This document shows, piece by piece, positions 1 through 64,000 of a DNA stretch of 64,000 nucleotides. The position numbers and the translations under genes are program-made. The stretch is from a virus (Duplodnaviria > Caudoviricetes). The stretch spans positions 18,938-82,937 of IMG/VR virus record IMGVR_UViG_2870609773_000001; one strand, 5' to 3'. How positions within the stretch are numbered: position 1 is the stretch's first letter; the number at the start of each line of letters is the position of its first letter. Below the pieces are notes generated by a model that was not told the DNA's origin, ran no database searches, and was given only the letters and a program-made list of their open reading frames with translations.

Positions 1-1093
1 GCCCGTCAGCGGTGATCAGGTCGCCGGGCAGGATCGGCACGGACACGCCCGGAGACGGCACCACACCCTGCGCCTGCACGACAGCGGGCGCCACCGTCAC
101 AGAAGCCGCCACCGCCGGAGCTGGCACGTCAGCCCCAGCATCCACAACGGCCGGGGAGGCGACGGCGTTCTGGATCGCCGTGATCGACGGTGCCGGGATG
201 TCGCCGGACGCCTCCACCACAGCAGGTTCGACGAGTTCAGCGTCCCCGGCGACAACGTTCGGGGCCAACACCTGGGCGGACGCTCCGACGACCGCAGGCG
301 AGGCCGTCTGGTCGGCGTGGATGGCCGGCGCGGGGACCTGCGCCGTCGCGCCCACCACCGCGGGTGACGCCGTCTGCCCTGCCTGAATGGTCGGTGCCGG
401 TACCTCGCCGGCAGCCGCCACCACGGCAGGCGTCGCGGTGGCGTCCACAGATCCCGTCGCCAGGGCGACGGTGAACCCGTGCCAGGCGAGCGGTGCCACG
501 TCAGCAGCGAAGTTGACCGTGCCCGTAGCTGCGCCGGAGGCGAGCGTGCGGCGTGCGCCCGCCTGCATCGTGAAGCCGTTGCCCTGGGACGCCGCACCCA
601 GGTTCGTGAACCCGGCCGGGGTAGCGATCGCGATGAACTGCTCGCCCGTGTTCACCGCGACGTAGCGGATCTCCAGGCTGGCCGCGTCCGGCGGCGTCAC
701 GCCCGGGGTGGCGATGTTGAGGCCCGCAAGCGTCGATACCCCCGCCGACACCGGCGTGCTCGTGGCGGCGTTCTGGATGGCGGCAATGGTGACGTTGGGG
801 CCGAACGTGGACGCGTTGAACGCGAACCCATATGTGGATGGCTCCGACGCCCCGGCGACCTTCCACCAGATCTTCGTCCGGATATCGCTACCGGAGTTGG
901 TGTCGCCGCGCGAGATGAGCAACGTCCACGCCGCGCCGCCGGTCGGCGTCGTCATGTCCGTCAACGCGCCAGTGGTGTCGGACTGCCACGCCAGCAGGAT
1001 GTCGCCCTGCACCGTGCCGGTCGGCCGCGAGCAGTTGACGCTCGGCCCGGACCCGTTGGCCGTGGACACAGACCGGACAGAAGGTGACGCCAC
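1..1093 (-). CDS. Virion appendage/tail-fibre-like protein with Ala/Thr/Pro/Val ~22-aa repeats (3' end beyond window)
   Basis: Manual translation from GTG at 1093 (VASPSVRSVSTANGSGPSVNCSRPTGTVQGDILLAWQ...KIWWKVAGASEP...ATPGVTPP...), open to window edge so absent from the ORF track; resembles domain 2 and repeats of 22033-24975. Confidence 0.8.
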   Translation of the reverse strand, partial: MASPSVRSVSTANGSGPSVNCSRPTGTVQGDILLAWQSDTTGALTDMTTPTGGAAWTLLISRGDTNSGSDIRTKIWWKVAGASEPSTYGFAFNASTFGPNVTIAAIQNAATSTPVSAGVSTLAGLNIATPGVTPPDAASLEIRYVAVNTGEQFIAIATPAGFTNLGAASQGNGFTMQAGARRTLASGAATGTVNFAADVAPLAWHGFTVALATGSVDATATPAVVAAAGEVPAPTIQAGQTASPAVVGATAQVPAPAIHADQTASPAVVGASAQVLAPNVVAGDAELVEPAVVEASGDIPAPSITAIQNAVASPAVVDAGADVPAPAVAASVTVAPAVVQAQGVVPSPGVSVPILPGDLITADG

Positions 1094-1181
1094 ACCCGCC
1101 CCCTTTTCGCTCACAGGACGGGCGGGCATGGAAAGGCCGCCCGCAGGCGGCGACTATGCGCAGGTCAGGTGGTTGACGTTG

Positions 1182-1631
1182 CTATGCGCTGATGACGTTC
1201 ACGCGACCAATTCCGCTGGCGTTGAAGGCCACGAGCAGAGTGCCCGAGGCAGTTGTATAGGCGCTCCCGAAGTCGATCCCGAGAATCAACCTCTTCGGCG
1301 TCTCGCCATCCGCATAGGCGATACCACCCCTGACGCCGGTCAGCGTGCTGTCGGTCCACTGGACGTCGTTGCCGTCCCACGTGGCGAACGTGCCTCCGCT
1401 GGTCGTGACGGTGAACGTGGCGGACGCGATCGCCAGGCCGCCGGCTGTGTAACCGGTGCCGGTGATTTCGCCGCTCGTGCTGTACGACTGGTCGGTCGCG
1501 AAGTTCGGGGTGACCGTGTTGTCGTACAGCGCCAGCTTGTGCGTGTCGTCGTCCAGGTCGAGCGTGAACTGGGCGACGCCGAGCGCGTCCACGATCGTGT
1601 CGGCGTACCAGCCGCTAGCGGTCCATGCCAT
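1182..1631 (-). CDS. Phage virion structural protein (fibre/appendage-base-like), paralog of 25054-25515
   Basis: KLALYDNTVTP...SGEITGTGYTAGG motif shared with the 153-aa ORF. Confidence 0.8.
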   Translation of the reverse strand: MAWTASGWYADTIVDALGVAQFTLDLDDDTHKLALYDNTVTPNFATDQSYSTSGEITGTGYTAGGLAIASATFTVTTSGGTFATWDGNDVQWTDSTLTGVRGGIAYADGETPKRLILGIDFGSAYTTASGTLLVAFNASGIGRVNVISA

Positions 1632-1896
1632 GGGAGACCGGCCCTCCGATCCTGATCGTCGCGTCCCTGCCGGGCACTCCCTCGGGCGGACGGCCGACCG
1701 TGCGCGCCCACTCCCGGAAGCCGCGCATCTCGGCCTTGGCCGTCTTCAGCGCGGCCACCGCCTCGGCCTGCTGCTCACCTGTGGCGTCCTTCACGGCCTG
1801 CTTGGCGGCGGCGAGACGCTGCTCGTAGCCCTCGCAGACGTCCAGGAACTCCAGGCCCCGCCGCGCGTGCATCGCCGCCACTCGTGCGCTGGTCAC
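1615..1896 (-). CDS. Small helical protein, paralog of 25518-25742
   Basis: EQRLAAAKQA...RPPEGVPGRDA vs ETRLLDAKQS...RPEGMAVGGDA; coupled to neighbours. Confidence 0.7.
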   Translation of the reverse strand: MTSARVAAMHARRGLEFLDVCEGYEQRLAAAKQAVKDATGEQQAEAVAALKTAKAEMRGFREWARTVGRPPEGVPGRDATIRIGGPVSHGMDR

Positions 1897-2171
1897 TGGA
1901 ACCTCTCCCAGTTCACGAGGTGGGCGGGGATCTGCCCGACCACGGTCTGCACGTTGAGGATCTTCACGTCCTGCGCTTCGCCCTCACGCCCGACCCGGCG
2001 GCGCCGCACCCGGTTACCGAGCTGGTCCGTCACCACCTGCACCAGACGGCCCCGCTCGTCGCGGAACTCGCGCCGCTGGTCCTGTGTGGCGGCGGTGCGA
2101 CCGCCGCGGATGTGCTGGACCGACCTGAGCCGGGCCAGGTCCGCCGCCGTAGCGGCGATAAGTCCGGGCAT
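1893..2171 (-). CDS. Hypothetical 92-aa basic protein
   Basis: ATG at 2171 with GGAGG RBS; overlaps next start (GTGA). Confidence 0.7.
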   Translation of the reverse strand: MPGLIAATAADLARLRSVQHIRGGRTAATQDQRREFRDERGRLVQVVTDQLGNRVRRRRVGREGEAQDVKILNVQTVVGQIPAHLVNWERFQ

Positions 2172-2210
2172 GCCGAACCGCCTCCCTTGCTGAAAGGTGT
2201 GGGAAATGAC

Positions 2211-2241
2211 GAAGCCCCGGACCGCGCCGGGCCGGGGCTTC
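2211..2241 (-). terminator. Hairpin immediately after tape measure gene
   Basis: GAAGCCCCGG / CCGGGGCTTC perfect 10-bp stem, T-rich tail on minus strand. Confidence 0.6.
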
Positions 2242-2253
2242 CGAGATGAGGGG

Positions 2254-5200
2254 TTACGGGCCCTTGGAGCCGAGACGCGAGTACAGGCTGGCGGCCACCC
2301 GGTCGACGTCCGCTTGCTCCCTGACGACCATGTCGCCCAGGATCTGCACCAGCGAGCCGCCCTTGGAGACGGTGGACGAACCACCGCCCGCCGAGCTGCT
2401 GCCGCTGTTGGACGAGCCGCCGCCGTACGACGACGCCGGCATCTGCTGGGGAGCAGACACCCGAGAAGCGTTCACCGGCGTCCCGTAGCTGATCGCCGAG
2501 TAGGCGCCGGGCGTCCAATCCGGCGTGCCCGACGACCCATAGTCGCCCTCGATCATGTTGGACGGCTTCTTCGACCCGGCCTTGCCGGTGATCTGCTGCG
2601 CCTTCTTCGCCAGCAGGTCCAGCGCCGACTTCACCGCCGACGACGGCTTACCCGACGATCCCGCCTTGCCGCCCGTCTGTGCAGCGGCAAGACCGAGGAG
2701 CAAGTCCTTCACGGACGCGGTCAGTCCATCCACTGAGGTGGACATGACCTCGACGCTGTCGGCCGTGACCGTGGCCACGTTGCTGATCGAGTCCTGCAAG
2801 ACGTCCGAGCCCGCGATCCACGACTGGTTGAGCTGGTCCGCCGTGGAGCCGACCTTGGTAATCGACGACGTCAGCGAGCCCGTCTGACCCATCGTGGACT
2901 GCAGGGATCCCATGACGCCGGTGAGCCCGTCAGCGATCACAAGCCCTGAGTCGTCGATGGTGACACGCAGGTCCGACAGCCCGCGGGCCGCCTCCTGGTT
3001 GTTGAGGCTGAGCCCGAAGTCGTTCGCCACCTGCGCCAGCAGGGCGATCGCCCGATCCCGGTACTTGGTCTCGTACGGGATGAACGCCTCAATGTCCGCG
3101 CCCTCGCCATACAAGATCGTCGGCTGGCTGGCGATGTTCGGTGGCGTGCTCCTCCCGCCCGCAGCGAACTCCTGGAGACCGCCAGCGGCGTACTTGAAGA
3201 TGCCGCCCGCTCGCGCCGGCTTCTCCTGCTTGGCTGTCAACGCGACAGCCAGGGAGCGGTTGCCGACCTTCTGCACGAACCGCTCGAACGCTGCGATGGC
3301 CTCATCCGTTTTCAGGCCCAGCTTCACGTAGATCTCGCGGTTCTTGAACTTGTCGAGCACCTCCTGGAAGTCCTTCGCGGACTTCATCGCCTTCTCCGCG
3401 TCAGACCTGGAGATCCCGTACGCCTCAGCCAGCTTGAGGACCCTCTCGCGCGCCTCGCCCGACTTGCCCGCGAGTTCGCCCAGGCTCGGCAACTGGCGGA
3501 GGATGGCTTCCTTCGCCTCATCGCTCTTGACGGCGGCTTCGCCGGTCTTGCCCGCCATCTCACCTGCAGCCTTGGCCGCCGCCTGCACCTTTTCGATGTA
3601 GCCAGCGAACTGGTCGCGCGCCTTGATGACGGCTTCCCTCTGCTTATCGGTCATCTGCGAGGTGAAGTCCAGCTTGCCGCCCGCTTCGGCGATCGCCGTC
3701 TTGGCCTCGTTGAAGGCGTCCTTCAGTTCGAGCGTCAGCCGGGCCGTGTCGGTCTTGGCGTTGTAGATGTCGAGCGACTCGTTCAACGCCTGCATCGCCA
3801 CAGCGGTCGGATCCACCTCGACCTTGAGCGTGGACATGGCCGACGCCATCTCACCAGTGCGCGGGATCGTGCCGTCCAAGGTCGCCGCGTACTCGGGGAA
3901 CAGCTCCCGGAGCTTGTCTATGGGCGTGCCGGCGGCAGCGGCCTGGCTGGCGAGCCGGTTGAACGCGCTGGCCGCCTGGTCGCCCTGACCGTTCGCCACC
4001 ATGGTCGCCAGCGCCTGGTCGATGTTTTCGATCGACTGTTTGCCGTTGTCCAAGGTGATGATGTCGAACGAGTCGATGAACCCCGCCACCTGGTTGCCGG
4101 CGATGTTGAACCAGTTGTCTGACGCCAGCCGGGCTGCCGAGTCGCCGAACGTCTCCATCGCTGAACTCAGGCCGGACATCTTCGGGCCGAGCTGGTCCAG
4201 CAGTTCCCCTGCCGGCGCGCCACCCTTCCCGAAGTCGGACAGCCCCTTCGAGAGCTTGTCCAGGTCAGGGTTTAGGCCGTAGATGGCGTCACCGAGCTGG
4301 TCCATGGCGACAGCGGTCCCTGCCACCGCCGCGGCGATGAGCCCGCCCTTGCCGAACACGCCACCCAGCGCGGACAGTTTGCCCTGGGCGCCACCTGCGG
4401 ACTTGCCGGCCTTGTCGATCCCTCCGGACAGGTTCTGGAAGAAGCCGACCGCTCCGCTGACGGCCTGGTAGCCCTTGACGGCGGCGATGGTGAGGCCGAT
4501 GGCGACGGCGAGCGCCTCGATCTGCTCGGGCGACATCTTCGACAGGACGTCAGCCAGTAGCACGAGCGCGCCCAGCTTGATGGTGGTGCCCAGCTTCGCC
4601 GCGGCGAAGATCAAGCCGACGCCCTTGGCGATGGCTTCGATCTGCGCCGGGTCCATGCCGGCGAGCCGCTCGGACAAGACGACCATGAAGTCCAGGACGC
4701 CTGGTCCGAGGTCCGCGCCGACGTCCACGATCTTGCCTGCGAACGTGGCCAGGTTGCCGAAGATCTCGGCGACCTTGGGCCCGTTCTCCTGCACGTAGGC
4801 GATGAACTCCTCGAATTCCGGGCTTCCTTCGAGGTTCTCACCCCACGACTCGAACCGCTCCGTCAGCCGGACCACGATGTCCAGCAGGTCATCGCTGTAC
4901 GGCAGCAGCGCCTCGAACACGCCTCTGAGGCCGTTGCCGACGTTGATCGCCGAGTCGCCCAGCCGGTCGATCGTGCCCGGCGCGGTCGCGGCCAGGTCGT
5001 CGAAGAAGGACCGCCACTCCTGCGTCTTCAGCTCGGAGTTGAGTTCCTTCAAGAAGCCGTTGAACGCCTTCGAACTGGACTTGATGACCGGCGTGCTGAG
5101 TTCCATCCCGGTCCGCATCAGGTCCATGCCGGAGCGGATCACCGGGAACACGTCCGGCTGGAGTGACCTCTGCCATTTGACGTAGGAGTCCTGGAACGCC

Positions 5201-6498
5201 TTGACGTCCCTGGCGAGCGCCTGCTCAGCCTTGGACAGTTCGGCGAACTTGCTGGCCGCAGCGCCCGCCGCGCTCCCTGTCTGCTGCGTTGCGGCCTTCT
5301 GCTGAAGCTGCAGCACCGTGAGCTGCTTCTGCGCCTCGGCGAGGTCCTGCTGCGACTTGAGCAGCTTGTCCTGGGCCGCCCGAACCTGGGCGCTGCCTTC
5401 GATGCCCTTCTTGTCCGCTTCAGCCTTGTCCTCGCGGAGCCGCTTCGTGCGTACCTCTTGCTCGTCCAGCCGCGCGATCGCCTGCCGATGAGCCAGTTCG
5501 GCGCGGCGGATCTCCAGGTCGGTCGACTCGTCGTCGGCGCGCACCTCGGCCAGCCGCCTCGCCGCCTCCTCCACTGAGAGAGCCGCGTCCTCCTCAGCGA
5601 GAGCAGCGTCCCGGACAGAAAACGCGAGGTCCTCGTTGGCCCGCTTGGCGTCCTTGCGTGCCCTGGTCAGATCCTCTTGGGCCTGCTTGACGGCCTTCTG
5701 GGCGTCGGCGACACGGCGCTCGGCCTGCTCCAGTTGGAGGGCTCGAGACGCCGCCTCCGCAGCGGACTGGGCGGCGCTCTTGGTCGCACCGCCCGCGCTA
5801 CCAGCGGCGGTCGCTTGCTGCTGGAGCGCCTCGTTGATGCGACCCAAACTGGGGACGGCCACGGCGGCGAACCCGGCCGCTCCTACGCCCGCCGCGGTGA
5901 AGGCGCCGCCGAGCGCGCCCACGCCGACCGCGAGAGTCGTCACCGCCGGCAAGCTGGCCAGCGCCGCGCCGACCATGGCAATGCCCGCGAGTGCCCCGCC
6001 GACATCCGCATCCACCTTGACACGGCCCGACCGGCTGGACACTGACGTCATCGACGCCTCCAGCGACCGCAGATCTCCCAGCGCCCGCGTCGTGTCCACT
6101 CGGACCTCGATGTCGGCTGAGGACCGGTTCAGATCCTCCAGGTCCCGCTGGATCGCAGCAATCTCGGTCTTGGCGGCGCCAGCGTCGAGGTCAACACCGA
6201 TCGTGCGTGACGACAGGTCCGCCATACGACGCTGCAACTCAGCGAGGCTCGCCTGAGCCTGCGCGGTGTCGACGTCTGGCCGGATCGGGTCGCGGCGGTC
6301 CCGTAGCTTGGCTAGGTCCCGCTCAAGTTGCAGAATCTTCGCCTGAGCGCTGACCGCATCGATGTTGACGGGCAGCGGTTTGCCGAGCGAGTCGCGGAAC
6401 TTGCTCGCGGCGAGGGCAGCCTTGCTCATCTCGGTGACGAACGGCTTGACATCGCCCTTCAGAACAACCGTTACGGACCTGTCGGCGATCGGGCTCAC
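2254..6498 (-). CDS. Tail tape measure protein
   Basis: 1414 aa, Ala-rich helical/coiled-coil, downstream of tail chaperones, typical C-terminal AAGG...EAFIP motif. Confidence 0.93.
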   Translation of the reverse strand: MSPIADRSVTVVLKGDVKPFVTEMSKAALAASKFRDSLGKPLPVNIDAVSAQAKILQLERDLAKLRDRRDPIRPDVDTAQAQASLAELQRRMADLSSRTIGVDLDAGAAKTEIAAIQRDLEDLNRSSADIEVRVDTTRALGDLRSLEASMTSVSSRSGRVKVDADVGGALAGIAMVGAALASLPAVTTLAVGVGALGGAFTAAGVGAAGFAAVAVPSLGRINEALQQQATAAGSAGGATKSAAQSAAEAASRALQLEQAERRVADAQKAVKQAQEDLTRARKDAKRANEDLAFSVRDAALAEEDAALSVEEAARRLAEVRADDESTDLEIRRAELAHRQAIARLDEQEVRTKRLREDKAEADKKGIEGSAQVRAAQDKLLKSQQDLAEAQKQLTVLQLQQKAATQQTGSAAGAAASKFAELSKAEQALARDVKAFQDSYVKWQRSLQPDVFPVIRSGMDLMRTGMELSTPVIKSSSKAFNGFLKELNSELKTQEWRSFFDDLAATAPGTIDRLGDSAINVGNGLRGVFEALLPYSDDLLDIVVRLTERFESWGENLEGSPEFEEFIAYVQENGPKVAEIFGNLATFAGKIVDVGADLGPGVLDFMVVLSERLAGMDPAQIEAIAKGVGLIFAAAKLGTTIKLGALVLLADVLSKMSPEQIEALAVAIGLTIAAVKGYQAVSGAVGFFQNLSGGIDKAGKSAGGAQGKLSALGGVFGKGGLIAAAVAGTAVAMDQLGDAIYGLNPDLDKLSKGLSDFGKGGAPAGELLDQLGPKMSGLSSAMETFGDSAARLASDNWFNIAGNQVAGFIDSFDIITLDNGKQSIENIDQALATMVANGQGDQAASAFNRLASQAAAAGTPIDKLRELFPEYAATLDGTIPRTGEMASAMSTLKVEVDPTAVAMQALNESLDIYNAKTDTARLTLELKDAFNEAKTAIAEAGGKLDFTSQMTDKQREAVIKARDQFAGYIEKVQAAAKAAGEMAGKTGEAAVKSDEAKEAILRQLPSLGELAGKSGEARERVLKLAEAYGISRSDAEKAMKSAKDFQEVLDKFKNREIYVKLGLKTDEAIAAFERFVQKVGNRSLAVALTAKQEKPARAGGIFKYAAGGLQEFAAGGRSTPPNIASQPTILYGEGADIEAFIPYETKYRDRAIALLAQVANDFGLSLNNQEAARGLSDLRVTIDDSGLVIADGLTGVMGSLQSTMGQTGSLTSSITKVGSTADQLNQSWIAGSDVLQDSISNVATVTADSVEVMSTSVDGLTASVKDLLLGLAAAQTGGKAGSSGKPSSAVKSALDLLAKKAQQITGKAGSKKPSNMIEGDYGSSGTPDWTPGAYSAISYGTPVNASRVSAPQQMPASSYGGGSSNSGSSSAGGGSSTVSKGGSLVQILGDMVVREQADVDRVAASLYSRLGSKGP

Positions 6499-6627
6499 CT
6501 CCGATCGAAGGGGCCCAATCCCAGCGGAATCAGTGGCCTACAGACGTTCCGTCGTGGCACGGTGCAAACCGCGTCACCTTCAGGCGCGTCTACTCCGCGC
6601 CTCCATCTACTTCCTCAGGAGCCACTC

Positions 6628-7101
6628 ATGCAGCCATGGCAGCAATCCGGCCCGCAGCAGCCCCCATCGCAGCCGTACGGGCCGCCACAGCAGCCGCCGA
6701 ACCCGTACGGGCAGCAGTACACGCCGCAGCAGCAGCCGTCCTACGCGCCCGCCCCGGCGGGGCACGCGGCGCCGCGGCGCGGCCAAGGGTTAGCGATCAC
6801 GACAGTGGCGCTTGGCCTGGTGGCCGTGCTGCTGGCGCTGACTACGCTGCGAGGCGTCGGCCTCGCCGTAGCGCTCGTCACCGCCATCCTCGCCACGATC
6901 GCGTTGGCGGCGAAAAGCCAGGGCGGCACATGGTTCGCCGTCACCGGGCTCGTCCTGTCGATGCTGTCGCTGCCCGTCGCGTTCCTGGTGTGGACGCTTT
7001 CCGCCGAGCCTGCTCAGTCGGACGCGGAGCGGCAGAAGGCGTTGCAGGAGTGCATCGCGAAGAACCCGGAGAAGGTCCTCGAATGCGCCGGCTGGGAATG
7101 A
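6628..7101 (+). CDS. Counter-oriented membrane protein (Pro/Gln-rich N-terminus, ~3 TM segments), moron-like
   Basis: ATG 6628 with AGGAG RBS; hydrophobic stretches; C-terminal Cys pair. Confidence 0.8.
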   Translation: MQPWQQSGPQQPPSQPYGPPQQPPNPYGQQYTPQQQPSYAPAPAGHAAPRRGQGLAITTVALGLVAVLLALTTLRGVGLAVALVTAILATIALAAKSQGGTWFAVTGLVLSMLSLPVAFLVWTLSAEPAQSDAERQKALQECIAKNPEKVLECAGWE

Positions 7102-7524
7102 TCAGGTTCTGACCAGCGCCTTCTTCACCTTGAGGTACACGCGGAACAGCAGGCCGGGCGGAGACTCCGTGTACTCCGACTTCCGGTGCTCCAAGGGCGT
7201 GCAGGCATGGCACCGCATCGGGGGCGGCGCCTCGTACCTTCCCTCGTTCTCCGGGTCGGTCGTCTCGCTGAGCGGCAGTCCGCACCCCGGACACTTGTCG
7301 AACTCGTTCCTCCGGTGCGCCTTCGCGTACCCGAGGTCCTCGTCCGTCCACTCCGGATCGTGAGTGGTGACGGCACGTACCAGCCGGCCGTCCTCGTACT
7401 CGTACACGGTGACCGAGCGGCGTTGCCGCCCCAGGAGCACCGACCGCGGCACCCGGTAGGCCGCGGCGAGCGCTACTTCTTCGGCGAGTTCTGGAGAGCT
7501 TCGGAGGCTCTCCTGGATTTTGGG
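7102..7524 (-). CDS. Tail assembly chaperone frameshift extension (gpGT-like)
   Basis: -1 frame open from the slippery site CCCAAAA through ORF 7102-7452. Confidence 0.75.
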   Translation of the reverse strand, partial: PKIQESLRSSPELAEEVALAAAYRVPRSVLLGRQRRSVTVYEYEDGRLVRAVTTHDPEWTDEDLGYAKAHRRNEFDKCPGCGLPLSETTDPENEGRYEAPPPMRCHACTPLEHRKSEYTESPPGLLFRVYLKVKKALVRT

Positions 7525-7997
7525 ACGTCAACCCCGGACCGGTTGAGCCCCCACAGCGTCTGGAACAGGTCGTTCCACTGGCCCGTCGACATGGCGTCCA
7601 CGAGTTTGCCGGCCTGCTCCTCGCTCATCGCCGGGTCGACCGCGCACGCCGCCAACAGACCCGGCCCGAACGTCTCGCTGTTGAAGGCGCCGTCGTTGTC
7701 GTTCCCCTCACGCGGCGGATACTTGGCCAGCAGGTCCATCCACGTCTTGTGAGTGACCGCACGAAGCTTGATCGCCACCGTGTGGGCGGCCATCTCCGCT
7801 TCCAACTCCTGAACACGGGACGCGAGCTGGCGCACTTCGCTGGAGTTGCCCGCGAGCGAATCCCGAGCCTGCAGTTCGGCGCGTGCGAGCTTCTGCTCTA
7901 CCTGCTCCCACTCGCCCTGCAGGTCCGCCCGGGTGCACAGATTGAAGGTCCGCTCGGGCAGACGCATCTGCCCGAGCAGGTCGTCGATCGACGTCAT
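7473..7997 (-). CDS. Tail assembly chaperone (gpG-like)
   Basis: Position between major tail and tape measure; slippery heptamer near 3' end. Confidence 0.85.
   Translation of the reverse strand: MTSIDDLLGQMRLPERTFNLCTRADLQGEWEQVEQKLARAELQARDSLAGNSSEVRQLASRVQELEAEMAAHTVAIKLRAVTHKTWMDLLAKYPPREGNDNDGAFNSETFGPGLLAACAVDPAMSEEQAGKLVDAMSTGQWNDLFQTLWGLNRSGVDVPKSRRASEALQNSPKK
7518..7524 (-). other. -1 programmed ribosomal frameshift site C-CCA-AAA
   Basis: X XXY YYZ heptamer in frame in the chaperone (GTC CCA AAA); -1 frame has no stop until 7102. Confidence 0.75.
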
Positions 7998-8485
7998 CAG
8001 GCGGCAACCAGCGCGTCAGCGTCAGCGGTGGTGTGGTTGAACAGCTTCGACACGAACCGCTGAGCGGCATTCAGCTCAGGCGGCTGCATGTTCGGCCGAC
8101 CGCACCGGACCGGGTACACCTCGACGTTCTGGCCCGCGGCGTACGCGGTCTCGTGCGCCATATTGCGGCGCACCACCAGGTAGCCGAGTTGCCGGTCCAC
8201 GAGCGTGTCCCAGCCGATGTCCTCGACCGCGACTTCCTTCCGCTTGACCGTCAGCTCGATCGAGTACTTGACGGTCCCCGCGTCCTCCGTCTCATCCCGG
8301 GAGGCCAGTGCGGTGTTGTCCACCGCGGCCTGCTCCGGGCTGATGCCGAGACCGTCCTTGGTGATGAACTCCTGCAGGTCCACGCCCGCGTTCAGCTCGG
8401 CAGCGGTCGGGGCGGAAATGTTGGCGATGGTGAGGCAGAACGTCACCTTGACGTTGCCATCACCGAGAAGGTCAGCGCCAGCCAT
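7997..8485 (-). CDS. Major tail (tube) protein
   Basis: APTAAELNAGVDL...GQNVEVYPV motif typical of actinophage tail tube proteins; position. Confidence 0.85.
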   Translation of the reverse strand: MAGADLLGDGNVKVTFCLTIANISAPTAAELNAGVDLQEFITKDGLGISPEQAAVDNTALASRDETEDAGTVKYSIELTVKRKEVAVEDIGWDTLVDRQLGYLVVRRNMAHETAYAAGQNVEVYPVRCGRPNMQPPELNAAQRFVSKLFNHTTADADALVAA

Positions 8486-8488
8486 GGC

Positions 8489-8698
8489 CTACTCCTCATC
8501 CTTCGTGGCCGCGGCGCGGCGCGTAGCAGTGGTGGTCTTGGGGGTGTCCGCCTCGGCAGGCGACGCAGGGGCGGGCGATGCCTGCTCAGGGGTGGCGTCG
8601 ACCGGCTCGTAGTCGGGGAAGTGACGCAGCGCGTCCGGGGAGACCAGCGCGGTGTGGCCGGTCAGCTTGGAGCGGACGCGGACAGTGGGGCGGGCCAT
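8489..8698 (-). CDS. Small hypothetical protein (DUF7302-like position before the tail tube gene)
   Basis: ATG 8698 overlapping upstream stop; 69 aa. Confidence 0.6.
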   Translation of the reverse strand: MARPTVRVRSKLTGHTALVSPDALRHFPDYEPVDATPEQASPAPASPAEADTPKTTTATRRAAATKDEE

Positions 8699-9030
8699 CA
8701 GATGCGCACCGCCGCGAACGTCACGCTCGTCACCGACGAGCAGATGAAGGTGACCAGGCGGCCATCGCTTGGGTCGCCGAACTCCGGCAGCATTGGGATC
8801 CACATCTCGGCGCCGGTGCCGATCGTGTACGCCTTGTCCGGGTTGTCCACCAGGTAGGCGGTCTGGCCTGCGCCGGAGATGGTGCAGGTGATCGACCCGC
8901 CGGAGCCGTTCTTGACGTGGATGAACGTTCGTGAGTCGGCGAGGACCTTGTCCCCGGTGGTGGCGGTCGCAGCGTGGTAGGTCGGCGTGACGCCGGCCAC
9001 CGTGACCGCCTGAGCTGTGCGGGTAGCCAC
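8698..9030 (-). CDS. Small beta-rich virion protein
   Basis: GTG with RBS AGGAG; MATRTAQAVTVAGVTPTY...; in neck/tail cluster. Confidence 0.7.
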   Translation of the reverse strand: MATRTAQAVTVAGVTPTYHAATATTGDKVLADSRTFIHVKNGSGGSITCTISGAGQTAYLVDNPDKAYTIGTGAEMWIPMLPEFGDPSDGRLVTFICSSVTSVTFAAVRI

Positions 9031-9100
9031 TACGGGCTCCTTTCGGGCATGCCAAAGAGCCCGCACACCTCGGGTGCCGGGCTAAGTCAGGTGAAGTGGG

Positions 9101-9535
9101 TTAGGCGGGCTGCGAGCGGAACGCGATCTCAACAACCGCCATGAAGGTGGGTGGAGTCACGGACTCGTCCCGTCTCACAGGTGGCCCGCCAGGGGTGCGG
9201 ACCGGGTAAGTGGATCGGCTGGGCACAGTGAGGCGGCGGCCGATCAGGGCGGCACGTACGTCGTCGGCCGCGTCCTCGACCTGGGTGGCGTTCGCGCCGA
9301 ACAGGTTGATCTGCGCCTGGTAGTCGAGGTACTCGTACGGCTCGGACACGTTGCCGTCCGGGATGCCGCCGAACGGGTAGACGACGGCGTACCGGATGAA
9401 GGTGGACGTGCCGGGGCTCCCTTGCCAGCCTGCCCCGTCTGGCCGGCGCGCTCGGCCGACCAGCATGGGGATCGCCTGGATGGCGGCCACTACCGCGTCC
9501 GTGTGGGGTGTGGTCGCGGCGATGGGGATGGTCAT
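9101..9535 (-). CDS. Tail terminator (DUF3168-like)
   Basis: YAVVYP...YQAQINLFG motif; position after gp10-like gene. Confidence 0.75.
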   Translation of the reverse strand: MTIPIAATTPHTDAVVAAIQAIPMLVGRARRPDGAGWQGSPGTSTFIRYAVVYPFGGIPDGNVSEPYEYLDYQAQINLFGANATQVEDAADDVRAALIGRRLTVPSRSTYPVRTPGGPPVRRDESVTPPTFMAVVEIAFRSQPA

Positions 9536-9966
9536 GTGATCGCCTTCTTCGCGATCTGCGCCATCACCTTGTCCAGAGGCTCGGTGGCCTGGTCGAACGC
9601 GGGCCGCATGTACGGCTGCGGGTCTGTGCCTGGGTGCTGGATGCTCTTGACCGGGTGTTCTGCGCCTTCCCAGAAGAGGGCGCCAGCGTTGCGGGCTTTG
9701 ATCTCGTGCGGCTCGGTGCCGTACTCGACGTCAGCTCCATACGCTGCCGTTGGGCCGGCTTCGAAGCCCATCCAGTCGTCGATCGGATCCACGCCGATCG
9801 AGTTCTTCAGGTTCCCGGTGTCGACTGGGGCCTTGTTCTGGCCGAGCGTGACCGTGTCGTGTCCGATCTTCTTCACGACTGTCCTGGTCAGCGCCTCGGT
9901 TCTCGGCGCCACTTCATCAAGGTCCTTGATTAGGCCGTCGAGTTCGGAGGTATCCCAGCCGTTCAT
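9532..9966 (-). CDS. HK97 gp10-like tail completion protein
   Basis: APVDTGNLKNSI...YGADVEYGT...PQPYMRPAF motifs. Confidence 0.9.
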   Translation of the reverse strand: MNGWDTSELDGLIKDLDEVAPRTEALTRTVVKKIGHDTVTLGQNKAPVDTGNLKNSIGVDPIDDWMGFEAGPTAAYGADVEYGTEPHEIKARNAGALFWEGAEHPVKSIQHPGTDPQPYMRPAFDQATEPLDKVMAQIAKKAIT

Positions 9967-10397
9967 GACGCCTCCAGGTCGGTTAGATCCTGTTCGGCGA
10001 TGAGGACGCGTTCCCACTGCTCGGACGCCATCCGGACATCGGTCACGCGTAGATCCACGCCAGCCAGGCGCGGATCGTGAGCGGTGTCGATGTGGATGTT
10101 GTCGTGCTCGCGGACCTCGGCTGCGTCCCATTCGATGGCGACCTCGTAGCCGCGGGTGGTGACCCGCTGGTCGCCGGAGACGACGTACCTGGAGTCCGCA
10201 GGCTGCGGGGTGACCCGGCATGGGCCCTGGTAGACGACGGCCGCTTCTGGCGGATGCCAGACATCGTCATCGTCCGTCGTCCCGTCTCCGCTGCCCGGCC
10301 GACTGATTGTGCACCTGCCGGTCTGGGTTCCTGTCGCTGTCGGCCGGTGGTGCTGCGACCATCTGCCGTGGATGGGGGTGTGTCCCGCGAGCGGCAT
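9963..10397 (-). CDS. Head closure/adaptor (DUF6093-like)
   Basis: CTISRP...VYQGPCRV motif; position. Confidence 0.75.
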   Translation of the reverse strand: MPLAGHTPIHGRWSQHHRPTATGTQTGRCTISRPGSGDGTTDDDDVWHPPEAAVVYQGPCRVTPQPADSRYVVSGDQRVTTRGYEVAIEWDAAEVREHDNIHIDTAHDPRLAGVDLRVTDVRMASEQWERVLIAEQDLTDLEAS

Positions 10398-10405
10398 CAC
10401 ACCCC

Positions 10406-10759
10406 CTACGGCTCGTATCTGGCGTAGCCAGCCCACCGGTCGAAGTCGACGACGTCGAACCCCACAGTGTCGTCACCGACCCCGTCGTCCACCTGCTGGC
10501 GTAGTCCTGCCGCTCGGGCCCGGAGTTCAGCGGCGACCTTGGCGCCGTCCGTCTGCAGGTCCTGCGTCCGGATGACCTTGGACACCAGCACCTCGGAGGA
10601 GGCGATGACGTCCAAGGCTGCAGCAGCGGCGAGTTTGACCGAGCCCTCCATCGACAGAAACGCGTCGATCTGTGGGTCGATCAGCAGCAGGTTGTCCTCG
10701 TCCGTGTCCGGGATGAGAAGCCGGATCCGACCTCGGTCGGTGGAGTAGTCGATGGCCAT
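10406..10759 (-). CDS. Head-to-tail connector/adaptor
   Basis: RIRLLIPDTD...IDAFL...VKLAAAAALDVIAS motif; position. Confidence 0.8.
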   Translation of the reverse strand: MAIDYSTDRGRIRLLIPDTDEDNLLLIDPQIDAFLSMEGSVKLAAAAALDVIASSEVLVSKVIRTQDLQTDGAKVAAELRARAAGLRQQVDDGVGDDTVGFDVVDFDRWAGYARYEP

Positions 10760-10769
10760 CGCGCGTCTC

Positions 10770-11063
10770 CTAGGCGGGGATGACCGCGACACCCCACGTG
10801 GCCGAGCCCGGATCGATCGCGCCGGCGGTGCCGTTGATGATGCGGATCGTGACCGTGTTCGCTGCGGAGACGAACGCGCACACGACCAGGCCGGCGTTCA
10901 GATTGCCGGGCGGTGCCGCGATGGCGAAGTCGCCGGTGGCGGCGCCCGTCACGGTGGCGGTCAGCGTGCCGACTGCGCCTGCGGCGATGGACGCGAAGTC
11001 CAAGGTCGCGGTTGCCTTCAGGATCGTGTCCGGCTTGGTGCCGTAGTAGGCGGCGTTGGCCAT
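10770..11063 (-). CDS. Small beta-rich head decoration/fibre-like protein
   Basis: ATLDFASIAAG...VSAANTVTIRIINGT; downstream of capsid. Confidence 0.65.
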   Translation of the reverse strand: MANAAYYGTKPDTILKATATLDFASIAAGAVGTLTATVTGAATGDFAIAAPPGNLNAGLVVCAFVSAANTVTIRIINGTAGAIDPGSATWGVAVIPA

Positions 11064-11350
11064 CAGGATGTCTCCTTGCTGGGCGACGCGCCCTTCGGAG
11101 TGGTCTTGCGAGTGCGGCGGGACGCCCCAGCCTTGCTCGGCGGCGCCGGCTTCGCTTCGATGTCCCGCTCTGGCGGTGCTACGGCGGGTTCGCGCAGTTC
11201 GACCGTGCCGTCATCCGCCTTCTCGGGCCGCTCGGGGAGACGGTCAAGAATGCGCGCCAGCAAGTCGTTCTGCGCGTCCAGCCGCCCGGCCAGCGCCACG
11301 AGAAGCTTGTGGTCTGTGGTGAGCGGCCGGGGAAGGTCGGGCGAGGTCAC
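11063..11350 (-). CDS. Hypothetical protein (low-complexity C-terminus)
   Basis: GTGA overlap with capsid stop. Confidence 0.6.
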   Translation of the reverse strand: MTSPDLPRPLTTDHKLLVALAGRLDAQNDLLARILDRLPERPEKADDGTVELREPAVAPPERDIEAKPAPPSKAGASRRTRKTTPKGASPSKETS

Positions 11351-12486
11351 GCGCCCGCGCCGGTCGAGGCGATGCTCATCCGGCTGTCGACGAACGCGCC
11401 ACCGTACACGTGCTTGATCTTCTTCTCGGCGCCTTCGGTGTCGAACGACACGGGCTCCTCGCCGCCGCCGATCCGGCGCATGTCCGGGATCTTCTCGTAC
11501 AGGGCAGGCGCCTCGAAGCCGCGCAGCCGGCCGAACTCCATCGCGGGGCGAGGGCCGTTCGGGTTGGCGAACAGCCACCAGGAGGTGTCCGCGTTCGAGG
11601 AGGAGGCGACGGACGGGATCCAGTAGTTGACGCTGATGCGCAGGTTCGCGGCGACGCCGTTGCCGGAGATGATGCGGACGTTGCCGTTGGGGTCCACCGT
11701 CCGGTACTCGGTCGTGTCGATGATCTCCTGAGCCTGCAGGGCCAGGCCAGGGCCGACGACGAGCTCGACGGCCTTGACGACGATCGGGTTGCCGTTGTCG
11801 TCGGTTCGCTTCATCAGCGTGGTGATCGCCGACTGCAGGGAGTCGCGGTCCAGGGCGGCAGTGAGCAGGTTGCCGCCCGTGTAGACGCTGGTCAGGGGGC
11901 CGTTCGCGCCGCAGAACAGGCGGGTGACGAACTCCTCCTCCGAGTCGCGGGCGGAGTCGGCCAGGTCCTGCGGGAGCCGCATGAACGCGTTGAGGTCATC
12001 GTTGATCATGTTCTCCCAGGAGAGGGCGAACCCGGCCTCGTACTTGGCGACCGCGTAGCTGTACTCGGTCTCGTCCATGCCGCGGCGCTCGTGCTCGGCG
12101 AGTTCGCCGACCTTGGACAGCAGGCCGCGCACGCCGGACGTGGCGAACCGCTTGACCTCGCGGAAGTCGTTGACGGTGGCGGCGCGGGCGTAGTTCTGCC
12201 AGGTGGGCACGGTCGCCTCGTAGGCGCCGTACAGCTGCCGGTCCAGCGAGTCCGCGAACAGCAGCGGGAAGTCGCTGGTGGACATGGCCTCGCGGAAGTG
12301 GTCGATCGGTCGGCGGCCGTACCGGATGTCCTGCACGAACGCTTCAGCTTCGAGCAGGGCCCGCTCCCACTGCGGGTCGCGGCGCGGCCGGGCGGAAGAC
12401 ACCTTGCGCTGGCCGCCGAACGACTCGCGGAGGCTGGCGGCGTTGGAGTCGATGCGCTCCACGGCCGCAGAGAACAGAGTGGTCAT
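11347..12486 (-). CDS. Major capsid protein (Mu gpT-like)
   Basis: EAMSTSDFP...VNDFREVK...KYEAGFALSWENMINDDL motifs; 379 aa. Confidence 0.92.
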   Translation of the reverse strand: MTTLFSAAVERIDSNAASLRESFGGQRKVSSARPRRDPQWERALLEAEAFVQDIRYGRRPIDHFREAMSTSDFPLLFADSLDRQLYGAYEATVPTWQNYARAATVNDFREVKRFATSGVRGLLSKVGELAEHERRGMDETEYSYAVAKYEAGFALSWENMINDDLNAFMRLPQDLADSARDSEEEFVTRLFCGANGPLTSVYTGGNLLTAALDRDSLQSAITTLMKRTDDNGNPIVVKAVELVVGPGLALQAQEIIDTTEYRTVDPNGNVRIISGNGVAANLRISVNYWIPSVASSSNADTSWWLFANPNGPRPAMEFGRLRGFEAPALYEKIPDMRRIGGGEEPVSFDTEGAEKKIKHVYGGAFVDSRMSIASTGAGA

Positions 12487-12496
12487 GGAGAGGCTC

Positions 12497-12859
12497 CTAA
12501 TAGCCGATCTTCACGGGGATGGTGCCGGTGGCGCCGTTGCCGACGCTGCCGAGCGCGTAGCCGAAGCGGACGTTGCCCGACGACGCGTTGTTGATCTTGT
12601 TGGCGTCGGCGGCGTCGAAATACAGCAGATCGCCCGGGTTCACCGCGGCGGACTCCGCGTCCACCAGCAGATCCGCCACGCCGTTGCACTTCACGGTCGC
12701 GAAACCGTCCGAACCCTCGTCGGTCAGCGCCACGAACGGAAGCTGGCCCAGAACGCCCGGGTCGCCGGACACGATCACACCGGAGGCGCCAGAGCCGGTC
12801 ACCCCAGACACGTTGACGCGAAGCTGGTCGCCGTCCTCGAACACGATGTTGGTAGCCAT
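12497..12859 (-). CDS. Capsid cement/decoration protein (DUF2190-like)
   Basis: SGDPGVLG...VALTD...GDLLYFD motif between protease and capsid. Confidence 0.85.
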   Translation of the reverse strand: MATNIVFEDGDQLRVNVSGVTGSGASGVIVSGDPGVLGQLPFVALTDEGSDGFATVKCNGVADLLVDAESAAVNPGDLLYFDAADANKINNASSGNVRFGYALGSVGNGATGTIPVKIGY

Positions 12860-12874
12860 GGGTCAGGTCCTCTC

Positions 12875-14401
12875 TTACGGCCGGCCTGCAGCGGCGAGCT
12901 TGGCGGCCTCGGGCGAAAGCCCGCGGGATCGGTACGTCTCCTCCAGCGCCGTCGAGGTCGCCGGGTCGGGCACGGACGGGGTGGTGGCGGACTCGCCCAG
13001 GCCGCGCACCTGGCCGGCGCCGTCGCCCTCGGCCAGGGATGCCAGGTAGGTGGCCTCAGTTTTCGCGGCCTCCTCGACGCTGGTCTTCAGTGCGGACTCG
13101 TCCAGCGTGTTCTCGGCGGTGAGCGGCACGGTCTCGGAGGTGAGCGTGGCCAGCAGCTTGGACTGGGCGGCCGGCGGGAGGCTGGACTCGGCCAGCACCT
13201 GCGTGGCGATCGGCCGGGCAGCCTCCAGGGCGGTGAACCGGGCCAGCTTCAGCGCGGCCTCGGCCGCCTCCTGCCGCGCGGCCTCAGCCTCGGCAAGAGC
13301 TGCGGCCTTCTCGTTCTCGGCGACGGTGCGAGCCTCTTCGAGCTCGCGCGCCTGCGCCTCGGTCAGTTCGGGCATCTCGCCCTCCTTGTCGGTGTTGTCG
13401 GCGGGCGAGCTGCCCGGCTCGTTCTTGGGTGCCGCGGCCTCAGCGGGTGCGGCAGTCTCGGTGTCCGGCTCGTCGTCTGGGGCAACGGTCTCCACGACCT
13501 CAGCAGGCCGCTCGGGGGCGGGAGGCTCATCCCAGAGATCGCGCTCGTACAGGCCAGGGACCTTCTCGGCGACGACCTTGTTGAAGGCGTCCAGCCCTTC
13601 GCCGATCGCGCTGGAAAGGCTGATGCGTTCCTCGCGCGTCAGGCGCCCGTCGCCGAACATGTCGTCGCACATCTCGCTGAATGCGCGGTGGACGCGGCTT
13701 TCGAGCCAGTGGCCGACGTTGCGGGCCTCGGCCACCTTCTTCAGGAAGGGCGGCTTGTCGTCCTCGTCGTCCTGGTCTTCGGCGTCGCCCGGCTTGTCGC
13801 CGGCCTTGCTGGTGGCGTTCTCGTCGTCGTCCTTCTTCGTGAACGGCGGAGCCTTCGCCTCAGTCGCCTTGCGCAGCAGGTCGCCCTGCTCGCGGGCGGA
13901 TTCCAGCAGGGCCACGATCTTTCCTCCAGCTCCGGCAGCGGTCACGAAATCGACGCTCGCGGCCTCGGTTAGCGCTGTGACGATGGGCCCGCGGATGTTC
14001 TCCTGCTGGGATGGCTCGACGGTCCCTGACGCGCGGATGCTCATGCCGATGTCGCCGGACATGGCCTCGATGACGGGCGCCCAGTGCTCGTACACCTCGA
14101 CGTCGGCATACAGGCCGTCGCCTTCGTAGACCGCGGTGCTGGCCAGCTTTCCGGCCAGGTCCCTCACCGACCGCTCGGGGCGGTCGTAGGACTCGTTCAC
14201 GCCGGGGTGATCCAAGAAGACGGGCAGGCCCTCCCTGAACACGCCGGCGTCTCGCTTCAGCATCGTCGCCGGATAGAACCCGGAACTGCCTTGAACGTCT
14301 CCGGCGATGATGCGGGCTCGGAAGCGGCGGCCCTTCGGTGTCTGCCCGCCGGCTGCCTCAGCGAGCGGCACGCGCTCGGTGAGCGCCTGTGGTTCGGGCA
14401 T
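12875..14401 (-). CDS. Capsid maturation protease-scaffold fusion
   Basis: N-terminal GSSGFYP...DHP...SIRA...SVDFVTAAGAGG protease-like domain; Ala/Glu-rich helical C-terminus. Confidence 0.88.
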   Translation of the reverse strand: MPEPQALTERVPLAEAAGGQTPKGRRFRARIIAGDVQGSSGFYPATMLKRDAGVFREGLPVFLDHPGVNESYDRPERSVRDLAGKLASTAVYEGDGLYADVEVYEHWAPVIEAMSGDIGMSIRASGTVEPSQQENIRGPIVTALTEAASVDFVTAAGAGGKIVALLESAREQGDLLRKATEAKAPPFTKKDDDENATSKAGDKPGDAEDQDDEDDKPPFLKKVAEARNVGHWLESRVHRAFSEMCDDMFGDGRLTREERISLSSAIGEGLDAFNKVVAEKVPGLYERDLWDEPPAPERPAEVVETVAPDDEPDTETAAPAEAAAPKNEPGSSPADNTDKEGEMPELTEAQARELEEARTVAENEKAAALAEAEAARQEAAEAALKLARFTALEAARPIATQVLAESSLPPAAQSKLLATLTSETVPLTAENTLDESALKTSVEEAAKTEATYLASLAEGDGAGQVRGLGESATTPSVPDPATSTALEETYRSRGLSPEAAKLAAAGRP

Positions 14402-14413
14402 GGTTCCTCCAGG

Positions 14414-14566
14414 TCAGGTGATGTCAGGCAGGAAGCCGGCGAACAGGACGAGCGCGCCGGCCGTGCACACGAGGGTGGCGATCCACGCCTTGTGGACGGC
14501 GGCGTAGATGGCGGCACCGACCAGGCAGAGGGCGGCGATGACGATCAGCAGTTCAGGGACGGACAT
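14414..14566 (-). CDS. Small two-TM membrane protein
   Basis: MSVPELLIVIAALCLVGAAIYAAVHKAWIATLVCTAGALVLFAGFLPDIT; GGAG RBS. Confidence 0.6.
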   Translation of the reverse strand: MSVPELLIVIAALCLVGAAIYAAVHKAWIATLVCTAGALVLFAGFLPDIT

Positions 14567-14602
14567 TGAGGTCTCCCAGCGGTTGGGTGAGAGAATGGGC
14601 GG

Positions 14603-14887
14603 ATGAACGAGGCGCAGATGATCGACCGCCGCGTGTCTGACGAGGTCCACGACTGCATCCGCCCCGGCTGTGGCAAGCGGGCCCAGACGGCGTTCATTGC
14701 CCGCGAGTGCGGACGCTTCGCAGGGCGAGAGATGCAGCCGGGCGACTGGATCGATCTGTGTGCCGACGACGCCTCGGACGTCTACAAGGCGCAGCACCAG
14801 ACGCGCGCCCAACTCCCCGAGTGGCTTCGGGTAGACGCCAAGCCGGACCCGTTTGACGAGCTGCTGGGCATCTCCGAAGGGTTCTGA
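14603..14887 (+). CDS. Counter-oriented small Cys-containing hypothetical protein
   Basis: 94-aa ORF exactly filling the gap between minus-strand head genes. Confidence 0.65.
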   Translation: MNEAQMIDRRVSDEVHDCIRPGCGKRAQTAFIARECGRFAGREMQPGDWIDLCADDASDVYKAQHQTRAQLPEWLRVDAKPDPFDELLGISEGF

Positions 14888-14891
14888 GCGG

Positions 14892-15977
14892 TCAGGCAGC
14901 GCGGTGCGCCCGCTCTGCAGCGATGCGCTCCAGGTCCTTGACCGGCCTCACCCCGTAGCTGTCTCTCCAGTCAGGTGTGGTCCGGAGCTGCGGCAGGTCC
15001 TCCCACTCGATCTCTCCCGAGCGGAGCAGGTCGAGGCGGCGGCGGCCCATGATGGCGACCTGCTCGTCCTCGGGCAGCAAGTCGAACACCTCGCGGGCGT
15101 TCGGGATCAGGTCGGGAGGCTCGGGGACGTCGAATCCGAGATCCGCCCAGGACTTCGTCTTGGGTGTCCGTGAGCACCGGCCCTGCTGGTGGTCGATCGG
15201 GCCCGGCTCGGACAGCGGGTGCACCGTCCCGTGGAGAGCCCAGCACGCTGGACAGGTCCTGCCGCGGCTGGAGTTGAGCTCGCAGTGCCACACCCAGCCG
15301 GCAAGGACGTCCCCGTGCGCTTCCTGACCGGCCTCGGCGGCTGCGCGGTGGGAATCCAAGATCTCAGTCCGTGCCAGGTTGAGCGCCCGGCCGAGACCAC
15401 CGTTGAACTCGCCTTCCAGGTTGCGGACCATCCTCGCAGCGGCCTCGCGCGGGTTGTCGCCCACGACGACGCCGCGCACCAGCTCGTTCTTCATGCGGCG
15501 GGTCGCCTCGTCGGAGAGCGGCCAGTGCTTGGCGTTGATCCGCTCCGCCGTTCGGCGGGCGATCGCGTCGATGGTGTCGGCCTGCTGCACGCCGTACTTG
15601 GCTGCGAGGGCGCGTGTGGAGCCGTACGGGAGCTGGGAGGCGACCAGGTCTCCCTGAGCTTCGATCCCCAGGCGTGCCGCCTGTGCTGCGGCCACGGCAG
15701 TCTGGGCGAGCGTCGCCGTTGCGAGACGGTCCAGCGTCTGGCCGATCAGGTCCAGCGCGGAGATGGTGCGCGCCGACCGGAAGATCTGCCGCCGAGTAGG
15801 CCACTTGCCGTCTCCGAGTTGGAGCAACTCGCCGATCGCGGCGATCACCTCGACAACAACCTGATCCCACGCCCCCACCCAAGCCGCAGTGAGGCTCCTG
15901 GTGACGTCGTCCACGATGGAGCCGACCTGCCGGCGGAGACGCTCGGCGATGGCGAGGGTCTCTGCCGTGATGGCCAT
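14892..15977 (-). CDS. Minor capsid/head morphogenesis protein (Mu gpF/SPP1 gp7-like)
   Basis: LARTEILDSHR...WVWH...TCPACWALHG...DHQQGRCSRTP motifs. Confidence 0.9.
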   Translation of the reverse strand: MAITAETLAIAERLRRQVGSIVDDVTRSLTAAWVGAWDQVVVEVIAAIGELLQLGDGKWPTRRQIFRSARTISALDLIGQTLDRLATATLAQTAVAAAQAARLGIEAQGDLVASQLPYGSTRALAAKYGVQQADTIDAIARRTAERINAKHWPLSDEATRRMKNELVRGVVVGDNPREAAARMVRNLEGEFNGGLGRALNLARTEILDSHRAAAEAGQEAHGDVLAGWVWHCELNSSRGRTCPACWALHGTVHPLSEPGPIDHQQGRCSRTPKTKSWADLGFDVPEPPDLIPNAREVFDLLPEDEQVAIMGRRRLDLLRSGEIEWEDLPQLRTTPDWRDSYGVRPVKDLERIAAERAHRAA

Positions 15978-15979
15978 GC

Positions 15980-17668
15980 CTACTCCTCTTCGTCGTCCGA
16001 GGGATTGGCGTCGTCTGGCCTGTCTTCAGGTTCAGGTGGTACGGGGTCGCCTCCGCCGAGCGCTGCTGCCGGGTCTTCGCCCCGTCTAAAGGCGTCCACG
16101 GCCGCCTGTCCGGCCCGTCCTGTCGCTCCTTCGGGTGGGACGAATTCGCCGTCCTCCCCCGTTAGTGAGTCGATGATGGAGTCCACGTCCCGCACGCCGA
16201 GCGCTTCGAGGAGAAGACGAACGATCACAAGCGGCGGCAGATAGCCGGTCTGGTCGGCCTTGGTGATGCTGTCGATGACCGAGGCCGGGTCTAGATCGTC
16301 GATGTCAGGCCAGGACACGTCGATGGTCTGATCGGCGTCCCCCTGGAGGCGGACGATCTCCTTGCCGTTGTCGTCTCGCGTGATCGTGCCCTTGAGTGGC
16401 CCTTCGGGGGCTCGGACGGATTCGAGGATGACGTGGGCGAGGATCGCCTGGTAGCAGTCGGTCCAGACGCCGCGCCGCATCTCCATGGCGCGCTCTGTGG
16501 GCGTGTCGAGCGTTTCGGCCGTCGCCCGCGCCCCGGTGGTACCCGGATCCCCGAGCAGCATCGTCACTGGCACGTCGAGACCGGCGGCGACCATGGCGGC
16601 GAGCGGCCGGCCGGACTCGGAGTCGATCGTGGCCCCGGTCTTGGGGACGGCTTCGAGCATCATGTCCGGGGTGAGGAACGCCGCGGCGCCGGCATGCTGC
16701 GGCTCTCCCGAGTAGCGGTCGGTGGCAGGCCCGGTGGCCATGCGGGTCTTCGCCGCGGCCTGCTTGCTGCCCTTCGAGGTGAGTCTCCAGGCGAAGCGGC
16801 TGAGCGCCTTCACCAGGCGGGCCCAGTCGGTGAGGAACTCGCGGTAGGCGTTCGCCCAGTCCACGGCGGCGTACGCGTCGGGGATGCCGAACTTCCAGCT
16901 CTTGAGCGCGCCGACTTTCACGTGGTAGGTGGGGGCGTCCCACAGCACCTCAGCGGCGCCGTACGAGTCCTTGACCCGCTTCGGCTTGAGGACAGGCCGG
17001 TAGCCGAGCGCCGGATAGTAGGCGGTCCGGGTCACCGACGTGATGCCGCCGGTGATCTGGTCGGTGGACTGCTCCGTCCACTGCCGCTTGTAGTACCAAA
17101 CCTCGGAGGCGTCCTGCGGGTTGGTGATGATGTCGGTGATCTCGTCGTATGGCAGCGACCGAACCTGGACGCGGCCGGTGCGCGGGTTGGTGAAGCACGC
17201 GAAGAACAGGTTGCCGTCCGTGCCCAGGCTTCTCTCGTTCTCCTCCGCCGCCTGGGATCCGGTCAGCGTCTTACGGTTGCCGTCGTCGGCGAGGAACACC
17301 TGCACGACAGCGTTCACGTCCTGCGAGGTGCGGCCCTTACCGCGTTTGCCACCGGAGCGGGCGCTGATCTCGACGCCTTGTCCCCACACGTAAGCGGTCC
17401 GCAGGGCAAGCCCTCTTTTGATCAGGACGTTCTTGATGCCCATCACGCGACACACCGCGGTTAGGCGCTTCAAGCCTTCGCGGGAGAACTCCTGCTCAGC
17501 CAGAGCCGTCATCTGCTGCCAGCCCGGCTCGTACATGCGCCGCTCAAGGTCGGCGAGCGACTCCTGCAGATGCTCCACCGTCAACCGTTCGGCGCGGAGC
17601 GTCTCCGCCAGTTCGGCGCGGCCGGTCCACCGGTAGAACGACTCCTGAAGGCGGGAGGCGAAGCCCAC
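15980..17668 (-). CDS. Portal protein
   Basis: 562 aa directly after terminase large subunit. Confidence 0.88.
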   Translation of the reverse strand: MGFASRLQESFYRWTGRAELAETLRAERLTVEHLQESLADLERRMYEPGWQQMTALAEQEFSREGLKRLTAVCRVMGIKNVLIKRGLALRTAYVWGQGVEISARSGGKRGKGRTSQDVNAVVQVFLADDGNRKTLTGSQAAEENERSLGTDGNLFFACFTNPRTGRVQVRSLPYDEITDIITNPQDASEVWYYKRQWTEQSTDQITGGITSVTRTAYYPALGYRPVLKPKRVKDSYGAAEVLWDAPTYHVKVGALKSWKFGIPDAYAAVDWANAYREFLTDWARLVKALSRFAWRLTSKGSKQAAAKTRMATGPATDRYSGEPQHAGAAAFLTPDMMLEAVPKTGATIDSESGRPLAAMVAAGLDVPVTMLLGDPGTTGARATAETLDTPTERAMEMRRGVWTDCYQAILAHVILESVRAPEGPLKGTITRDDNGKEIVRLQGDADQTIDVSWPDIDDLDPASVIDSITKADQTGYLPPLVIVRLLLEALGVRDVDSIIDSLTGEDGEFVPPEGATGRAGQAAVDAFRRGEDPAAALGGGDPVPPEPEDRPDDANPSDDEEE

Positions 17669-17687
17669 GAGCAGCCTCCCTCATGCG

Positions 17688-19259
17688 TCAATAGGAACTG
17701 ATCTCGAACGCGTCCAACTCGTCGTCCAACTCGTCCGCCTCGACGATCAGATCTCCGGCGAGGATCGGGGCGAGCAGCATCCGGTTGATCGCCTGGGTGC
17801 AAGCGTCAACCTGGTCATCGTGTGATCCGTTCGGGAACGCGGCGTGCTCGTCCCGGAAGCTGCCGACCCACGGGCACAGTTCCGGGGCCGGCAGGTAGAC
17901 GGATCCGGCCTCGATGAACGGGGTGACCGCGCGAGCGCGAGCCTCCTTGCTGCCGTCCGGCTCGACCGGAACCAGGCCGGGCACCTGGCGGCGCAGCGAG
18001 TTGATGACCGCGGTGCCGTTTGCCTTGTCCTCGACGAGTTTGAGCGTGGCCTGGGGCCACTTCGCTGCCATCTCCCGAAGGGCGGCACACGTCGCGGTGA
18101 AGGACAGCCGTTCGTGCACTTGGTCCAGCAGGAACAGTTCGAGGCCGTACCGCGCCCACACCTGACCCACAACGTAGTCGGAGCCGTCCGTGTCCTTGAA
18201 CGCCATGTCCCACGACATGGCGACCTCGTCAGCGCCTGGCGCCCAGCAGGAGCCGTCAGGGCGTTCGATCCACCGCGGCGATGTGTACTCCCGCCACCAG
18301 TCGCGCTGGAATATGTCGCCAGCGGCAGGTGTCGGCCGTCCCTGGTAGAGGGCCGCCCACACTCGGGAGCCGACAGCGACGCGCGTCTGTCTCCACTGTT
18401 CGAGGCTTCGACCACGGGCCGACACCATGAACTCGCCCGGCTCGCGGCCGAGCGGGTCGGTCTCGCCCTTATTCGGGTCGTGGTCAGCTTGCGCCGGGAT
18501 GTTGAGGACCTTCCACCGATGGGCGTCTTCAGCGGCGAGGACCTTGCCGGCCAGGTCCTCTTCGTGCCAGCGCGTCAAGATGATGACCACTGGCGCACCT
18601 GGAGCGAGCCGGGTGTTCGCTACCGCCTGCCAGAACGACCAGACGACCTCGCGCCACGCCTTACTGTCGGCGTCCCGCATGTCCTTGATCGGGTCGTCGA
18701 TGTAGAGCATTTCGGCTGGCTTGCCGGTCAGGCCGGACGTGATTCCGACACTACGGACGCCGCCGCGGTGGCCGTCGATACGCCAGCGGCGAGCGGCGCC
18801 GTTGTCAGGGGCGATGCGCAGTCCGAGATCCAGCGTGTCGTCGGTGCCGTCGTTCGAGATGATGTGGTTGCGGATGTTCCGCCCGAACTCGTCGGCGAGG
18901 TCTTGGGCGTAGCAGGCGATCGCGATCCGCAGGTCTGGGTTGCGGGTGAGCATCCACAGCGGGCCGATCGTCGTGACGCGGGTGGACTTGCCCTCCTGTG
19001 GCGGCATCGTGATGATGAGCCGATCGCAGCGGCCTTCGGCCACCTCGATGAGTGCCTGATCGATGAGGGTCAGGGCCGGTGTTTGGATGGTCGTCGGTTC
19101 GATCGCTGCAGCGAGGTGCCCTGGCGTCTCCCACTGCGGCCTTGTGGTGACCTTGCGTTTGCGGGCGGCGGTGCGGAGTGTCTTCAGCAGCCGCTCCTGC
19201 GCAGGGAGCGGCCATGTCCGCCAGTCGGGCGGCAGCGTGGCGAGCGTGGTCATGCTCAC
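17688..19259 (-). CDS. terL: Terminase large subunit
   Basis: MPPQEGKS Walker A, LYIDDP Walker B, SWDMAFK and HDDQVDACTQA nuclease motifs. Confidence 0.95.
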   Translation of the reverse strand: MSMTTLATLPPDWRTWPLPAQERLLKTLRTAARKRKVTTRPQWETPGHLAAAIEPTTIQTPALTLIDQALIEVAEGRCDRLIITMPPQEGKSTRVTTIGPLWMLTRNPDLRIAIACYAQDLADEFGRNIRNHIISNDGTDDTLDLGLRIAPDNGAARRWRIDGHRGGVRSVGITSGLTGKPAEMLYIDDPIKDMRDADSKAWREVVWSFWQAVANTRLAPGAPVVIILTRWHEEDLAGKVLAAEDAHRWKVLNIPAQADHDPNKGETDPLGREPGEFMVSARGRSLEQWRQTRVAVGSRVWAALYQGRPTPAAGDIFQRDWWREYTSPRWIERPDGSCWAPGADEVAMSWDMAFKDTDGSDYVVGQVWARYGLELFLLDQVHERLSFTATCAALREMAAKWPQATLKLVEDKANGTAVINSLRRQVPGLVPVEPDGSKEARARAVTPFIEAGSVYLPAPELCPWVGSFRDEHAAFPNGSHDDQVDACTQAINRMLLAPILAGDLIVEADELDDELDAFEISSY

Positions 19260-19263
19260 CTCG

Positions 19264-19782
19264 CTACGTACTGGTGGGCTCCGACTCTTCGGCCATGCCG
19301 AGTTGGGCGGCGAGCTGCTCGATCTCGGAGGTGATGGCGTCGGAGACGGTGACGTTCGTCTTCGCCGGCGCGTCCAAGCCGAGCAGCTTCGCGCGGCGTT
19401 CCTGGATCTTCAACAGCCGGTCCATTGCGGCAAGGACAGGCCCGTCATCCGCGAGCGGTGAGCCGCCCTCCTCCAGGTAGATGACCTTGCCGTGCGAGAT
19501 GGCGTAATGCTCGGTCTCCAGCACTTTGAGCGCGGCTTGGTACATCCGGTCGAGGCGCTCCAGTTCGACCAGTCTGAGGTCGTCGGCCGCCTCTTGGACG
19601 GTCTCCTTGAGGATGCGTTGTACGGCCTCGTGCGCCTTGCCGGGTCCTGCCATGCCGAGTTCGTCGGCGATCTGCCGGTAGGTGAAACCGCGGACTCGCA
19701 GTCGTGCCGCTTCGGCGTCGCGGGCCGCGGTGTCCGGGTTGCGTTCGAAGCGTCCCCGGCCGCCTCTCGTTCCTTTCGTCAT
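19264..19782 (-). CDS. terS: Terminase small subunit (HTH)
   Basis: LRVRGFTYRQIADELG HTH; RRAKLLGLDAP motif; precedes terL. Confidence 0.85.
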   Translation of the reverse strand: MTKGTRGGRGRFERNPDTAARDAEAARLRVRGFTYRQIADELGMAGPGKAHEAVQRILKETVQEAADDLRLVELERLDRMYQAALKVLETEHYAISHGKVIYLEEGGSPLADDGPVLAAMDRLLKIQERRAKLLGLDAPAKTNVTVSDAITSEIEQLAAQLGMAEESEPTST

Positions 19783-19888
19783 GGGCGTTCCCTTGGTGGC
19801 GCTGCGCTCTCCTCGTTGAACAGCGACCTGCGGCGTTCACTGACAGTAGGGGCAAAGCCCCGAATTTCGGAGCCATTCTGCCGAACTC

Positions 19889-20152
19889 TCACGGAGCGTC
19901 ACCGTTTTCCGGTGTTACCTGATGTCCGCTTGCTAGGTGCTTGACGGCTTCTATCCACAGTCCGGGAATGGTGGCCACCTGTACGACCTTGGGATCCGCT
20001 TGCCGATCACCTGGTGAGTTGTAGCAGGCGAGGGGCCGCCCACCGTCGAAGTGGTCGCGGCAGAGGAGTTCGACGCCTCCGTCTTCGTTGCCCATCAGAT
20101 AGAGGCTCGGGTGGGTGAGGGCTGCTATGAGGGCGTCAGTTGAGGCCGTCAT
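19889..20152 (-). CDS. Small hypothetical protein, paralog of C-terminal domain of 20514-21002
   Basis: LTHPSLYLMG..GGV..CR...GLW..A..HL shared motif. Confidence 0.65.
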   Translation of the reverse strand: MTASTDALIAALTHPSLYLMGNEDGGVELLCRDHFDGGRPLACYNSPGDRQADPKVVQVATIPGLWIEAVKHLASGHQVTPENGDAP

Positions 20153-20517
20153 GGTGTTGCGGCCTCCGCTCTGCATGTGACCACCCAGCGGTCTTGCTCA
20201 GCACTCCACGAGAGGCTGGGGTCGCACGGGCATCCGTGGAAGTGCTCGACGATGGCGCGGACCTGGTCCTCGCCCCAGTCGCAGGAGTCCCACCACTCGA
20301 CGGCCTTCCAGACGCTGCGGAGCCGGGCGATACGGACCTCGGAGCGGATCTGCCACTGGCGGAGCATGACCAGGAGTTCTTCGGTCTCGCGTGCCGCGTC
20401 TTCTGCCCAGCCGAGCCCGGCGAGGCGAGCGGACATGCGCTCGAGCTCGCCGCGCTTGGCGAGGATGTCGTCGAGGTCCCAGGCGTGGCAAAGGTAGTCG
20501 TACGAACCTCCGCTCAT
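20149..20517 (-). CDS. Conserved phage hypothetical protein
   Basis: MSGGSYDYLC...VWKAVEWWDSCD motif; coupled overlaps. Confidence 0.7.
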   Translation of the reverse strand: MSGGSYDYLCHAWDLDDILAKRGELERMSARLAGLGWAEDAARETEELLVMLRQWQIRSEVRIARLRSVWKAVEWWDSCDWGEDQVRAIVEHFHGCPCDPSLSWSAEQDRWVVTCRAEAATP

Positions 20518-21002
20518 TGATCACCTGCCGGATGGTGGATGGCGAGGTGGATGAGCGCCTGGCTCCACAGCCCGGACACAGACGTGGCGAAGGTGATGCC
20601 GGGAGCCGCCTGCTCGCCTTCCTTCGCTCCGAGGTAGGCGATCGTCTCGTGTGCGATCGGCGTGCAGGCCCGGCAGTACATGCCGACGCCTCCGCCCTTC
20701 TGCCCGAACAGAACCAGGTCAGGGTTGGTGAGGACGCGGTAGGCGAGCTCCCGGAGGTCGTAGCGCGAGTCCAGAGCGGGCGGCTCCTGTTGCTCTACAG
20801 CTGTTGGGAGTTCGGGCGAGGATGCCCTCAGATCTATCTGCTCGTCCGGGACGGTGATCGGCTCGCGGCAGGACGGGCATGTGACCTTGTCGCCTGGGAT
20901 GTCAACGCCGTCGCCTCCGCAGGCGCACCACCAGTGCAGCTTTACCGGCGTAGTTGAGTCGCCCCAGTGCAGCCCGTAGGCGTAGACGACGCGTGCGGTC
21001 AC
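20514..21002 (-). CDS. Zn-ribbon-containing hypothetical protein
   Basis: CAC...CPSC N-terminal ribbon plus CRAC...HLAIHH domain; GTGA overlap. Confidence 0.65.
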   Translation of the reverse strand: MTARVVYAYGLHWGDSTTPVKLHWWCACGGDGVDIPGDKVTCPSCREPITVPDEQIDLRASSPELPTAVEQQEPPALDSRYDLRELAYRVLTNPDLVLFGQKGGGVGMYCRACTPIAHETIAYLGAKEGEQAAPGITFATSVSGLWSQALIHLAIHHPAGDQ

Positions 21003-21295
21003 CGCTTTCTCCCGCGAGAACGGCGCCGATACTCGGCCTTGACTGCGTCGGAGCGCGGGCAGGTGCGGCCGAACACCAGCCGGTAGCCGGACCAGAGCAG
21101 GCGGCCTCGCAGCTTGACCGTGTACGGGCCCGTTCGCTCCAGGAGCGACGCGGACACCACAAGAAACCGATGTGTCCTGGACAGCATGTCGATCGGCGCG
21201 GGCGGACCAGTGACGAACTCCAGGTCCGACACAGTCTCTCCGAGGTCGACAGGTTCGCCAGTCGAGGGAACCCAAGAGACGCGAACCGTGGTCAT
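20999..21295 (-). CDS. Hypothetical protein
   Basis: Coupled ORF, 98 aa. Confidence 0.55.
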   Translation of the reverse strand: MTTVRVSWVPSTGEPVDLGETVSDLEFVTGPPAPIDMLSRTHRFLVVSASLLERTGPYTVKLRGRLLWSGYRLVFGRTCPRSDAVKAEYRRRSRGRKR

Positions 21296-21612
21296 CGCTC
21301 ACCTGCCGAAGGCCAGCCAGGACACGTGAAGTGGCCGGGAACGCGGACGTCTCCGTCCCACTCGTGCGGCGGGTGTTCCTTGCTCATCGACCAGTCGTTG
21401 CATGCGACGGTCGAGAAGGGAGGAGTCCAGCCGAGAGCGATCAGCGCCTGCTCGGCCTCCTTTCGGCGTTGTGCTGGGATGCCGGTGTCGCAGCATGCCT
21501 CACGCCGGAACAGGTTGTTGGCAGGGGGTTCGGTGGAGTCGCCGTGGTACCGGCATTGGGCGGGGAGCGATTCGAGTGCTGCACGAATGGCGGCAAGGCC
21601 GATGGCGTTCAT
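21292..21612 (-). CDS. Hypothetical Cys/His-rich protein
   Basis: ATG with GGAG RBS after hairpins; 106 aa. Confidence 0.6.
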   Translation of the reverse strand: MNAIGLAAIRAALESLPAQCRYHGDSTEPPANNLFRREACCDTGIPAQRRKEAEQALIALGWTPPFSTVACNDWSMSKEHPPHEWDGDVRVPGHFTCPGWPSAGER

Positions 21613-21633
21613 GGGGGTTCTCCCTGGAGTGGC

Positions 21634-21692
21634 GACGGCCCCGAGCCCAGGGAGGTCTCGGGGCCGTCTACCTGCGGTGTACGGGCCGCAGG
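21634..21692 (-). terminator. Tandem hairpins closing the displaced appendage cassette
   Basis: GACGGCCCCGAG/CTCGGGGCCGTC (21634-21668) and CCTGCGG/CCGCAGG (21671-21692). Confidence 0.6.
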
Positions 21693-21722
21693 GTTCTGGT
21701 GCGCTGGGTGCGCGTGTCTGGG

Positions 21723-22022
21723 TTAGCTGATCTGTACGGGTGCGCCTTCAACGACAGGCAGTTCTGGTGTGGCGTGGATGCGCACGTACGGCACGTAGGT
21801 GCCGGGCTCGTCGGAGAAGTCGAAGTCCGAGCCGGGACCGATCATGATCTGGGCTACGGTCTGCCCGTCCACGGTGTCCCAGCCTGCTGTCTTCCAGCCA
21901 TCGTCTGCGGGGCGTACCGGGTAGAGGCACACCTGCATGTCGACGACGTGGCTGGTGAGTGTGCCTGGCCCGTCGATGGGGACGGGCAGGTACTCCTTCG
22001 ACTCGCGGGGGTAGGACTCCAC
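21723..22022 (-). CDS. Small beta-sandwich virion accessory protein (BppU-N-like)
   Basis: GTG 22022 with GAGGAGG RBS; KEYLPVPI...WKTAGWD...IGPG...GTYVPYVRI. Confidence 0.65.
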   Translation of the reverse strand: MESYPRESKEYLPVPIDGPGTLTSHVVDMQVCLYPVRPADDGWKTAGWDTVDGQTVAQIMIGPGSDFDFSDEPGTYVPYVRIHATPELPVVEGAPVQIS

Positions 22023-22032
22023 GCCTGCCTCC

Positions 22033-24975
22033 TCATGGGCTGTCCCAGCGGCGAGCCGCGTTTGTGGGGGTGGTGTCCCACCGTCTTGGTGCGGGTTCGG
22101 CCGCCCATCGGCGTGGGAGTTCGGCACCGACACCGATCGGGGTGTCGTCCTCGGGTTCGCCCGTGGAGACGGACGGCCCGGGGATGCTGGCTACGGTGGC
22201 CACGACCAGAGGCCGGGCTGTGGTGGACAGCAGCGCCGCGGGGATGGTGGCGAACGCAGCGATCGCAGCTGGTGTAGCAGCGACCAGGACCGTCGTGGTG
22301 GGTGTCGGTACCGCGGCGGTAGCGAGGACCACGATCGGGCTGGCGGTGGCGTCGCTGGCCGCTTCGACGGCCGGTGTGGGGATGGCCGCCGTGGCGTTGA
22401 CCGTGGCGGGGGAAGCGGTGGCGTTCCCGCCGGCCTGAACGGTAGGCGTAGGGATGCTGGTGCTCGCCTGGACGGTGTCCGGGCTGGCGGTTGCTCCCGT
22501 GGTCGTGTCCGGGCCTGGGATCGTCGTAGAAGCGGCTACAGGGCTCGGTGAGGCGGTGGTGCTTGCCGAGACCTGAGGTGTGGCTATGGACGTCTCAGCG
22601 GCGACTACAGCGGCGCTCGCGGTCGCTCCTGCCGAGATGGTCGGGGCAGGGATCGCCGCCGCCGTGGAGACCGTTACAGAGCTCACCGTGGTGGACGAGC
22701 CCGACTGGACCGCAGGACTCGGGATCGTGGTAGCCGCGGTGACCGTGGCCGGTGTGGCGGTCTGATCGCAGGCAGCCGCGGGTGTTGGGATCGTGGCCGT
22801 TGCGGTGACGGTCGAGGGAGTGGCGACCTGGCCTGTAGCGACCGTGGCCGCGGGGATGGATGCTACGACTTGGACCGTGCTGGCCTGGACGGTGGCGCCC
22901 GCCGACACGACCGGCGCCGGGAACTGCGTGGCGGCAAGGACAGCGGAGGGGCTCGCCGTTGAGCCCGTCGCGGCGGTCGCCGCGGGGATGGTGGTGGCCG
23001 CCGAGACCACGGCCGGGCTAGCAGTCGCCCCTGAGGACGTGGTAGGCGCTGGGATCGTGGTCGTGGACTCGGCGAGGTTCGGGGTGGCTGTAGAGCCAGT
23101 GGAGACGCCCGGAGCGGGGATCGCGGTGGTGGCCGTGACGGTGCTCGGGGACGCCGTGGTGACCGCAGTGACGGTCGGGGCGGGCAGCGTGGCCGACGCC
23201 TGCACCGTGGCCGGTGACGCGGTGGCACCAGCCGCCGTGGTCGGGCCTGGGATGGAGGTCGCGCAGGCGACGACCGCAGGGCTTGCGGTGGACCCCGCTG
23301 CGACGCCCGGGGCAGGGGTGGACGCCGCAGCGGAAACAGCGGGAGGGGACGCCGTCGAGCTGGTCGACGTGGACGGCGCCGGGATGGTGGTCGTCCGGTT
23401 CACGGTGGACGGTGTGGCGGTGGCGTCCTGCTGTGCTGCGGGGGTTGTGACGCCGATCGTGAACCCGGCTGCGTACGCCTGCTGCGCGGACGCGGTGAAC
23501 GTCTCCGTGCTGGTGTCTTCGCCGCTGGCGAGGAGGCGGGTGGCGAGCGTCGTGGAGGTGTAGCTGATGGACTGGGCGTCAAGCCGCTCCGTCAGCCCTT
23601 CCGGAGCTGTCCAGGACGTGTCCCCGGACGTGGAGGGGACGCCGGAGGCGATGCGGATTTCGGTGGCGCCGTCTCCTGGCGGGGTGATGCCGGGCGTGGC
23701 CACGCTCGTGGTGCCGGTGGACGCGGTGTGGGCGATCGTCGGCGCTGTGGTGGAGGCGTTGGAGTACGCCCACGTCAGCACGACACCGTCAGCGGTGTCA
23801 GCCTGGGTGAAGTTCCACTCGTCCGGCTCGCTGCTTCCGGCGATCTTCCACCAGACGCGCACCTGCAGCAGGTTGTCGCCCGCCGAGTACTCGTCCAGCA
23901 GCAGCCACTCGGCGCCGCCCGCCGGGGCGGGCATGCTGGCGAGGGCGCCGACGTCGGCGGCGTGGTGGGCGAGCAGCAGATCGCCCGCCTGCACCCCTTC
24001 CGGTTTGAACGCAGGCAGCGGGGTGGTGCGCCCGAACACGGCCTGCAGAGTGCCGCGCTCGTCCGGGAATTGGCCCGTGTACGTGGCCGGCGAGCCGATG
24101 GCCGCTGTGGCGGTGACGGTGGCAGGGGTGGCCGTGGACGACTGCTCCACCTGAACGGCCGGAATCGACGCGGTAGCAGCCACCACCGTGGGTGCAGCCG
24201 TGCTGCCCGCCGACACGGAAGCGGCAGGAACCGTCGCGGCGGCCTGCACAGCCGAAGGTGTCGGCGAAGCACCCGCCGACAGCGTCGGGGACGGCACGAT
24301 GGCCGCCGCCGACAGCACCGGCGGGGTGGCGGTCGCGTCCGTCGAGGTCGCCGCAGGGAGCAGCTCGACCGCCGCCCACGCCCAGTCCGCCGCGCTGGCC
24401 CCCGCAGCATCCAGGTTGAACGTGACATCCGACCCCGCCGAAGAAGTCGGGGCGGCCTTCAGGATCGCCATCGCGCGCGTGCCGGAGTCCTCGTTGATGA
24501 GGACGGTCTCCACGTCCGTCGAGGTGGGCGTGCCCAGCACGTTCCAGTCCTGGGCGACAGCCACACCGAACGAGCCGGCGGCTGTTGAGGTGTAGCCGGT
24601 GACGGTGGCGTTGTTCGTGGTGGTGGAGTTCGAGCCGGTAGCGCCGACAGCTGTGCTTGCGTGGGCGCCGGTGAACACGTACGCCTTGATCGCCCCGGCG
24701 TCTTCGCCGCTGCTGGGCGTCACCGTGATGCGGATGTTCGTCTGCGCGGTCGGGTTTTGCGCCGTGTAGATGCGGACCCCGGTGAACGTGGCGTGCGCTC
24801 GGGCGAGCGTCCACGTGCGGGCGACGCCCGTGTTGGAGATGGTCGGCGCGTCGAACAAGGCGACGCACACGACCAGCAGCGAGTCAGCGGGAGGGCTGAA
24901 CTGGGCCGTCTGGATGGGGGTGCCGAACCCGCCGGTCGCGGCTGCCGGGCTGGAGCCGTGCAGTGCGATCGCCAC
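22033..24975 (-). CDS. Large virion appendage/fibre-like protein: two beta-rich domains plus ~23 copies of a 22-aa ATASPAVVxAxTxIPxPxVxAG repeat
   Basis: 980 aa; repeat blocks ~24345-24085 (4 copies) and ~23430-22140 (~19 copies). Confidence 0.8.
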   Translation of the reverse strand: MAIALHGSSPAAATGGFGTPIQTAQFSPPADSLLVVCVALFDAPTISNTGVARTWTLARAHATFTGVRIYTAQNPTAQTNIRITVTPSSGEDAGAIKAYVFTGAHASTAVGATGSNSTTTNNATVTGYTSTAAGSFGVAVAQDWNVLGTPTSTDVETVLINEDSGTRAMAILKAAPTSSAGSDVTFNLDAAGASAADWAWAAVELLPAATSTDATATPPVLSAAAIVPSPTLSAGASPTPSAVQAAATVPAASVSAGSTAAPTVVAATASIPAVQVEQSSTATPATVTATAAIGSPATYTGQFPDERGTLQAVFGRTTPLPAFKPEGVQAGDLLLAHHAADVGALASMPAPAGGAEWLLLDEYSAGDNLLQVRVWWKIAGSSEPDEWNFTQADTADGVVLTWAYSNASTTAPTIAHTASTGTTSVATPGITPPGDGATEIRIASGVPSTSGDTSWTAPEGLTERLDAQSISYTSTTLATRLLASGEDTSTETFTASAQQAYAAGFTIGVTTPAAQQDATATPSTVNRTTTIPAPSTSTSSTASPPAVSAAASTPAPGVAAGSTASPAVVACATSIPGPTTAAGATASPATVQASATLPAPTVTAVTTASPSTVTATTAIPAPGVSTGSTATPNLAESTTTIPAPTTSSGATASPAVVSAATTIPAATAATGSTASPSAVLAATQFPAPVVSAGATVQASTVQVVASIPAATVATGQVATPSTVTATATIPTPAAACDQTATPATVTAATTIPSPAVQSGSSTTVSSVTVSTAAAIPAPTISAGATASAAVVAAETSIATPQVSASTTASPSPVAASTTIPGPDTTTGATASPDTVQASTSIPTPTVQAGGNATASPATVNATAAIPTPAVEAASDATASPIVVLATAAVPTPTTTVLVAATPAAIAAFATIPAALLSTTARPLVVATVASIPGPSVSTGEPEDDTPIGVGAELPRRWAAEPAPRRWDTTPTNAARRWDSP

Positions 24976-25053
24976 GAGCCGCCACCCTTCGGAAGGAAGC
25001 GGGCCAGCGAAAGCGGCCCACAGGCGGCGATGTTCAGCGACCGTTTATGCAGG

Positions 25054-25515
25054 TCAGGGAACCAAATCGACCTGGAACCAGCCGCTAGCCGAGACGGTGA
25101 TCAGGAACGTGCCGTTGGAGGTGCTGTAGTCGGAGACCAGGTCCACCAGAAGGACGCCGCTCTTGGGGTTGAGGACGTTGTTGTAGATCAGCGCGCCTCG
25201 TGCGTTGGTGATCGTCGAAGACGCCCAGGACGGGTCAGCCGAGTCGAACGTCATCACACCCGAGGAGCCGGTCAGTGTCGTCGTGGTCAGGACCAGCCCG
25301 CCGGCGGTGTAGCCGGTGCCGGACACCTCGCCTGAGGCGTACGCGCCCGCACCGTAGGCGGCGTTGGCGGTGGACGCGTTGTAGTCGGGAGTGATCGAGT
25401 TCTGGAAGAGGGCGACCTTGATCTCGGTCTCCGACTCCAGGTCGATGTCCAGGTTGGTGGTTCCCAGGGCCGCGATGATGTTGTTGACGAAGATGCCGCT
25501 TCCGGAGATGGCCAC
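25054..25515 (-). CDS. Phage virion structural protein, paralog of 1182-1631
   Basis: IKVALFQNSITP...SGEVSGTGYTAGG motif. Confidence 0.8.
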   Translation of the reverse strand: MAISGSGIFVNNIIAALGTTNLDIDLESETEIKVALFQNSITPDYNASTANAAYGAGAYASGEVSGTGYTAGGLVLTTTTLTGSSGVMTFDSADPSWASSTITNARGALIYNNVLNPKSGVLLVDLVSDYSTSNGTFLITVSASGWFQVDLVP

Positions 25516-25517
25516 GG

Positions 25518-25742
25518 TCAGACCTCCTCGTCAGCGTTGGAGACGAACGCGTCGCCGCCCACCGCCATGCCTTCGGGGCGGGCTTCGGCTCGGGCGGCCC
25601 GCAGGCCCTCAGCCGCTTCACGGATCGCGTCCGGGTCACCGGACTGCTTGGCGTCGAGTAGGCGGGTTTCCAGGTCGGCCAGCGCGTCCAGAGCGTCAGC
25701 CTGTGCTCGTAGATCAGCAGCGCGGTCAGCGCTCGTGGACAT
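25518..25742 (-). CDS. Small helical protein, paralog of 1615-1896
   Basis: ATG 25742 with GGAGGAG RBS. Confidence 0.7.
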   Translation of the reverse strand: MSTSADRAADLRAQADALDALADLETRLLDAKQSGDPDAIREAAEGLRAARAEARPEGMAVGGDAFVSNADEEV

Positions 25743-25852
25743 GGCGGGATCTCCTCCGGACATGCGGAAGGCCCGCCCGGTGGCAGGCCCTGAGTGGTTA
25801 CGGTCCAGACACTTCGCTATCCACCTGGCGACTCCGCAGAGATGCTCAAGAC

Positions 25853-26440
25853 ATGGCGGACTGGGCGAAGCTGATTGAGGCAATCGCGGGGCTAGTCGGC
25901 GCAGTGGCATGGCCTGTCGCGGTAGTACTCGCGGTGTGGCTGATCATGCGAAGGCATCGGACAGCCTTTGAACGCTTGATCGACCGCGTGAAGTCCGTCA
26001 GCTACCCGGGAGGGCAGATCGACTTGGATGCGATCGAGAGCCGCCAGGCTGCTCACGTAGAAACGCTGGTCGAGCAAGTCCTGGACCCAGACGCGAAGCG
26101 TGAGGACATTCAGCAGATAGCGCGTCAACTCGCCGAAGACGCCGAACATCTTGGCCGTGTACGGCAAGCGAAGGTCGACAACCTTGAGGCAGAGGCCATG
26201 AGCAGACTGATCGACGCCATGGCAGAGACGCCTTCGGCCGTGATGCGCGCGGGTCGCCTACTCGTCGTCAAGGAAGGAGGCCAGACCGCAGTAAGGCATC
26301 TCACGCCCGGCGAGGCGGCCTTCTTCGATCGCCATCCAGAGCTGCACAGAAGGCCCGCCGACATCATGGCCTTACTCGCCCTCGGACAGTTCGAAGCGGG
26401 CAGCGAACCAGGCGAGGAAAACCCGCAAGAGGACGCCTAG
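25853..26440 (+). CDS. Counter-oriented protein with N-terminal TM helix (moron-like)
   Basis: MADWAKLIEAIAGLVGAVAWPVAVVLAVWLIM...KSVSYPGGQIDL; 195 aa. Confidence 0.75.
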   Translation: MADWAKLIEAIAGLVGAVAWPVAVVLAVWLIMRRHRTAFERLIDRVKSVSYPGGQIDLDAIESRQAAHVETLVEQVLDPDAKREDIQQIARQLAEDAEHLGRVRQAKVDNLEAEAMSRLIDAMAETPSAVMRAGRLLVVKEGGQTAVRHLTPGEAAFFDRHPELHRRPADIMALLALGQFEAGSEPGEENPQEDA

Positions 26441-26664
26441 GTTCGGCTGCGCGGCACCTTGCTGTAGTCGACGCCTTTGATCGGTTCCACCTCGTACGCC
26501 TGCATCCACGACTCCTCAGGCTTCAGGCCGCCCCGATAGCCGGGCACTTCCAGCGTGTACGCCACGAGCGCTTCCCACTGGCCCGTCTTGGTCTGCCTCC
26601 ACTGGAGCAGCAGCCCGGCCTTTGCCGGGTGGTTCGGGAGGCGTACCGAGGGAGGGTCTTGCAT
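26437..26664 (-). CDS. Small putatively SOS-regulated protein
   Basis: GLLLQWRQ...WEALVAY...ESW motif; LexA-like box upstream. Confidence 0.65.
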   Translation of the reverse strand: MQDPPSVRLPNHPAKAGLLLQWRQTKTGQWEALVAYTLEVPGYRGGLKPEESWMQAYEVEPIKGVDYSKVPRSRT

Positions 26665-26685
26665 GGTCCGACCCTACCCGCGAGG

Positions 26686-26701
26686 TCGAACGGTTATTCG
26701 A
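26686..26701. promoter_or_regulatory. Putative LexA (SOS) box
   Basis: TCGAAC-GGTT-ATTCGA, one mismatch to the actinobacterial TCGAAC-N4-GTTCGA consensus, 21 bp before an ATG. Confidence 0.6.
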
Positions 26702-27110
26702 GTGCATCCAGGTCATCCAATGGGACGAACTCAGCGCGAGGCGTCACGCCGAAGGCTCTCGTCAACGCAGCGCTCAGCTTCACTCTCTGCTCGGGAGCGA
26801 TGAGATTGGTGATGTTCAGACCTTCGCGGACGGTGCCGTCGTGATCGCGGAACATGACGCGGGTCAGGTCGTCGGGTGAGCCTCGGAGCGTGAACGACAC
26901 GTCCGTGGTCGGCGGTTCCAGGACCGGGATGTCCCGCACGAACGACACGGTCACCTCGTTGAGGCGCGCCCGGTCGTCCACGAAGTGGCCGCAGTCGAAC
27001 CGCCTCCACGAGGGCATCGACAGGTCGAGGTTCTTTTCCATCGCGACCAGACGCCCGTCAGGGCACTCGGGACAACGGCGCTCGGGGAGGTCGCGGAGGT
27101 CATCGGGCAT
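26694..27110 (-). CDS. Zn-ribbon hypothetical protein
   Basis: CPEC...CGH; AGGAG RBS. Confidence 0.6.
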   Translation of the reverse strand: MPDDLRDLPERRCPECPDGRLVAMEKNLDLSMPSWRRFDCGHFVDDRARLNEVTVSFVRDIPVLEPPTTDVSFTLRGSPDDLTRVMFRDHDGTVREGLNITNLIAPEQRVKLSAALTRAFGVTPRAEFVPLDDLDALE

Positions 27111-27388
27111 ACCGCTCCTCCACTCGCGTGGCCGCCCACAGAAGCACATCGCCTTCGATCGCCCGCCGCTGCCGATCGCTCTCGCTGAGCGTGTGGCTCT
27201 TGCTCTCCTCGCGGGCATGATGCCCTTCGGCGCGGAGTTCGAGGACGATCTCTTCCGCAACCCGTGCACGGAGGGTCGCCATCTCTTTCGTCTCGTACCG
27301 CCATGACGGCGTAGAGGACTTTGGTCACAGAGAGAGGGCCGCTCTCCCGGATCGCTGCGGCATACCGCTGGCGGAGGTTATCGGCCAT
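27100..27388 (-). pseudogene. Small actinophage-type gene apparently split by a +1 frameshift
   Basis: MADNLRQRYAAAI...VMAVRDE continues as EMATLRARVAEE if one A is removed at ~27286-27288. Confidence 0.5.
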
Positions 27389-27504
27389 GAGGGGTCTCCG
27401 AGGGGTAAGGGGTTGATGTCCGGGCGGGCGCGTGTCCCAAGCGAAGGCGCGCGGCTTGTCTGGTGAGAGAGGTTGCCTACCCGCCCGCCCGGAGGTTTAC
27501 GGGG

Positions 27505-27669
27505 TCAGATCAGCCGGTAGTCAGGCGGCCCGCTCCCGTCGCAGAGGAGACAGGCTTGGGTCCTGTCCCCGTCAAGGAACCGCTTGAAGATCGGCAGGCC
27601 CTCCCCCTCGAACGTGCGCCCCTGCTCTGCGCAGAGACGGCACGGCTCGATGAGAGGTTGGATGGTCAC
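27505..27669 (-). CDS. Small Zn-finger-like hypothetical (CxxC...CxxC)
   Basis: GTGA overlap with upstream stop. Confidence 0.5.
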   Translation of the reverse strand: MTIQPLIEPCRLCAEQGRTFEGEGLPIFKRFLDGDRTQACLLCDGSGPPDYRLI

Positions 27670-28016
27670 AGGCGGACCCACTGCTGGTGCTCGCGGCTCC
27701 ACACCAGTTCGCGATTCCCAGCGGCGATGAGCAGCCTGTTCAGGTCGTGCCTCGCCTCAGGATGATCAGGATCGCATCGCACCCAGCCGCCCTCGCCGGG
27801 CCGCCAGATGCACCACCAGCCCTCACGTTCGCACTCGACCTCGCCAGGCCAGCGGCCCGTCCAGATCGAAAACACCTCAGCGAACTCGTGCTCGCGGCAC
27901 TGAAGTTGCTGGATACCGCAGACGGGGCAGCATGCCACATCGCAGCCCAACTCGTGAGGAGTGCCGGGCTCAACCTGGCAGTCCGGGCAGTGGATGGCCG
28001 TGGCGGTGGAGGTCAT
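27666..28016 (-). CDS. Cys/Trp-rich conserved phage protein
   Basis: CPDC..PG..H..GCDVA.CP.CG.Q.L.C...W.G.WPG motif. Confidence 0.7.
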   Translation of the reverse strand: MTSTATAIHCPDCQVEPGTPHELGCDVACCPVCGIQQLQCREHEFAEVFSIWTGRWPGEVECEREGWWCIWRPGEGGWVRCDPDHPEARHDLNRLLIAAGNRELVWSREHQQWVRL

Positions 28017-28252
28017 GAACGGATCGCCTCCCGGTCCGTCAGCGGGGTACGGGTGATGACTCGCCACCCGAACCGCTTGTAGGTAGACCGGATCAGCATC
28101 TCCCCGAACGCGGCGTCAGCCCGTTCGCCCGCTGGCGACTTCCCCGGCTCGTCAACGAACGTCCGAGCGTAGTCGGGGCGGTCGAGGCGGTGGTCCTCTT
28201 CGGTGCGGTAGGCGGACACCTTGTATCCGGCTGGGCTCTGATCGGCGGTCAT
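28013..28252 (-). CDS. Hypothetical protein
   Basis: ATGA-type coupling to antirepressor gene. Confidence 0.55.
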   Translation of the reverse strand: MTADQSPAGYKVSAYRTEEDHRLDRPDYARTFVDEPGKSPAGERADAAFGEMLIRSTYKRFGWRVITRTPLTDREAIRS

Positions 28253-29181
28253 GGGCGGATCACCTTGGGGTCTGCCGGGACGAGCGTCCCCTTGATGACG
28301 TCGAGGTCGAGGGTGCCGTGCTCGCCGATCGCGGCATAGATGCGCTTCCAGGCGTACTGCTCGCCCTTGGAGGTCAGCTTGCCGTACTTGACCTTGATGA
28401 CGGTGCCGTCCGGCATCTCGACCTTCTTCGTCGAGTTCTTCGCCTTGCCGTCCTTGATCGCCTCGGCCGTCGCCTGGTCGTGCTCGCTCCCGGCGACGCG
28501 GATGATGAGCCCGATGTGCCCCAGGAAGTCGAACACCTGGCTCTGGAGCACCTTGATGCCGCGCTCCGTCGCCCACTGCTGGACGTCGCGAGCGAACGCG
28601 CGCTTCGGCGTCAGCCCATCGGCGGCAGCGTAGGTCTCAGCCTGAGCTGCGGCGGGCTCCAGTTCGGCATTGCGGGTCTCCGCGACGACGGCGCGAGCCT
28701 CCGCCTGATCGGCCCGGTCAGACTCAGCGAGGATCATCAGAGCCAGGTCGCGGTTGCTGACCTTCTTGATGTCGAAGCGCCCGTTCTTGCGCAGCGACGG
28801 CAGCAAATCATGAGTGACCCAGCGGCGGAACGCCTTTGCTGCCGGGAGGTGACTCCGGAGGACGAGCGTGTACAGCCCCGACTCGTTGATCAGCGTGACC
28901 GACTGAATGCGCGGGTCCGAGAAGAGGTCAGGGAAGCTTAGGGCTTCTGAGCTGGCACGATCGATCGTGCGCTTCTCGTCGTCGTCGAGGCCCTTCACTG
29001 CCATCGTCACGTTGGAGTGCTTGAGGATGGCGCAGGCGTCCGGCGCGACGAACCACGGCTCATCGTCGATCATCGCGGCTCGGACCTGCTGCCCAGTGAA
29101 CGGGAACTCAAAGGGCACCAACGCCCCTGAGGTGGGGACCTCGCTGTGTCCCCGCTGGTCGAACAAGCTACCGTTGTCCAT
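28249..29181 (-). CDS. BRO-N domain antirepressor (BRO + ANT/KilAC-like C-terminus)
   Basis: VRAAMIDDEPWFVAPDAC...LINESGLYTLVLRS.LPAAKAFRRWVTHDLLPSLRKNG motif. Confidence 0.9.
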   Translation of the reverse strand: MDNGSLFDQRGHSEVPTSGALVPFEFPFTGQQVRAAMIDDEPWFVAPDACAILKHSNVTMAVKGLDDDEKRTIDRASSEALSFPDLFSDPRIQSVTLINESGLYTLVLRSHLPAAKAFRRWVTHDLLPSLRKNGRFDIKKVSNRDLALMILAESDRADQAEARAVVAETRNAELEPAAAQAETYAAADGLTPKRAFARDVQQWATERGIKVLQSQVFDFLGHIGLIIRVAGSEHDQATAEAIKDGKAKNSTKKVEMPDGTVIKVKYGKLTSKGEQYAWKRIYAAIGEHGTLDLDVIKGTLVPADPKVIRP

Positions 29182-29241
29182 GGTCGATCTCCTGGTTACG
29201 CAGGCGGTCGGCAAGCCCCGGCGGTCGTCGCAACACGACCG

Positions 29242-29400
29242 TTCGGGGCGCTCTCATTTTGAGAGCCCGAATTACTTGAATTCTACTATTCGATCTATCT
29301 AAGCGCCGGAATGAACGCATTTGCGATGATCGAATTAGTGGGCGTTTTGGCAGGTTAAACAGCGTGACGAACGCCACACTGAATTAGCCCCTTTTCTGGA
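29242..29400 (-). promoter_or_regulatory. AT-rich promoter region of antirepressor operon
   Basis: Minus-strand TAGAAT -10 at 29280-29285 inside imperfect palindrome TTGAAT-N6-ATTCGA; hairpin at 29242-29271. Confidence 0.5.
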
Positions 29401-29408
29401 GGATGCGT

Positions 29409-29672
29409 TTATTGCGGCGGCTCGGGACGGGCGTGCTCGACGCTCCCGAATATCCGCATGCACTGGCATCCGTCCACCGGACCCCACGACGGGCAGACGG
29501 ACGTCACGCCCGCCTTCTCACACCCGCACGGCTCGTTCCAGAACGGGCCAACGCACCCGCACCGATCGTCGTTGTGCCATGCGTTCACCAGGCGAAGACA
29601 CTTGTCGCACGCCAGGAACGGGTTCGCGAATGTGACGTAGACGTGGGTTCTCGTGCACGTTGCGGTCAGCAT
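29409..29672 (-). CDS. Cys-rich hypothetical protein
   Basis: Many CxC/CxxC pairs; coupled. Confidence 0.55.
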   Translation of the reverse strand: MLTATCTRTHVYVTFANPFLACDKCLRLVNAWHNDDRCGCVGPFWNEPCGCEKAGVTSVCPSWGPVDGCQCMRIFGSVEHARPEPPQ

Positions 29673-29980
29673 CAGTGATCCCCCTCGTTGCGTGATCGCC
29701 ACTCCACGATTCGACCAGCCCCAGGGTTGGGCGTCACCACATGCTCGAACTTCGCGCGCTTCAGTTCGGCCCTCGCCGCGTCTCTCTCCCGTACGAACCA
29801 CAGCGCCAAGTACCACGTCGCCACCTGAAGCAGCGTCGTCCCGGACAAGGCGGGCCACTCCTCGGGAGCGAACACCCGGTACAGCCATGCGGCCAACTCC
29901 AGCGGGATCATCACCTTCAGGAAGCCCGCCGCCTCGCTACTGGCAGGGTCGGCGTACACCCGCCAGGCTCGGCGGATCAC
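29672..29980 (-). CDS. Small membrane protein
   Basis: Two hydrophobic segments; GTGA overlap. Confidence 0.55.
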   Translation of the reverse strand: MIRRAWRVYADPASSEAAGFLKVMIPLELAAWLYRVFAPEEWPALSGTTLLQVATWYLALWFVRERDAARAELKRAKFEHVVTPNPGAGRIVEWRSRNEGDH

Positions 29981-30426
29981 TCGCCCCACTCCGGCTTGAA
30001 CCCTGGACGGTGGCGGTAGCCGACCACGAGCATGTCTATCGCTTCCCGCATGCCCCACCAGAAGTCCGGCGTCGTCCCCGGCTCGTCCGGTCCTTCGCAC
30101 CGGGCGATCAGCGCCAGTTCGGCTTCGCACCGGGCGATCGTGTCCCTGGGCTGCTGAAGCACGATGTGGTCTGCGGCTTCCCGCTCCCACACTCCGCCAC
30201 CGTCGTCGTAGTTGAGGGTGGCGACCCTGAGCAGGACGGGCACCTCGCCCTCCAGCTCGTAGTTCCACTCGGTCTCACCCGTGGGAGCGCCGTGGACCTG
30301 CCAGGCGTCGCCGTCGCCGTCCTGTCCGGTGTTCACCCACGGGCCGGGCGCGACCTCGTCGGCAGCCTTCGCAACTTCGAGTTCGGCATTGATCGTGGCT
30401 CTGAGCCACGAGAGCAGTTCGGTCAC
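29977..30426 (-). CDS. DUF6221-like actinophage protein
   Basis: LLSWLRATI...ADHI....PRDTIARCEA...GYRHRPGFKPEW motif. Confidence 0.75.
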   Translation of the reverse strand: MTELLSWLRATINAELEVAKAADEVAPGPWVNTGQDGDGDAWQVHGAPTGETEWNYELEGEVPVLLRVATLNYDDGGGVWEREAADHIVLQQPRDTIARCEAELALIARCEGPDEPGTTPDFWWGMREAIDMLVVGYRHRPGFKPEWGE

Positions 30427-30740
30427 CAGCGCCACTGGTCCTTGTCACGCAGCCGCTCGAAGGCTGCCCGAAACGCTGCGCCGATCTTTGCGGCGTCGGG
30501 ATCCTTGATCGTCATGTCCGAGATGTTGACCACCGGCGCAGGCTGCAGCTCAGCGTCCCGGTCCACGATCTCCACCGTCTGCGAAACGATGAGGTGCGTT
30601 CGTGAGCCGCACTGCTTCGCGAACTCGTACAGCAACTCCTTGTTGACGCCCTCTTCGGCCTGGTCGAAGACCAGCGCGAACGGCTCTTCCAAGTCGTCGC
30701 CGACCATCACGGCGGGGAGAGGAAGGATCTGGATACGCAT
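30423..30740 (-). CDS. Hypothetical protein
   Basis: MRIQILPLP...EPFALVFDQ; coupled. Confidence 0.65.
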   Translation of the reverse strand: MRIQILPLPAVMVGDDLEEPFALVFDQAEEGVNKELLYEFAKQCGSRTHLIVSQTVEIVDRDAELQPAPVVNISDMTIKDPDAAKIGAAFRAAFERLRDKDQWRW

Positions 30741-31105
30741 CAGGCGTCCGCCTCATCCACGCGCGCCCACACGTTGTCGCACGCCTCATGGACGGCCCGC
30801 CACAACTCCTGCTGGCGCTCGCTCATCCTGTTGTGCCCTGGAAGTGCCGCTTCGGCCCACCCGTCGCGCATGAGTTCGACGGCTTCCACGAGGGCGCGCA
30901 CCTCGATGGGCAGTGCGTCCAGCGCAGTCAGCTCGCCGCGCGCAGGATGCCGGAACAGGACGAGACTGCCTCCGGCTGCGAAGGTTTCGATCTGCTGGCG
31001 AAGCTCCTGGATTTGCGCGTCGTAGGCGATGGTGCAGTGGTCGTTGGACTCCATCGAGTCGAGGAGCGCCTTGACGTCGTCAGGGTTGAGGCTGAGGTAC
31101 TTCAT
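30740..31105 (-). CDS. Hypothetical protein
   Basis: TGATG coupling. Confidence 0.55.
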   Translation of the reverse strand: MKYLSLNPDDVKALLDSMESNDHCTIAYDAQIQELRQQIETFAAGGSLVLFRHPARGELTALDALPIEVRALVEAVELMRDGWAEAALPGHNRMSERQQELWRAVHEACDNVWARVDEADA

Positions 31106-31401
31106 CAGCGCGTCCCCCACGTCATCGAGGGAACCGGCTCGTACGTCTCGGCGAACACGTCCTCAGCGACCGGGTGGAACTTGCCCTTGGCGTCCCTGAC
31201 GATCCACTGCCCGTCGTACACCTCCACCCACGTGCCGTGCACCGGGTGACGGACAGCGGCGGTCTGCTCGGGGTCGTCTCCCCGGTCCTCCGGATCTACG
31301 GCCTCAAAGTCGCTGCCCGCGAAGGCGACCAGCTCGGCCTCGTTGCTCCCCGTCCACTGGACGGCGGTGACCTCTACGGGCTTCTTCCTGAAGCGGCGCA
31401 T
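31105..31401 (-). CDS. Widespread conserved phage protein (RKKPVxVxAxQW...DxFxxTYE family)
   Basis: Recognisable motif; function uncertain. Confidence 0.7.
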   Translation of the reverse strand: MRRFRKKPVEVTAVQWTGSNEAELVAFAGSDFEAVDPEDRGDDPEQTAAVRHPVHGTWVEVYDGQWIVRDAKGKFHPVAEDVFAETYEPVPSMTWGTR

Positions 31402-31652
31402 CACGGGTGCGCCAGGTGCCAGGTACCGCCACGGCACTCGTCCTGATCCTGGTGCACACCCCGGTTGAAGAACATGCCCTCGGGGTTAAGCACCGCGAGA
31501 TTCACGTGGCCAACCCAGTGATCCTCGGTGGGTCCGTGCTGGTAGGTGTCCACATCGGTCACGATGGCGGCCCGGCAGACGCTCGGGTACTCGCCTCCGG
31601 GTGTGCCGTACGACTGGTAGTGAACGATCTGCCCGATGTAGGGCTTCTTCAT
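31401..31652 (-). CDS. Conserved actinophage protein (GxIVHY.SYGTPGGEY...RAAIVT family)
   Basis: Recognisable motif; GGAG RBS. Confidence 0.75.
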   Translation of the reverse strand: MKKPYIGQIVHYQSYGTPGGEYPSVCRAAIVTDVDTYQHGPTEDHWVGHVNLAVLNPEGMFFNRGVHQDQDECRGGTWHLAHP

Positions 31653-31688
31653 GGCGATCTCCACGGAGGGTTGTAGGGGGTCTTTGTG

Positions 31689-31864
31689 GTGCGGCCCGGC
31701 CAAGACCCCCCAGCCAGGCGGGGCCGCACGTTCGAGGGGGTGGGTGGTCCTGGCCCTTGCTTCCCTCGCCAGAGGACAAGGGCCAGGACACCTGGGTGGA
31801 GGCTCAACGCAGGACCATCGGGGCAAGTCCAGCGGAACCCGCGCGTCGCCCCTGGGGCACGCGC
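31689..31864 (-). other. Three-hairpin structured intergenic segment
   Basis: Stems 31689-97/31721-29, 31747-59/31777-89 (13 bp), 31841-64. Confidence 0.55.
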
Positions 31865-31887
31865 GCTCTTGGGGAATCTAAGGCTGT

Positions 31888-32133
31888 CTAGGCTGCGCGG
31901 TGGACGCGCTTGTCGCTGCCCGACGTGCGGACCGCAGCCTCATACGCGAGACGATCCGCCTCATCCACATCCGCGACCTTGAACAGGCGCCGGCGAGGCG
32001 GACAGCCAGGGATCGGGGCGAGGTAGCCGATCCGCACCCACCGATCCACCGTCGCCGGCTTGACGCCCTTCAGTACGGCAGCCTGCTGGCGGGTCACGCA
32101 CGGTTCGCCGTCCGGGTCGTAGTGGAAGCGCAT
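31888..32133 (-). CDS. MerR/excisionase-like HTH protein (possible late regulator)
   Basis: VTRQQAAVLKGVKPATVDRWVRIGYL...LFKVADV. Confidence 0.75.
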   Translation of the reverse strand: MRFHYDPDGEPCVTRQQAAVLKGVKPATVDRWVRIGYLAPIPGCPPRRRLFKVADVDEADRLAYEAAVRTSGSDKRVHRAA

Positions 32134-32407
32134 CCGGGGCACCCCCAGACACGCGAAAGCCCCGGCGCTGAAAGCGTTCCGGGGCATAGATCGTCCGCTG
32201 TTTCCCAACGTTAGACCGCTCGCGATGGACTTGTCCAATTCTCGTCAGACGACTCGCCGCACAACTGTTCACACAGGCGCTTGCGCTGCTGCGGCGTGAG
32301 CCGGACAGGCCACACCGCAGGCAGCAGCAGCACATCCCCGTTGGGCATGCGGACAACGTCGAGAGGAGAGTCAGGGGAGGCGTTCACAGTGGGGTCATCT
32401 TCCCACG

Positions 32408-33193
32408 TCACGATGCCTTGCGCGTCTTGCGAACCTCTTCTGCCATCTCCTGGTACTCCGACCATTTCAAGACCCGTTCGCACGTTCGGCGGCGGCACGT
32501 CACCTTGTCCTCGCCGACCTTCCGTTCCAGCGTGAGGCCCTTGCATTCGGGGCAGCGCGCCGCCCGGAGAGGTTCGACGACGACGTCTGACGGGTCGTAG
32601 CGGACGAGCCTGCCGTACCAGCGGGCGATCTCCTCGCCGAACAACAGCGCCAGGTCGGCGTGTCCGAGGATGCGTTCGGCGCGGGCGACCAGCCACGAGG
32701 CGCCCAGCGTGATCGAGTCCGCGAGCATGCCCTGCCTAGCCATCGTCTCCGCTCCGAGATAGGACGCCTTCCAATCCCGGAGCCAGCCGTCCAGCTCGTC
32801 GATGTCGTCGATCGTCGGCGACAGCGACGGCGGCTCGCTGCCCTTGCTCGACACCTTCGCCTGGTCGGTCTGGCCGCGGAACCCGTCCGCTTCCCGCAGG
32901 TACACGCACGCGGCGCCATCGAGTTTGGACAGCTTCGACTTGAGGCCGTACATGCAGTCCGGGCAGTAGACCGGCTCCCCCTCCACCCGGTACGGCAGGC
33001 GCGGCTCGTCGGGTTCGGCGGGCTCTTCGGGCCACACGAGCGGGGCGTGCCAGGCCGCGGCGTCCGATCGCCACTGTTGGTGGTCGGCCCGGTAGACGAC
33101 GTAGGCGGCTTCGTAGGTGCGGACCTTGCGCCGGTAGCCGTTCATGCATGCGCCGGCACACAGGCGTTCGAGGTCGTAGGTGCGCTGGGACAT
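32408..33193 (-). CDS. Actinophage Zn-ribbon protein preceding late-regulator HTH
   Basis: CPDC and C-terminal CPEC...C...C; typical position. Confidence 0.7.
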   Translation of the reverse strand: MSQRTYDLERLCAGACMNGYRRKVRTYEAAYVVYRADHQQWRSDAAAWHAPLVWPEEPAEPDEPRLPYRVEGEPVYCPDCMYGLKSKLSKLDGAACVYLREADGFRGQTDQAKVSSKGSEPPSLSPTIDDIDELDGWLRDWKASYLGAETMARQGMLADSITLGASWLVARAERILGHADLALLFGEEIARWYGRLVRYDPSDVVVEPLRAARCPECKGLTLERKVGEDKVTCRRRTCERVLKWSEYQEMAEEVRKTRKAS

Positions 33194-33356
33194 TTCGGCC
33201 TCCCCCGAATGTACGCTTGCGGGTAGGCCACTGGTGGTGACGGTGGTGGGCGAGGGATTTCGTAGTGGGGTCGAGGCGGTCTCCTGTTCGTGGCAGGAGG
33301 CCGCTTTCGCGTTCAAGGTCAAATATGCCACGTTTCTGCAGGTGGCATCTCCCTGG

Positions 33357-33656
33357 TCAGTTTCCAGACTGGTGCTTGCCGCGGAGCCGCGTCCAACCCC
33401 ACAGGCAGCCCCACGCGGCGAGGGCGCCCAATGTGAGAGCCACAGCCGCGGTCCGCATCCCGATCGTCCAGAGGAAGGCGAAGACGGCGACGGCGCCGGC
33501 GATGCGTGCCGCCGTCTCGAGCCATCCAAGCCAGCGTCTCCAGCCCGGCGCGGCGACGGCAGCGGCTGGCAGGGGTTCCCACAGCGTGCCGCAGTCGGGG
33601 CAGCGCCATGGATCGGTGTTGTGGGTGTCGGGGCGGACACACTGGTGGCCGGTCAA
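33357..33656 (-). CDS. Small membrane protein with N-terminal Zn ribbon (start uncertain)
   Basis: HQC...WRCPDCG plus two TM segments. Confidence 0.45.
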   Translation of the reverse strand: MTGHQCVRPDTHNTDPWRCPDCGTLWEPLPAAAVAAPGWRRWLGWLETAARIAGAVAVFAFLWTIGMRTAAVALTLGALAAWGCLWGWTRLRGKHQSGN

Positions 33657-33682
33657 GGCGTCGTCCTTCCAGCCGCCGATCT

Positions 33683-33922
33683 CTACTGCAGCGCCCCTCT
33701 GATGTCGCAGCGGTAGAGGCACTTCCAGCGGCCGATGATGTACTTCGGAGTGCGGTCCCCCAGATCCGGCGTGCTGATCCTGCTCACGTCGATAGTGGTG
33801 CCGCAGACCGGGCAGGCCGGCCACTCCTGGGCGTTCCACTCCTGGTCAGTGAAGGTGGTGGTGCCCCGGTCCTCCTCAGGGTCGAGGTTGAGCGTCTCGG
33901 GGTTGATGTGCCACCGCGTCAT
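33683..33922 (-). CDS. Small Zn-ribbon protein
   Basis: CPVCG...C...C; coupled. Confidence 0.6.
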   Translation of the reverse strand: MTRWHINPETLNLDPEEDRGTTTFTDQEWNAQEWPACPVCGTTIDVSRISTPDLGDRTPKYIIGRWKCLYRCDIRGALQ

Positions 33923-34155
33923 GCCGTCTCCTCCAGCAGGTCCGTCTGGCCGTCAACGTCCCATCCTGTCGGGACACCTGTGATGCGTACAGGCTTGCGG
34001 GAGACGATGCCGAGCGCCTTCCTGCAGTCCGGGCCTATCCCGTAGGCGAGGGACACAGGGTCTTGGAGCTTGTGGCGGCAGCAGCGGCAGCGGCCTACCG
34101 TGGGCGTCTCCCCCGCGGCTGGAGTGTCCGGCTCGTCGAGGTCCAGGAGGTTCAC
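33919..34155 (-). CDS. DUF6011-like Zn-finger protein
   Basis: CRCCRHKLQDPVSLAYGIGPDC motif. Confidence 0.75.
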   Translation of the reverse strand: MNLLDLDEPDTPAAGETPTVGRCRCCRHKLQDPVSLAYGIGPDCRKALGIVSRKPVRITGVPTGWDVDGQTDLLEETA

Positions 34156-34553
34156 GGCTCGTCCTCGCCCGCAGCGTCGAACAGCTCGTTGGCGAGCCCG
34201 TGAAGGATGTCGCCCATGTTGAGTGCCACCCTGGCGAGGATGGCCGGGTCGACGTCGGGGAGGCGGTGGCGTAGGGCTTCCACCATGGCGGCTCGTACGC
34301 GCCGTTCTGCTACCTGGGCGGGTGTTGGTGCGTCGATGAGCCCGGCCAAGGTGAGCGCCTCGTCCTTGTCCAAACCGAGCACGTCGGCGAGGCTCGTGAC
34401 CGTCCTGGCGAGCGGAAGCGTCGGCTGGGTTGCTAACCGGTCGTAGGTGACGCGGCTGATGCCGGCCTTGTCGCACAGAGCCATCTTGGTCATTCCGAGT
34501 CGCGTCCGCTCCAGTTCGGCGCGGCGATGGAAGGCTGCTGCCACAGCGGTCAC
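34152..34553 (-). CDS. XRE-family HTH protein
   Basis: RTRLGMTKMALCDKAGISRVTYDRL...LADVLGLD. Confidence 0.75.
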   Translation of the reverse strand: MTAVAAAFHRRAELERTRLGMTKMALCDKAGISRVTYDRLATQPTLPLARTVTSLADVLGLDKDEALTLAGLIDAPTPAQVAERRVRAAMVEALRHRLPDVDPAILARVALNMGDILHGLANELFDAAGEDEP

Positions 34554-34599
34554 GTGTTCTCCTCGGGGGCTGTCGTCTCAGGCGGCAGGCTAGAGCCGA

Positions 34600-34812
34600 T
34601 CACGGACGCCGCCTCTCGGCAATCTGCTTGTTGATCTCAGCAACCCTCTTCCAGTTCTGCTCAGCGGACTTCCATGACTCCTCAGCGCGCTTCCAGTTGG
34701 CGATCGTTTCCTTCGCGGACCGTCGTATCTGGATCAAGGTGTGGATGGAGAACACCAGCGCTGCGGCAGAGAATGCGAGCACGCCGTACGCGATCAAGGC
34801 AGCCGTGGTCAT
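34600..34812 (-). CDS. Small TM + coiled-coil protein
   Basis: N-terminal hydrophobic helix; WK heptad repeats. Confidence 0.55.
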   Translation of the reverse strand: MTTAALIAYGVLAFSAAALVFSIHTLIQIRRSAKETIANWKRAEESWKSAEQNWKRVAEINKQIAERRRP

Positions 34813-35135
34813 CGGTCCTCCTCTGGCGGCAGGCTAGCGGCCTCCGGGTCGTCGAGGGCGGCACGGAGGCGGGCGACGAGTACAGAGTCGTCTGCGTCAA
34901 AGCGATGCATGGCGAACTGCTCGGCGCGATCAAGTACGTGGCGGCAGTCGGCCTCGGAGACGACGACCAAGCCCGCCACTGTGAGGGCGTCTACGGCGAT
35001 CCTGGCGGCGTCTTCAGCCTCTCTGCCGGACAGCGGGATGGCCTTGTCCAGCATGGCGTCGGTGAGGGCACGCTTCCCGAGGCGGAGCCTCAGGTGCTCA
35101 CGGAGAGCCTTCTCGATCACCTCAGTGGGCGTCAT
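34809..35135 (-). CDS. Hypothetical protein
   Basis: Coupled ORF. Confidence 0.55.
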   Translation of the reverse strand: MTPTEVIEKALREHLRLRLGKRALTDAMLDKAIPLSGREAEDAARIAVDALTVAGLVVVSEADCRHVLDRAEQFAMHRFDADDSVLVARLRAALDDPEAASLPPEEDR

Positions 35136-35440
35136 TGGTCTCCCCCTCCGATCAGGTGCGCTGCGGCCTTGAGCGTGTCCCTCATGCGCGGGTGGTAGAC
35201 GAGCCCGTACTCCTTCAGGAAGGCGTCGAAGCGTGCGGGGTCGTAGCCGGCGCGCTTCACGTCGGCGAGGGCCAGAAGCTCCTCGGCCACCTGCTGCCGT
35301 ACCTGGGCGGCGAGGACAGGAGCAGCAACCGCCAGGATCTCTCTCGCGAACGGTTCCGCCCAGATCTTGGACGGTGTGAGACGACGCTCCAAGAGAACGC
35401 CCATGACGGCCTGTACCGCTTCCTCAGGGATGTCAGGCAC
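35132..35440 (-). CDS. Hypothetical protein
   Basis: MPDIPEEAVQA motif common in actinophage small genes. Confidence 0.55.
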   Translation of the reverse strand: MPDIPEEAVQAVMGVLLERRLTPSKIWAEPFAREILAVAAPVLAAQVRQQVAEELLALADVKRAGYDPARFDAFLKEYGLVYHPRMRDTLKAAAHLIGGGDQ

Positions 35441-35711
35441 GCTGAGCCTCCTGTACGAGGGTGAGCCGGTACCGCCACACGATCGCGTCCACGGGGCGCG
35501 TGTCGGGCAGGCGCTCGTCTCCACACGGGTCGCAGACGAGGGAGGTGTGCCGGCCGATCGTCGGCCAGTCCACGACGACGAGCTGGGCTGCGGGCATGTT
35601 GCGGCACCACTTGCAGGTGAGCGGGCTGGCCTTTGAGGCTTCTGACACTGTGGAGGGCTCCCCCAAAGGAGACTCAAAGGAGACGGCTTCTGCCGGGATG
35701 GGGTCAGGCAT
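35433..35711 (-). CDS. Zn-finger-like hypothetical protein
   Basis: CKWC...CDPC. Confidence 0.5.
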   Translation of the reverse strand: MPDPIPAEAVSFESPLGEPSTVSEASKASPLTCKWCRNMPAAQLVVVDWPTIGRHTSLVCDPCGDERLPDTRPVDAIVWRYRLTLVQEAQRA

Positions 35712-36213
35712 CGGCCACCTCTCCGAACACCTCAGGGTGGGCGGCCTTCCAGTCCGTCCAGTACGTCCACGGCTCTTCGCCGACCGTGTGGATGCGGTCC
35801 ATCACCTGCGCGAGCGTCAGCGGGCCGGGCGACTTCTCGCCCCGGATGCGCGGATGCTCCGGAACGTATGTCGGCCCGTACTCCCAGGTGCGGCGGCGGT
35901 AACCCCAGTCGTCGTCGCCCCACTTGCGGAAGATGATGCCGTTCGCGCCGCCATCGATGTCGAACGGGCGCTCAGCCATCTTCGCCTTCCACCGGTCGTT
36001 GTACCAGTGGTCGATGTACTGGTCCAGGAAGGAGGCGAGCATGCGCACCTCCTGGTCGGTGGGGCGATGCCGCTCATCGTCGAGGCGTCCGGAGTCGAAC
36101 GCGACGATGTAAAACCAGCGCGGCCAGGCGTGCCCGACGACCGGGATGCGGAGCTTGGTGAGCGGATCGTGCTGGTCGGCGTCGTACGGCCAGTCGATCT
36201 CTGGAGAGGTCAC
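35704..36213 (-). CDS. Trp-rich hypothetical protein
   Basis: GTG with GAGGAGG RBS. Confidence 0.65.
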   Translation of the reverse strand: MTSPEIDWPYDADQHDPLTKLRIPVVGHAWPRWFYIVAFDSGRLDDERHRPTDQEVRMLASFLDQYIDHWYNDRWKAKMAERPFDIDGGANGIIFRKWGDDDWGYRRRTWEYGPTYVPEHPRIRGEKSPGPLTLAQVMDRIHTVGEEPWTYWTDWKAAHPEVFGEVADA

Positions 36214-36437
36214 TTCTCCTCCTCCGTCCACTCAGAGATGGTCCGGTACACAACGGTGGCGTCTGCGGGCAGTCCGTGGTGCGGCTGCCAGGCTCGCGTC
36301 TGCCGGGCGAGGTGCTGCGCCGCTTCCTTGCCGGACTCGCCGGTGCCGGCGCGGTCGTACTTGACGACCTGGCGGTCTCTGCCGTCCGTGTTGGTCCAGG
36401 CGGTCCAGCGGCAGGCGTACTCGATCACGGCAGCCAC
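36210..36437 (-). CDS. Hypothetical protein
   Basis: Coupled via GAGGAGGACTGACCC junction. Confidence 0.55.
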   Translation of the reverse strand: MAAVIEYACRWTAWTNTDGRDRQVVKYDRAGTGESGKEAAQHLARQTRAWQPHHGLPADATVVYRTISEWTEEEK

Positions 36438-36440
36438 GGG

Positions 36441-36728
36441 TCAGTCCTCCTCGGGTTCGGTGACGACCAGACGGGAGGCAACCACGGCGCGTCTATGCGC
36501 CACTGTCCAACCGTCACGCTCCAGGGCGGCGATCAGTTCCGCCGCAGCGGGCGACTCGGCGCGCGGGTCGTCGAACTTGTCGAGCAGATGGACGAGCACC
36601 TGCTTACGGCCGTCGTCCAACGACTCGGTGCCGCCCACCATGTGGACGATCTGCTTGGTCTTCGTCTCTCGAACGGCCTGCTCTACGCGGGTGCGGGACA
36701 GGCGGAGGCGGCGAGGCTTCGCGGGCAT
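36441..36728 (-). CDS. Hypothetical protein
   Basis: Same junction motif; ends EED. Confidence 0.6.
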   Translation of the reverse strand: MPAKPRRLRLSRTRVEQAVRETKTKQIVHMVGGTESLDDGRKQVLVHLLDKFDDPRAESPAAAELIAALERDGWTVAHRRAVVASRLVVTEPEED

Positions 36729-36732
36729 CGGG

Positions 36733-37038
36733 TCAGTCCTCCTCTCCGAGCGCCAGGAACGCGCACCGCAGGGCGTACTTGTCCGGGTAGTCGGAGTGAC
36801 CCGCCGCGGACTGTTCGATGCGTCGCACCTGCTCCAACGTGGCGGGCTCCAGTCCGCGCTTCTCGCGGATCTCGTTGACGAGGGCGAGCATCCGTTCCGC
36901 CTCGTAGGCCACCCAGGCGCATTCCGGCCCGTACGGCCCTTCCACGATCTCGGACCTCTTGTGCCGCTGATGAGTGGCGAAGCGGAGCTTGGCGAGGAAA
37001 AGATCGCGGGTCTGTGCGCGAGTGATCACATCGGCCAT
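36733..37038 (-). CDS. Conserved phage hypothetical protein
   Basis: ERMLALVNEIR...VRRIEQSAAGHSDY..KYALRC motif. Confidence 0.7.
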   Translation of the reverse strand: MADVITRAQTRDLFLAKLRFATHQRHKRSEIVEGPYGPECAWVAYEAERMLALVNEIREKRGLEPATLEQVRRIEQSAAGHSDYPDKYALRCAFLALGEED

Positions 37039-37041
37039 CGG

Positions 37042-37329
37042 TCAGTCCTCCTTCGGGGAGTCCGGGGAGGCGGCCTCGGTTGCCTTGTCGAACTCGGCGA
37101 AACGGTCGTCCGCAGGCGTCCACAGCCCGTAGTTCACGGTCTTCGTCCGCTCGGCGATCCTGCCGCCCTTGTCGCGGGCCTTGATCTCAGCGAGGCGGCG
37201 AGGGAACGGGCCCTCGACTACCAGCGTGCGATGCCTGACGTAGATGACCGCGAACTCTATGGTCATCTCCTCCGCGCCGGGCAGGGCATCGGACAGCGCC
37301 TCGTACTCGTTGTCGGTGAAGTCGTCCAT
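37042..37329 (-). CDS. Hypothetical protein
   Basis: ATG 37329 with GAAGG RBS. Confidence 0.55.
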   Translation of the reverse strand: MDDFTDNEYEALSDALPGAEEMTIEFAVIYVRHRTLVVEGPFPRRLAEIKARDKGGRIAERTKTVNYGLWTPADDRFAEFDKATEAASPDSPKED

Positions 37330-37444
37330 GTCGCCTTCCTTGTCGCCTTCCTTGGTCGTCTCAGGGTGTCTGGTCTTTGCGCTCTCTTCGCGTTCCGCGC
37401 GCTGTCCGGCCTGTATGCCGGGAAAAGAGAGCAGGGGTCGGGGG

Positions 37445-37645
37445 TCAGTCGGGCGGGAACAAACTGGACAGCGGGTTGCCGCAGACAAGGCAGGACAGCG
37501 CGTCCGGGGCTGCCGGACGCCCCTCGGGAGGCTCGCCGCACAAGCGGCAACGGGAGGCGGGGCGAGGCCGGCGGAAGAGGGACCGCATGCCCTCGACGAA
37601 CACGGCGGCGAACTCAGCGGGAGTGCGAGGCAGGTAGGCGAGCAC
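37445..37645 (-). CDS. Small Zn-finger-like protein
   Basis: CRLC...CLVC; GAGGAG RBS. Confidence 0.5.
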   Translation of the reverse strand: MLAYLPRTPAEFAAVFVEGMRSLFRRPRPASRCRLCGEPPEGRPAAPDALSCLVCGNPLSSLFPPD

Positions 37646-37712
37646 GGGGGGCTCCTCAGGGGGTCGGGGTGGGTGTAGGTCTGGTCCGGCAGGAGAGCCG
37701 GACCAGAGGGGG

Positions 37713-38327
37713 TCAATCGCGGGCGTGAGCCTTGATGGCAGGCAGCACCGAGGTACGGAACCAGGCGGTCGCCTCGAACCCGCCCGAGCAGAGATCGATC
37801 AGCCGCTCGTAGCCCGAGTGGACTTCTCCCGTGAACTCGTTCTTCCACAGCCAGCGGACGCCGCGCTCGTCGAGCCACTGGCCCAGTTTGGCGACGAGTC
37901 GGGCGTGCAGGTCGCCGCAGCCTTCACCGTCGTCGCCCTTGTACCCGTAGGCGGTGTCGAACGAGATCTCCAGCCAGCACGCCGGACGGTGCCCGGAGCC
38001 GTCGCACGGCCCGTCCTCGGGGTCGTACCACGAGACACCCGGCATGTTGCAGATGTCTTCATCGTGGGCTGCCGCCTGCGCGGCGGATCGGTACGGCGCG
38101 GAGGGCCGGTAGTGCATATCCAACAGGGCGCATAACCCCTGGCCGGGCGCATTCCAGATCCACCACGGGTTGCCGGGCTCCACGAAGCGCTCGCCATCCC
38201 GGTAGGTCTTCGTCTGCTCGTTGGTGAAGCGGGTGTTCTCGGTCGCCCCGATGAGCTGGTTGCACTTCAGCCAGACGTCCTTGTAGGCGATCTCGTCGAG
38301 GACGTAGACGCGGGTGTCGAGGGTCAC
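37713..38327 (-). CDS. Hypothetical protein (204 aa)
   Basis: GTG with AAGGAG RBS. Confidence 0.7.
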   Translation of the reverse strand: MTLDTRVYVLDEIAYKDVWLKCNQLIGATENTRFTNEQTKTYRDGERFVEPGNPWWIWNAPGQGLCALLDMHYRPSAPYRSAAQAAAHDEDICNMPGVSWYDPEDGPCDGSGHRPACWLEISFDTAYGYKGDDGEGCGDLHARLVAKLGQWLDERGVRWLWKNEFTGEVHSGYERLIDLCSGGFEATAWFRTSVLPAIKAHARD

Positions 38328-38392
38328 GGTCGACTCCTTGCTCGTTGAGGGTCTTGGGTGTGGCCGGAGAGGTGTCCCTCTCGGGCCGGAGG

Positions 38393-38836
38393 TCAGCGAT
38401 CCATCGGCAGGGCGTTGCCTGCCGTCATCTGGGCGTACTCCTCGGCCGTCTGGCCTGCCTCTGCCAGTCGCTTGCGGAAGACCGGGTCGTGAGTGGCCTC
38501 GCACGTCAGCACGGCCACCTCAACGTCGCGGGGCAGATGGTGGACGTAGGCGTTCTCTCGCTTCAGGCAGTCCCAGCACCAGCCGCGCGAGGAGATCTGG
38601 TGCATGCCGCCGCCGTGCGTGCCGGGCAGCCACCAGTAGGGCGAGGCGCCACAGTAGGACACCACGTAGACGTCGTCTGCCATCACGTCGATGCTGCGGC
38701 CCAGCATGCTGGCGACGTGAAGCACGTCCGGCAGAGACATCTCCCGCTCAACGCGGAGGAACGGCAGGGCGCCGCCGTCACCTCCAAGTCCTGTTCGTTC
38801 GCGCAACTGGTAGTTAGCTTGCGTGGCCATGAGCAT
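38393..38836 (-). CDS. Hypothetical protein
   Basis: AGGAG RBS; fills spacer-bounded slot. Confidence 0.65.
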   Translation of the reverse strand: MLMATQANYQLRERTGLGGDGGALPFLRVEREMSLPDVLHVASMLGRSIDVMADDVYVVSYCGASPYWWLPGTHGGGMHQISSRGWCWDCLKRENAYVHHLPRDVEVAVLTCEATHDPVFRKRLAEAGQTAEEYAQMTAGNALPMDR

Positions 38837-38918
38837 CAGGTCTCCTACGTCAGGGGCGGGCTTTCAAGATCGGCGGTGAGGGGTGGCCCGAGAGGTGTCC
38901 CTCTCGGACCGGAGGGCG

Positions 38919-39086
38919 TCAGGTGTCGTCGGGTTCATAGCGCTCCCACGTCTGGCCGCCGTCGTAGCTGACCATGACGGTGCCGTCGTGGGTCTTGGCG
39001 TACGCGAGCGCGCCAGCGAGGCTCAGGTCGAACCCTGTCCCGCGACCGCGCACGTCCACGTCGTAGATGGGCTCACGCTCGGTCAT
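38919..39086 (-). CDS. Small hypothetical protein
   Basis: AGGAG RBS; VSYDGGQTW motif. Confidence 0.55.
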   Translation of the reverse strand: MTEREPIYDVDVRGRGTGFDLSLAGALAYAKTHDGTVMVSYDGGQTWERYEPDDT

Positions 39087-39088
39087 GG

Positions 39089-39571
39089 TCAGGACTCCTT
39101 TGTCTTGCCGTAGGTGCCGTTGACGGGCTCGCCCACGGCGTGGAGCCAGAAGCCTTCGCCGTGCTCGTCCACGTGGCGGGCGCCGATCTTCCAGCCGCTG
39201 AGGCGGGCGATCTCGTCCCACTTCCACAACTGCGCCGAGGATGACCAGCCCTGCTCGGGCTTGTTGACCGCCCAGGGCCGACCGCGCTCGTCGATGCGGA
39301 TCAGGACGTCCGCGGTGAACGAGCGCAACTCGGTGGGCTCAGCATTGAAGATCGGGCAGGTGTCGCATCGGTTCTCGTTAATGCAGGCGGCGAAGCCGGG
39401 CCAGGAGGCGCGGCGCGTGTCCTGCGACTCGTACAACTTGCCGTAGGAGCGGGGCCGGAGAGCGCAGTGGGCCGCGTCCTGGCCCATGTGGGCGTTGAGG
39501 GAGAGCCGGTTCCAGCCGCGACCGTCAGGGCCGCCGGGCCTGCAGGCGGGCGGTTCGAGGTAGATCGGCAT
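39089..39571 (-). CDS. Conserved hypothetical protein (Cys-containing)
   Basis: GAGGAG RBS; GWNRL..NAH...CALRP.SY motif. Confidence 0.7.
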   Translation of the reverse strand: MPIYLEPPACRPGGPDGRGWNRLSLNAHMGQDAAHCALRPRSYGKLYESQDTRRASWPGFAACINENRCDTCPIFNAEPTELRSFTADVLIRIDERGRPWAVNKPEQGWSSSAQLWKWDEIARLSGWKIGARHVDEHGEGFWLHAVGEPVNGTYGKTKES

Positions 39572-39668
39572 CTCTTCTCCTCGGGCGGGGACAGGTCGGT
39601 CAAGATCAGTCGTTCAAGATCGTTCAGGGAGAGGGGTGGTGGCCCCCTCTCGGGCGCCTCGGGGTCGG

Positions 39669-40193
39669 TCAGGCGCAGTAGGGGCGGGCGTCCAGGTAGG
39701 TGGCGTTCTTGCGGGTGATCGACTGGCCGTCCTCCAGCACGAGCGTCACCTGCCGGTAGCGGATCTGGCCGGTGGCGCGAAGCTTGGCCAGGTTGATGTG
39801 CTTGACGACCTCGACGATGCGCAGCCACGGCCCGCGCGGGGTGAGGCGGACGTGCCAGCCCTCGCGCACCGCGCCGGCCTGCCAGTCACCCTCGCGGCCG
39901 GGGCCGACATAGCGCAGGTCCTCGAACTCGCCCACCCGCCCGGACAGGCGGTCGGCGAGGTAGCGGGCGTTGTCCCATATGTGGTTGTTCGGGTTCAGGT
40001 CGCGGCGGTCGTTGGTGCCGTGGTCGGCGACGAACACGCCGTCGCGGCGCTCGACGAACACCCAGACGGGGCCGGAGAACGTGTTCGTCTCGGCTCGCTC
40101 GCGCAGCCGGGCGCCCTCCAGTTCGGGCAGGTCCATGATGCGCTCGACGGTGAGGGTGTGGCCGGTCAGCTTGGTCGCGATCGTGGCGGTCAT
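39669..40193 (-). CDS. Hypothetical protein
   Basis: GGAGG RBS; 174 aa. Confidence 0.65.
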   Translation of the reverse strand: MTATIATKLTGHTLTVERIMDLPELEGARLRERAETNTFSGPVWVFVERRDGVFVADHGTNDRRDLNPNNHIWDNARYLADRLSGRVGEFEDLRYVGPGREGDWQAGAVREGWHVRLTPRGPWLRIVEVVKHINLAKLRATGQIRYRQVTLVLEDGQSITRKNATYLDARPYCA

Positions 40194-40277
40194 CTCATCC
40201 TCCGTGGCGGGTGGTCTGCTCAGGTCGTTCAAGATCGTTCAGGGAGAGGTGTGGCCCCCTTCCGGGGGCCCTGAGGT

Positions 40278-40547
40278 CTAGCCGGCGATCCAGATGAGGT
40301 GCTTGGCCTGTCCGCCGATCTCCACCGCCGCCGCCCTGTCCTGCTCAGTGAGCGTCTTCTGGTTCGACTCGGGGGCGATGCACACGTCCTCCAGGCGCTC
40401 CATCAGGCGGAGGGTGGTGTCCACCTGGGGGCGGGTCCAGCGGGTGAGGTGCTGGCGGATCTCGGTGAGGCTCGTCCACCGGCCGGGCGTTGCGTTGGCG
40501 GTGATGTAGCTGGCGATCACGGCCTCGGTGTCGGTGAAGGTGACCAT
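40278..40547 (-). CDS. Conserved actinophage winged-helix-like small protein
   Basis: GRWTSLTEIRQHL...VCIAPESNQKTLT..DRAAAVEIGGQAKHLI motif. Confidence 0.7.
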   Translation of the reverse strand: MVTFTDTEAVIASYITANATPGRWTSLTEIRQHLTRWTRPQVDTTLRLMERLEDVCIAPESNQKTLTEQDRAAAVEIGGQAKHLIWIAG

Positions 40548-40588
40548 CTCTCGTTCTCCCTGGTGTCTCGCCCCTTGCTGATGTCTCT

Positions 40589-40645
40589 AATGTAGCCACA
40601 CTGTAGCCACAGCACAAGACCTGTGAGAGACTTTTTGTGGCTACA
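40589..40645. promoter_or_regulatory. Divergent promoter/operator: TGTAGCCACA x2 direct + 1 inverted
   Basis: Repeats at 40591, 40602 and inverted 40636; minus-strand TTGTGC-17bp-TACATT promoter overlaps the direct pair. Confidence 0.75.
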
Positions 40646-40659
40646 AAGGAGGCACGCAT

Positions 40660-40860
40660 ATGGCGAACAAGGCGCCTACAGGGCTCAGGCGTTTCCGCAC
40701 CACCGATGAGCTGTGGGAACGCTTCGGCGAAGCGGTCGAACGAGGTCCCGACCCTGAAGCTGACATGTCCAAGGTCCTGCGTGCCTTCGTCCGGTGGTAC
40801 GTCGGGGAGCCCGGCGCCAAACTGCCCGAACGTCCGCAGATCGCTGGCGATTCGGAGTAG
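40660..40860 (+). CDS. Ribbon-helix-helix (Arc/CopG-like) repressor
   Basis: RRFRTTDELWERF...MSKVLRAFVRWYVG; AAGGAGG RBS. Confidence 0.8.
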   Translation: MANKAPTGLRRFRTTDELWERFGEAVERGPDPEADMSKVLRAFVRWYVGEPGAKLPERPQIAGDSE

Positions 40861-40864
40861 CCGT

Positions 40865-41044
40865 TCACCGCTTCTCCCAGCGGACGATCAGCTCCTCGTC
40901 TGTGGCGACGACTTCAGCGGCGTCCTCGCCGAGAGCCTGGCGGGCCATCGCCACCAGGTCCGTCAGGTCTCCCCACACGCACGGGAGCGGCAGCGTGTAC
41001 TCGATCCAGGTCTTCGTCACCTGGCGGTGAGAGACCCGGGTCAC
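40865..41044 (-). CDS. Small hypothetical protein
   Basis: GTGA overlap; IEYTLPLP motif. Confidence 0.5.
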   Translation of the reverse strand: MTRVSHRQVTKTWIEYTLPLPCVWGDLTDLVAMARQALGEDAAEVVATDEELIVRWEKR

Positions 41045-41277
41045 TGGGACGTCTCCCCCGTCTGCTGGGAGGCGAGACGGCGGTTCGCTCTCCAGACCGT
41101 CCATGCCGGCCCGATCCGGGTCCTTGCCCGTCCTGACGCCAGCAGGCGAGCACCGGAATACGCCTGCCAGGTCCACGGACCCGAACCGATCACCTCGAAG
41201 TCAATACCGGGTTGCGTCGGCAGGGGCGCGGCAGGGGCCCATGCGCGGCTGTCGCACTGCTGCACACGTGGCTTCAT
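41041..41277 (-). CDS. Small hypothetical protein
   Basis: GAGGA RBS region; WTWQAY motif. Confidence 0.45.
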   Translation of the reverse strand: MKPRVQQCDSRAWAPAAPLPTQPGIDFEVIGSGPWTWQAYSGARLLASGRARTRIGPAWTVWRANRRLASQQTGETSQ

Positions 41278-41394
41278 CGTTCGATTCCTCTCTCGAACAT
41301 GGATCTTGTAGCACAGTCTCTCGATCTTGCTTCGATCTGGAGTTCGTCTCGCGGGGCTGTAGATGCCCTACAGCCCCGCGAGACGGGGCGGCTG

Positions 41395-41697
41395 CTACAC
41401 GGAGACCCGAGACGGCTCTACGCCCGCCGTAGCGGCCTTCTGGGACTCGCTACGGCCATCACCGTCCGAGCCGTCCCCTACCGGAAGCGCCAGAGCCGCC
41501 TGATCGAACTCCCCAGCGCGGACTCCGGCCGTGAACGCAGCCCACTCGACGGCCGTGAAAACGAGCTGCCCTGCCCCCGGATCCTTGCCGTCCCGTACCG
41601 CCACTCCACCGTCAGGGAGGGGAGCCACCTCCACACAGGTGGCGGCGCCGTTGCAGAAGGAGGACCTACGCCAGGCAGCGCTCGCGATGTCGGTCAT
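41395..41697 (-). CDS. DUF397 domain protein
   Basis: WRRSSFCNGAATCVEVA...VAVRDGKDP...LVFTAVEWAAFTAGVRAGEF. Confidence 0.9.
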   Translation of the reverse strand: MTDIASAAWRRSSFCNGAATCVEVAPLPDGGVAVRDGKDPGAGQLVFTAVEWAAFTAGVRAGEFDQAALALPVGDGSDGDGRSESQKAATAGVEPSRVSV

Positions 41698-41799
41698 TCG
41701 TCCTCCGTCGTCGATGAGGTGTTCCCATCGTCCGCAGAGTCGTCAGCGACCGCGCGGTCCGCGAGGGCGAGCGTCTTCAGCCACCAGGCGTGCGCAGAG

Positions 41800-42678
41800 T
41801 CAGCCATGGAGAGCCACCTCCTGCGGGAACTCGCGGACCCGGAGATCCGCCGGCCAGTACGACCAGTCACCGCCCTTGGAGTCGCCGTGAGCGCGAACCG
41901 TCTTCCCACCCACCGTCCGGTCGGACGCCCACACGGAGCCCATTTGCTTGACGAAGACGGCGACATCCCCGTCCTTGCACTGCTCGACCAGCGACCGCGC
42001 CCACCACGGCTCCATCGGCCTCGCGCCGGGGCCGGACTCTCCGCCGACGATCACCCAGTCAATTCCGCTGTGCCAGTACGGCTCCTCCAGCGCGGTGGCG
42101 GGAAGGTTGACCTCGCTCACCAGCGGCTCGCACGACAGGAACCGCACGGCAGCCGGAGTCTGGATTAGGGCAGGGACGCGGATCTCGGCCCACTTCTGAT
42201 CCTCGACACTGACGCCCAACCAAACGTTCGGCAGCGGCCACTCCGGGATGGGGCGGTCTGGCCCACTCAGGTCCATGACGCTCTCGTGGAGGTACATCGA
42301 GGACCGCCACGCGACGTTGTTCAGCAGCGACCGCATCCGGCCGTGCCGCTTCGTGAGGAGCTGGTAGGTGTGCTGCGGGGTCAACGCCATCACAGCGAAG
42401 ACACGAGCAATGAACTCATCCGGCACCTTCTCGTGGAACAGGTCGGACATGGAGTTGACGAAGATCCGGCGCGGCTTGCGCCACTTCAGCGGCTGGTCCA
42501 GCCGCTCCGGACGCAGAACCACGTCGAAGCCTTGCTCGAAGTGATGTCCGGGTGTGCCGCGCCACCGCTCGGCGAACGTCTCGGCGTAGCAGTTGTCGCA
42601 GCCCGGCGACACCTTCGTGCACCCGGTGACGGGATTCCATGTGGCATCCGTCCACTCGATCTTGCTCTGGTCGCTCAT
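41800..42678 (-). CDS. DUF5131 (phage gp37/gp68, radical-SAM-like) protein
   Basis: SKIEWTDATWNPVTGCTKVSPGCDNCYA...IFVNSMSDLFH...WVIVGGESG. Confidence 0.92.
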   Translation of the reverse strand: MSDQSKIEWTDATWNPVTGCTKVSPGCDNCYAETFAERWRGTPGHHFEQGFDVVLRPERLDQPLKWRKPRRIFVNSMSDLFHEKVPDEFIARVFAVMALTPQHTYQLLTKRHGRMRSLLNNVAWRSSMYLHESVMDLSGPDRPIPEWPLPNVWLGVSVEDQKWAEIRVPALIQTPAAVRFLSCEPLVSEVNLPATALEEPYWHSGIDWVIVGGESGPGARPMEPWWARSLVEQCKDGDVAVFVKQMGSVWASDRTVGGKTVRAHGDSKGGDWSYWPADLRVREFPQEVALHG

Positions 42679-43076
42679 CGGGAGAACACCTCGCCCCCGT
42701 GCCCCTCGCCGCGGGTCGCCCACCAGATGTCGTGCAACTCCTGGCGGCACAGAGCGCACCACTCGCCCTGGCTGGAGTCACCGCCGCATTCCCGGCACCG
42801 CTGGGCAGGCAGGGAACTGATCCCCTGCTCGCCCTCGGTGGCCGCCTTCACGCACACCGGGCACATGCCCTCGGGCAGGCTCCCGGCCGCGATCTCGTCC
42901 AGGACGTCGCGCGGCGTGCTCTCGGCTACGACGGCCATCCTCCGGCAGCCGGTGACGGTCAGCACTCCATGGTCGGGCACCGCGCCGAAGAACGCCGGGA
43001 ACGCGTGCCTCAGGTTCAGGTCAGCGTTGGCGTACGGGCTGAACGGGTTCGGGGCGATCTTGGTGGTGTCACCCAT
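42675..43076 (-). CDS. Zn-finger hypothetical protein
   Basis: CPVC and CREC...CALC. Confidence 0.6.
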   Translation of the reverse strand: MGDTTKIAPNPFSPYANADLNLRHAFPAFFGAVPDHGVLTVTGCRRMAVVAESTPRDVLDEIAAGSLPEGMCPVCVKAATEGEQGISSLPAQRCRECGGDSSQGEWCALCRQELHDIWWATRGEGHGGEVFSR

Positions 43077-43497
43077 GGTTGGTCTCCAGGAGGTCTACGC
43101 CGTCGAGGGCGCGGATGGTCGGGCACGGGTACGGGTTGGCGCAGAAGCACTGGCCCGGCTTGTACGGGATCTCGGCGTGGAGCTGGCGGACGCGATCGAT
43201 GGCGTTGCGCGCTTCGTTGCAGGCGTCCGAAGTGGCCTTGAGGCGGGCGCGCAGGTCATCGCGGTCCCCCTTGATGGCCTGGAGTTCGTCGTCGCAGGCA
43301 GCCGCAAGGCTCGCGCACGCCTCACGCCAGCCTCGGGCCGCGTTGGCGACCACAGCGGACCGGATTGCGTCGCCGTGCGCTGCCGCGAGCGCCACAGCGT
43401 GGAGGGCGTCGGGGTAGTCGGTCAGGAGCCAGTACAGGACGCTCTCGGCGTCCTCACGGTCGGCGGCCGTCGTCTCGATCTTGGCGGTGTCAGCCAT
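43069..43497 (-). CDS. Coiled-coil hypothetical protein
   Basis: AIDRVRQLH...C...YPCPTIRALD motif. Confidence 0.65.
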   Translation of the reverse strand: MADTAKIETTAADREDAESVLYWLLTDYPDALHAVALAAAHGDAIRSAVVANAARGWREACASLAAACDDELQAIKGDRDDLRARLKATSDACNEARNAIDRVRQLHAEIPYKPGQCFCANPYPCPTIRALDGVDLLETNHG

Positions 43498-43771
43498 TCG
43501 AGGTCTCCTCACCGCTCGCGACCGGCAGGGCGAACTCCCGCTTGCTCAGCTCACCGGCGACCGGCAGGCCGGTCACCTCGGACAGCACCTGGCACATCGT
43601 CGTGGCCCGCTCGAACGACACTCCGTCTCCGAGCCGGTGAGCCTTTCTCTGTCCGTCCTTCAGGTAGACGACGACGGCCTGCCAGCCCTCCTGGTAGTGG
43701 TCGAACCAGCCCAGGTACGGCTTGTCGAGGTCGATGACGGTCGTCTCGATCGTGGTCTTGGTGTCAGCCAT
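43490..43771 (-). CDS. Hypothetical protein
   Basis: GAGGAG RBS; coupled. Confidence 0.55.
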   Translation of the reverse strand: MADTKTTIETTVIDLDKPYLGWFDHYQEGWQAVVVYLKDGQRKAHRLGDGVSFERATTMCQVLSEVTGLPVAGELSKREFALPVASGEETSNG

Positions 43772-43967
43772 GGTTGGTCTCCTCGGTGATCTCTGGGGTA
43801 GGTCGGTCAGGCGGTCCAGGGACGGGATCGGCAGGGGGCGGGTCAGAGAGCAGCCGGTCCAGCAGGCCGATCAGGTCCCGCAGCGGATTCGCCAACACTT
43901 CATCGCGGGAGGGGTGAAGACGCTCTGCTTCGAGGGCCTCCACCCGGGCCGCCAGATCGGGGCTCAC
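43764..43967 (-). CDS. Hypothetical protein
   Basis: GTGA overlap. Confidence 0.45.
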   Translation of the reverse strand: MSPDLAARVEALEAERLHPSRDEVLANPLRDLIGLLDRLLSDPPPADPVPGPPDRPTPEITEETNHG

Positions 43968-44236
43968 CAGGGGCCGTCCTTCTGGTTGTGCCGCGTCGGG
44001 CGAGGCAGGTTCGGGAGCTCGGCCCGTAACCGGCGCGGCGTCATGTCGCGGCGGCGAAGGTGCGCGGCCACCTCGGGACGGCAGGTGGGGCACGGGACGG
44101 CGTCGTCAGTGTCGTCGCGGTCCACCCAGCCGTTGGTGCAGCCGACATGCGTGCACTGGCAGGAGTTCCAGGGGCAGGGCTTGTACTCGTCGCGGATGTC
44201 TTGGGCCTGCTGAGGGTCTGGCGGGAAGCGCGTCAC
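43964..44236 (-). CDS. Zn-finger hypothetical protein
   Basis: C.CTHVGC..GW...CPTC. Confidence 0.6.
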   Translation of the reverse strand: MTRFPPDPQQAQDIRDEYKPCPWNSCQCTHVGCTNGWVDRDDTDDAVPCPTCRPEVAAHLRRRDMTPRRLRAELPNLPRPTRHNQKDGPW

Positions 44237-44862
44237 GATGGCCTCCGGCGGTCCGGACCGGTGAGTGGCACGAGCGTGCACATCTCGGCGAGGCGGGAGG
44301 CGCTGCGCTCCCCCACATGCTCGGCGAGCGAGCGTGGCGGCAGGTTCGATGTGACGATCAGCGGCAAGCAGCGGGAGTATCGCTCGTCGATGACCTCGTA
44401 GAGCTTCTCCTGCGTCCACTCGGACGGCTTCTCGGCGCCGATGTCGTCGATGAACAGGAGGCGGGCGTTCTGGCAGTCCTCGACGACCAGCCGGGCATCG
44501 TTGACTCCAGGCCTGAGCTGATCAAGCAGCGCCGTGGCGCGAACGGTGTGCACCGTGGGCCCGAAGCGGATCGTGTCCCACGTGTCGTAGCGGGCGGCTC
44601 GCGGAACGGTCTCCGTGTTGCGGCACCACTCCGCCAGAGCGGTGAATCCGAGGTGGGTCTTGCCCGTCCCGACAGGACCCGTCAGGTACAGCCCGCCGGC
44701 ACGGCGGCCAGCTTTCGCCCAGGCCCGGACTTCCTCGGGGATCGGGATCTCAGCCTGGAAGCGCGGCGGGACGTAACCGCGGACGGCTTGTTCGAGCTGC
44801 CAGCGCTTGTATTCGTCCGGGTCGCTGTGGGGCCCGAACTCGGGGGTGTCACCAGCCTGCAC
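44233..44862 (-). CDS. DnaC/IstB-like ATPase (helicase loader)
   Basis: GPVGTGKT Walker A, LFIDDIGAEKPSEW, IVTSNL, SRLAEM. Confidence 0.9.
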   Translation of the reverse strand: MQAGDTPEFGPHSDPDEYKRWQLEQAVRGYVPPRFQAEIPIPEEVRAWAKAGRRAGGLYLTGPVGTGKTHLGFTALAEWCRNTETVPRAARYDTWDTIRFGPTVHTVRATALLDQLRPGVNDARLVVEDCQNARLLFIDDIGAEKPSEWTQEKLYEVIDERYSRCLPLIVTSNLPPRSLAEHVGERSASRLAEMCTLVPLTGPDRRRPS

Positions 44863-45847
44863 GGTATTCCTCCTCGGTGAATTGCTGTGGGGTTGAGCCG
44901 GGGGACGGCGCGTCGTTTCGGACAAGAGCCAGTCGCGGGGCGGGCTCGTCGAGCCAGCACTCTTTGTTCAGCCACGTGGCCGGGTTTTTGATGTAGCCGC
45001 GCAACACGTGGGGGTCGGTGTCGGCGTAGAGCTTCGCTGCGTCGAAGAGGATCTGGACGTCTTCGACCTTCGCGGCGGCCTTGTTGAACGCCTTGACGGC
45101 GGCGGCGCGTTCCTTGCGGAGGGGGTAGGCGGCGTACCACTCGGCGAAGCGCGGGTGCTCCTTGGTGGCCTGCCGGGTCGGCTTTCCCCCCGCACCCCCC
45201 TTGGTTGTTGAGGGTTTTTGTTCTTCTTCTTTAGAAGAAGAACTGTTGTTAACACATATAGCGCGGACAATCTGGCCACTGGTCAATCTGTCCTGTGGAT
45301 CTGAGCTGGGGTTTTGTCGTGGCGCATCATCGCCTACCGGACAATCTGGCCAGAGGTCAATCTGACCACCGGTCAATCTGTCCGGTAGGCCGTCTGAGCA
45401 TTCCCCCTGGTCGGGCCCAGCGGACAGATTGACCGGTGGGCAATCTGTCCGCTGGGAGGCGGCCCCAGCGGACAGATTGTCCTGTGGACCAGAGCTGCGG
45501 AAATCTCTACTGGCCAATCCGCCCGAGAGGTCCATGCCAGGGTTCAGCCGGCACCGATCCGGAAGCCGGTGGCCCTTGTCGTCGAAGCGCTTGAGACGCG
45601 CCACGAACCCGTCCTGCTCCAACTGTTCGAGCTGACGGCGCACCGTCCGCGACGAAAGCATCGCCTCCACCGCCACCTCCTCCTGGCTGGCCTCGCACTC
45701 CCACGCCTCATCCACCAGGCGCGCGAGACACAGCAGCGTGATTCGCGCGCCGGGGTTGTTGGCGACCGGCTGGGCCCACGCCCAGTCGATCGCCGCCTGG
45801 TTCAGTCCTGCTGGCGACGGGCCTGCAGATCGTTCGTCGTCGGTCAC
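44849..45847 (-). CDS. Phage replication initiator (N-terminal HTH, conserved C-terminal FxEWYxxYP...YIKNPATWLN domain)
   Basis: Motifs, internal repeats, adjacency to loader. Confidence 0.88.
   Translation of the reverse strand: MTDDERSAGPSPAGLNQAAIDWAWAQPVANNPGARITLLCLARLVDEAWECEASQEEVAVEAMLSSRTVRRQLEQLEQDGFVARLKRFDDKGHRLPDRCRLNPGMDLSGGLASRDFRSSGPQDNLSAGAASQRTDCPPVNLSAGPDQGECSDGLPDRLTGGQIDLWPDCPVGDDAPRQNPSSDPQDRLTSGQIVRAICVNNSSSSKEEEQKPSTTKGGAGGKPTRQATKEHPRFAEWYAAYPLRKERAAAVKAFNKAAAKVEDVQILFDAAKLYADTDPHVLRGYIKNPATWLNKECWLDEPAPRLALVRNDAPSPGSTPQQFTEEEYRAGW
45221..45482. other. Putative replication origin (iterons + AT-rich tract) inside initiator gene
   Basis: Eight copies of GG(A/T/G)CAATCTG(T/G/A)CC in both orientations (45265, 45281, 45339, 45355, 45371, 45422, 45438, 45470) next to AT-rich 45221-45260. 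Confidence 0.75.
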
Positions 45848-45955
45848 GTAGAGCGGCTCTCTCTCAGGTGATGCTCGGGATGGGGCTACGAGAGATGGGC
45901 CGGTCTTCGGGGTGTCGCCACTTCGGTCCCCCTGGTCACTCAGTTGTTCGGATTC

Positions 45956-46013
45956 AGTATATGCCTACGCCACATGTGGCGTAGGCCGATATGCCACATG
46001 GCCTATGTGCCAT
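45956..46013. promoter_or_regulatory. Divergent promoter/operator with perfect 24-bp palindrome
   Basis: GCCTACGCCACATGTGGCGTAGGC (45963-45986); second imperfect palindrome 45991-46013; minus-strand TATACT -10 at 45956-45961. Confidence 0.7.
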
Positions 46014-46048
46014 CATGGAGATAGGCCAACGCGTGAGACCATGAAGGG

Positions 46049-46276
46049 GTGTCGGATCCGATGGGTGATGTAGTCGCCGCGCGCAAGGCATACGAGAAGG
46101 CTCAAGATGACGCCCGCGAGCTCGTCAGACAGGCACGCATCGATCTCGGCCGGACGATCGCCGAAGCGCGCCGGCAGAGCATCACCCAGGACGCGATCGC
46201 GGAAACCCTGGAGTTGACCCGCGAGCAGGTCCGGCGTTTCCAGCGCGAGTACGAGAACAGCGTCAACCAAGGCTGA
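46049..46276 (+). CDS. Small HTH regulator
   Basis: ITQDAIAETLELTREQVRRF HTH. Confidence 0.8.
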   Translation: MSDPMGDVVAARKAYEKAQDDARELVRQARIDLGRTIAEARRQSITQDAIAETLELTREQVRRFQREYENSVNQG

Positions 46277-46281
46277 GGCCC

Positions 46282-46461
46282 TCACGATGCCTCCCCCAGC
46301 CTCTCCTCAGCACGGGAACGCAGCTCAGGAGACACTTCGCCCCTCCGCATGAACCGGATCCGCTCGGCAGAGATGTCCAAGGCGACGGGCACCTTCCACC
46401 ACGGCCAGCCCTTCGCCTGCCGGAGAGCGTCCACGGCGGCGTACAGCTCCTGCGGGGTCAC
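46282..46461 (-). CDS. Small HTH-like protein
   Basis: LYAAVDALRQAKGWPWWKVPVALDIS. Confidence 0.55.
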   Translation of the reverse strand: MTPQELYAAVDALRQAKGWPWWKVPVALDISAERIRFMRRGEVSPELRSRAEERLGEAS

Positions 46462-47120
46462 GACGCCTCCCGGCGCAGACCCTTGGGCTTCTCTCGGGGG
46501 TCGTCGATGTCGTCCCACGCCATCGGGGACAGCCAGCCGTTACGGGCCGCGTGCCGGCGTGCCAGAGTCGCGCCGTGCGAGGGTGGCGCCGGCGTCCTCG
46601 ACAACTCCCGGTACAGGTCCCGGACCGCTCGCGCCGTCTCGGCGAACACCTTCGGCTGGCGCAGCACCTTGTAGTAGTTGTTGACCGTCCGGCCGAGCAC
46701 AGCGCACTGGGCGCTCAGCGAGTAGCCGATGGCGACCAGCGCCTGCACTCGGCGGCGTGTCCCCGTCGCGTCGACCATGACCCGGTCAGGGACAGCGTCG
46801 AGGTCGAACGAGACAGACAGCAGGGATCGGGCGTTGATGTCGAGAGGGCCCCGGACGTGCTCGTTGCCGAGGACTTGCAGCACGCACTCGGCGTGGACGC
46901 CGGCGAGGTCGGCGATAGCGGACGGGCTGAGCCCGCGGTCCATCAGGCTGGCGACGTGCATGCGGACGAGGTTCGCGTCTCCGTACGCCGACCAGCGCCC
47001 GTACGCCATCAGGCGCCGCCGGTTGATGTCGTAGCGGCTCTTGGCCGCCCGGCAGGGCGTGCACCGGCAGCGGTAGGCGTTGTAGCGGCGCATCGTGCCG
47101 TGCCGGACCTCACCCATCAC
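46458..47120 (-). CDS. HGxxxxY-CRC Zn-finger + HTH protein
   Basis: HGTMRRYNAYRCRCTPCRAA; GTRRRVQALVAIGYS; WDDID motifs. Confidence 0.75.
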   Translation of the reverse strand: MMGEVRHGTMRRYNAYRCRCTPCRAAKSRYDINRRRLMAYGRWSAYGDANLVRMHVASLMDRGLSPSAIADLAGVHAECVLQVLGNEHVRGPLDINARSLLSVSFDLDAVPDRVMVDATGTRRRVQALVAIGYSLSAQCAVLGRTVNNYYKVLRQPKVFAETARAVRDLYRELSRTPAPPSHGATLARRHAARNGWLSPMAWDDIDDPREKPKGLRREAS

Positions 47121-47467
47121 GCCACCACCCGGACACGCGCCTGGACGGCCAGCAGTTTGTCGGCGTTGACTGGCCGAAGTTTGCGGCTGGGCGGCTCGCC
47201 TCGGTGCGGGCGCCCGTACAACAGGGCGTTGACAACGCCCATCTGGACGCCGGCCCGCAAGGCGATCTGCGCGACAGACAGGCCAGCAGCCCGCAAACCG
47301 TTCACGTGCTCCCGGACCGGTGCCGCGTCAACGTCAGGGCGGTGCCGCCCGTAGGCGACGTCTCGACGGAACTGGCGGGCTCGTTCGGCGTTCGCCGCCC
47401 GGCATGGCGCGCACCGGCACCTGCCGTAGCGGTACCGTCTCAGGTCGCCGTGGGGATGCTCAGCCAT
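47117..47467 (-). CDS. HGxxxxY-CRC Zn-finger + HTH protein (paralog of neighbour)
   Basis: HGDLRRYRYGRCRCAPCRAA; GLSVAQIALRAGV. Confidence 0.75.
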   Translation of the reverse strand: MAEHPHGDLRRYRYGRCRCAPCRAANAERARQFRRDVAYGRHRPDVDAAPVREHVNGLRAAGLSVAQIALRAGVQMGVVNALLYGRPHRGEPPSRKLRPVNADKLLAVQARVRVVA

Positions 47468-47900
47468 CAGCCAGCCCCGCTTCCCGCTCGGCCTTCTTCT
47501 CTGACAGGCACTCCTTGCGCGTCAGGTTCTTCTTCGAGAACCGCGATAGCGGCTTGGAGCGGTGGCAGGTGCAGCAGGTGCGGTGCGTGAGCGGGGCGCT
47601 GGAGGCCATCCCGAACGCGAGCAGCGCGTCACGGGCGTCCGCGGCGTCTGCAGCATGGTCGGGGTGGGTGCAGGGCGTGCAGTCGCACAGGTCCTGGCCG
47701 TGCTGCGGGCAGGCGGCTAGGCGCGGGCAGGAGTGCCGGCCGAGCACCATCCGCACGACCGACCGGGCAGCCGCGGCCAGCTCAGCCGTTTCAACGTCTT
47801 CCGCGATCCGGGGACGGTGGAGGGTGGCGTCCGCGTTGTAGGCGCCAGCCGACTTGGTGGGCTTCCACGCAGCCTTGTCGATCATCGCTGAGGTCGCCAC
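47460..47900 (-). CDS. Hypothetical Cys-rich protein
   Basis: DARDALLAFGM; C-terminal CxxC. Confidence 0.5.
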   Translation of the reverse strand: MATSAMIDKAAWKPTKSAGAYNADATLHRPRIAEDVETAELAAAARSVVRMVLGRHSCPRLAACPQHGQDLCDCTPCTHPDHAADAADARDALLAFGMASSAPLTHRTCCTCHRSKPLSRFSKKNLTRKECLSEKKAEREAGLADG

Positions 47901-48338
47901 CTACGCCACCGCCTGCTCAGCCGCGCGCCTGCGCTTGCTGGCCTCGATGGTGCATCCACGGCACCACGGGTTGAGCCCATCTCTCTGCTTGGCGTCCTTG
48001 GTGAACGCCGCCACCGGCTGCACAACCCCGCAGCGGGTGCACGTCTTCTCCACCACCAGCGCAGGCTTCGGAGGAGGAGGAAGAGCGGCGCGTCTGTCTG
48101 CCTCCCGCGCCCTCTGGACAGGGTTGAGTCCGCCCCAGACGCCTTCGCGCTCGTTCCGGGCCAGCGCGTACTCCAGGCAGTCCGCCTGCACCTGGCAAGG
48201 GCCACAGACGCGCTTCGCCTTGACCTCCCGCCACTTCCGCTGCCCTTCGCGCTCGCCATCGGCGGGGAAGAACAGCCGTGGGTCCGCATCGCGGCAAGCC
48301 GCACGGTCCGTCCAGTCGCTAGTGATCCGCTCAGGCAT
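47901..48338 (-). CDS. whiB: WhiB-family regulator with C-terminal Zn finger
   Basis: WTDRAACRDADPRLFFP...AKRVCGPCQVQADCLEYAL...GVWGG. Confidence 0.92.
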   Translation of the reverse strand: MPERITSDWTDRAACRDADPRLFFPADGEREGQRKWREVKAKRVCGPCQVQADCLEYALARNEREGVWGGLNPVQRAREADRRAALPPPPKPALVVEKTCTRCGVVQPVAAFTKDAKQRDGLNPWCRGCTIEASKRRRAAEQAVA

Positions 48339-48489
48339 GCGGGGTCTCCTCCTCTTCGTTTCTTGTGGGGTCGCCGGCCAGGTTGCGGGCGATCTCTGCC
48401 ATGCGTCGGAGACGGGCAGCAGCCTCAGGAGAAGCTGCAGGGTCAGCAGCAGCGCGCTCCAGACAGGAGATGTGAGGGTCACGGCGCAT
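48331..48489 (-). CDS. Small hypothetical protein
   Basis: Coupled between MTase and WhiB. Confidence 0.4.
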   Translation of the reverse strand: MRRDPHISCLERAAADPAASPEAAARLRRMAEIARNLAGDPTRNEEEETPHA

Positions 48490-50281
48490 CGGACACCCCC
48501 GAGAACAGGTCGAGAGTGGGCTGGAGAGGCTTCGACAGCCGGGCCTTGATGAGTTCCGCATGCTTCAGATCCAGCTCGATCAGCACCGACTGGAAGCCCT
48601 CCAAGACGCACGCCTCCCCCGTGGTGCCACTTCCGGCGAACGGGTCGAGGACGACACCGCCGGGCCTGGTCACGAGGCGGACAAGAAACCTCATCAATGA
48701 GAGCGGCTTCACCGTTGCGTGCGCGGTCCCGTCGTTGAGCTTGGGCCGCTCGGATGACGGGGCCTTGGCCTCGTAGCGAAAGACCGGGAAGAACCTGCTT
48801 GCCCCTCCACCCGCATCGCCCACCCATCCCCCCCGGCGGCCTTTGGCACCGTGGTAGCCCATGCCGTTGCCCTTCTCGGCGCGGGAGTTGCTGGGTGTCC
48901 AGCCACTCTGCCGGTCGAGTTCGGCGACGGGGCAGTCCGGCTGGCACGGTCCGTCCTCGACACACAGGGCGCTGTGTGAGAACACCAGGTTTGTCGGCCA
49001 GCGGCCCTCAGGAGCACCACCGCGCACGCCGGGCAGCGGGGCGAAGTCTGTACTGCCCTTGTCGGTGTAGCGGCGGTTGGCAGATGCTTCTCCATTTCGC
49101 GACCGCTCAACATGCCCTGCCGTATCCTTTAGGTATGCCTTGGAAGGATCAGCAGGGATACGTCCGCATGTGGCACAACGGGCGTGACACTCGGCAGCAT
49201 CGAGTTGTGGCTGAGGAGATGCTTGGACGTCCCCTTCTGCCGACAGAGCACGTGCATCATCGCAATGGGGTGAAGGACGACAATCGGCCAGAGAATCTGG
49301 AAGTTGTTGACTCTCGGACTCACATTGTTGAGCACTGGCAGGGCGGGCACTACGAGCCCCAGGTGAAGGCGCAGACGAAGCCTGACGCTGCTTGCTCCGA
49401 CTGTGGATGGTTCGGCCATCTGAGAGCGAAGGGCATGTGCAGCCGGTGCTATCACCGCCACTACTTCCGCCGGAACCGGGCTGCCGGACGCGCGTAGCGT
49501 CGATGTTGAGAGCGCCCGTGCCGTGCTCCAGCACGTTGGCCGCCACAGTGCCGTTGAGCGGCTTGCGGCACAGCCACCAGTGCTCCTGGCCGGGTTTGAG
49601 GGCTGTGCCCCAGCCCTCCCAGCGGGCGGCGTCGCCAGTGGCGGCGGCGGTCACGGCGTACGTGCCACCCTTGATGCCGGACGGGCCAAGCTGCTGCATC
49701 CCCGCCGTGGTGCCCGACATGCCTTGTCCGACAACGACGCGCTCCAGCCGCCCCCAATCCTCGACGGACAGGTGGCTTTTGAACCGCGCCCACCAGGCGT
49801 CGCCGGGCGAGTGCTCGGCCTTGGTCCAGTCGTGCAGGCTGTTGCCTGGCACGTCGAGTCCCAGGTTGATGGCGGCGAGAACGTAGTCCCGGCGGGCGAG
49901 CTTGTCGATCGCCGCGCTCACGTCGAGCGATTTCGGGAAGCCGCTGCCGAAAATGTGGACCACGCAGTCACGAATTTCCAGGCCAGCGTCATCCAAGGCA
50001 GTCGCGGTCCAGTGGGAGGTGCGCGGCAGCGCCCACACGAGCGCGTGACCGCCGGGCTTGAGCACCCTCCTCACCTCGGACATGACCTCGGTCAGCCACT
50101 TCACCCACAGATCGCGACCGCCCTTGTCGGCGTCCCACGTCTTGCCCATGAAGGAGATCCCGGCGGGAGGGTCGGTGACGACGGCGTCGACGCTCGCGTC
50201 CGGCATCTCGCGAAGGACGTCGAGGCAGTCGCCGAGGTACAGGGAGACGGTGTCGTCGCTCCAGTACGGGTCAAGAGGCAT
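48479..50281 (-). CDS. Beta-class N6-adenine/N4-cytosine DNA methyltransferase with ~120-aa in-frame insertion
   Basis: GDCLDVL, VVTDPPA (motif IV variant), HATVKPLSLM, VVLDPFAGSGTTG; non-MTase-like residues ~262-383. Confidence 0.9.
   Translation of the reverse strand: MPLDPYWSDDTVSLYLGDCLDVLREMPDASVDAVVTDPPAGISFMGKTWDADKGGRDLWVKWLTEVMSEVRRVLKPGGHALVWALPRTSHWTATALDDAGLEIRDCVVHIFGSGFPKSLDVSAAIDKLARRDYVLAAINLGLDVPGNSLHDWTKAEHSPGDAWWARFKSHLSVEDWGRLERVVVGQGMSGTTAGMQQLGPSGIKGGTYAVTAAATGDAARWEGWGTALKPGQEHWWLCRKPLNGTVAANVLEHGTGALNIDATRVRQPGSGGSSGGDSTGCTCPSLSDGRTIHSRSKQRQASSAPSPGARSARPASAQQCESESQQLPDSLADCRPSPHCDDARALSAEGDVQASPQPQLDAAECHARCATCGRIPADPSKAYLKDTAGHVERSRNGEASANRRYTDKGSTDFAPLPGVRGGAPEGRWPTNLVFSHSALCVEDGPCQPDCPVAELDRQSGWTPSNSRAEKGNGMGYHGAKGRRGGWVGDAGGGASRFFPVFRYEAKAPSSERPKLNDGTAHATVKPLSLMRFLVRLVTRPGGVVLDPFAGSGTTGEACVLEGFQSVLIELDLKHAELIKARLSKPLQPTLDLFSGVSDAP
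49135..49497 (+). CDS. HNH homing-type endonuclease nested antisense within the MTase
   Basis: GYVRMW...QHRVVAEEMLGRPL..TEHVHHRNGVKDDNRPENLEV..SRTH..EH (HNH_3-type) plus CSDC...CSRC; TATCCT 6 nt before ATG. Confidence 0.85.
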   Translation: MPWKDQQGYVRMWHNGRDTRQHRVVAEEMLGRPLLPTEHVHHRNGVKDDNRPENLEVVDSRTHIVEHWQGGHYEPQVKAQTKPDAACSDCGWFGHLRAKGMCSRCYHRHYFRRNRAAGRA

Positions 50282-50409
50282 CGGTGTTCGCCTCCGTTCC
50301 GAGTTGTTCCGGAGCGTTCCGAAACGGTCCGAGAGTGTCCGGAGACGTGCAGGACGGGGCCCAGCAGCGGGCAGGAGCGTCCGTGCAGACCTCGCGGTCG
50401 ATCAGGCAG

Positions 50410-50775
50410 TCAGACATCCGTCACCTCCCGCCGGAGAGCGTCAGCGACGGTGTAGCTGCGGTAGTGGAGTGTCGGGGCGAGCCGCCGGGCGAGGTCGAGA
50501 GCGTCCTGCTCGGTGAAGCGGTGGCGTGCCAGCCACTCGGACCGGAGCCGCTCGTCTTCGGCGATCTCCTCCGCTGTCTCGGGCTCTTTGTCGCCGGGCG
50601 GACCCCACGAGCGGTTCCCGCCGGCGTCGAAGCAGGCGCCGCTCAGGGTGACCGCCCACCGGCCTTCGCCGCGGTATTCGACGACCAGCGTGAAGAGGCT
50701 CGCGTCCGGGTGGGACTCCGGCACGCACGACACCACGTGGCGGGTGACGCGCACCTGAGGCTCGGGGATCGTCAT
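50410..50775 (-). CDS. Conserved actinophage hypothetical protein
   Basis: VTRHVVSCVP...VEYRGEGRWAV...RF...ALDLA motif. Confidence 0.7.
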   Translation of the reverse strand: MTIPEPQVRVTRHVVSCVPESHPDASLFTLVVEYRGEGRWAVTLSGACFDAGGNRSWGPPGDKEPETAEEIAEDERLRSEWLARHRFTEQDALDLARRLAPTLHYRSYTVADALRREVTDV

Positions 50776-50920
50776 CGGTGCGGACCTCCTTCCTCAGTGC
50801 TCGTGGTGGGCAGATCGAACAGGGAGGTGTCCTGAGGTCGGCGTTCAGCCGCGTATGGGCACACCCGGGAGTGGAGGTCCGCGTAGCCCTCAAAGGCCGC
50901 GACGAGGCAGCAGTACGGCG

Positions 50921-52105
50921 TCATGAGCACACCTCCGCGACGCGCCTGCTCATCCATCCGGCGGCGGTCACCGGGACGGCGTTGCCGATCAGCCGGTTCT
51001 TCTCGGTGCCGGTTCCGCGCAACGGGTGGTCGTCGTCGAACCCCTGGGCTCGGGCCTTCTCCCGGATGGACAGCATCCGCAGCCCGGAGTCGTCCACCGT
51101 CGCGGCCGGCTCGATGTAGGCGAAGTGGTTGCCCTCTGCGGTGATCGTCCCCAACGGCTCGTCCATGCCCAGGACGGTGCAGTTGCGGCGCAGAACGACG
51201 ATGAACGGGGCGCCGCCGAACCGGCGCAGCCCGATCTCGACCTTGCGCCTGGTCTCCTCCGCGTACGGGACGAACTTGTGGACGTACTTGCCGTCACCGA
51301 TCCTGCGCGTCGGCAACCCGGGTTCGAGCACGTCTGCGAGGGGGCGTGCGGTCGGCGTGACCGGCAGGTGCCCGCACCGCCGGTTCGGGCAGACGAACAC
51401 GGCGCTCTGCCCACCGTGAACGATCTTCCGCGCGTGCGGCTTCGCCCACCGCTGCAACGCCACCACCGGCCCGCACACCCGGCACTCCGCGGGTGGACGG
51501 ACACGCAGGTCCGGCTGCCGCTTCAACCTCTTGTGCGTGAAGCAAAACAGCAACCGGCGGCGATGCTGAGGCACCCCCGGGAACCCCGGGTCGGCCAGGA
51601 ACGCGGCATCGGCGTCAACGATCTGGATGTGGTAGTCCAGGGCCGCCCACATGCGCAGCCACGGATCGAACAGCCTCCACGTCGTGGCGAACCTCGGGAC
51701 GTTCTCCCCGCACACCACGTCGTAGTCGTGCACCTCCGCAGCCCTCAACAGGTCGTAGGCGGTCATCCGCGTCAACGACCAGTCCGTCTTGCCCTCCTGT
51801 CCAGGCGAGGGTTGAACGGTGAGCTCCGTCTGCGCCTTCTCCGCCCGGTTGCTCCCGGCCGGCGACACCTCCTTGCAGATCGGCGAACCGACCAAAACCC
51901 TGGTTCGAGGCAGCGAACGGAAGTCCAGCTTGGTGATGTCGGCCTGGCGGGTATCGCACGAGGGGAATGCCGCCCGCAGCGTCTCCACCGCTGGCGTGAC
52001 GTGGTTTACGGCCACAGCCACGCCGAAGCCGCTGCCGTCGAAGCCGCACGCGTCTCCACCTCCGCCGGCGAACAGGTGGGTGGAGGTCAGCAAACGCTCA
52101 GTCAT
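50921..52105 (-). CDS. C5-cytosine DNA methyltransferase
   Basis: HLFAGGGG (motif I), GSPIC (motif IV), GENV (VI), QHRRRL (VIII), RAQGF and IGNAVPV (IX/X). Confidence 0.92.
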   Translation of the reverse strand: MTERLLTSTHLFAGGGGDACGFDGSGFGVAVAVNHVTPAVETLRAAFPSCDTRQADITKLDFRSLPRTRVLVGSPICKEVSPAGSNRAEKAQTELTVQPSPGQEGKTDWSLTRMTAYDLLRAAEVHDYDVVCGENVPRFATTWRLFDPWLRMWAALDYHIQIVDADAAFLADPGFPGVPQHRRRLLFCFTHKRLKRQPDLRVRPPAECRVCGPVVALQRWAKPHARKIVHGGQSAVFVCPNRRCGHLPVTPTARPLADVLEPGLPTRRIGDGKYVHKFVPYAEETRRKVEIGLRRFGGAPFIVVLRRNCTVLGMDEPLGTITAEGNHFAYIEPAATVDDSGLRMLSIREKARAQGFDDDHPLRGTGTEKNRLIGNAVPVTAAGWMSRRVAEVCS

Positions 52106-52259
52106 CGTCGGCCTCCGCCCCGAACACGTCGTACGGGTCGCCGTACTTCCACGCCTTCCGCTCCACGACCTCGTGGCCGATGGCCAGCGCCACGGAGGCC
52201 GCCGTGATGTAGGAGCCGACAGTGACCAGGCTCCAGCCGATCCACGACCAGGCGTTCAC
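52098..52259 (-). CDS. Small membrane protein
   Basis: One TM helix; coupled. Confidence 0.5.
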   Translation of the reverse strand: MNAWSWIGWSLVTVGSYITAASVALAIGHEVVERKAWKYGDPYDVFGAEADDD

Positions 52260-52528
52260 CGGCCACCGTCCTGTCGCTGCTCCCATTGGCGGGCCAGGCG
52301 GTCGGCTTCGTCTCCGACCTCGTCCCGCAGGAGCTGGTCCAGGCGGGTCGGCGGGTGGATGTCCCGTCCGTCCTGCTCGTGCTGGTGGCGGGCGCGGCGC
52401 CGGTCACGGACATGCACGGCAGCGACCGCGATCAGGATCAGCACCACCAGGGCGGCGGCCAGCATCCACGTGCCGGCCGTGGCCGCGTTCAGGATGTCCA
52501 GGATCACGGCGAGGTTCGCGACGTTCAC
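52256..52528 (-). CDS. Small membrane protein
   Basis: One TM helix; coupled. Confidence 0.5.
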   Translation of the reverse strand: MNVANLAVILDILNAATAGTWMLAAALVVLILIAVAAVHVRDRRRARHQHEQDGRDIHPPTRLDQLLRDEVGDEADRLARQWEQRQDGGR

Positions 52529-52752
52529 TCGTTCTCACCGCCGCTCGGGCCCCGCTGTCCGAGGAACACCCCGTCCATCGGGTTGGTGACGCCCTTCACC
52601 GTGATCTGGTGGGTGCCAGTGGCGTAGGCGTTGAGCGCCGTACGGTGGCACGGCTCCGCGCACAGCAGCAGGTAGGAGCCGGGCGGGATCTCCGTGGTGG
52701 CGGTCTCGCCCGTCTCCGGGTCCTCGACGGTGACCTTGAGAGGCTTAGGCAC
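52525..52752 (-). CDS. Hypothetical protein
   Basis: KVTVEDPETGET...YLLLCAEPC...GTHQITVKG motif. Confidence 0.6.
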   Translation of the reverse strand: MPKPLKVTVEDPETGETATTEIPPGSYLLLCAEPCHRTALNAYATGTHQITVKGVTNPMDGVFLGQRGPSGGENE

Positions 52753-52920
52753 GGACCTCGCCCCCGTCCGGGACAGGCTGGACCGGGTCAGCAAGGCCAA
52801 ACGACAATCCGCCAATACCGGCCGCGTAGTCGGACAGCCAGCCGATCGCCGACTCCGCTCCGTCCTTGTCGGCGGCGTTCAGGGCGTACTCGATGGCCAG
52901 GGCGTTCTGGTCGAGGGAGG

Positions 52921-53547
52921 TCACAGGAACTTCACCTCTTCCTGCTGCTCCTCCTCGCGCGCCTTCACGGGCGGGTTCCGCACGAGCAGGTAGTCGATGA
53001 TGTCCGGCGCCTGCCGGTCAGCGGCGTCCTGGTCAGCGGCGACGATCAGCACCTCGTGCTGGTCAGTCCGGCCCCACGCGACGACACCCAACCCGTCCTC
53101 GGTGAGCGTGGCCGCGTACCGGCCGAGGTGCTGGGCGATGCTCGTGCGCACCGCCTGCCCCGGCATCGACCGCCAGAAGGCGTTCGGCTCGCACGTGATC
53201 AGCAGGTGGGAACCGGACGCGATCGGCAGATGCCGCCGCCAGCCGAACTCCACCTCATCGTCAGCCTCGTGGTGGCCGGCCTCGCCAAGCACCCGCATGG
53301 CCCGCTTCGCCAGGTCGGCGTGGGTCGGGTTCTGCCTCGGGATGATCCCGAGTTCCTCCAGCGCGGTCACGGCACCGCGTGCAGCCATGTCAGCCTCGCT
53401 CGGGGAGAGTTTGAACACGTAGGAGTCGCCGTCTCGGTAGTGAGCGGGACCGGCACCCTCGGAAGGCGGCGTGAAGCGGATCAGCGCCAGGTTGCGGATG
53501 TGCATGGCGAACGCCCGGTGCGCCTGCTCGCGGGTGACCTTGCTCAC
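52921..53547 (-). CDS. Hypothetical protein
   Basis: 208-aa coupled ORF. Confidence 0.6.
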   Translation of the reverse strand: MSKVTREQAHRAFAMHIRNLALIRFTPPSEGAGPAHYRDGDSYVFKLSPSEADMAARGAVTALEELGIIPRQNPTHADLAKRAMRVLGEAGHHEADDEVEFGWRRHLPIASGSHLLITCEPNAFWRSMPGQAVRTSIAQHLGRYAATLTEDGLGVVAWGRTDQHEVLIVAADQDAADRQAPDIIDYLLVRNPPVKAREEEQQEEVKFL

Positions 53548-54167
53548 GACTGCCGCTCCTGCTCTGCCAAGATGGCGTCCACGAGGCGACGGCCGACGTT
53601 GTCCGACCGGTCGCCCTCGTTGGCCTTGTCCATCGCGAGCGCGGCAGCGACCGGGAAGGGCAGGTCCACGCCGTACCGCTTGAGAGCGGCGTCGAGGGCC
53701 TCCAGAGTGGGGATTTCGCCCGGCATCATGCCGATCCAGAACACCTCGTCGTCGCCGTCGAACGCCATCGCGAAGAACGTGGTGAGCGGGGCGTCCCAGC
53801 CGACCGTGGTCACCCGGGTGTCAGGGGATCCCGGAGCGTTGGGGATGATGTGGCGGCTCATCGGGTACGCCCCGTCCTCGCCTGAATGGGCCTCAGCAGC
53901 GGTGACGAAGCGGGCGTTGTCCGGGAACCGCTCCCGGTACTTGGCCGGAATCCGGCCCTGATGCATGAGATTCGTCGTGGTCGCCCTGCGTCCGTCGAAG
54001 AACTCGATGTGGAAGCGGTGCCCACCGAACCCACGGAAGCGCAGGCTGCCGATCTCCTCGCAGATGAGGTAGTGCTCGCCGTCCACGACGACACGCTTGG
54101 TGAGATCGTCTTTGTCTCGGTCGCCGCCGGGGCCCCAGAACCGGTGGAGGAACTCCTCGCTGATCAC
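53544..54167 (-). CDS. Hypothetical protein, apparent two-module fusion
   Basis: Internal in-frame MSRHII...VGWDAPLTTFF module after FxGFGGxxF module. Confidence 0.6.
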   Translation of the reverse strand: MISEEFLHRFWGPGGDRDKDDLTKRVVVDGEHYLICEEIGSLRFRGFGGHRFHIEFFDGRRATTTNLMHQGRIPAKYRERFPDNARFVTAAEAHSGEDGAYPMSRHIIPNAPGSPDTRVTTVGWDAPLTTFFAMAFDGDDEVFWIGMMPGEIPTLEALDAALKRYGVDLPFPVAAALAMDKANEGDRSDNVGRRLVDAILAEQERQS

Positions 54168-54649
54168 TGGGCACCACCCGTCTGAGCCTGAGCGGCCTCA
54201 AGGGCGTCAGCGGTAGCGACCAGAGCGGCAGCGAACCGGCGAGCCTCGGCCGGCGAGATGTGGCCCGTACCGCCGAACAGCACGTGGTCTGTGGCGAAGA
54301 CGCTCCAGCCGTTCTCCGCCGACTCACCCGCCTCCTCGCCGAAGCGGGGGCCGGTCACCGCTGACGAGTCCGTGATGTCGGGGCGGTCCAGCACGATCGG
54401 CCCAGGCTCACCTCGCCACGCGGCAACCAGGCGCGTGAAGAGGGAGGCGAACTCGGGGTCGTCGAGGAAGCCCTTCAGGTCGTCGCCGTACAGCTCGGCG
54501 ACCTGCCGGTTGTCGGCCTCGAACGTCGCCCGCCCGCCCCGGTATCGGAAGTAGAACTCGTGCCCGTCGATCGTCCCTTCGGCCTGGAACGGGCACATGC
54601 CGCCAGCACCCCAGAAGGTGACGCCGTCGATCTCCGGAGTGGCGATCAC
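54164..54649 (-). CDS. Hypothetical protein
   Basis: GMCPFQAEGTIDGHEFYFRYRGG motif. Confidence 0.65.
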   Translation of the reverse strand: MIATPEIDGVTFWGAGGMCPFQAEGTIDGHEFYFRYRGGRATFEADNRQVAELYGDDLKGFLDDPEFASLFTRLVAAWRGEPGPIVLDRPDITDSSAVTGPRFGEEAGESAENGWSVFATDHVLFGGTGHISPAEARRFAAALVATADALEAAQAQTGGAQ

Positions 54650-55233
54650 TCGTCGCCCCCATCCTGGTCATCGTCCGACCGCAGGATCCACCGGAGCGAC
54701 TCCCGCATGTGGTCGTCGAGACCCACCCGAACCTCGGCGCCGTCCTTGTCGAACACCCGCAGCAGCGCTGCGCCGGTGTCGGCGTCGGTTTCCACGAGGA
54801 AGGCGCTCGCCACGATCTTCGTCGGCTCCTCGCGGACGGTCGTGTCGCCAATGACGGCCGACGCCACCATCTCCGCGTCCGACGCCGGCCGGATCACGAT
54901 CTGGCGCTGGCCGTAGTAGTCGCCCGACGTGGCGGTCAGGAACGCCTCAGCGGCCTCCTCCGCACCCATCGGGTGCGACGGCCCCGTCTGGCCCGGGTAC
55001 GGGGCGGGCTGCCCGTCCACGAGGACTCGCCACTTGCCGTGGCCGGTCGAACGGGGCAGCAGGATCACGCCCTCGTCGTTGAGGCAGTCCTCCAGCGTGG
55101 AGGGAACGTACCGGCCTCCGCCCGGGGCGGGCTCGGACGGCACCACCTGCTCGTGGAACGCCTTGTGGGCGCGGTCCACAGCCTGTGCGCGGGCCTTGTA
55201 CGGGTTCGTCGTCTCGGGGGTGTTCGTGCTCAT
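54646..55233 (-). CDS. Hypothetical protein
   Basis: 195-aa coupled ORF. Confidence 0.55.
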   Translation of the reverse strand: MSTNTPETTNPYKARAQAVDRAHKAFHEQVVPSEPAPGGGRYVPSTLEDCLNDEGVILLPRSTGHGKWRVLVDGQPAPYPGQTGPSHPMGAEEAAEAFLTATSGDYYGQRQIVIRPASDAEMVASAVIGDTTVREEPTKIVASAFLVETDADTGAALLRVFDKDGAEVRVGLDDHMRESLRWILRSDDDQDGGDE

Positions 55234-55475
55234 GCTGCACTTCCGTTCGGGGAGTCGTATGGGCGCTGGTAGCGCGGGGAGTAGGCGATGTCGGCGTACG
55301 GGATCAGGTCGCCCTCGATCACCGGGCAGAGCGCCAGAGGGGTGGAACGGCGGCGGGACACGTCCTCGACGGCAGGCACCACCTGGGCGAGCGCAGACCA
55401 GCCCGTGGACGAGCCGTGAGAAGCCCAGCGGCGGCGGCAGCGACGCCCGGTGTGGCGGGCGAACAGGCGGCTCAT
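55230..55475 (-). CDS. Hypothetical protein
   Basis: Coupled ORF. Confidence 0.4.
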   Translation of the reverse strand: MSRLFARHTGRRCRRRWASHGSSTGWSALAQVVPAVEDVSRRRSTPLALCPVIEGDLIPYADIAYSPRYQRPYDSPNGSAA

Positions 55476-55936
55476 GACTCCATGCCTCTCGACCCGTTCG
55501 GGCCGTCGTGCGCCGTCTCGATCCGCTCCAGCAGCATCGCCGCCGTGTTCTGCCCGGTCGGGGCCGCCACCGGACTGTTCTTGTCCTTCGGGGTGCACCG
55601 GTCGCCGTGCTCCATCAGCTCGCGGCCGGCGTGCGTCCACGAACTGTCCGCCCGCTGGACGACCGGCTGGCCGCAGGTGCGGCACGGGATCTCCTCCGTA
55701 ACGGCGAGGGGCGGCAGGTCGGCGCTGGCCTCGATGTCGCGGGTCGCCTGCCGGAGTTCCCCGATGTACGTCTTCGCGTCGGCGATCTTCGTTTGGAGGG
55801 CGTTCACCTGCTCCTGCCAGGCGGCGATGTCGTTGGCCGCCCGCTGGATCTCCGGGTCCACGGTGCGGCGGAACAGTTCGACGACCTGCGGCCGGTAGGC
55901 GAGACGCTGCTCGAAAACACTGCTGGTGGTGCTCAA
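55472..55936 (-). CDS. Coiled-coil + Zn-ribbon hypothetical protein
   Basis: TTG start with AGGAG RBS; CRTCG...W.H...C. Confidence 0.6.
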   Translation of the reverse strand: MSTTSSVFEQRLAYRPQVVELFRRTVDPEIQRAANDIAAWQEQVNALQTKIADAKTYIGELRQATRDIEASADLPPLAVTEEIPCRTCGQPVVQRADSSWTHAGRELMEHGDRCTPKDKNSPVAAPTGQNTAAMLLERIETAHDGPNGSRGMES

Positions 55937-55977
55937 GTTGATCTCCTGCTAGTACGAGTGTTCGGTCGATCGGGGCG

Positions 55978-55999
55978 CTCTCCCCGCCCCCGGGGAGAG
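55978..55999 (-). terminator. Intergenic hairpin after HAD gene
   Basis: CTCTCCCCG-CCCC-CGGGGAGAG. Confidence 0.45.
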
Positions 56000-56017
56000 G
56001 AGAGCGACAGGGGAGGA

Positions 56018-56524
56018 TCAGGGCTGAGGGGTGAGGGCGGCCAGCCAGTCGGCGGCCTGCTGCACGTGCTCGGCGGACAGCCCCAAGCCGGCGGGCACGT
56101 CCACGATCAGGAAGTCGCTGACGCCTGCTTGATCCGCCAGGTAGGCGCGGTCTGTGGCGTCGAGTTCGTCGTCGAACCACACGAACGGGCGGCCCGCCAC
56201 ATACGCGGCGACGGGCGGCACCTTCGGGTTGATCCACGGCTCGTCGTCGCCCGCCATGACGTCGATCACCGGCAGCTTGGGCAGGCCGATCTTCGGGCCG
56301 ATCTCGCGGTTGGCGTCGTCCGTCCACGTGGTCGCCCACACCAGTTCCGCGCCGGTCTGCTCGGCCAACTCCAGCAGCATCGGCCCGTGCGCCGGGTTGA
56401 GCCGCACCCGGTAGGTGCCGTTCCAGCTCTGGCAGGTGTGACGCTCCCAGCCAGGGCCGGGATCGATGGTGAGGACGTTGAGGACGCCGTCCACGTCCAG
56501 AAGGATCAGGGGGCGGGCGCTCAC
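56018..56524 (-). CDS. HAD-family phosphatase (Swiss Army Knife RNA-repair-like HAD)
   Basis: ILLDVDGVLN, LVWATTW, RPFVWFDD motifs. Confidence 0.88.
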   Translation of the reverse strand: MSARPLILLDVDGVLNVLTIDPGPGWERHTCQSWNGTYRVRLNPAHGPMLLELAEQTGAELVWATTWTDDANREIGPKIGLPKLPVIDVMAGDDEPWINPKVPPVAAYVAGRPFVWFDDELDATDRAYLADQAGVSDFLIVDVPAGLGLSAEHVQQAADWLAALTPQP

Positions 56525-56808
56525 GACTCACCACCAGCCTTTCGCTCGGCCTTGGCCGCGAGGTAGTCGATGCACTCCTTCATCCCGGCCTCGTAGCCGA
56601 GAGCGGCCTGCGTCTCCTTGCGGATCCGGTTGCCCTGGCGGGTCCAGGCGCGGGGCAGCTTGAAGGTCTCCGACTCCGGGTTCTCGGCCTTCTGGCGGTC
56701 GATCTCGGCACGGAGCCGCTCATACGGGATGCCCATAAGGAGCGCCACCGCCTCGGTGGAGATCATCGGCTCACCGTTGACCATGGTGTAGAGAGGCGTG
56801 TCGGTCAT
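56521..56808 (-). CDS. Small HTH-like protein
   Basis: ISTEAVALLMGIPYERL. Confidence 0.55.
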   Translation of the reverse strand: MTDTPLYTMVNGEPMISTEAVALLMGIPYERLRAEIDRQKAENPESETFKLPRAWTRQGNRIRKETQAALGYEAGMKECIDYLAAKAERKAGGES

Positions 56809-57722
56809 TAGGACGCACCGCCCTCGATGGCGAACAGCGGGTTGTTCATGTGCTGGTTGCCGCGCAAGCCGTCCTTGATGAGCTGCGCTTTAAACAGCAG
56901 CTCGGCGTTGCCCGGCCGGACGTAGGTGCGGAAGCGGCGGCGACCGCCGTGGAAGCCGGCCTCATGCAGGTACAGGAACGGCTTGCCCTTGGCCTTCGGC
57001 TCCAGGTGGCGCGGTCCCGGCTTGTACTCCTGCTTGACCTCGTCCCACACCTTGCCGCGCTCGTCGATGACGTAGTCCGCGCCGTACAGATGCTCGAAGA
57101 ATCTGAGGTGGGGCACCTCGGAGAAGTGCTTCTTGTGGAAGCGGGTGAGGGTCATGCCAGGGCCGCCCTCGTACTCGTCGAGCTTTCGCTCACTGCGGGA
57201 GGCGCGGTGCTCGGCCCTGTCGGCACGCTCCTCCAGTTCGCGGTTGGATGCTTCCAGCGCCCGGTTCCGCTTGAGGGTGGCGACGTACCGCTCGGCGACT
57301 TCGAGCTCATCCAGGTCCGTTGCCGGGAACGTCTCTTTGCCCTGCGCCTTGTCGAGGAGGCGGGTACGGATTGCGCGAGCTTTCTTCGACTCGCGAAGCA
57401 GCATGGCCACGTTGAGGACGGTCCGCTCCGTGAACCGGGCGTAGGACTTTCCTCGGGTGGCGATTCCACAGAGGTCCTTGAAGGACCTCAGTTCGTCTCC
57501 GCTGATGACGTTGTACTCGTTGTCTTCGAGTTCGGGCCGGTTGTCCTTGACGAGGCTCTTGATCGCTTCAACGCCGACGCCGAAGTAGGCGGCGACCATC
57601 TCCGTGGAGACGTGTTTGCCGTCGTTCATAAGGGCGATGGGATCGATCTCGCGGAGGACTTCAACCTGATCGGCGTACTCCATGCGGAGCGCGCTGGACT
57701 CGGTCAGGGCCAACTCGTTCAC
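56808..57722 (-). CDS. Antirepressor-like DNA-binding protein
   Basis: VSTEMVAAYFGV..EAIKSLVKDNRPEL...RTVLNVAMLLRES..AR.IRT.LLD N-domain plus coiled coil. Confidence 0.7.
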   Translation of the reverse strand: MNELALTESSALRMEYADQVEVLREIDPIALMNDGKHVSTEMVAAYFGVGVEAIKSLVKDNRPELEDNEYNVISGDELRSFKDLCGIATRGKSYARFTERTVLNVAMLLRESKKARAIRTRLLDKAQGKETFPATDLDELEVAERYVATLKRNRALEASNRELEERADRAEHRASRSERKLDEYEGGPGMTLTRFHKKHFSEVPHLRFFEHLYGADYVIDERGKVWDEVKQEYKPGPRHLEPKAKGKPFLYLHEAGFHGGRRRFRTYVRPGNAELLFKAQLIKDGLRGNQHMNNPLFAIEGGAS

Positions 57723-57976
57723 GCTGCCTCCAGCGGAACGATCTCCCAGAGGTCATCGAAGGCGGCGCCGTCGAAAGCGGCGACCAGGGAGGCGATGAAC
57801 TCCTTGGACGGCGTCTGGTAGCCATTGAGGACCTTGTTGACGGTGCCCTGGTGGTGGCCCATTTTGTCGGCGAGCCGCTGTTCGGTGGTGAGGCCGGCGA
57901 TGCGCCTGTACTTGTCGAGCTGGTCGCGGCGGAGCCGGATCGTGCACTTCACGGTTACCTCCTTTCGGCTGGTCAT
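57719..57976 (-). CDS. Cro-like XRE HTH protein
   Basis: GLTTEQRLADKMGHHQGTVNKVLNG..TPS..FIASL; divergent from repressor. Confidence 0.8.
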   Translation of the reverse strand: MTSRKEVTVKCTIRLRRDQLDKYRRIAGLTTEQRLADKMGHHQGTVNKVLNGYQTPSKEFIASLVAAFDGAAFDDLWEIVPLEAA

Positions 57977-57999
57977 GAGGGGTTCTCCACCCCTCGGAC

Positions 58000-58050
58000 T
58001 ATCCGTGTACGGATAAGCGTATACCGTTGACGCATATCCCTCAACGGATA
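58000..58050. promoter_or_regulatory. Three tandem operators overlapping the cro promoter
   Basis: TATCCGTGTACGGATA (58000), ATACCGTTGACGCATA (58021), TATCCCTCAACGGATA (58035); minus-strand TTGAGG-17bp-TACGCT. Confidence 0.7.
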
Positions 58051-58087
58051 CAGCCCTGTTTGACTCAGGGAATCCGCGCTGGTCAGG

Positions 58088-58122
58088 TAGACCGGGCATG
58101 CGCGCACGCATAGACTCCGCTC
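58088..58122 (+). promoter_or_regulatory. Putative leaderless repressor promoter
   Basis: TAGACC-17bp-TAGACT then 6 nt to GTG start; no SD. Confidence 0.55.
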
Positions 58123-58437
58123 GTGAGCTGGTGGGAGTACGTGCAGAAGATCACCGGTGCCGCATCGCAGCCGGCGATCGCCGAGCGGGTGGGCATCGCG
58201 CAGTCGAGCGTCAACCGCTGGAAGACCGTCATCCCCAAGAGCGAGAACGTGATCGCGTTCGCCAAGGCGTACAACCGGCCACCGCTTGAAGCGCTGCTCG
58301 CCGCAGGACTCGTCAGCGAAGAGGACATCGAGCTGACGCAGGTCCCCCGGGACTACGCCGAGATGACCGCCGAAGAACTCGTCACCGAGATGGGCCGCAT
58401 AGCCGCTGAGATGCGTCGTCGTATCGAAGAGGACTGA
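58123..58437 (+). CDS. CI-like XRE repressor (no C-terminal peptidase)
   Basis: SQPAIAERVGIAQSSVNRWK...AKAYNRPPLEALLAAGL. Confidence 0.85.
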   Translation: MSWWEYVQKITGAASQPAIAERVGIAQSSVNRWKTVIPKSENVIAFAKAYNRPPLEALLAAGLVSEEDIELTQVPRDYAEMTAEELVTEMGRIAAEMRRRIEED

Positions 58438-58483
58438 CACCGCTCCTCCTTCCTGGTTCTCGGTGTGGGTCTAGGGGTGTGCC

Positions 58484-58521
58484 GCTACCGGCCCCGACCC
58501 CCGATGGACGGGGCCGGTAGC
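58484..58521. terminator. Bidirectional terminator between convergent genes
   Basis: GCTACCGGCCCCG / CGGGGCCGGTAGC 13-bp stem. Confidence 0.7.
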
Positions 58522-58531
58522 GCAAGGAAGA

Positions 58532-59281
58532 TCAGGCGGGGATGACGACGATCGCCGTACGAACGCCGGTCCCGGACTCCCTGAAGGCGTCCTCCGGCAG
58601 CGGGATCACCTCGCCGCCGCGCTCGTCGAGCAGAGCGCGGAAGTCGGCAGCGGTCCGGTTCGTCCTGAACGAGACGCTTATCGACATCACCGACACCAGG
58701 CGACCGCCAGGCTTCACCAAGTCGAGGGCATGCCGGACATGAGTGATGTCTGCCTGCTTGGCGAACGGCGGGTTCATGACGGCGGCGTCATACCGCTCAC
58801 CCGCCAGGTCGCCGAGCTGAACCGTCAGGAAGTCGGCGAGCAGTACCTGCCGCGCATACCCGGCCTCGCGAACGACCGCCGCCCTCTCGGGGTCGAGCTC
58901 CACACAGTCCACGACCAGCCCGCGCGCGGCCATGGGGCCTGCGATGGCACCAGTGCCGGCAGATGGCTCCAGGACGGTCGAACCCGCCGAGAGGTTCGCG
59001 AGGTCCAGCAGGTGTTCCACCACCGTGGGTGGAGTCGGGAAGTACCCGAGGTCCTGCGGTGTGGTGATCTGCCCGGTGAGGAGCACCTGCTCCAGCACCT
59101 CGGACGGGTCGCCGTCGAACAGGTGGGCCTTGGCCTTCCGGTTCCACTTCCCGCCCGTCGCCTGCAAGACCTTGTCCACCTTCTTGTAGAAGGCGTATTC
59201 CATCTGGCCCGCGATGCGGACCTGGTTGCCGTCGATGACCAGGGCGTCGATCTCGGCGAGGACATCAGTACTGACGCGCAT
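58532..59281 (-). CDS. Class I SAM-dependent (likely N6-adenine DNA) methyltransferase
   Basis: YFPTP, VLEPSAGTGAI, MNPPF motifs. Confidence 0.88.
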   Translation of the reverse strand: MRVSTDVLAEIDALVIDGNQVRIAGQMEYAFYKKVDKVLQATGGKWNRKAKAHLFDGDPSEVLEQVLLTGQITTPQDLGYFPTPPTVVEHLLDLANLSAGSTVLEPSAGTGAIAGPMAARGLVVDCVELDPERAAVVREAGYARQVLLADFLTVQLGDLAGERYDAAVMNPPFAKQADITHVRHALDLVKPGGRLVSVMSISVSFRTNRTAADFRALLDERGGEVIPLPEDAFRESGTGVRTAIVVIPA

Positions 59282-59299
59282 GACTGCCTTTCTGGATGG

Positions 59300-59710
59300 C
59301 TAGAACGGGGCCTCGGAGTCGACCGGCTCCCACGCGTGGACCGAGAGCATCCGCCGCCACAACTGCGCCGCCGCGTGCCGGTTGACGTACGCGATCACGC
59401 CCTTGTCCGGCGAGATCGGCGGCCCGCTGGGCTCAGCCGGGAAGTTCGGCCCGCCCGTGACCGCCCACTCCTCGCGCTTCTCCAGCGCCTCCCACTCGGC
59501 GATCCGCTGGCGGGCCGCACGCAGCTCGGCGATGAGATCGGGCACCTGGATGTAGACCATCTGGCCCCAGGCCGGCAGTGCGTCCGGCCCGGCTGCCAGG
59601 TCGAGGAGCTTCTCCAGAGCGTCCAGGTCGAGGGGCGGCGCCTGCTCCGGCTCCTCCGGCTCGCCCGGCTCCCGGTCGTTCGGCGAGGACAGGTCGTCCA
59701 TGTGGGTCAT
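59300..59710 (-). CDS. Hypothetical protein
   Basis: VPDLIAELRAAR motif; GGAG RBS. Confidence 0.6.
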   Translation of the reverse strand: MTHMDDLSSPNDREPGEPEEPEQAPPLDLDALEKLLDLAAGPDALPAWGQMVYIQVPDLIAELRAARQRIAEWEALEKREEWAVTGGPNFPAEPSGPPISPDKGVIAYVNRHAAAQLWRRMLSVHAWEPVDSEAPF

Positions 59711-59720
59711 GAGGGGTCTC

Positions 59721-59855
59721 CTAGGCGATGTAGTGGGCGGCGACGGCGACCACTGCGACAATGAGGACGGCGAACCCGAGCAGTTTCAGCAGGCCACTGG
59801 CCAGGCATCCGGGAGAGTCGTCTCGCTCGTCACGGGCGGGAGTGGGCCAGATCAT
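59721..59855 (-). CDS. Small membrane peptide
   Basis: 44 aa, C-terminal TM; GAGGAG RBS. Confidence 0.4.
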   Translation of the reverse strand: MIWPTPARDERDDSPGCLASGLLKLLGFAVLIVAVVAVAAHYIA

Positions 59856-59999
59856 GGAGGTCTCCTCAGGGGGCGTGGAGGTCGGAGGGATTGCCGATGA
59901 CGGCCTGCTCCCTCAGGTGGTAAGCGGCCATCGCCGTACAGCAGGCGCACTCACCGCAGCGCACGCCGGACTCGTAGACGGCCTGGCATTCGAGCTCGG

Positions 60000-60509
60000 T
60001 CATGGCGTCGGCTCACCGCCAGAGATGACCCACTTGCCGTCCGGGCTCGGGTACGCCCATGTGGTGCCGAGCAGCAGGACGGGTACGTCCAGCGGGTCGA
60101 AGCCCGTCCGCACCAGGTAGCCGTGGTTGTACGCCTCGGTGCGGTGCGACTCCACGTAGCCGTGGCAGCCGGTCGTCCCCGAGCCGCACAACAGCAGCAG
60201 GTTCTCGGCCGTGTTCTCGCCGCCGCGGCCCCGCGGGATCCGGTGGTGGATGGAGTCCTCATCGCGCGGCACCACAGCACCGCAGCGGACGCACGCCTTG
60301 TCGCGGGCCTCCACTAGGGCGCGGAGCTTCGGAGACGGGCCGGAGTTCGGCTGAGGGAACTTCAGATGCCAGCCGTTCCGGCACAGCTCCACGTCGGACG
60401 GCAGGACGCTCCGCAGCCCGAGGGCGTGCATCCGGTCCAGTCGCCGGCGGGCCTCTGCCTCGTTGGCGAAGGTCTCCTTGTTGCAGCAGGGCTGCACGCG
60501 GGTTTTCAT
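60000..60509 (-). CDS. HNH endonuclease
   Basis: CVRCG...IHHRIPRGRGG.N..ENLLLLCGSGTTGCHG. Confidence 0.88.
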   Translation of the reverse strand: MKTRVQPCCNKETFANEAEARRRLDRMHALGLRSVLPSDVELCRNGWHLKFPQPNSGPSPKLRALVEARDKACVRCGAVVPRDEDSIHHRIPRGRGGENTAENLLLLCGSGTTGCHGYVESHRTEAYNHGYLVRTGFDPLDVPVLLLGTTWAYPSPDGKWVISGGEPTP

Positions 60510-60886
60510 CGCCCGCTCCCGGCGATCTCGTACGCCTGCCGCACCGACGCGCCCAGCGAGCGGACGATCTCCGCTTGGTCGCGGACCACCCTCAGGTGGT
60601 CCTGCGCGGCTTCACGCTTGGCCACTGCTATGTCGTAGTGGTAGCGCTGGCCTGCCGCCTGCTCGTCCACCCACGCGTCTCGCTCAGCGGTGGTGAAGCC
60701 GCCGCGGGTCACCTTCGGGCAGTCGCCGGAGAACATCGCCCGCCGCTTCGCGGCCTCGTAGGCGTGTTTGGCGTCCACCTCAGCGTCCCGCGCCTGAGCG
60801 AGAGCCTGCTGGGCGCGGGTCAGGTCCGTCACCAGGCGGCGAAGACGAGCCTCGACACCGGTAGGGGTGGTCAGGTCATCACTCAC
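60506..60886 (-). CDS. Conserved coiled-coil phage protein
   Basis: TTAERDAWVD...SLGASVRQAY motif. Confidence 0.7.
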   Translation of the reverse strand: MSDDLTTPTGVEARLRRLVTDLTRAQQALAQARDAEVDAKHAYEAAKRRAMFSGDCPKVTRGGFTTAERDAWVDEQAAGQRYHYDIAVAKREAAQDHLRVVRDQAEIVRSLGASVRQAYEIAGSGR

Positions 60887-61391
60887 TGGGCTCACCGCCG
60901 CGGCGGACGCCGAGCATGCCAGCCAGGTCGATGCCGTCGATCTGTGGCAGGTCCTTCTCCTCGACAACATCCAGGAACCGCTCGGCGCCGTCGTCGGCGT
61001 AGAACCGCTGCGAAGGAGTCGCCCCGAGACCGATCTCCACGCCGGGGATCTCCCGGCCTTCCTTGTCCACCGGTGCGCCGTTCTTCAGCGCCTCCTCCAG
61101 CACCTTCACCTCGTACGCGGTCCGCACGGTCGGGATGTGCTCGACCTCGGTGGGCGCGGTCTCCTGGACGAACGCGACGAACTTGTCCCTGTCGGTGACG
61201 ATCGCCTTCGGCTCCGGCTCCGTCATGGCGACCTTGCCCAGCCGGGCGGCGCCGAGCTTGGCCGCGTTCTTGTCGCCGGGCTCCTGCTCAATAAACGGCG
61301 TCACGTACTTGAGAGCCGCGCTGATCTGCGACTGGCGCATCTTCAGCAGCGCGAACACCATCCGTGCGTCCTTCGGGGTCAGGTCGCTCAT
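60879..61391 (-). CDS. Hypothetical protein (recombination-module associated)
   Basis: VTDRDKFVAFV...GREIPGVE motif. Confidence 0.65.
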   Translation of the reverse strand: MSDLTPKDARMVFALLKMRQSQISAALKYVTPFIEQEPGDKNAAKLGAARLGKVAMTEPEPKAIVTDRDKFVAFVQETAPTEVEHIPTVRTAYEVKVLEEALKNGAPVDKEGREIPGVEIGLGATPSQRFYADDGAERFLDVVEEKDLPQIDGIDLAGMLGVRRGGEPSE

Positions 61392-61795
61392 GCCGCCTCG
61401 TCTCCTCTCGGCGTGACGTGGACCTCGATGTCGTACTCCCAGCCGATCGCGTTCATCGACGCGTACCGGTGCTCCTTGATGCGCACATGGACGGGGATCG
61501 TGAACGGCTCCGCGTCATCCGCCAGCGGGCGCCCCCAGAGCACCTCACGGCCGCCGATCAGTTCTGGCTCGTCGCAGGCCAGGTAGTCGTGAATGTCGGG
61601 GAACAGGTCGTCCCCGCCCGCCGGGCAGTCCTGGCACGACAGCGACGGCTGCTCGCCGGGCTCGCCCTCGACCTGCCAGGCGTGCCCCGAGGGGCGGGCC
61701 GCGCACGCGGTGATGTCGCGGTCCCGCACCTCCAGCCAGTCGAGGAAGTTCGTCTCCTCAGACGGCTTCTCGGGTTCGATCTCGAAGAGGATCAC
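61388..61795 (-). CDS. Hypothetical protein
   Basis: GTGA overlap with ATPase stop. Confidence 0.55.
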   Translation of the reverse strand: MILFEIEPEKPSEETNFLDWLEVRDRDITACAARPSGHAWQVEGEPGEQPSLSCQDCPAGGDDLFPDIHDYLACDEPELIGGREVLWGRPLADDAEPFTIPVHVRIKEHRYASMNAIGWEYDIEVHVTPRGDEAA

Positions 61796-62817
61796 GCGGC
61801 GGCTCCGTGCGACTCGGACGTCATCTGTCCCTTCAGCGCCCGCACGCGGGCCCGAACCAGTTCCGCTTCCGGGGCGGTGATCTCGCCGGCCTTGCCGAGC
61901 GGGTTGATCGCGGTCCACACGCCCTGAAGGGCGTCGAGGTTCGCGGCGTCTTCGGCTTCGCTCAGCAGCCGCTTGGCCGCGTCGGACAGGTTGTCCAAGT
62001 CCGGGGACTCGTCGCCGGGCTTCATCTCGGTCATGTCGCGGACGTTCGCCGCGGACGGATCACACTTGAGGGCGTCGAAGATGAGGCGTTCCAGCGTGAA
62101 GTCCGGCATCGGCTGCGGCTTGTCCACACCCGGGCGGATCTCCGCGTGAACCGAACGCGCTCCGACGACGATGGGCGGGTGCTCGCGGGACAGGCGGACC
62201 CAGACGGAGGCGTCGAAGGCGAGGTTCTTGTGGCCCTCCACCTTGTAGTCCTTCGACCCTTCGACCGGCCTGCCGGACGCGTCGAGGGAGGCGACCTCCT
62301 TGCCGCGGGCCGTCATGACCACGATCCCGGGGAAGGTCATCAGCACCGTCATCAGGCGCCGGTGCCGGGCGGTGGCGTCGTTCCACAGGTTCATGGGCAC
62401 CTGCACCTCAGCGTTCGGATCCCGCTGCAGCCGCTGCTGGTTCGACCTCGACCCCTTGGCGCGGTTCGCCGCCCAGTCCTTGAGCAGGTCCCACTCGGCC
62501 GTCATCGAGTCGATGACCAGCACCACCGGCGGTTCGCCAGCGTCGGCCGCCCGGGCAGCTTCCTGCCGGATCTCTGCGACCTGGCCCACGATGTCCTGCC
62601 ACGTGCCGTCGTGCTCCACCACGAGATAGCGCGCTCCAGGGATCGCGCCGTACTCGTCGGCGGCGCCCTCGTTGAGGTCGATCCAGTACGTCTGGCCGAC
62701 CTTCTCGGAGGCGGACAGTTCGGCGGCAGCCCAGCTCTTGCCCGCCTTTTCTCCGCCTTCAAGGAGGACAACCGGCCAGGGCACCACGCCGGTGGGCTTC
62801 CTCGTCTTGATCGCCAT
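61792..62817 (-). CDS. AAA ATPase (AAA_24/Sak4-like recombination protein)
   Basis: LLEGGEKAGKS Walker A; LVIDSMT Walker B. Confidence 0.85.
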   Translation of the reverse strand: MAIKTRKPTGVVPWPVVLLEGGEKAGKSWAAAELSASEKVGQTYWIDLNEGAADEYGAIPGARYLVVEHDGTWQDIVGQVAEIRQEAARAADAGEPPVVLVIDSMTAEWDLLKDWAANRAKGSRSNQQRLQRDPNAEVQVPMNLWNDATARHRRLMTVLMTFPGIVVMTARGKEVASLDASGRPVEGSKDYKVEGHKNLAFDASVWVRLSREHPPIVVGARSVHAEIRPGVDKPQPMPDFTLERLIFDALKCDPSAANVRDMTEMKPGDESPDLDNLSDAAKRLLSEAEDAANLDALQGVWTAINPLGKAGEITAPEAELVRARVRALKGQMTSESHGAAA

Positions 62818-63086
62818 CAGGCGTCGTCTCCCTTGTTCTTGGGGGCGCGGCGGCCGGCCTTGCGGATGCTCGCCCTGACCGTCAGCAGCCACGCCACGTG
62901 GTCCGTCACCGACTGCTCCAGCACTCGCGTGCACTCGTGGTCGTGCTGCACGACCAGACCGCGCCAACCGCGCTGCTTGCCGAGCCTGAGGACGTCGTCC
63001 ATCCCGAGCAGGTGACCTGTCTCGGCCCAGACGCGGGTGATGACCGTGTTCACCTTCAGCCAGCGGCCCATCGCGGGAGCGGTCAC
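62817..63086 (-). CDS. Hypothetical protein
   Basis: Coupled ORF. Confidence 0.5.
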   Translation of the reverse strand: MTAPAMGRWLKVNTVITRVWAETGHLLGMDDVLRLGKQRGWRGLVVQHDHECTRVLEQSVTDHVAWLLTVRASIRKAGRRAPKNKGDDA

Positions 63087-63319
63087 GTCGCCTGCTCCTT
63101 CCGGTACAGGTCTTCCGCCTCGTCGCCGATCTCTGGGCCTCCGCCCACGGTCGGGCGTTGCCGTTCCACCAGGGCGGCGACCGCCCCGGCGTGGACCTCC
63201 AGGTGGTCACCTGCCGGGCGGGAGAGGATCTCCTCCTCCACTGCCATCCGGCGCACCTCGTGCACCGGCAGGCGCAGGCGGACAGCGGCGTCCGACAGGG
63301 ATATCCACAGGGCGCTCAT
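63083..63319 (-). CDS. Excisionase-like HTH protein
   Basis: ISLSDAAVRLRLPVHEVRRM. Confidence 0.6.
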   Translation of the reverse strand: MSALWISLSDAAVRLRLPVHEVRRMAVEEEILSRPAGDHLEVHAGAVAALVERQRPTVGGGPEIGDEAEDLYRKEQAT

Positions 63320-63597
63320 GCTCCCGCTCCCGCCTTCTCAGCGAGACGGGCAGCCTCAACGGGGTGGAGCGCGGCGACCGCGACGAGTTCCTCGTGCTCG
63401 GGCCGCTCCCGCCACCCGGCGAGGTCCACCCAGCCGCCGCTGTTGCGGCCGATTGTGGGCACCATGCGCACGTCTGGGCGGTGGATCCAGACGGTGTCGT
63501 CGTCCTCATAGCTGCTGACGATCCACGTGCCGTCCACGCCGTCCCAGGTGACGGTGTCGCCCTCGCGAGGCGTCCACGCGATCGTCTCGGCGTTCAC
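63316..63597 (-). CDS. Hypothetical SH3-like protein
   Basis: PREGDTVTW...W.V motif; coupled. Confidence 0.5.
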   Translation of the reverse strand: MNAETIAWTPREGDTVTWDGVDGTWIVSSYEDDDTVWIHRPDVRMVPTIGRNSGGWVDLAGWRERPEHEELVAVAALHPVEAARLAEKAGAGA

Positions 63598-63727
63598 TGC
63601 TCACGCTCCGGACGCTGCTCGGCGATCTGCGTCTCAGCCGCGTACAGCCACGGGTAGGTGCGCTTCTCCCACTCGTAGTGGTCGATCTGCTCGGCAACGG
63701 CCCTGGGCGTCGGGGGCAGCACGTACG

Positions 63728-64000
63728 TCACGACGCCACCTCACTGTCCTGCTCACCCTGCTCCGCGAGCAGAGCAGCGAGCGATGCGGCGTCAAGCAGC
63801 CGGTCCTTCTCCTGGCTGGCCTCACGCACCCGCGGGTCCCACGGGTCACCAGCGGCGAGGGCGATCACCTCCGCGGCGGGGATCTCAGGCTGCCGCTCGG
63901 TCAAGCACGCGGCCAGCAACGCCGTCCTCAAATGCCCGCCGCCGTTGTCGAGCCCGTACTCGTGGGCGTAAGCGGCGAGGGTTTCAAGTACCTTGGTCAT
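63728..64000 (-). CDS. Hypothetical protein (start at window edge)
   Basis: 90-aa ORF. Confidence 0.45.
   Translation of the reverse strand: MTKVLETLAAYAHEYGLDNGGGHLRTALLAACLTERQPEIPAAEVIALAAGDPWDPRVREASQEKDRLLDAASLAALLAEQGEQDSEVAS

Follow-up and report, generated by a model that had tools for sequence, protein, structure and literature searches.

An HNH gene encoded backwards inside a prophage N4/N6 DNA methylase is a probable splicing-independent homing endonuclease

INTRODUCTION

How can a complete nuclease gene occupy the opposite strand of a DNA methylase gene whose own reading frame runs through it without interruption? This arrangement occurs in a 64,000-nucleotide stretch of a viral genome (the window), the host of the nested gene being an actinomycete prophage of the Nonomuraea type. 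A first-pass annotation of the same DNA offered two explanations: a homing endonuclease hidden on the opposite strand, with its antisense translation tolerated as a loop of the methylase, or a compact restriction-modification or addiction pair. Here we compare the locus with methylase alleles that carry or lack the nested gene, with related elements, and with free-standing nuclease genes. We conclude that the element is very probably a homing endonuclease independent of splicing, carried as a backwards cassette inside the prophage N4/N6 methylase.

RESULTS

An HNH_3-type gene on the opposite strand of a methylase

The methylase open reading frame (ORF) matches Pfam PF01555 (N6_N4_Mtase) with an E value of 5.7e-26, and the ORF list gives 600 aa with zero stops, as the first-pass annotation had read it (Table 1). 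The methylase core is modeled by AlphaFold2 (AF2) with pLDDT values of 85–97. Motif IV reads DPPA instead of the canonical DPPY throughout the methylase clade, including the alleles that lack the nested gene (empty alleles). Methylase activity can therefore not be assumed from textbook motifs, and DPPA was ruled out as a private mark of decay or of a dead methylase because it is common to the whole clade. A compensated frameshift at residues 465–496 was likewise rejected, since translation in the other frames gives no match to the empty allele; this divergent block is a variable loop. A second methylase gene, of the C5 type, adjoins this one.

On the plus strand, the 120-aa product scores 42.4 bits against Pfam HNH_3 (PF13392; cut-off 24.8 bits, E 5.4e-11), which confirms its earlier assignment as an HNH_3-type nuclease. 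Its AF2 model has a mean pLDDT of 88.2, and the best match among solved structures is I-HmuI (1u3e; E 3e-3, probability 1.00), at a modest TM-score of 0.47. Residues H41, H42, N44, D49, N50, N54, H63, and H67 are invariant in 10/10 aligned family members, as are the four cysteines of the CxxC...CxxC tail that had been noted from this one sequence; this C-terminal tail is a zinc-finger motif. None of the ten aligned elements has a broken ORF or has lost a residue of the catalytic set. On the methylase strand, the bases of the HNH stop codon belong to the codons of the NIDAT motif. Composition also sets the segment apart: codons ending in T make up 23% of the HNH gene, compared with 8% of the flanking methylase sequence and 6% of the neighboring gene, which puts numbers on an abundance that had been remarked but not counted, and GC content is 0.57–0.59 at 49050–49400 vs 0.68–0.73 in the flanks. 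The HNH gene is missing from the annotation of GenBank record PP711298.1.

Table 1 Features of the methylase locus and its nested HNH gene, in window coordinates
Feature	Coordinates	Strand	Remarks
DNA methyltransferase (host gene)	48479..50281	minus	uninterrupted 600-aa ORF, beta-class N4/N6
Methylase motif IV DPPAG	50159-50173		within 48479..50281 ORF
Methylase motif I FAGSG	48626-48640		within 48479..50281 ORF
HNH_3 / I-HmuI-like endonuclease gene	49135..49497	plus	ATG 49135, stop TAG 49495-49497, 120 aa
-10-like hexamer TATCCT	49123..49128	plus	6 nt before HNH ATG
Weak -35-like hexamer GCGACC	49099..49104	plus	18 nt upstream of -10; by-eye alignment
Inserted cassette, about 366 nt	49106..49471		methylase residues 271-392; alignment with empty allele, GC dip
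Upstream co-moving flank	49472..49501	minus	methylase residues 261-270
Downstream co-moving flank	49070..49105	minus	methylase residues 393-404; overlaps HNH -35 region

The closest methylase allele lacks the cassette

The closest methylase homologue, P0001 from Nonomuraea wenchangensis (484 aa, 80–87% identical), is insert-free. Both DNA and protein alignments of this empty allele (L012:6001-7455) with the window give a net difference of 363 nt; this equals 121 codons and keeps the cassette in frame. An HNH-free allele of the kind that the first-pass annotation suggested looking for thus exists, with a clean in-frame block missing; a stretch of equal length in HNH-free homologues, which had been named as evidence against an insertion, is not found in the closest one, which is shorter by those 363 nt. 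The non-methylase stretch described earlier is likewise present, although its extent has to be shifted from residues 262–383 to about 271–392, and residues 393–425 belong to a native, variable linker. The insertion point lies in the linker that joins motif NIDxCRV to motif GRWPxN.

AF2 assigns pLDDT values of only 28–42 to methylase residues 270–422 and predicts the insert to be disordered, in support of the idea that the methylase accommodates this antisense translation as a loop. A search of 5.8 billion proteins with the methylase-frame text of the insert (residues 262–400) gave zero matches; this null result fits an unconstrained methylase-frame text and says nothing on the spread of the element. 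Near-identical DNA of the locus was not found in the phage collection by megablast.

The sequence bordering the insert has a different history from the rest of the gene. In one three-way alignment of the window, the empty allele, and an invaded metagenomic allele (L011), block 261–272 has a nucleotide identity of 0.47 to the empty allele and 0.86 to L011, and the downstream flank (residues 393–404) has 0.50 and 0.64, respectively; elsewhere the empty allele is 75–100% identical to the window methylase gene. Greater similarity to the invaded than to the close empty allele is confined to the ~12 codons beside the insert. The upstream flank holds a Cys-to-Thr change whose codon pair provides the HNH stop. 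Judged from this alignment, the data show that the cassette and short flank tracts moved between methylases only about 50% identical, which is the pattern that co-conversion during homing would produce. An inverted repeat (CTCAACAT at 49106–49113, with its complement at 49503–49510) matches at 9–10/10 positions in four high-GC members only and was not significant in the other seven members tested; it was dropped as a family feature.

Related elements share site, orientation, and frame

At least 12 further antisense elements with the same site, orientation, and relative frame were found in phages and metagenomes. HNH-based searches, which are blind to whether the methylase frame is open, returned mycobacteriophage MKC-IRE-02, one IMG/VR contig, and at least nine metagenome contigs, and a tenth metagenome contig came from a search seeded with the methylase; antisense HNH genes in other phage methylases, which the first-pass annotation proposed to seek, are thus a recurrent arrangement. 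Among the matches listed, all close HNH relatives sit inside methylases of the same family. Most methylases of this family, the closest allele included, have no HNH gene. The element occurs sporadically: one allele of 80–87% identity is empty and invaded alleles are spread across divergent hosts, and we therefore observe the presence/absence polymorphism at one conserved site across divergent hosts by which homing genes are recognized.

These distributions bear on the alternative in which the methylase shields the phage from the nested nuclease and the two form one restriction-modification or addiction module. The two genes are physically inseparable here, a C5 methylase adjoins them, and the restriction of close HNH relatives (among the matches listed) to this methylase family would fit such a pairing. 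However, because most methylases of the family have no HNH gene, the methylase is independent of the nuclease and vice versa. Moreover, the nuclease is missing from the closest allele and its cassette, flanks included, has moved between methylases of about 50% identity; it is of the I-HmuI/HNH_3 homing-nuclease type, and its insertion always at one gene site is typical of homing. We consider the module improbable, and this half of the earlier interpretation is not upheld.

Both strands are maintained as open frames

In the register used here, each methylase codon, taken from its third position to its first, lies opposite HNH codon positions 2, 3, and 1'. As the first-pass annotation correctly deduced, an NTT, NTC, or NCT codon followed by an A-initial codon then creates a methylase stop, and no such context occurs in the HNH gene. 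Among the matches listed, the methylase frame is stop-free across the HNH sequence present in 13/13 elements (GC 0.44–0.66), five of which lie on contigs that break off, so that the count there refers to the HNH sequence present. By comparison, the same register is open in 2/55 free-standing HNH_3 homologues with GC of at least 0.5, which have 3.3–5 stops per 120 codons, and in 0/12 of those with GC above 0.64. When the HNH protein was held fixed and its own synonymous codons were shuffled, the methylase frame stayed open in 2% of trials for the window gene; this is the stop-avoidance simulation that had been suggested. The probability of an open frame per element is 0.015–0.70, with a product of 5e-14 (about 4e-12 without two near-duplicates) that overstates independence because the elements are related by descent.

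An antisense frame may of course be open in GC-rich DNA without any selection, and the codon-aligned antisense frame is indeed open in 42% of controls with GC above 0.64. That is, however, a register other than the one used here, for which the control counts are those given above; elements with GC of 0.44–0.52 are open too, and the permutation product is about 1e-12. Chance is effectively refuted as an explanation.

Selection on the two frames differs in kind. Among four elements, HNH codon differences at positions 1, 2, and 3 number about 24, 24, and 56 of 112, and amino-acid identity is 65–71% for the HNH protein and 36–46% in the methylase frame. As measured by these codon comparisons, the HNH protein is shown to be under purifying selection, and the methylase frame to be kept stop-free though its amino-acid text is not conserved. 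The per-frame pattern and the 13/13 open frames thus support the earlier proposal that both frames are under selection.

The same data speak to whether the element is still mobile. The genome as a whole contains one methylase of this kind and one HNH copy, so there is no target within it, and the element may be quiescent here. This single copy with no empty target, together with an HNH gene whose codons (23% T-ending) have yet to adjust to this genome, would suit a domesticated or decaying relic that no longer homes, its open frame reflecting methylase selection after an old, fixed insertion; in a variant of this reading, the phage might have put the HNH protein to a different use, or the antisense promoter might regulate the methylase. 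However, the HNH ORF and catalytic set are intact in ten aligned elements with strongly purifying substitutions, the element is sporadic in occurrence and missing from an allele of 80–87% identity, and the mosaicism of the flanks argues for recent transfer. A relic is therefore an unlikely account of the locus.

A conserved putative promoter precedes the HNH start codon

The -10-like hexamer that the first-pass annotation had pointed out lies at the expected position and has the geometry of a leaderless transcript. A TAnnn(T/A) hexamer occurs exactly 6 nt before the ATG in 11/12 related elements with a clear start, and three low-GC members (two of them near-duplicates) have a consensus promoter, TTGACT-17-TATAAT. 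The GCGACC hexamer of the window is the positional homologue of the TTGACT of these relatives and matches the -35 consensus at 3/6 bases. A generic sigma-70 promoter and terminator scan of the window returned no site above its threshold, so that the promoter is argued from its conservation in related elements.

The promoter spacer of high-GC members repeats the LNI-codon block of the methylase in inverted orientation. I-TevI is the known analogue for endonuclease autoregulation, and by this analogy the LNI-block copy could serve as an operator through which the HNH protein regulates itself. The convergent HNH promoter might also tune methylase expression.

The insert carries no signature of splicing

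Rfam 15 gave no match at E values up to 1 on either strand over 48300–50400, and Pfam detected no Hint or intein domain in the methylase ORF. No conserved intein-type residues are visible among the element junctions listed, where the residues vary. The HNH ORF covers all but about 29 nt of the insert; the ~122 inserted residues are almost all taken up by this ORF and its promoter, which leaves no space for splicing blocks.

These observations can be set against a cryptic spliced element, either a ribozyme or intron with an antisense ORF or an atypical intein with an antisense endonuclease. Inteins with antisense endonucleases have been reported (bioRxiv 10.1101/2025.01.02.630785), and an intein likewise requires an open host frame. 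Against an intein stand the absent Hint domain, the methylase-frame identity of just 36–46% without visible conserved junction residues, and an insert that is predicted to be disordered and has no room for splicing blocks. An RNA intron, for its part, needs no stop-free host frame, yet 13/13 listed elements have one, and Rfam finds no match. We regard a spliced element as slightly less probable still than the module or the relic.

DISCUSSION

The empty allele, the 13 elements, the co-conversion-like flanks, and the promoter geometry together support the suggestion of the first-pass annotation that a homing endonuclease is hidden on the opposite strand of the methylase gene. Based on these findings, we propose a plausible mechanism for its spread. 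The cassette would consist of a promoter, a leaderless ATG, and the 120-aa I-HmuI-like HNH gene. Transcription of the HNH gene would start at its own promoter and run antisense to the methylase, and the HNH protein would nick or cut insert-free alleles of co-resident phage or prophage genomes. Recombinational repair would then copy the cassette in, together with about 10–12 flanking codons per side. The methylase would be translated straight through the cassette as a ~122-aa disordered surface loop and remain functional, which would make the element cheap for its host and require neither intron nor intein. We further think it likely, with somewhat less confidence than for the element itself, that such antisense "stealth" homing elements form a widespread unpublished class, with a self-promoted leaderless HNH gene, both strands selected to remain coding, and homing without splicing.

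The locus illustrates a third route for selfish nucleases, residence inside a coding gene without an intron or intein and with the host frame purged of stops, and indicates that this route works from the opposite strand too, where the nuclease must bring its own promoter. Dual-strand coding is seen here in a clean form, with selection preserving a protein sequence on one strand and no more than freedom from stops on the other. Such a natural test case should be of use in studying how overlapping genes evolve and in assessing gene finders, which currently overlook such nested HNH genes and so leave an annotation gap. The linker that accepts more than 120 aa probably marks a permissive engineering site in this methylase family. 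With this element, homing and leaderless antisense expression can be tested directly, as can the amount of unstructured insertion that an enzyme will bear.

The nearest known relatives are the hidden HNH insertions of the ShiLan type, of which this element is an opposite-strand variant. The ShiLan domain is an out-of-frame HNH insertion hidden in mycobacteriophage DNA methylases (PMC9957025; PMC11855218); following a related study by Gosselin et al. in 2023 (PMC9957025), the same-strand hidden-HNH form was published by Arsenault, Gosselin & Gogarten in Genes in 2025 (PMC11855218). The novelty implied by the first-pass annotation was therefore too high, since the same-strand form of the trick was already described there. 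That paper makes no mention of antisense or opposite-strand cases, and we found no publication on the antisense form.

The two forms have much in common. Both reside in phage methylases of family PF01555, and the HNH core here (residues 6–67) is 55–56% identical to HNHs in Bipolar/ShiLan-type methylases. In both, the host frame has no stop (read-through was seen in 20/22 same-strand loci examined here), no intron or intein signature is present, and the insert is a predicted unstructured loop; a patchy distribution suggests horizontal spread, and leaderless initiation has been proposed. They differ in that our HNH gene lies on the opposite strand, where the methylase mRNA is unusable for its expression, and has its own conserved, putative promoter. 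Its site is the NIDxCRV/GRWPxN linker, downstream of the ALKP.../ARKPL site of ShiLan, where the insertion precedes the ARKPL block; ShiLan-type loci have a duplicated flank at query residues about 225–245. Finally, the host here is a Nonomuraea-type actinomycete prophage rather than a mycobacteriophage, and the antisense family reaches low-GC environmental phages.

Actinobacteriophage inteins with antisense-encoded LAGLIDADG or Vsr-like homing endonucleases (bioRxiv 10.1101/2025.01.02.630785) also place an endonuclease ORF opposite a host ORF that is open across it. They have true splicing domains, whereas the present element encodes an HNH protein and its host frame has no Hint domain.

I-HmuI of Bacillus phage SPO1 (PDB 1u3e) is the best structural match, shares Pfam HNH_3, and offers a parallel in that the HNH protein here presumably targets the insert-free allele of its host gene. 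However, the I-HmuI gene is carried by a self-splicing group I intron and shares the strand of its host gene, and the enzyme has 174 aa vs the 120 aa of the present protein, which carries the CxxC...CxxC tail. Free-standing homing endonucleases and intronless homing, as in T4 SegF and cyanophage F-CphI, provide a precedent for mobility without a self-splicing carrier and for the co-conversion of flanking markers. Their genes sit between host genes, whereas the HNH gene described here lies within the methylase coding sequence, the same bases encoding both.

An HNH gene lies antisense within an open methylase frame

The ORF listing and Pfam matches confirmed the arrangement described in the first-pass annotation, an uninterrupted methylase (N6_N4_Mtase, PF01555) ORF with a complete HNH gene entirely inside it on the opposite strand. 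GC content is 0.57–0.59 over the nested gene versus 0.68–0.73 outside, and T-ending codons, whose richness had been noted uncounted, make up 23% of the HNH versus 6–8% of neighbouring genes. Within the insert, GC at HNH codon positions 1, 2 and 3 is 0.69, 0.45 and 0.69, and methylase-frame GC3 is 0.44, against 0.81–0.88 in the methylase flanks; these values together indicate that the HNH frame has shaped the sequence. The actinomycete genome that contains the window, as a prophage, is 12.9 Mb in two contigs and holds one copy each of HNH and methylase.

Features of the invaded methylase locus
Feature	Window position	Methylase residues	Strand	Observation
WhiB-family gene	47901-48455		minus	downstream of invaded methylase
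Methylase ORF	48479-50281		minus	unbroken, 600 aa; Pfam N6_N4_Mtase matched at both ends, E 5.7e-26
C5 cytosine methylase gene	50921-52105		minus	upstream of invaded methylase
HNH ORF	ATG 49135 to TAG 49497		plus	120 aa; HNH_3, 42.4 bits vs curated cut-off 24.8
-10-like hexamer TATCCT	49123-49128		plus	6 nt upstream of HNH ATG
Non-native insert	about 49106-49471	~271-392		alignment with empty allele
Block adjoining insert upstream		261-272		identity 0.47 to empty allele, 0.86 to invaded metagenomic allele
Block adjoining insert downstream		393-404		identity 0.50 to empty allele, 0.64 to invaded metagenomic allele
Variable loop	48794-48889	465-496	minus	identity 0.36-0.47 to empty allele vs 0.75-1.0 around
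Isolated block		521-532		identity 0.56 to empty allele

Alignment of methylase homologues revealed insert-free alleles. The nearest, from Nonomuraea wenchangensis (484 aa, 80–87% identity; the empty allele), is shorter in frame by exactly 363 nt (121 codons), the difference falling between the GTGALNI and GRWPTN blocks, and the prophage that bears it (L012) has the same WhiB/methylase/C5 methylase gene order. The non-native block initially placed at residues ~262–383 is thus present, with its bounds moved to about 271–392; residues 393–425 are a native linker of variable length among homologues. Across 831 phage records with a methylase relative, most genes are about 410–450 aa and lack this insert.

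Motif IV of the methylase (50159–50173, residues 37–41) reads DPPAG, the canonical form being DPPY/F. Decay after invasion was rejected as its cause, because the aromatic residue is absent across the actinomycete-prophage methylase clade (consensus of 60 sequences), empty alleles included; DPPA is a conserved clade trait.

The methylase frame is open across the HNH in every family member found

Searches with the HNH protein, blind to whether the methylase frame is open, recovered same-site, same-orientation elements in mycobacteriophage MKC-IRE-02, one IMG/VR contig and at least nine metagenome contigs; a methylase-seeded search added one further metagenome contig, giving 12 elements beyond the window's. 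All HNH relatives at least 54% identical over nearly full length were nested antisense in the methylase, and no close relative was free-standing, among the matches listed. The GenBank record of MKC-IRE-02 (PP711298.1) annotates L001:2132–2497 (minus strand) only as 'methyltransferase'; the antisense HNH of this phage (122 aa, 69% identity to the window's) has no annotation there.

The minus-strand methylase frame is stop-free across the HNH sequence present in 13/13 elements (GC 0.44–0.66), which for the five contigs that end prematurely means that sequence and not the full methylase ORF. The relative frame of the two genes is identical in all 13. The remaining minus-strand frames have far shorter open stretches over the nested gene in each element; in the four elements found first, three other frames hold 3–11 stops apiece.

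As an empirical null we used 75 non-nested HNH_3 homologues; at GC ≥ 0.5, the corresponding antisense frame was open in 2 of 55 and contained 3.3–5 stops per 120 codons. Shuffling each gene's own synonymous codons without altering the HNH protein left the methylase frame open in 2% of trials with the window's gene; for other elements the figure was 1.5–70%. The product of the per-element probabilities is 5e-14 (~4e-12 minus two near-duplicates), a figure that overstates independence since the elements share ancestry. Still, the four elements compared differ from one another at about half of their third codon positions and largely in their at-risk dipeptides. That the frame is open by chance, without selection, in GC-rich DNA is almost certainly wrong given the null homologues, the 13 open elements and the permutation product; the comparisons argue that selection keeps it open. 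Among low-GC (0.3–0.5) 'free-standing' control HNHs (within L014–L143, retrieved loci), the same antisense frame was fully open in 3/20, which is unexpected at such GC; these three may be nested backwards in hosts other than this methylase.

Across four elements, nucleotides differ at about 24, 24 and 56 of 112 first, second and third HNH codon positions, respectively, and the same DNA gives 65–71% amino-acid identity for the HNH versus 36–46% for the methylase frame. A ten-member alignment shows no variation in the HNH-motif His and Asn or in four Cys. The HNH structure model (pLDDT 88.2) best matched, among solved structures, the homing endonuclease I-HmuI, and the modelled methylase is confident in its core (pLDDT 85–97) and has hardly any regular structure at residues 270–422 (pLDDT 28–42). 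Thus, what is constrained on the plus strand is the protein sequence and, on the minus strand within the insert, essentially only the absence of stops, in support of the earlier proposals that both frames are under selection and that the antisense translation forms a loop.

Flanking sequence and splicing evidence bear on mobility

At the nucleotide level the window and the empty allele are 0.72–1.0 identical over the gene, apart from the two insert-flanking blocks, the variable loop and the isolated block at residues 521–532. In both insert-flanking blocks the window is nearest to an invaded metagenomic allele (L011) that is elsewhere only about 0.5–0.7 identical, a mosaic that would be expected of co-conversion during homing. 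One co-converted change, Cys to Thr in the NIDxCRV block, creates the codon pair holding the HNH stop codon. For the variable loop, which is predicted to be disordered, a frameshift was rejected, as no alternative frame matches the empty allele; rapid loop evolution or a further recombination patch may account for it.

A compact restriction-modification or addiction pair of HNH and methylase, the alternative first offered, is quite improbable, as the HNH is missing from the nearest allele and most of the methylase family and has moved between distant methylases. Removal of the insert from mRNA (intron) or protein (intein) is very unlikely. No Rfam family matched at E up to 1, just ~29 nt of the insert fall outside the HNH ORF, and an intron would not require the stop-free host frame, which is nonetheless present. 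A Pfam search of the window's methylase found no Hint domain, space for splicing blocks is lacking, and conserved junction residues are not visible in the junctions compared. The empty allele, the 13-element family, the flank mosaic and the Rfam and Hint negatives all support the original interpretation, an antisense homing endonuclease that needs no splicing.

Expression signals of the HNH

Being antisense, the HNH is unreadable from methylase mRNA. Of the 12 elements whose start is clear, 11 have a TAnnn(T/A) hexamer exactly 6 nt upstream of the ATG, so the leaderless spacing pointed out in the window is kept across the family. A perfect TTGACT-17-TATAAT occupies the homologous position in three low-GC members, of which two are near-duplicates; in one member, a short leader containing a G-rich ribosome-binding site follows the promoter instead. 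The window itself has a weak -35, and scanning it for generic sigma-70 sites gave no promoter at the threshold used. The recurrent hexamer and the low-GC consensus promoters support a dedicated promoter, which would yield leaderless HNH mRNA.

An 8-bp inverted repeat (49106–49113/49503–49510) consists of CTCAACAT and its complement; the HNH promoter spacer repeats, inverted, the methylase LNI codons from the far end of the insert. Four high-GC members match at 9–10/10 positions, and in the seven further members tested the match lacks significance. The repeat could be a target-mimicking operator or a relic of the original insertion.

Comparison with known systems

Other insertions occur in this methylase family. 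Kersh gp68 (L003:1504–3480) and Mantra gp64 (L008:760–3084) carry an in-frame LAGLIDADG_1 domain (E about 1e-15) near the N-terminus, and Pfam detected no Hint domain in either; it probably corresponds to the 'second homing endonuclease' reported by Gosselin et al. (2023). In Starcevich, the 1014-aa methylase (L007) has an additional intein-like block. An out-of-frame same-strand HNH directly precedes motif I in a DPPAG-type methylase (L087:682–3177), the protein P0069 has a ~190-aa insert following GRWPxN, and an ORF of locus L013 (1878–5069, minus strand) has an N-terminal insert of ~280 aa. The last three inserts are stop-free, of low complexity and at other sites, and may hide more nested genes.

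In mycobacteriophage methylases, a stop-free insert known as the 'ShiLan domain' hides an out-of-frame same-strand HNH (PMC9957025, PMC11855218). We re-found such insertions in Bipolar, Starcevich, Mantra and a cyanophage, and the methylase reads through in 20 of 22 same-strand cases among the retrieved loci. The ShiLan paper (PMC11855218) does not mention an opposite-strand case, and the literature searched contained no antisense hidden HNH. Antisense endonucleases have been reported only inside true inteins (bioRxiv 10.1101/2025.01.02.630785), whereas the window's insert has no Hint domain. From sequence, we infer that HNH and methylase are expressed, that the HNH is an active nuclease and that the methylase functions with its loop. 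The window's element is a variant of the hidden-HNH insertions: its HNH occupies the strand opposite the methylase, in contrast to ShiLan, where the HNH shares the methylase strand, and it lies at a new insertion site with its own predicted promoter.
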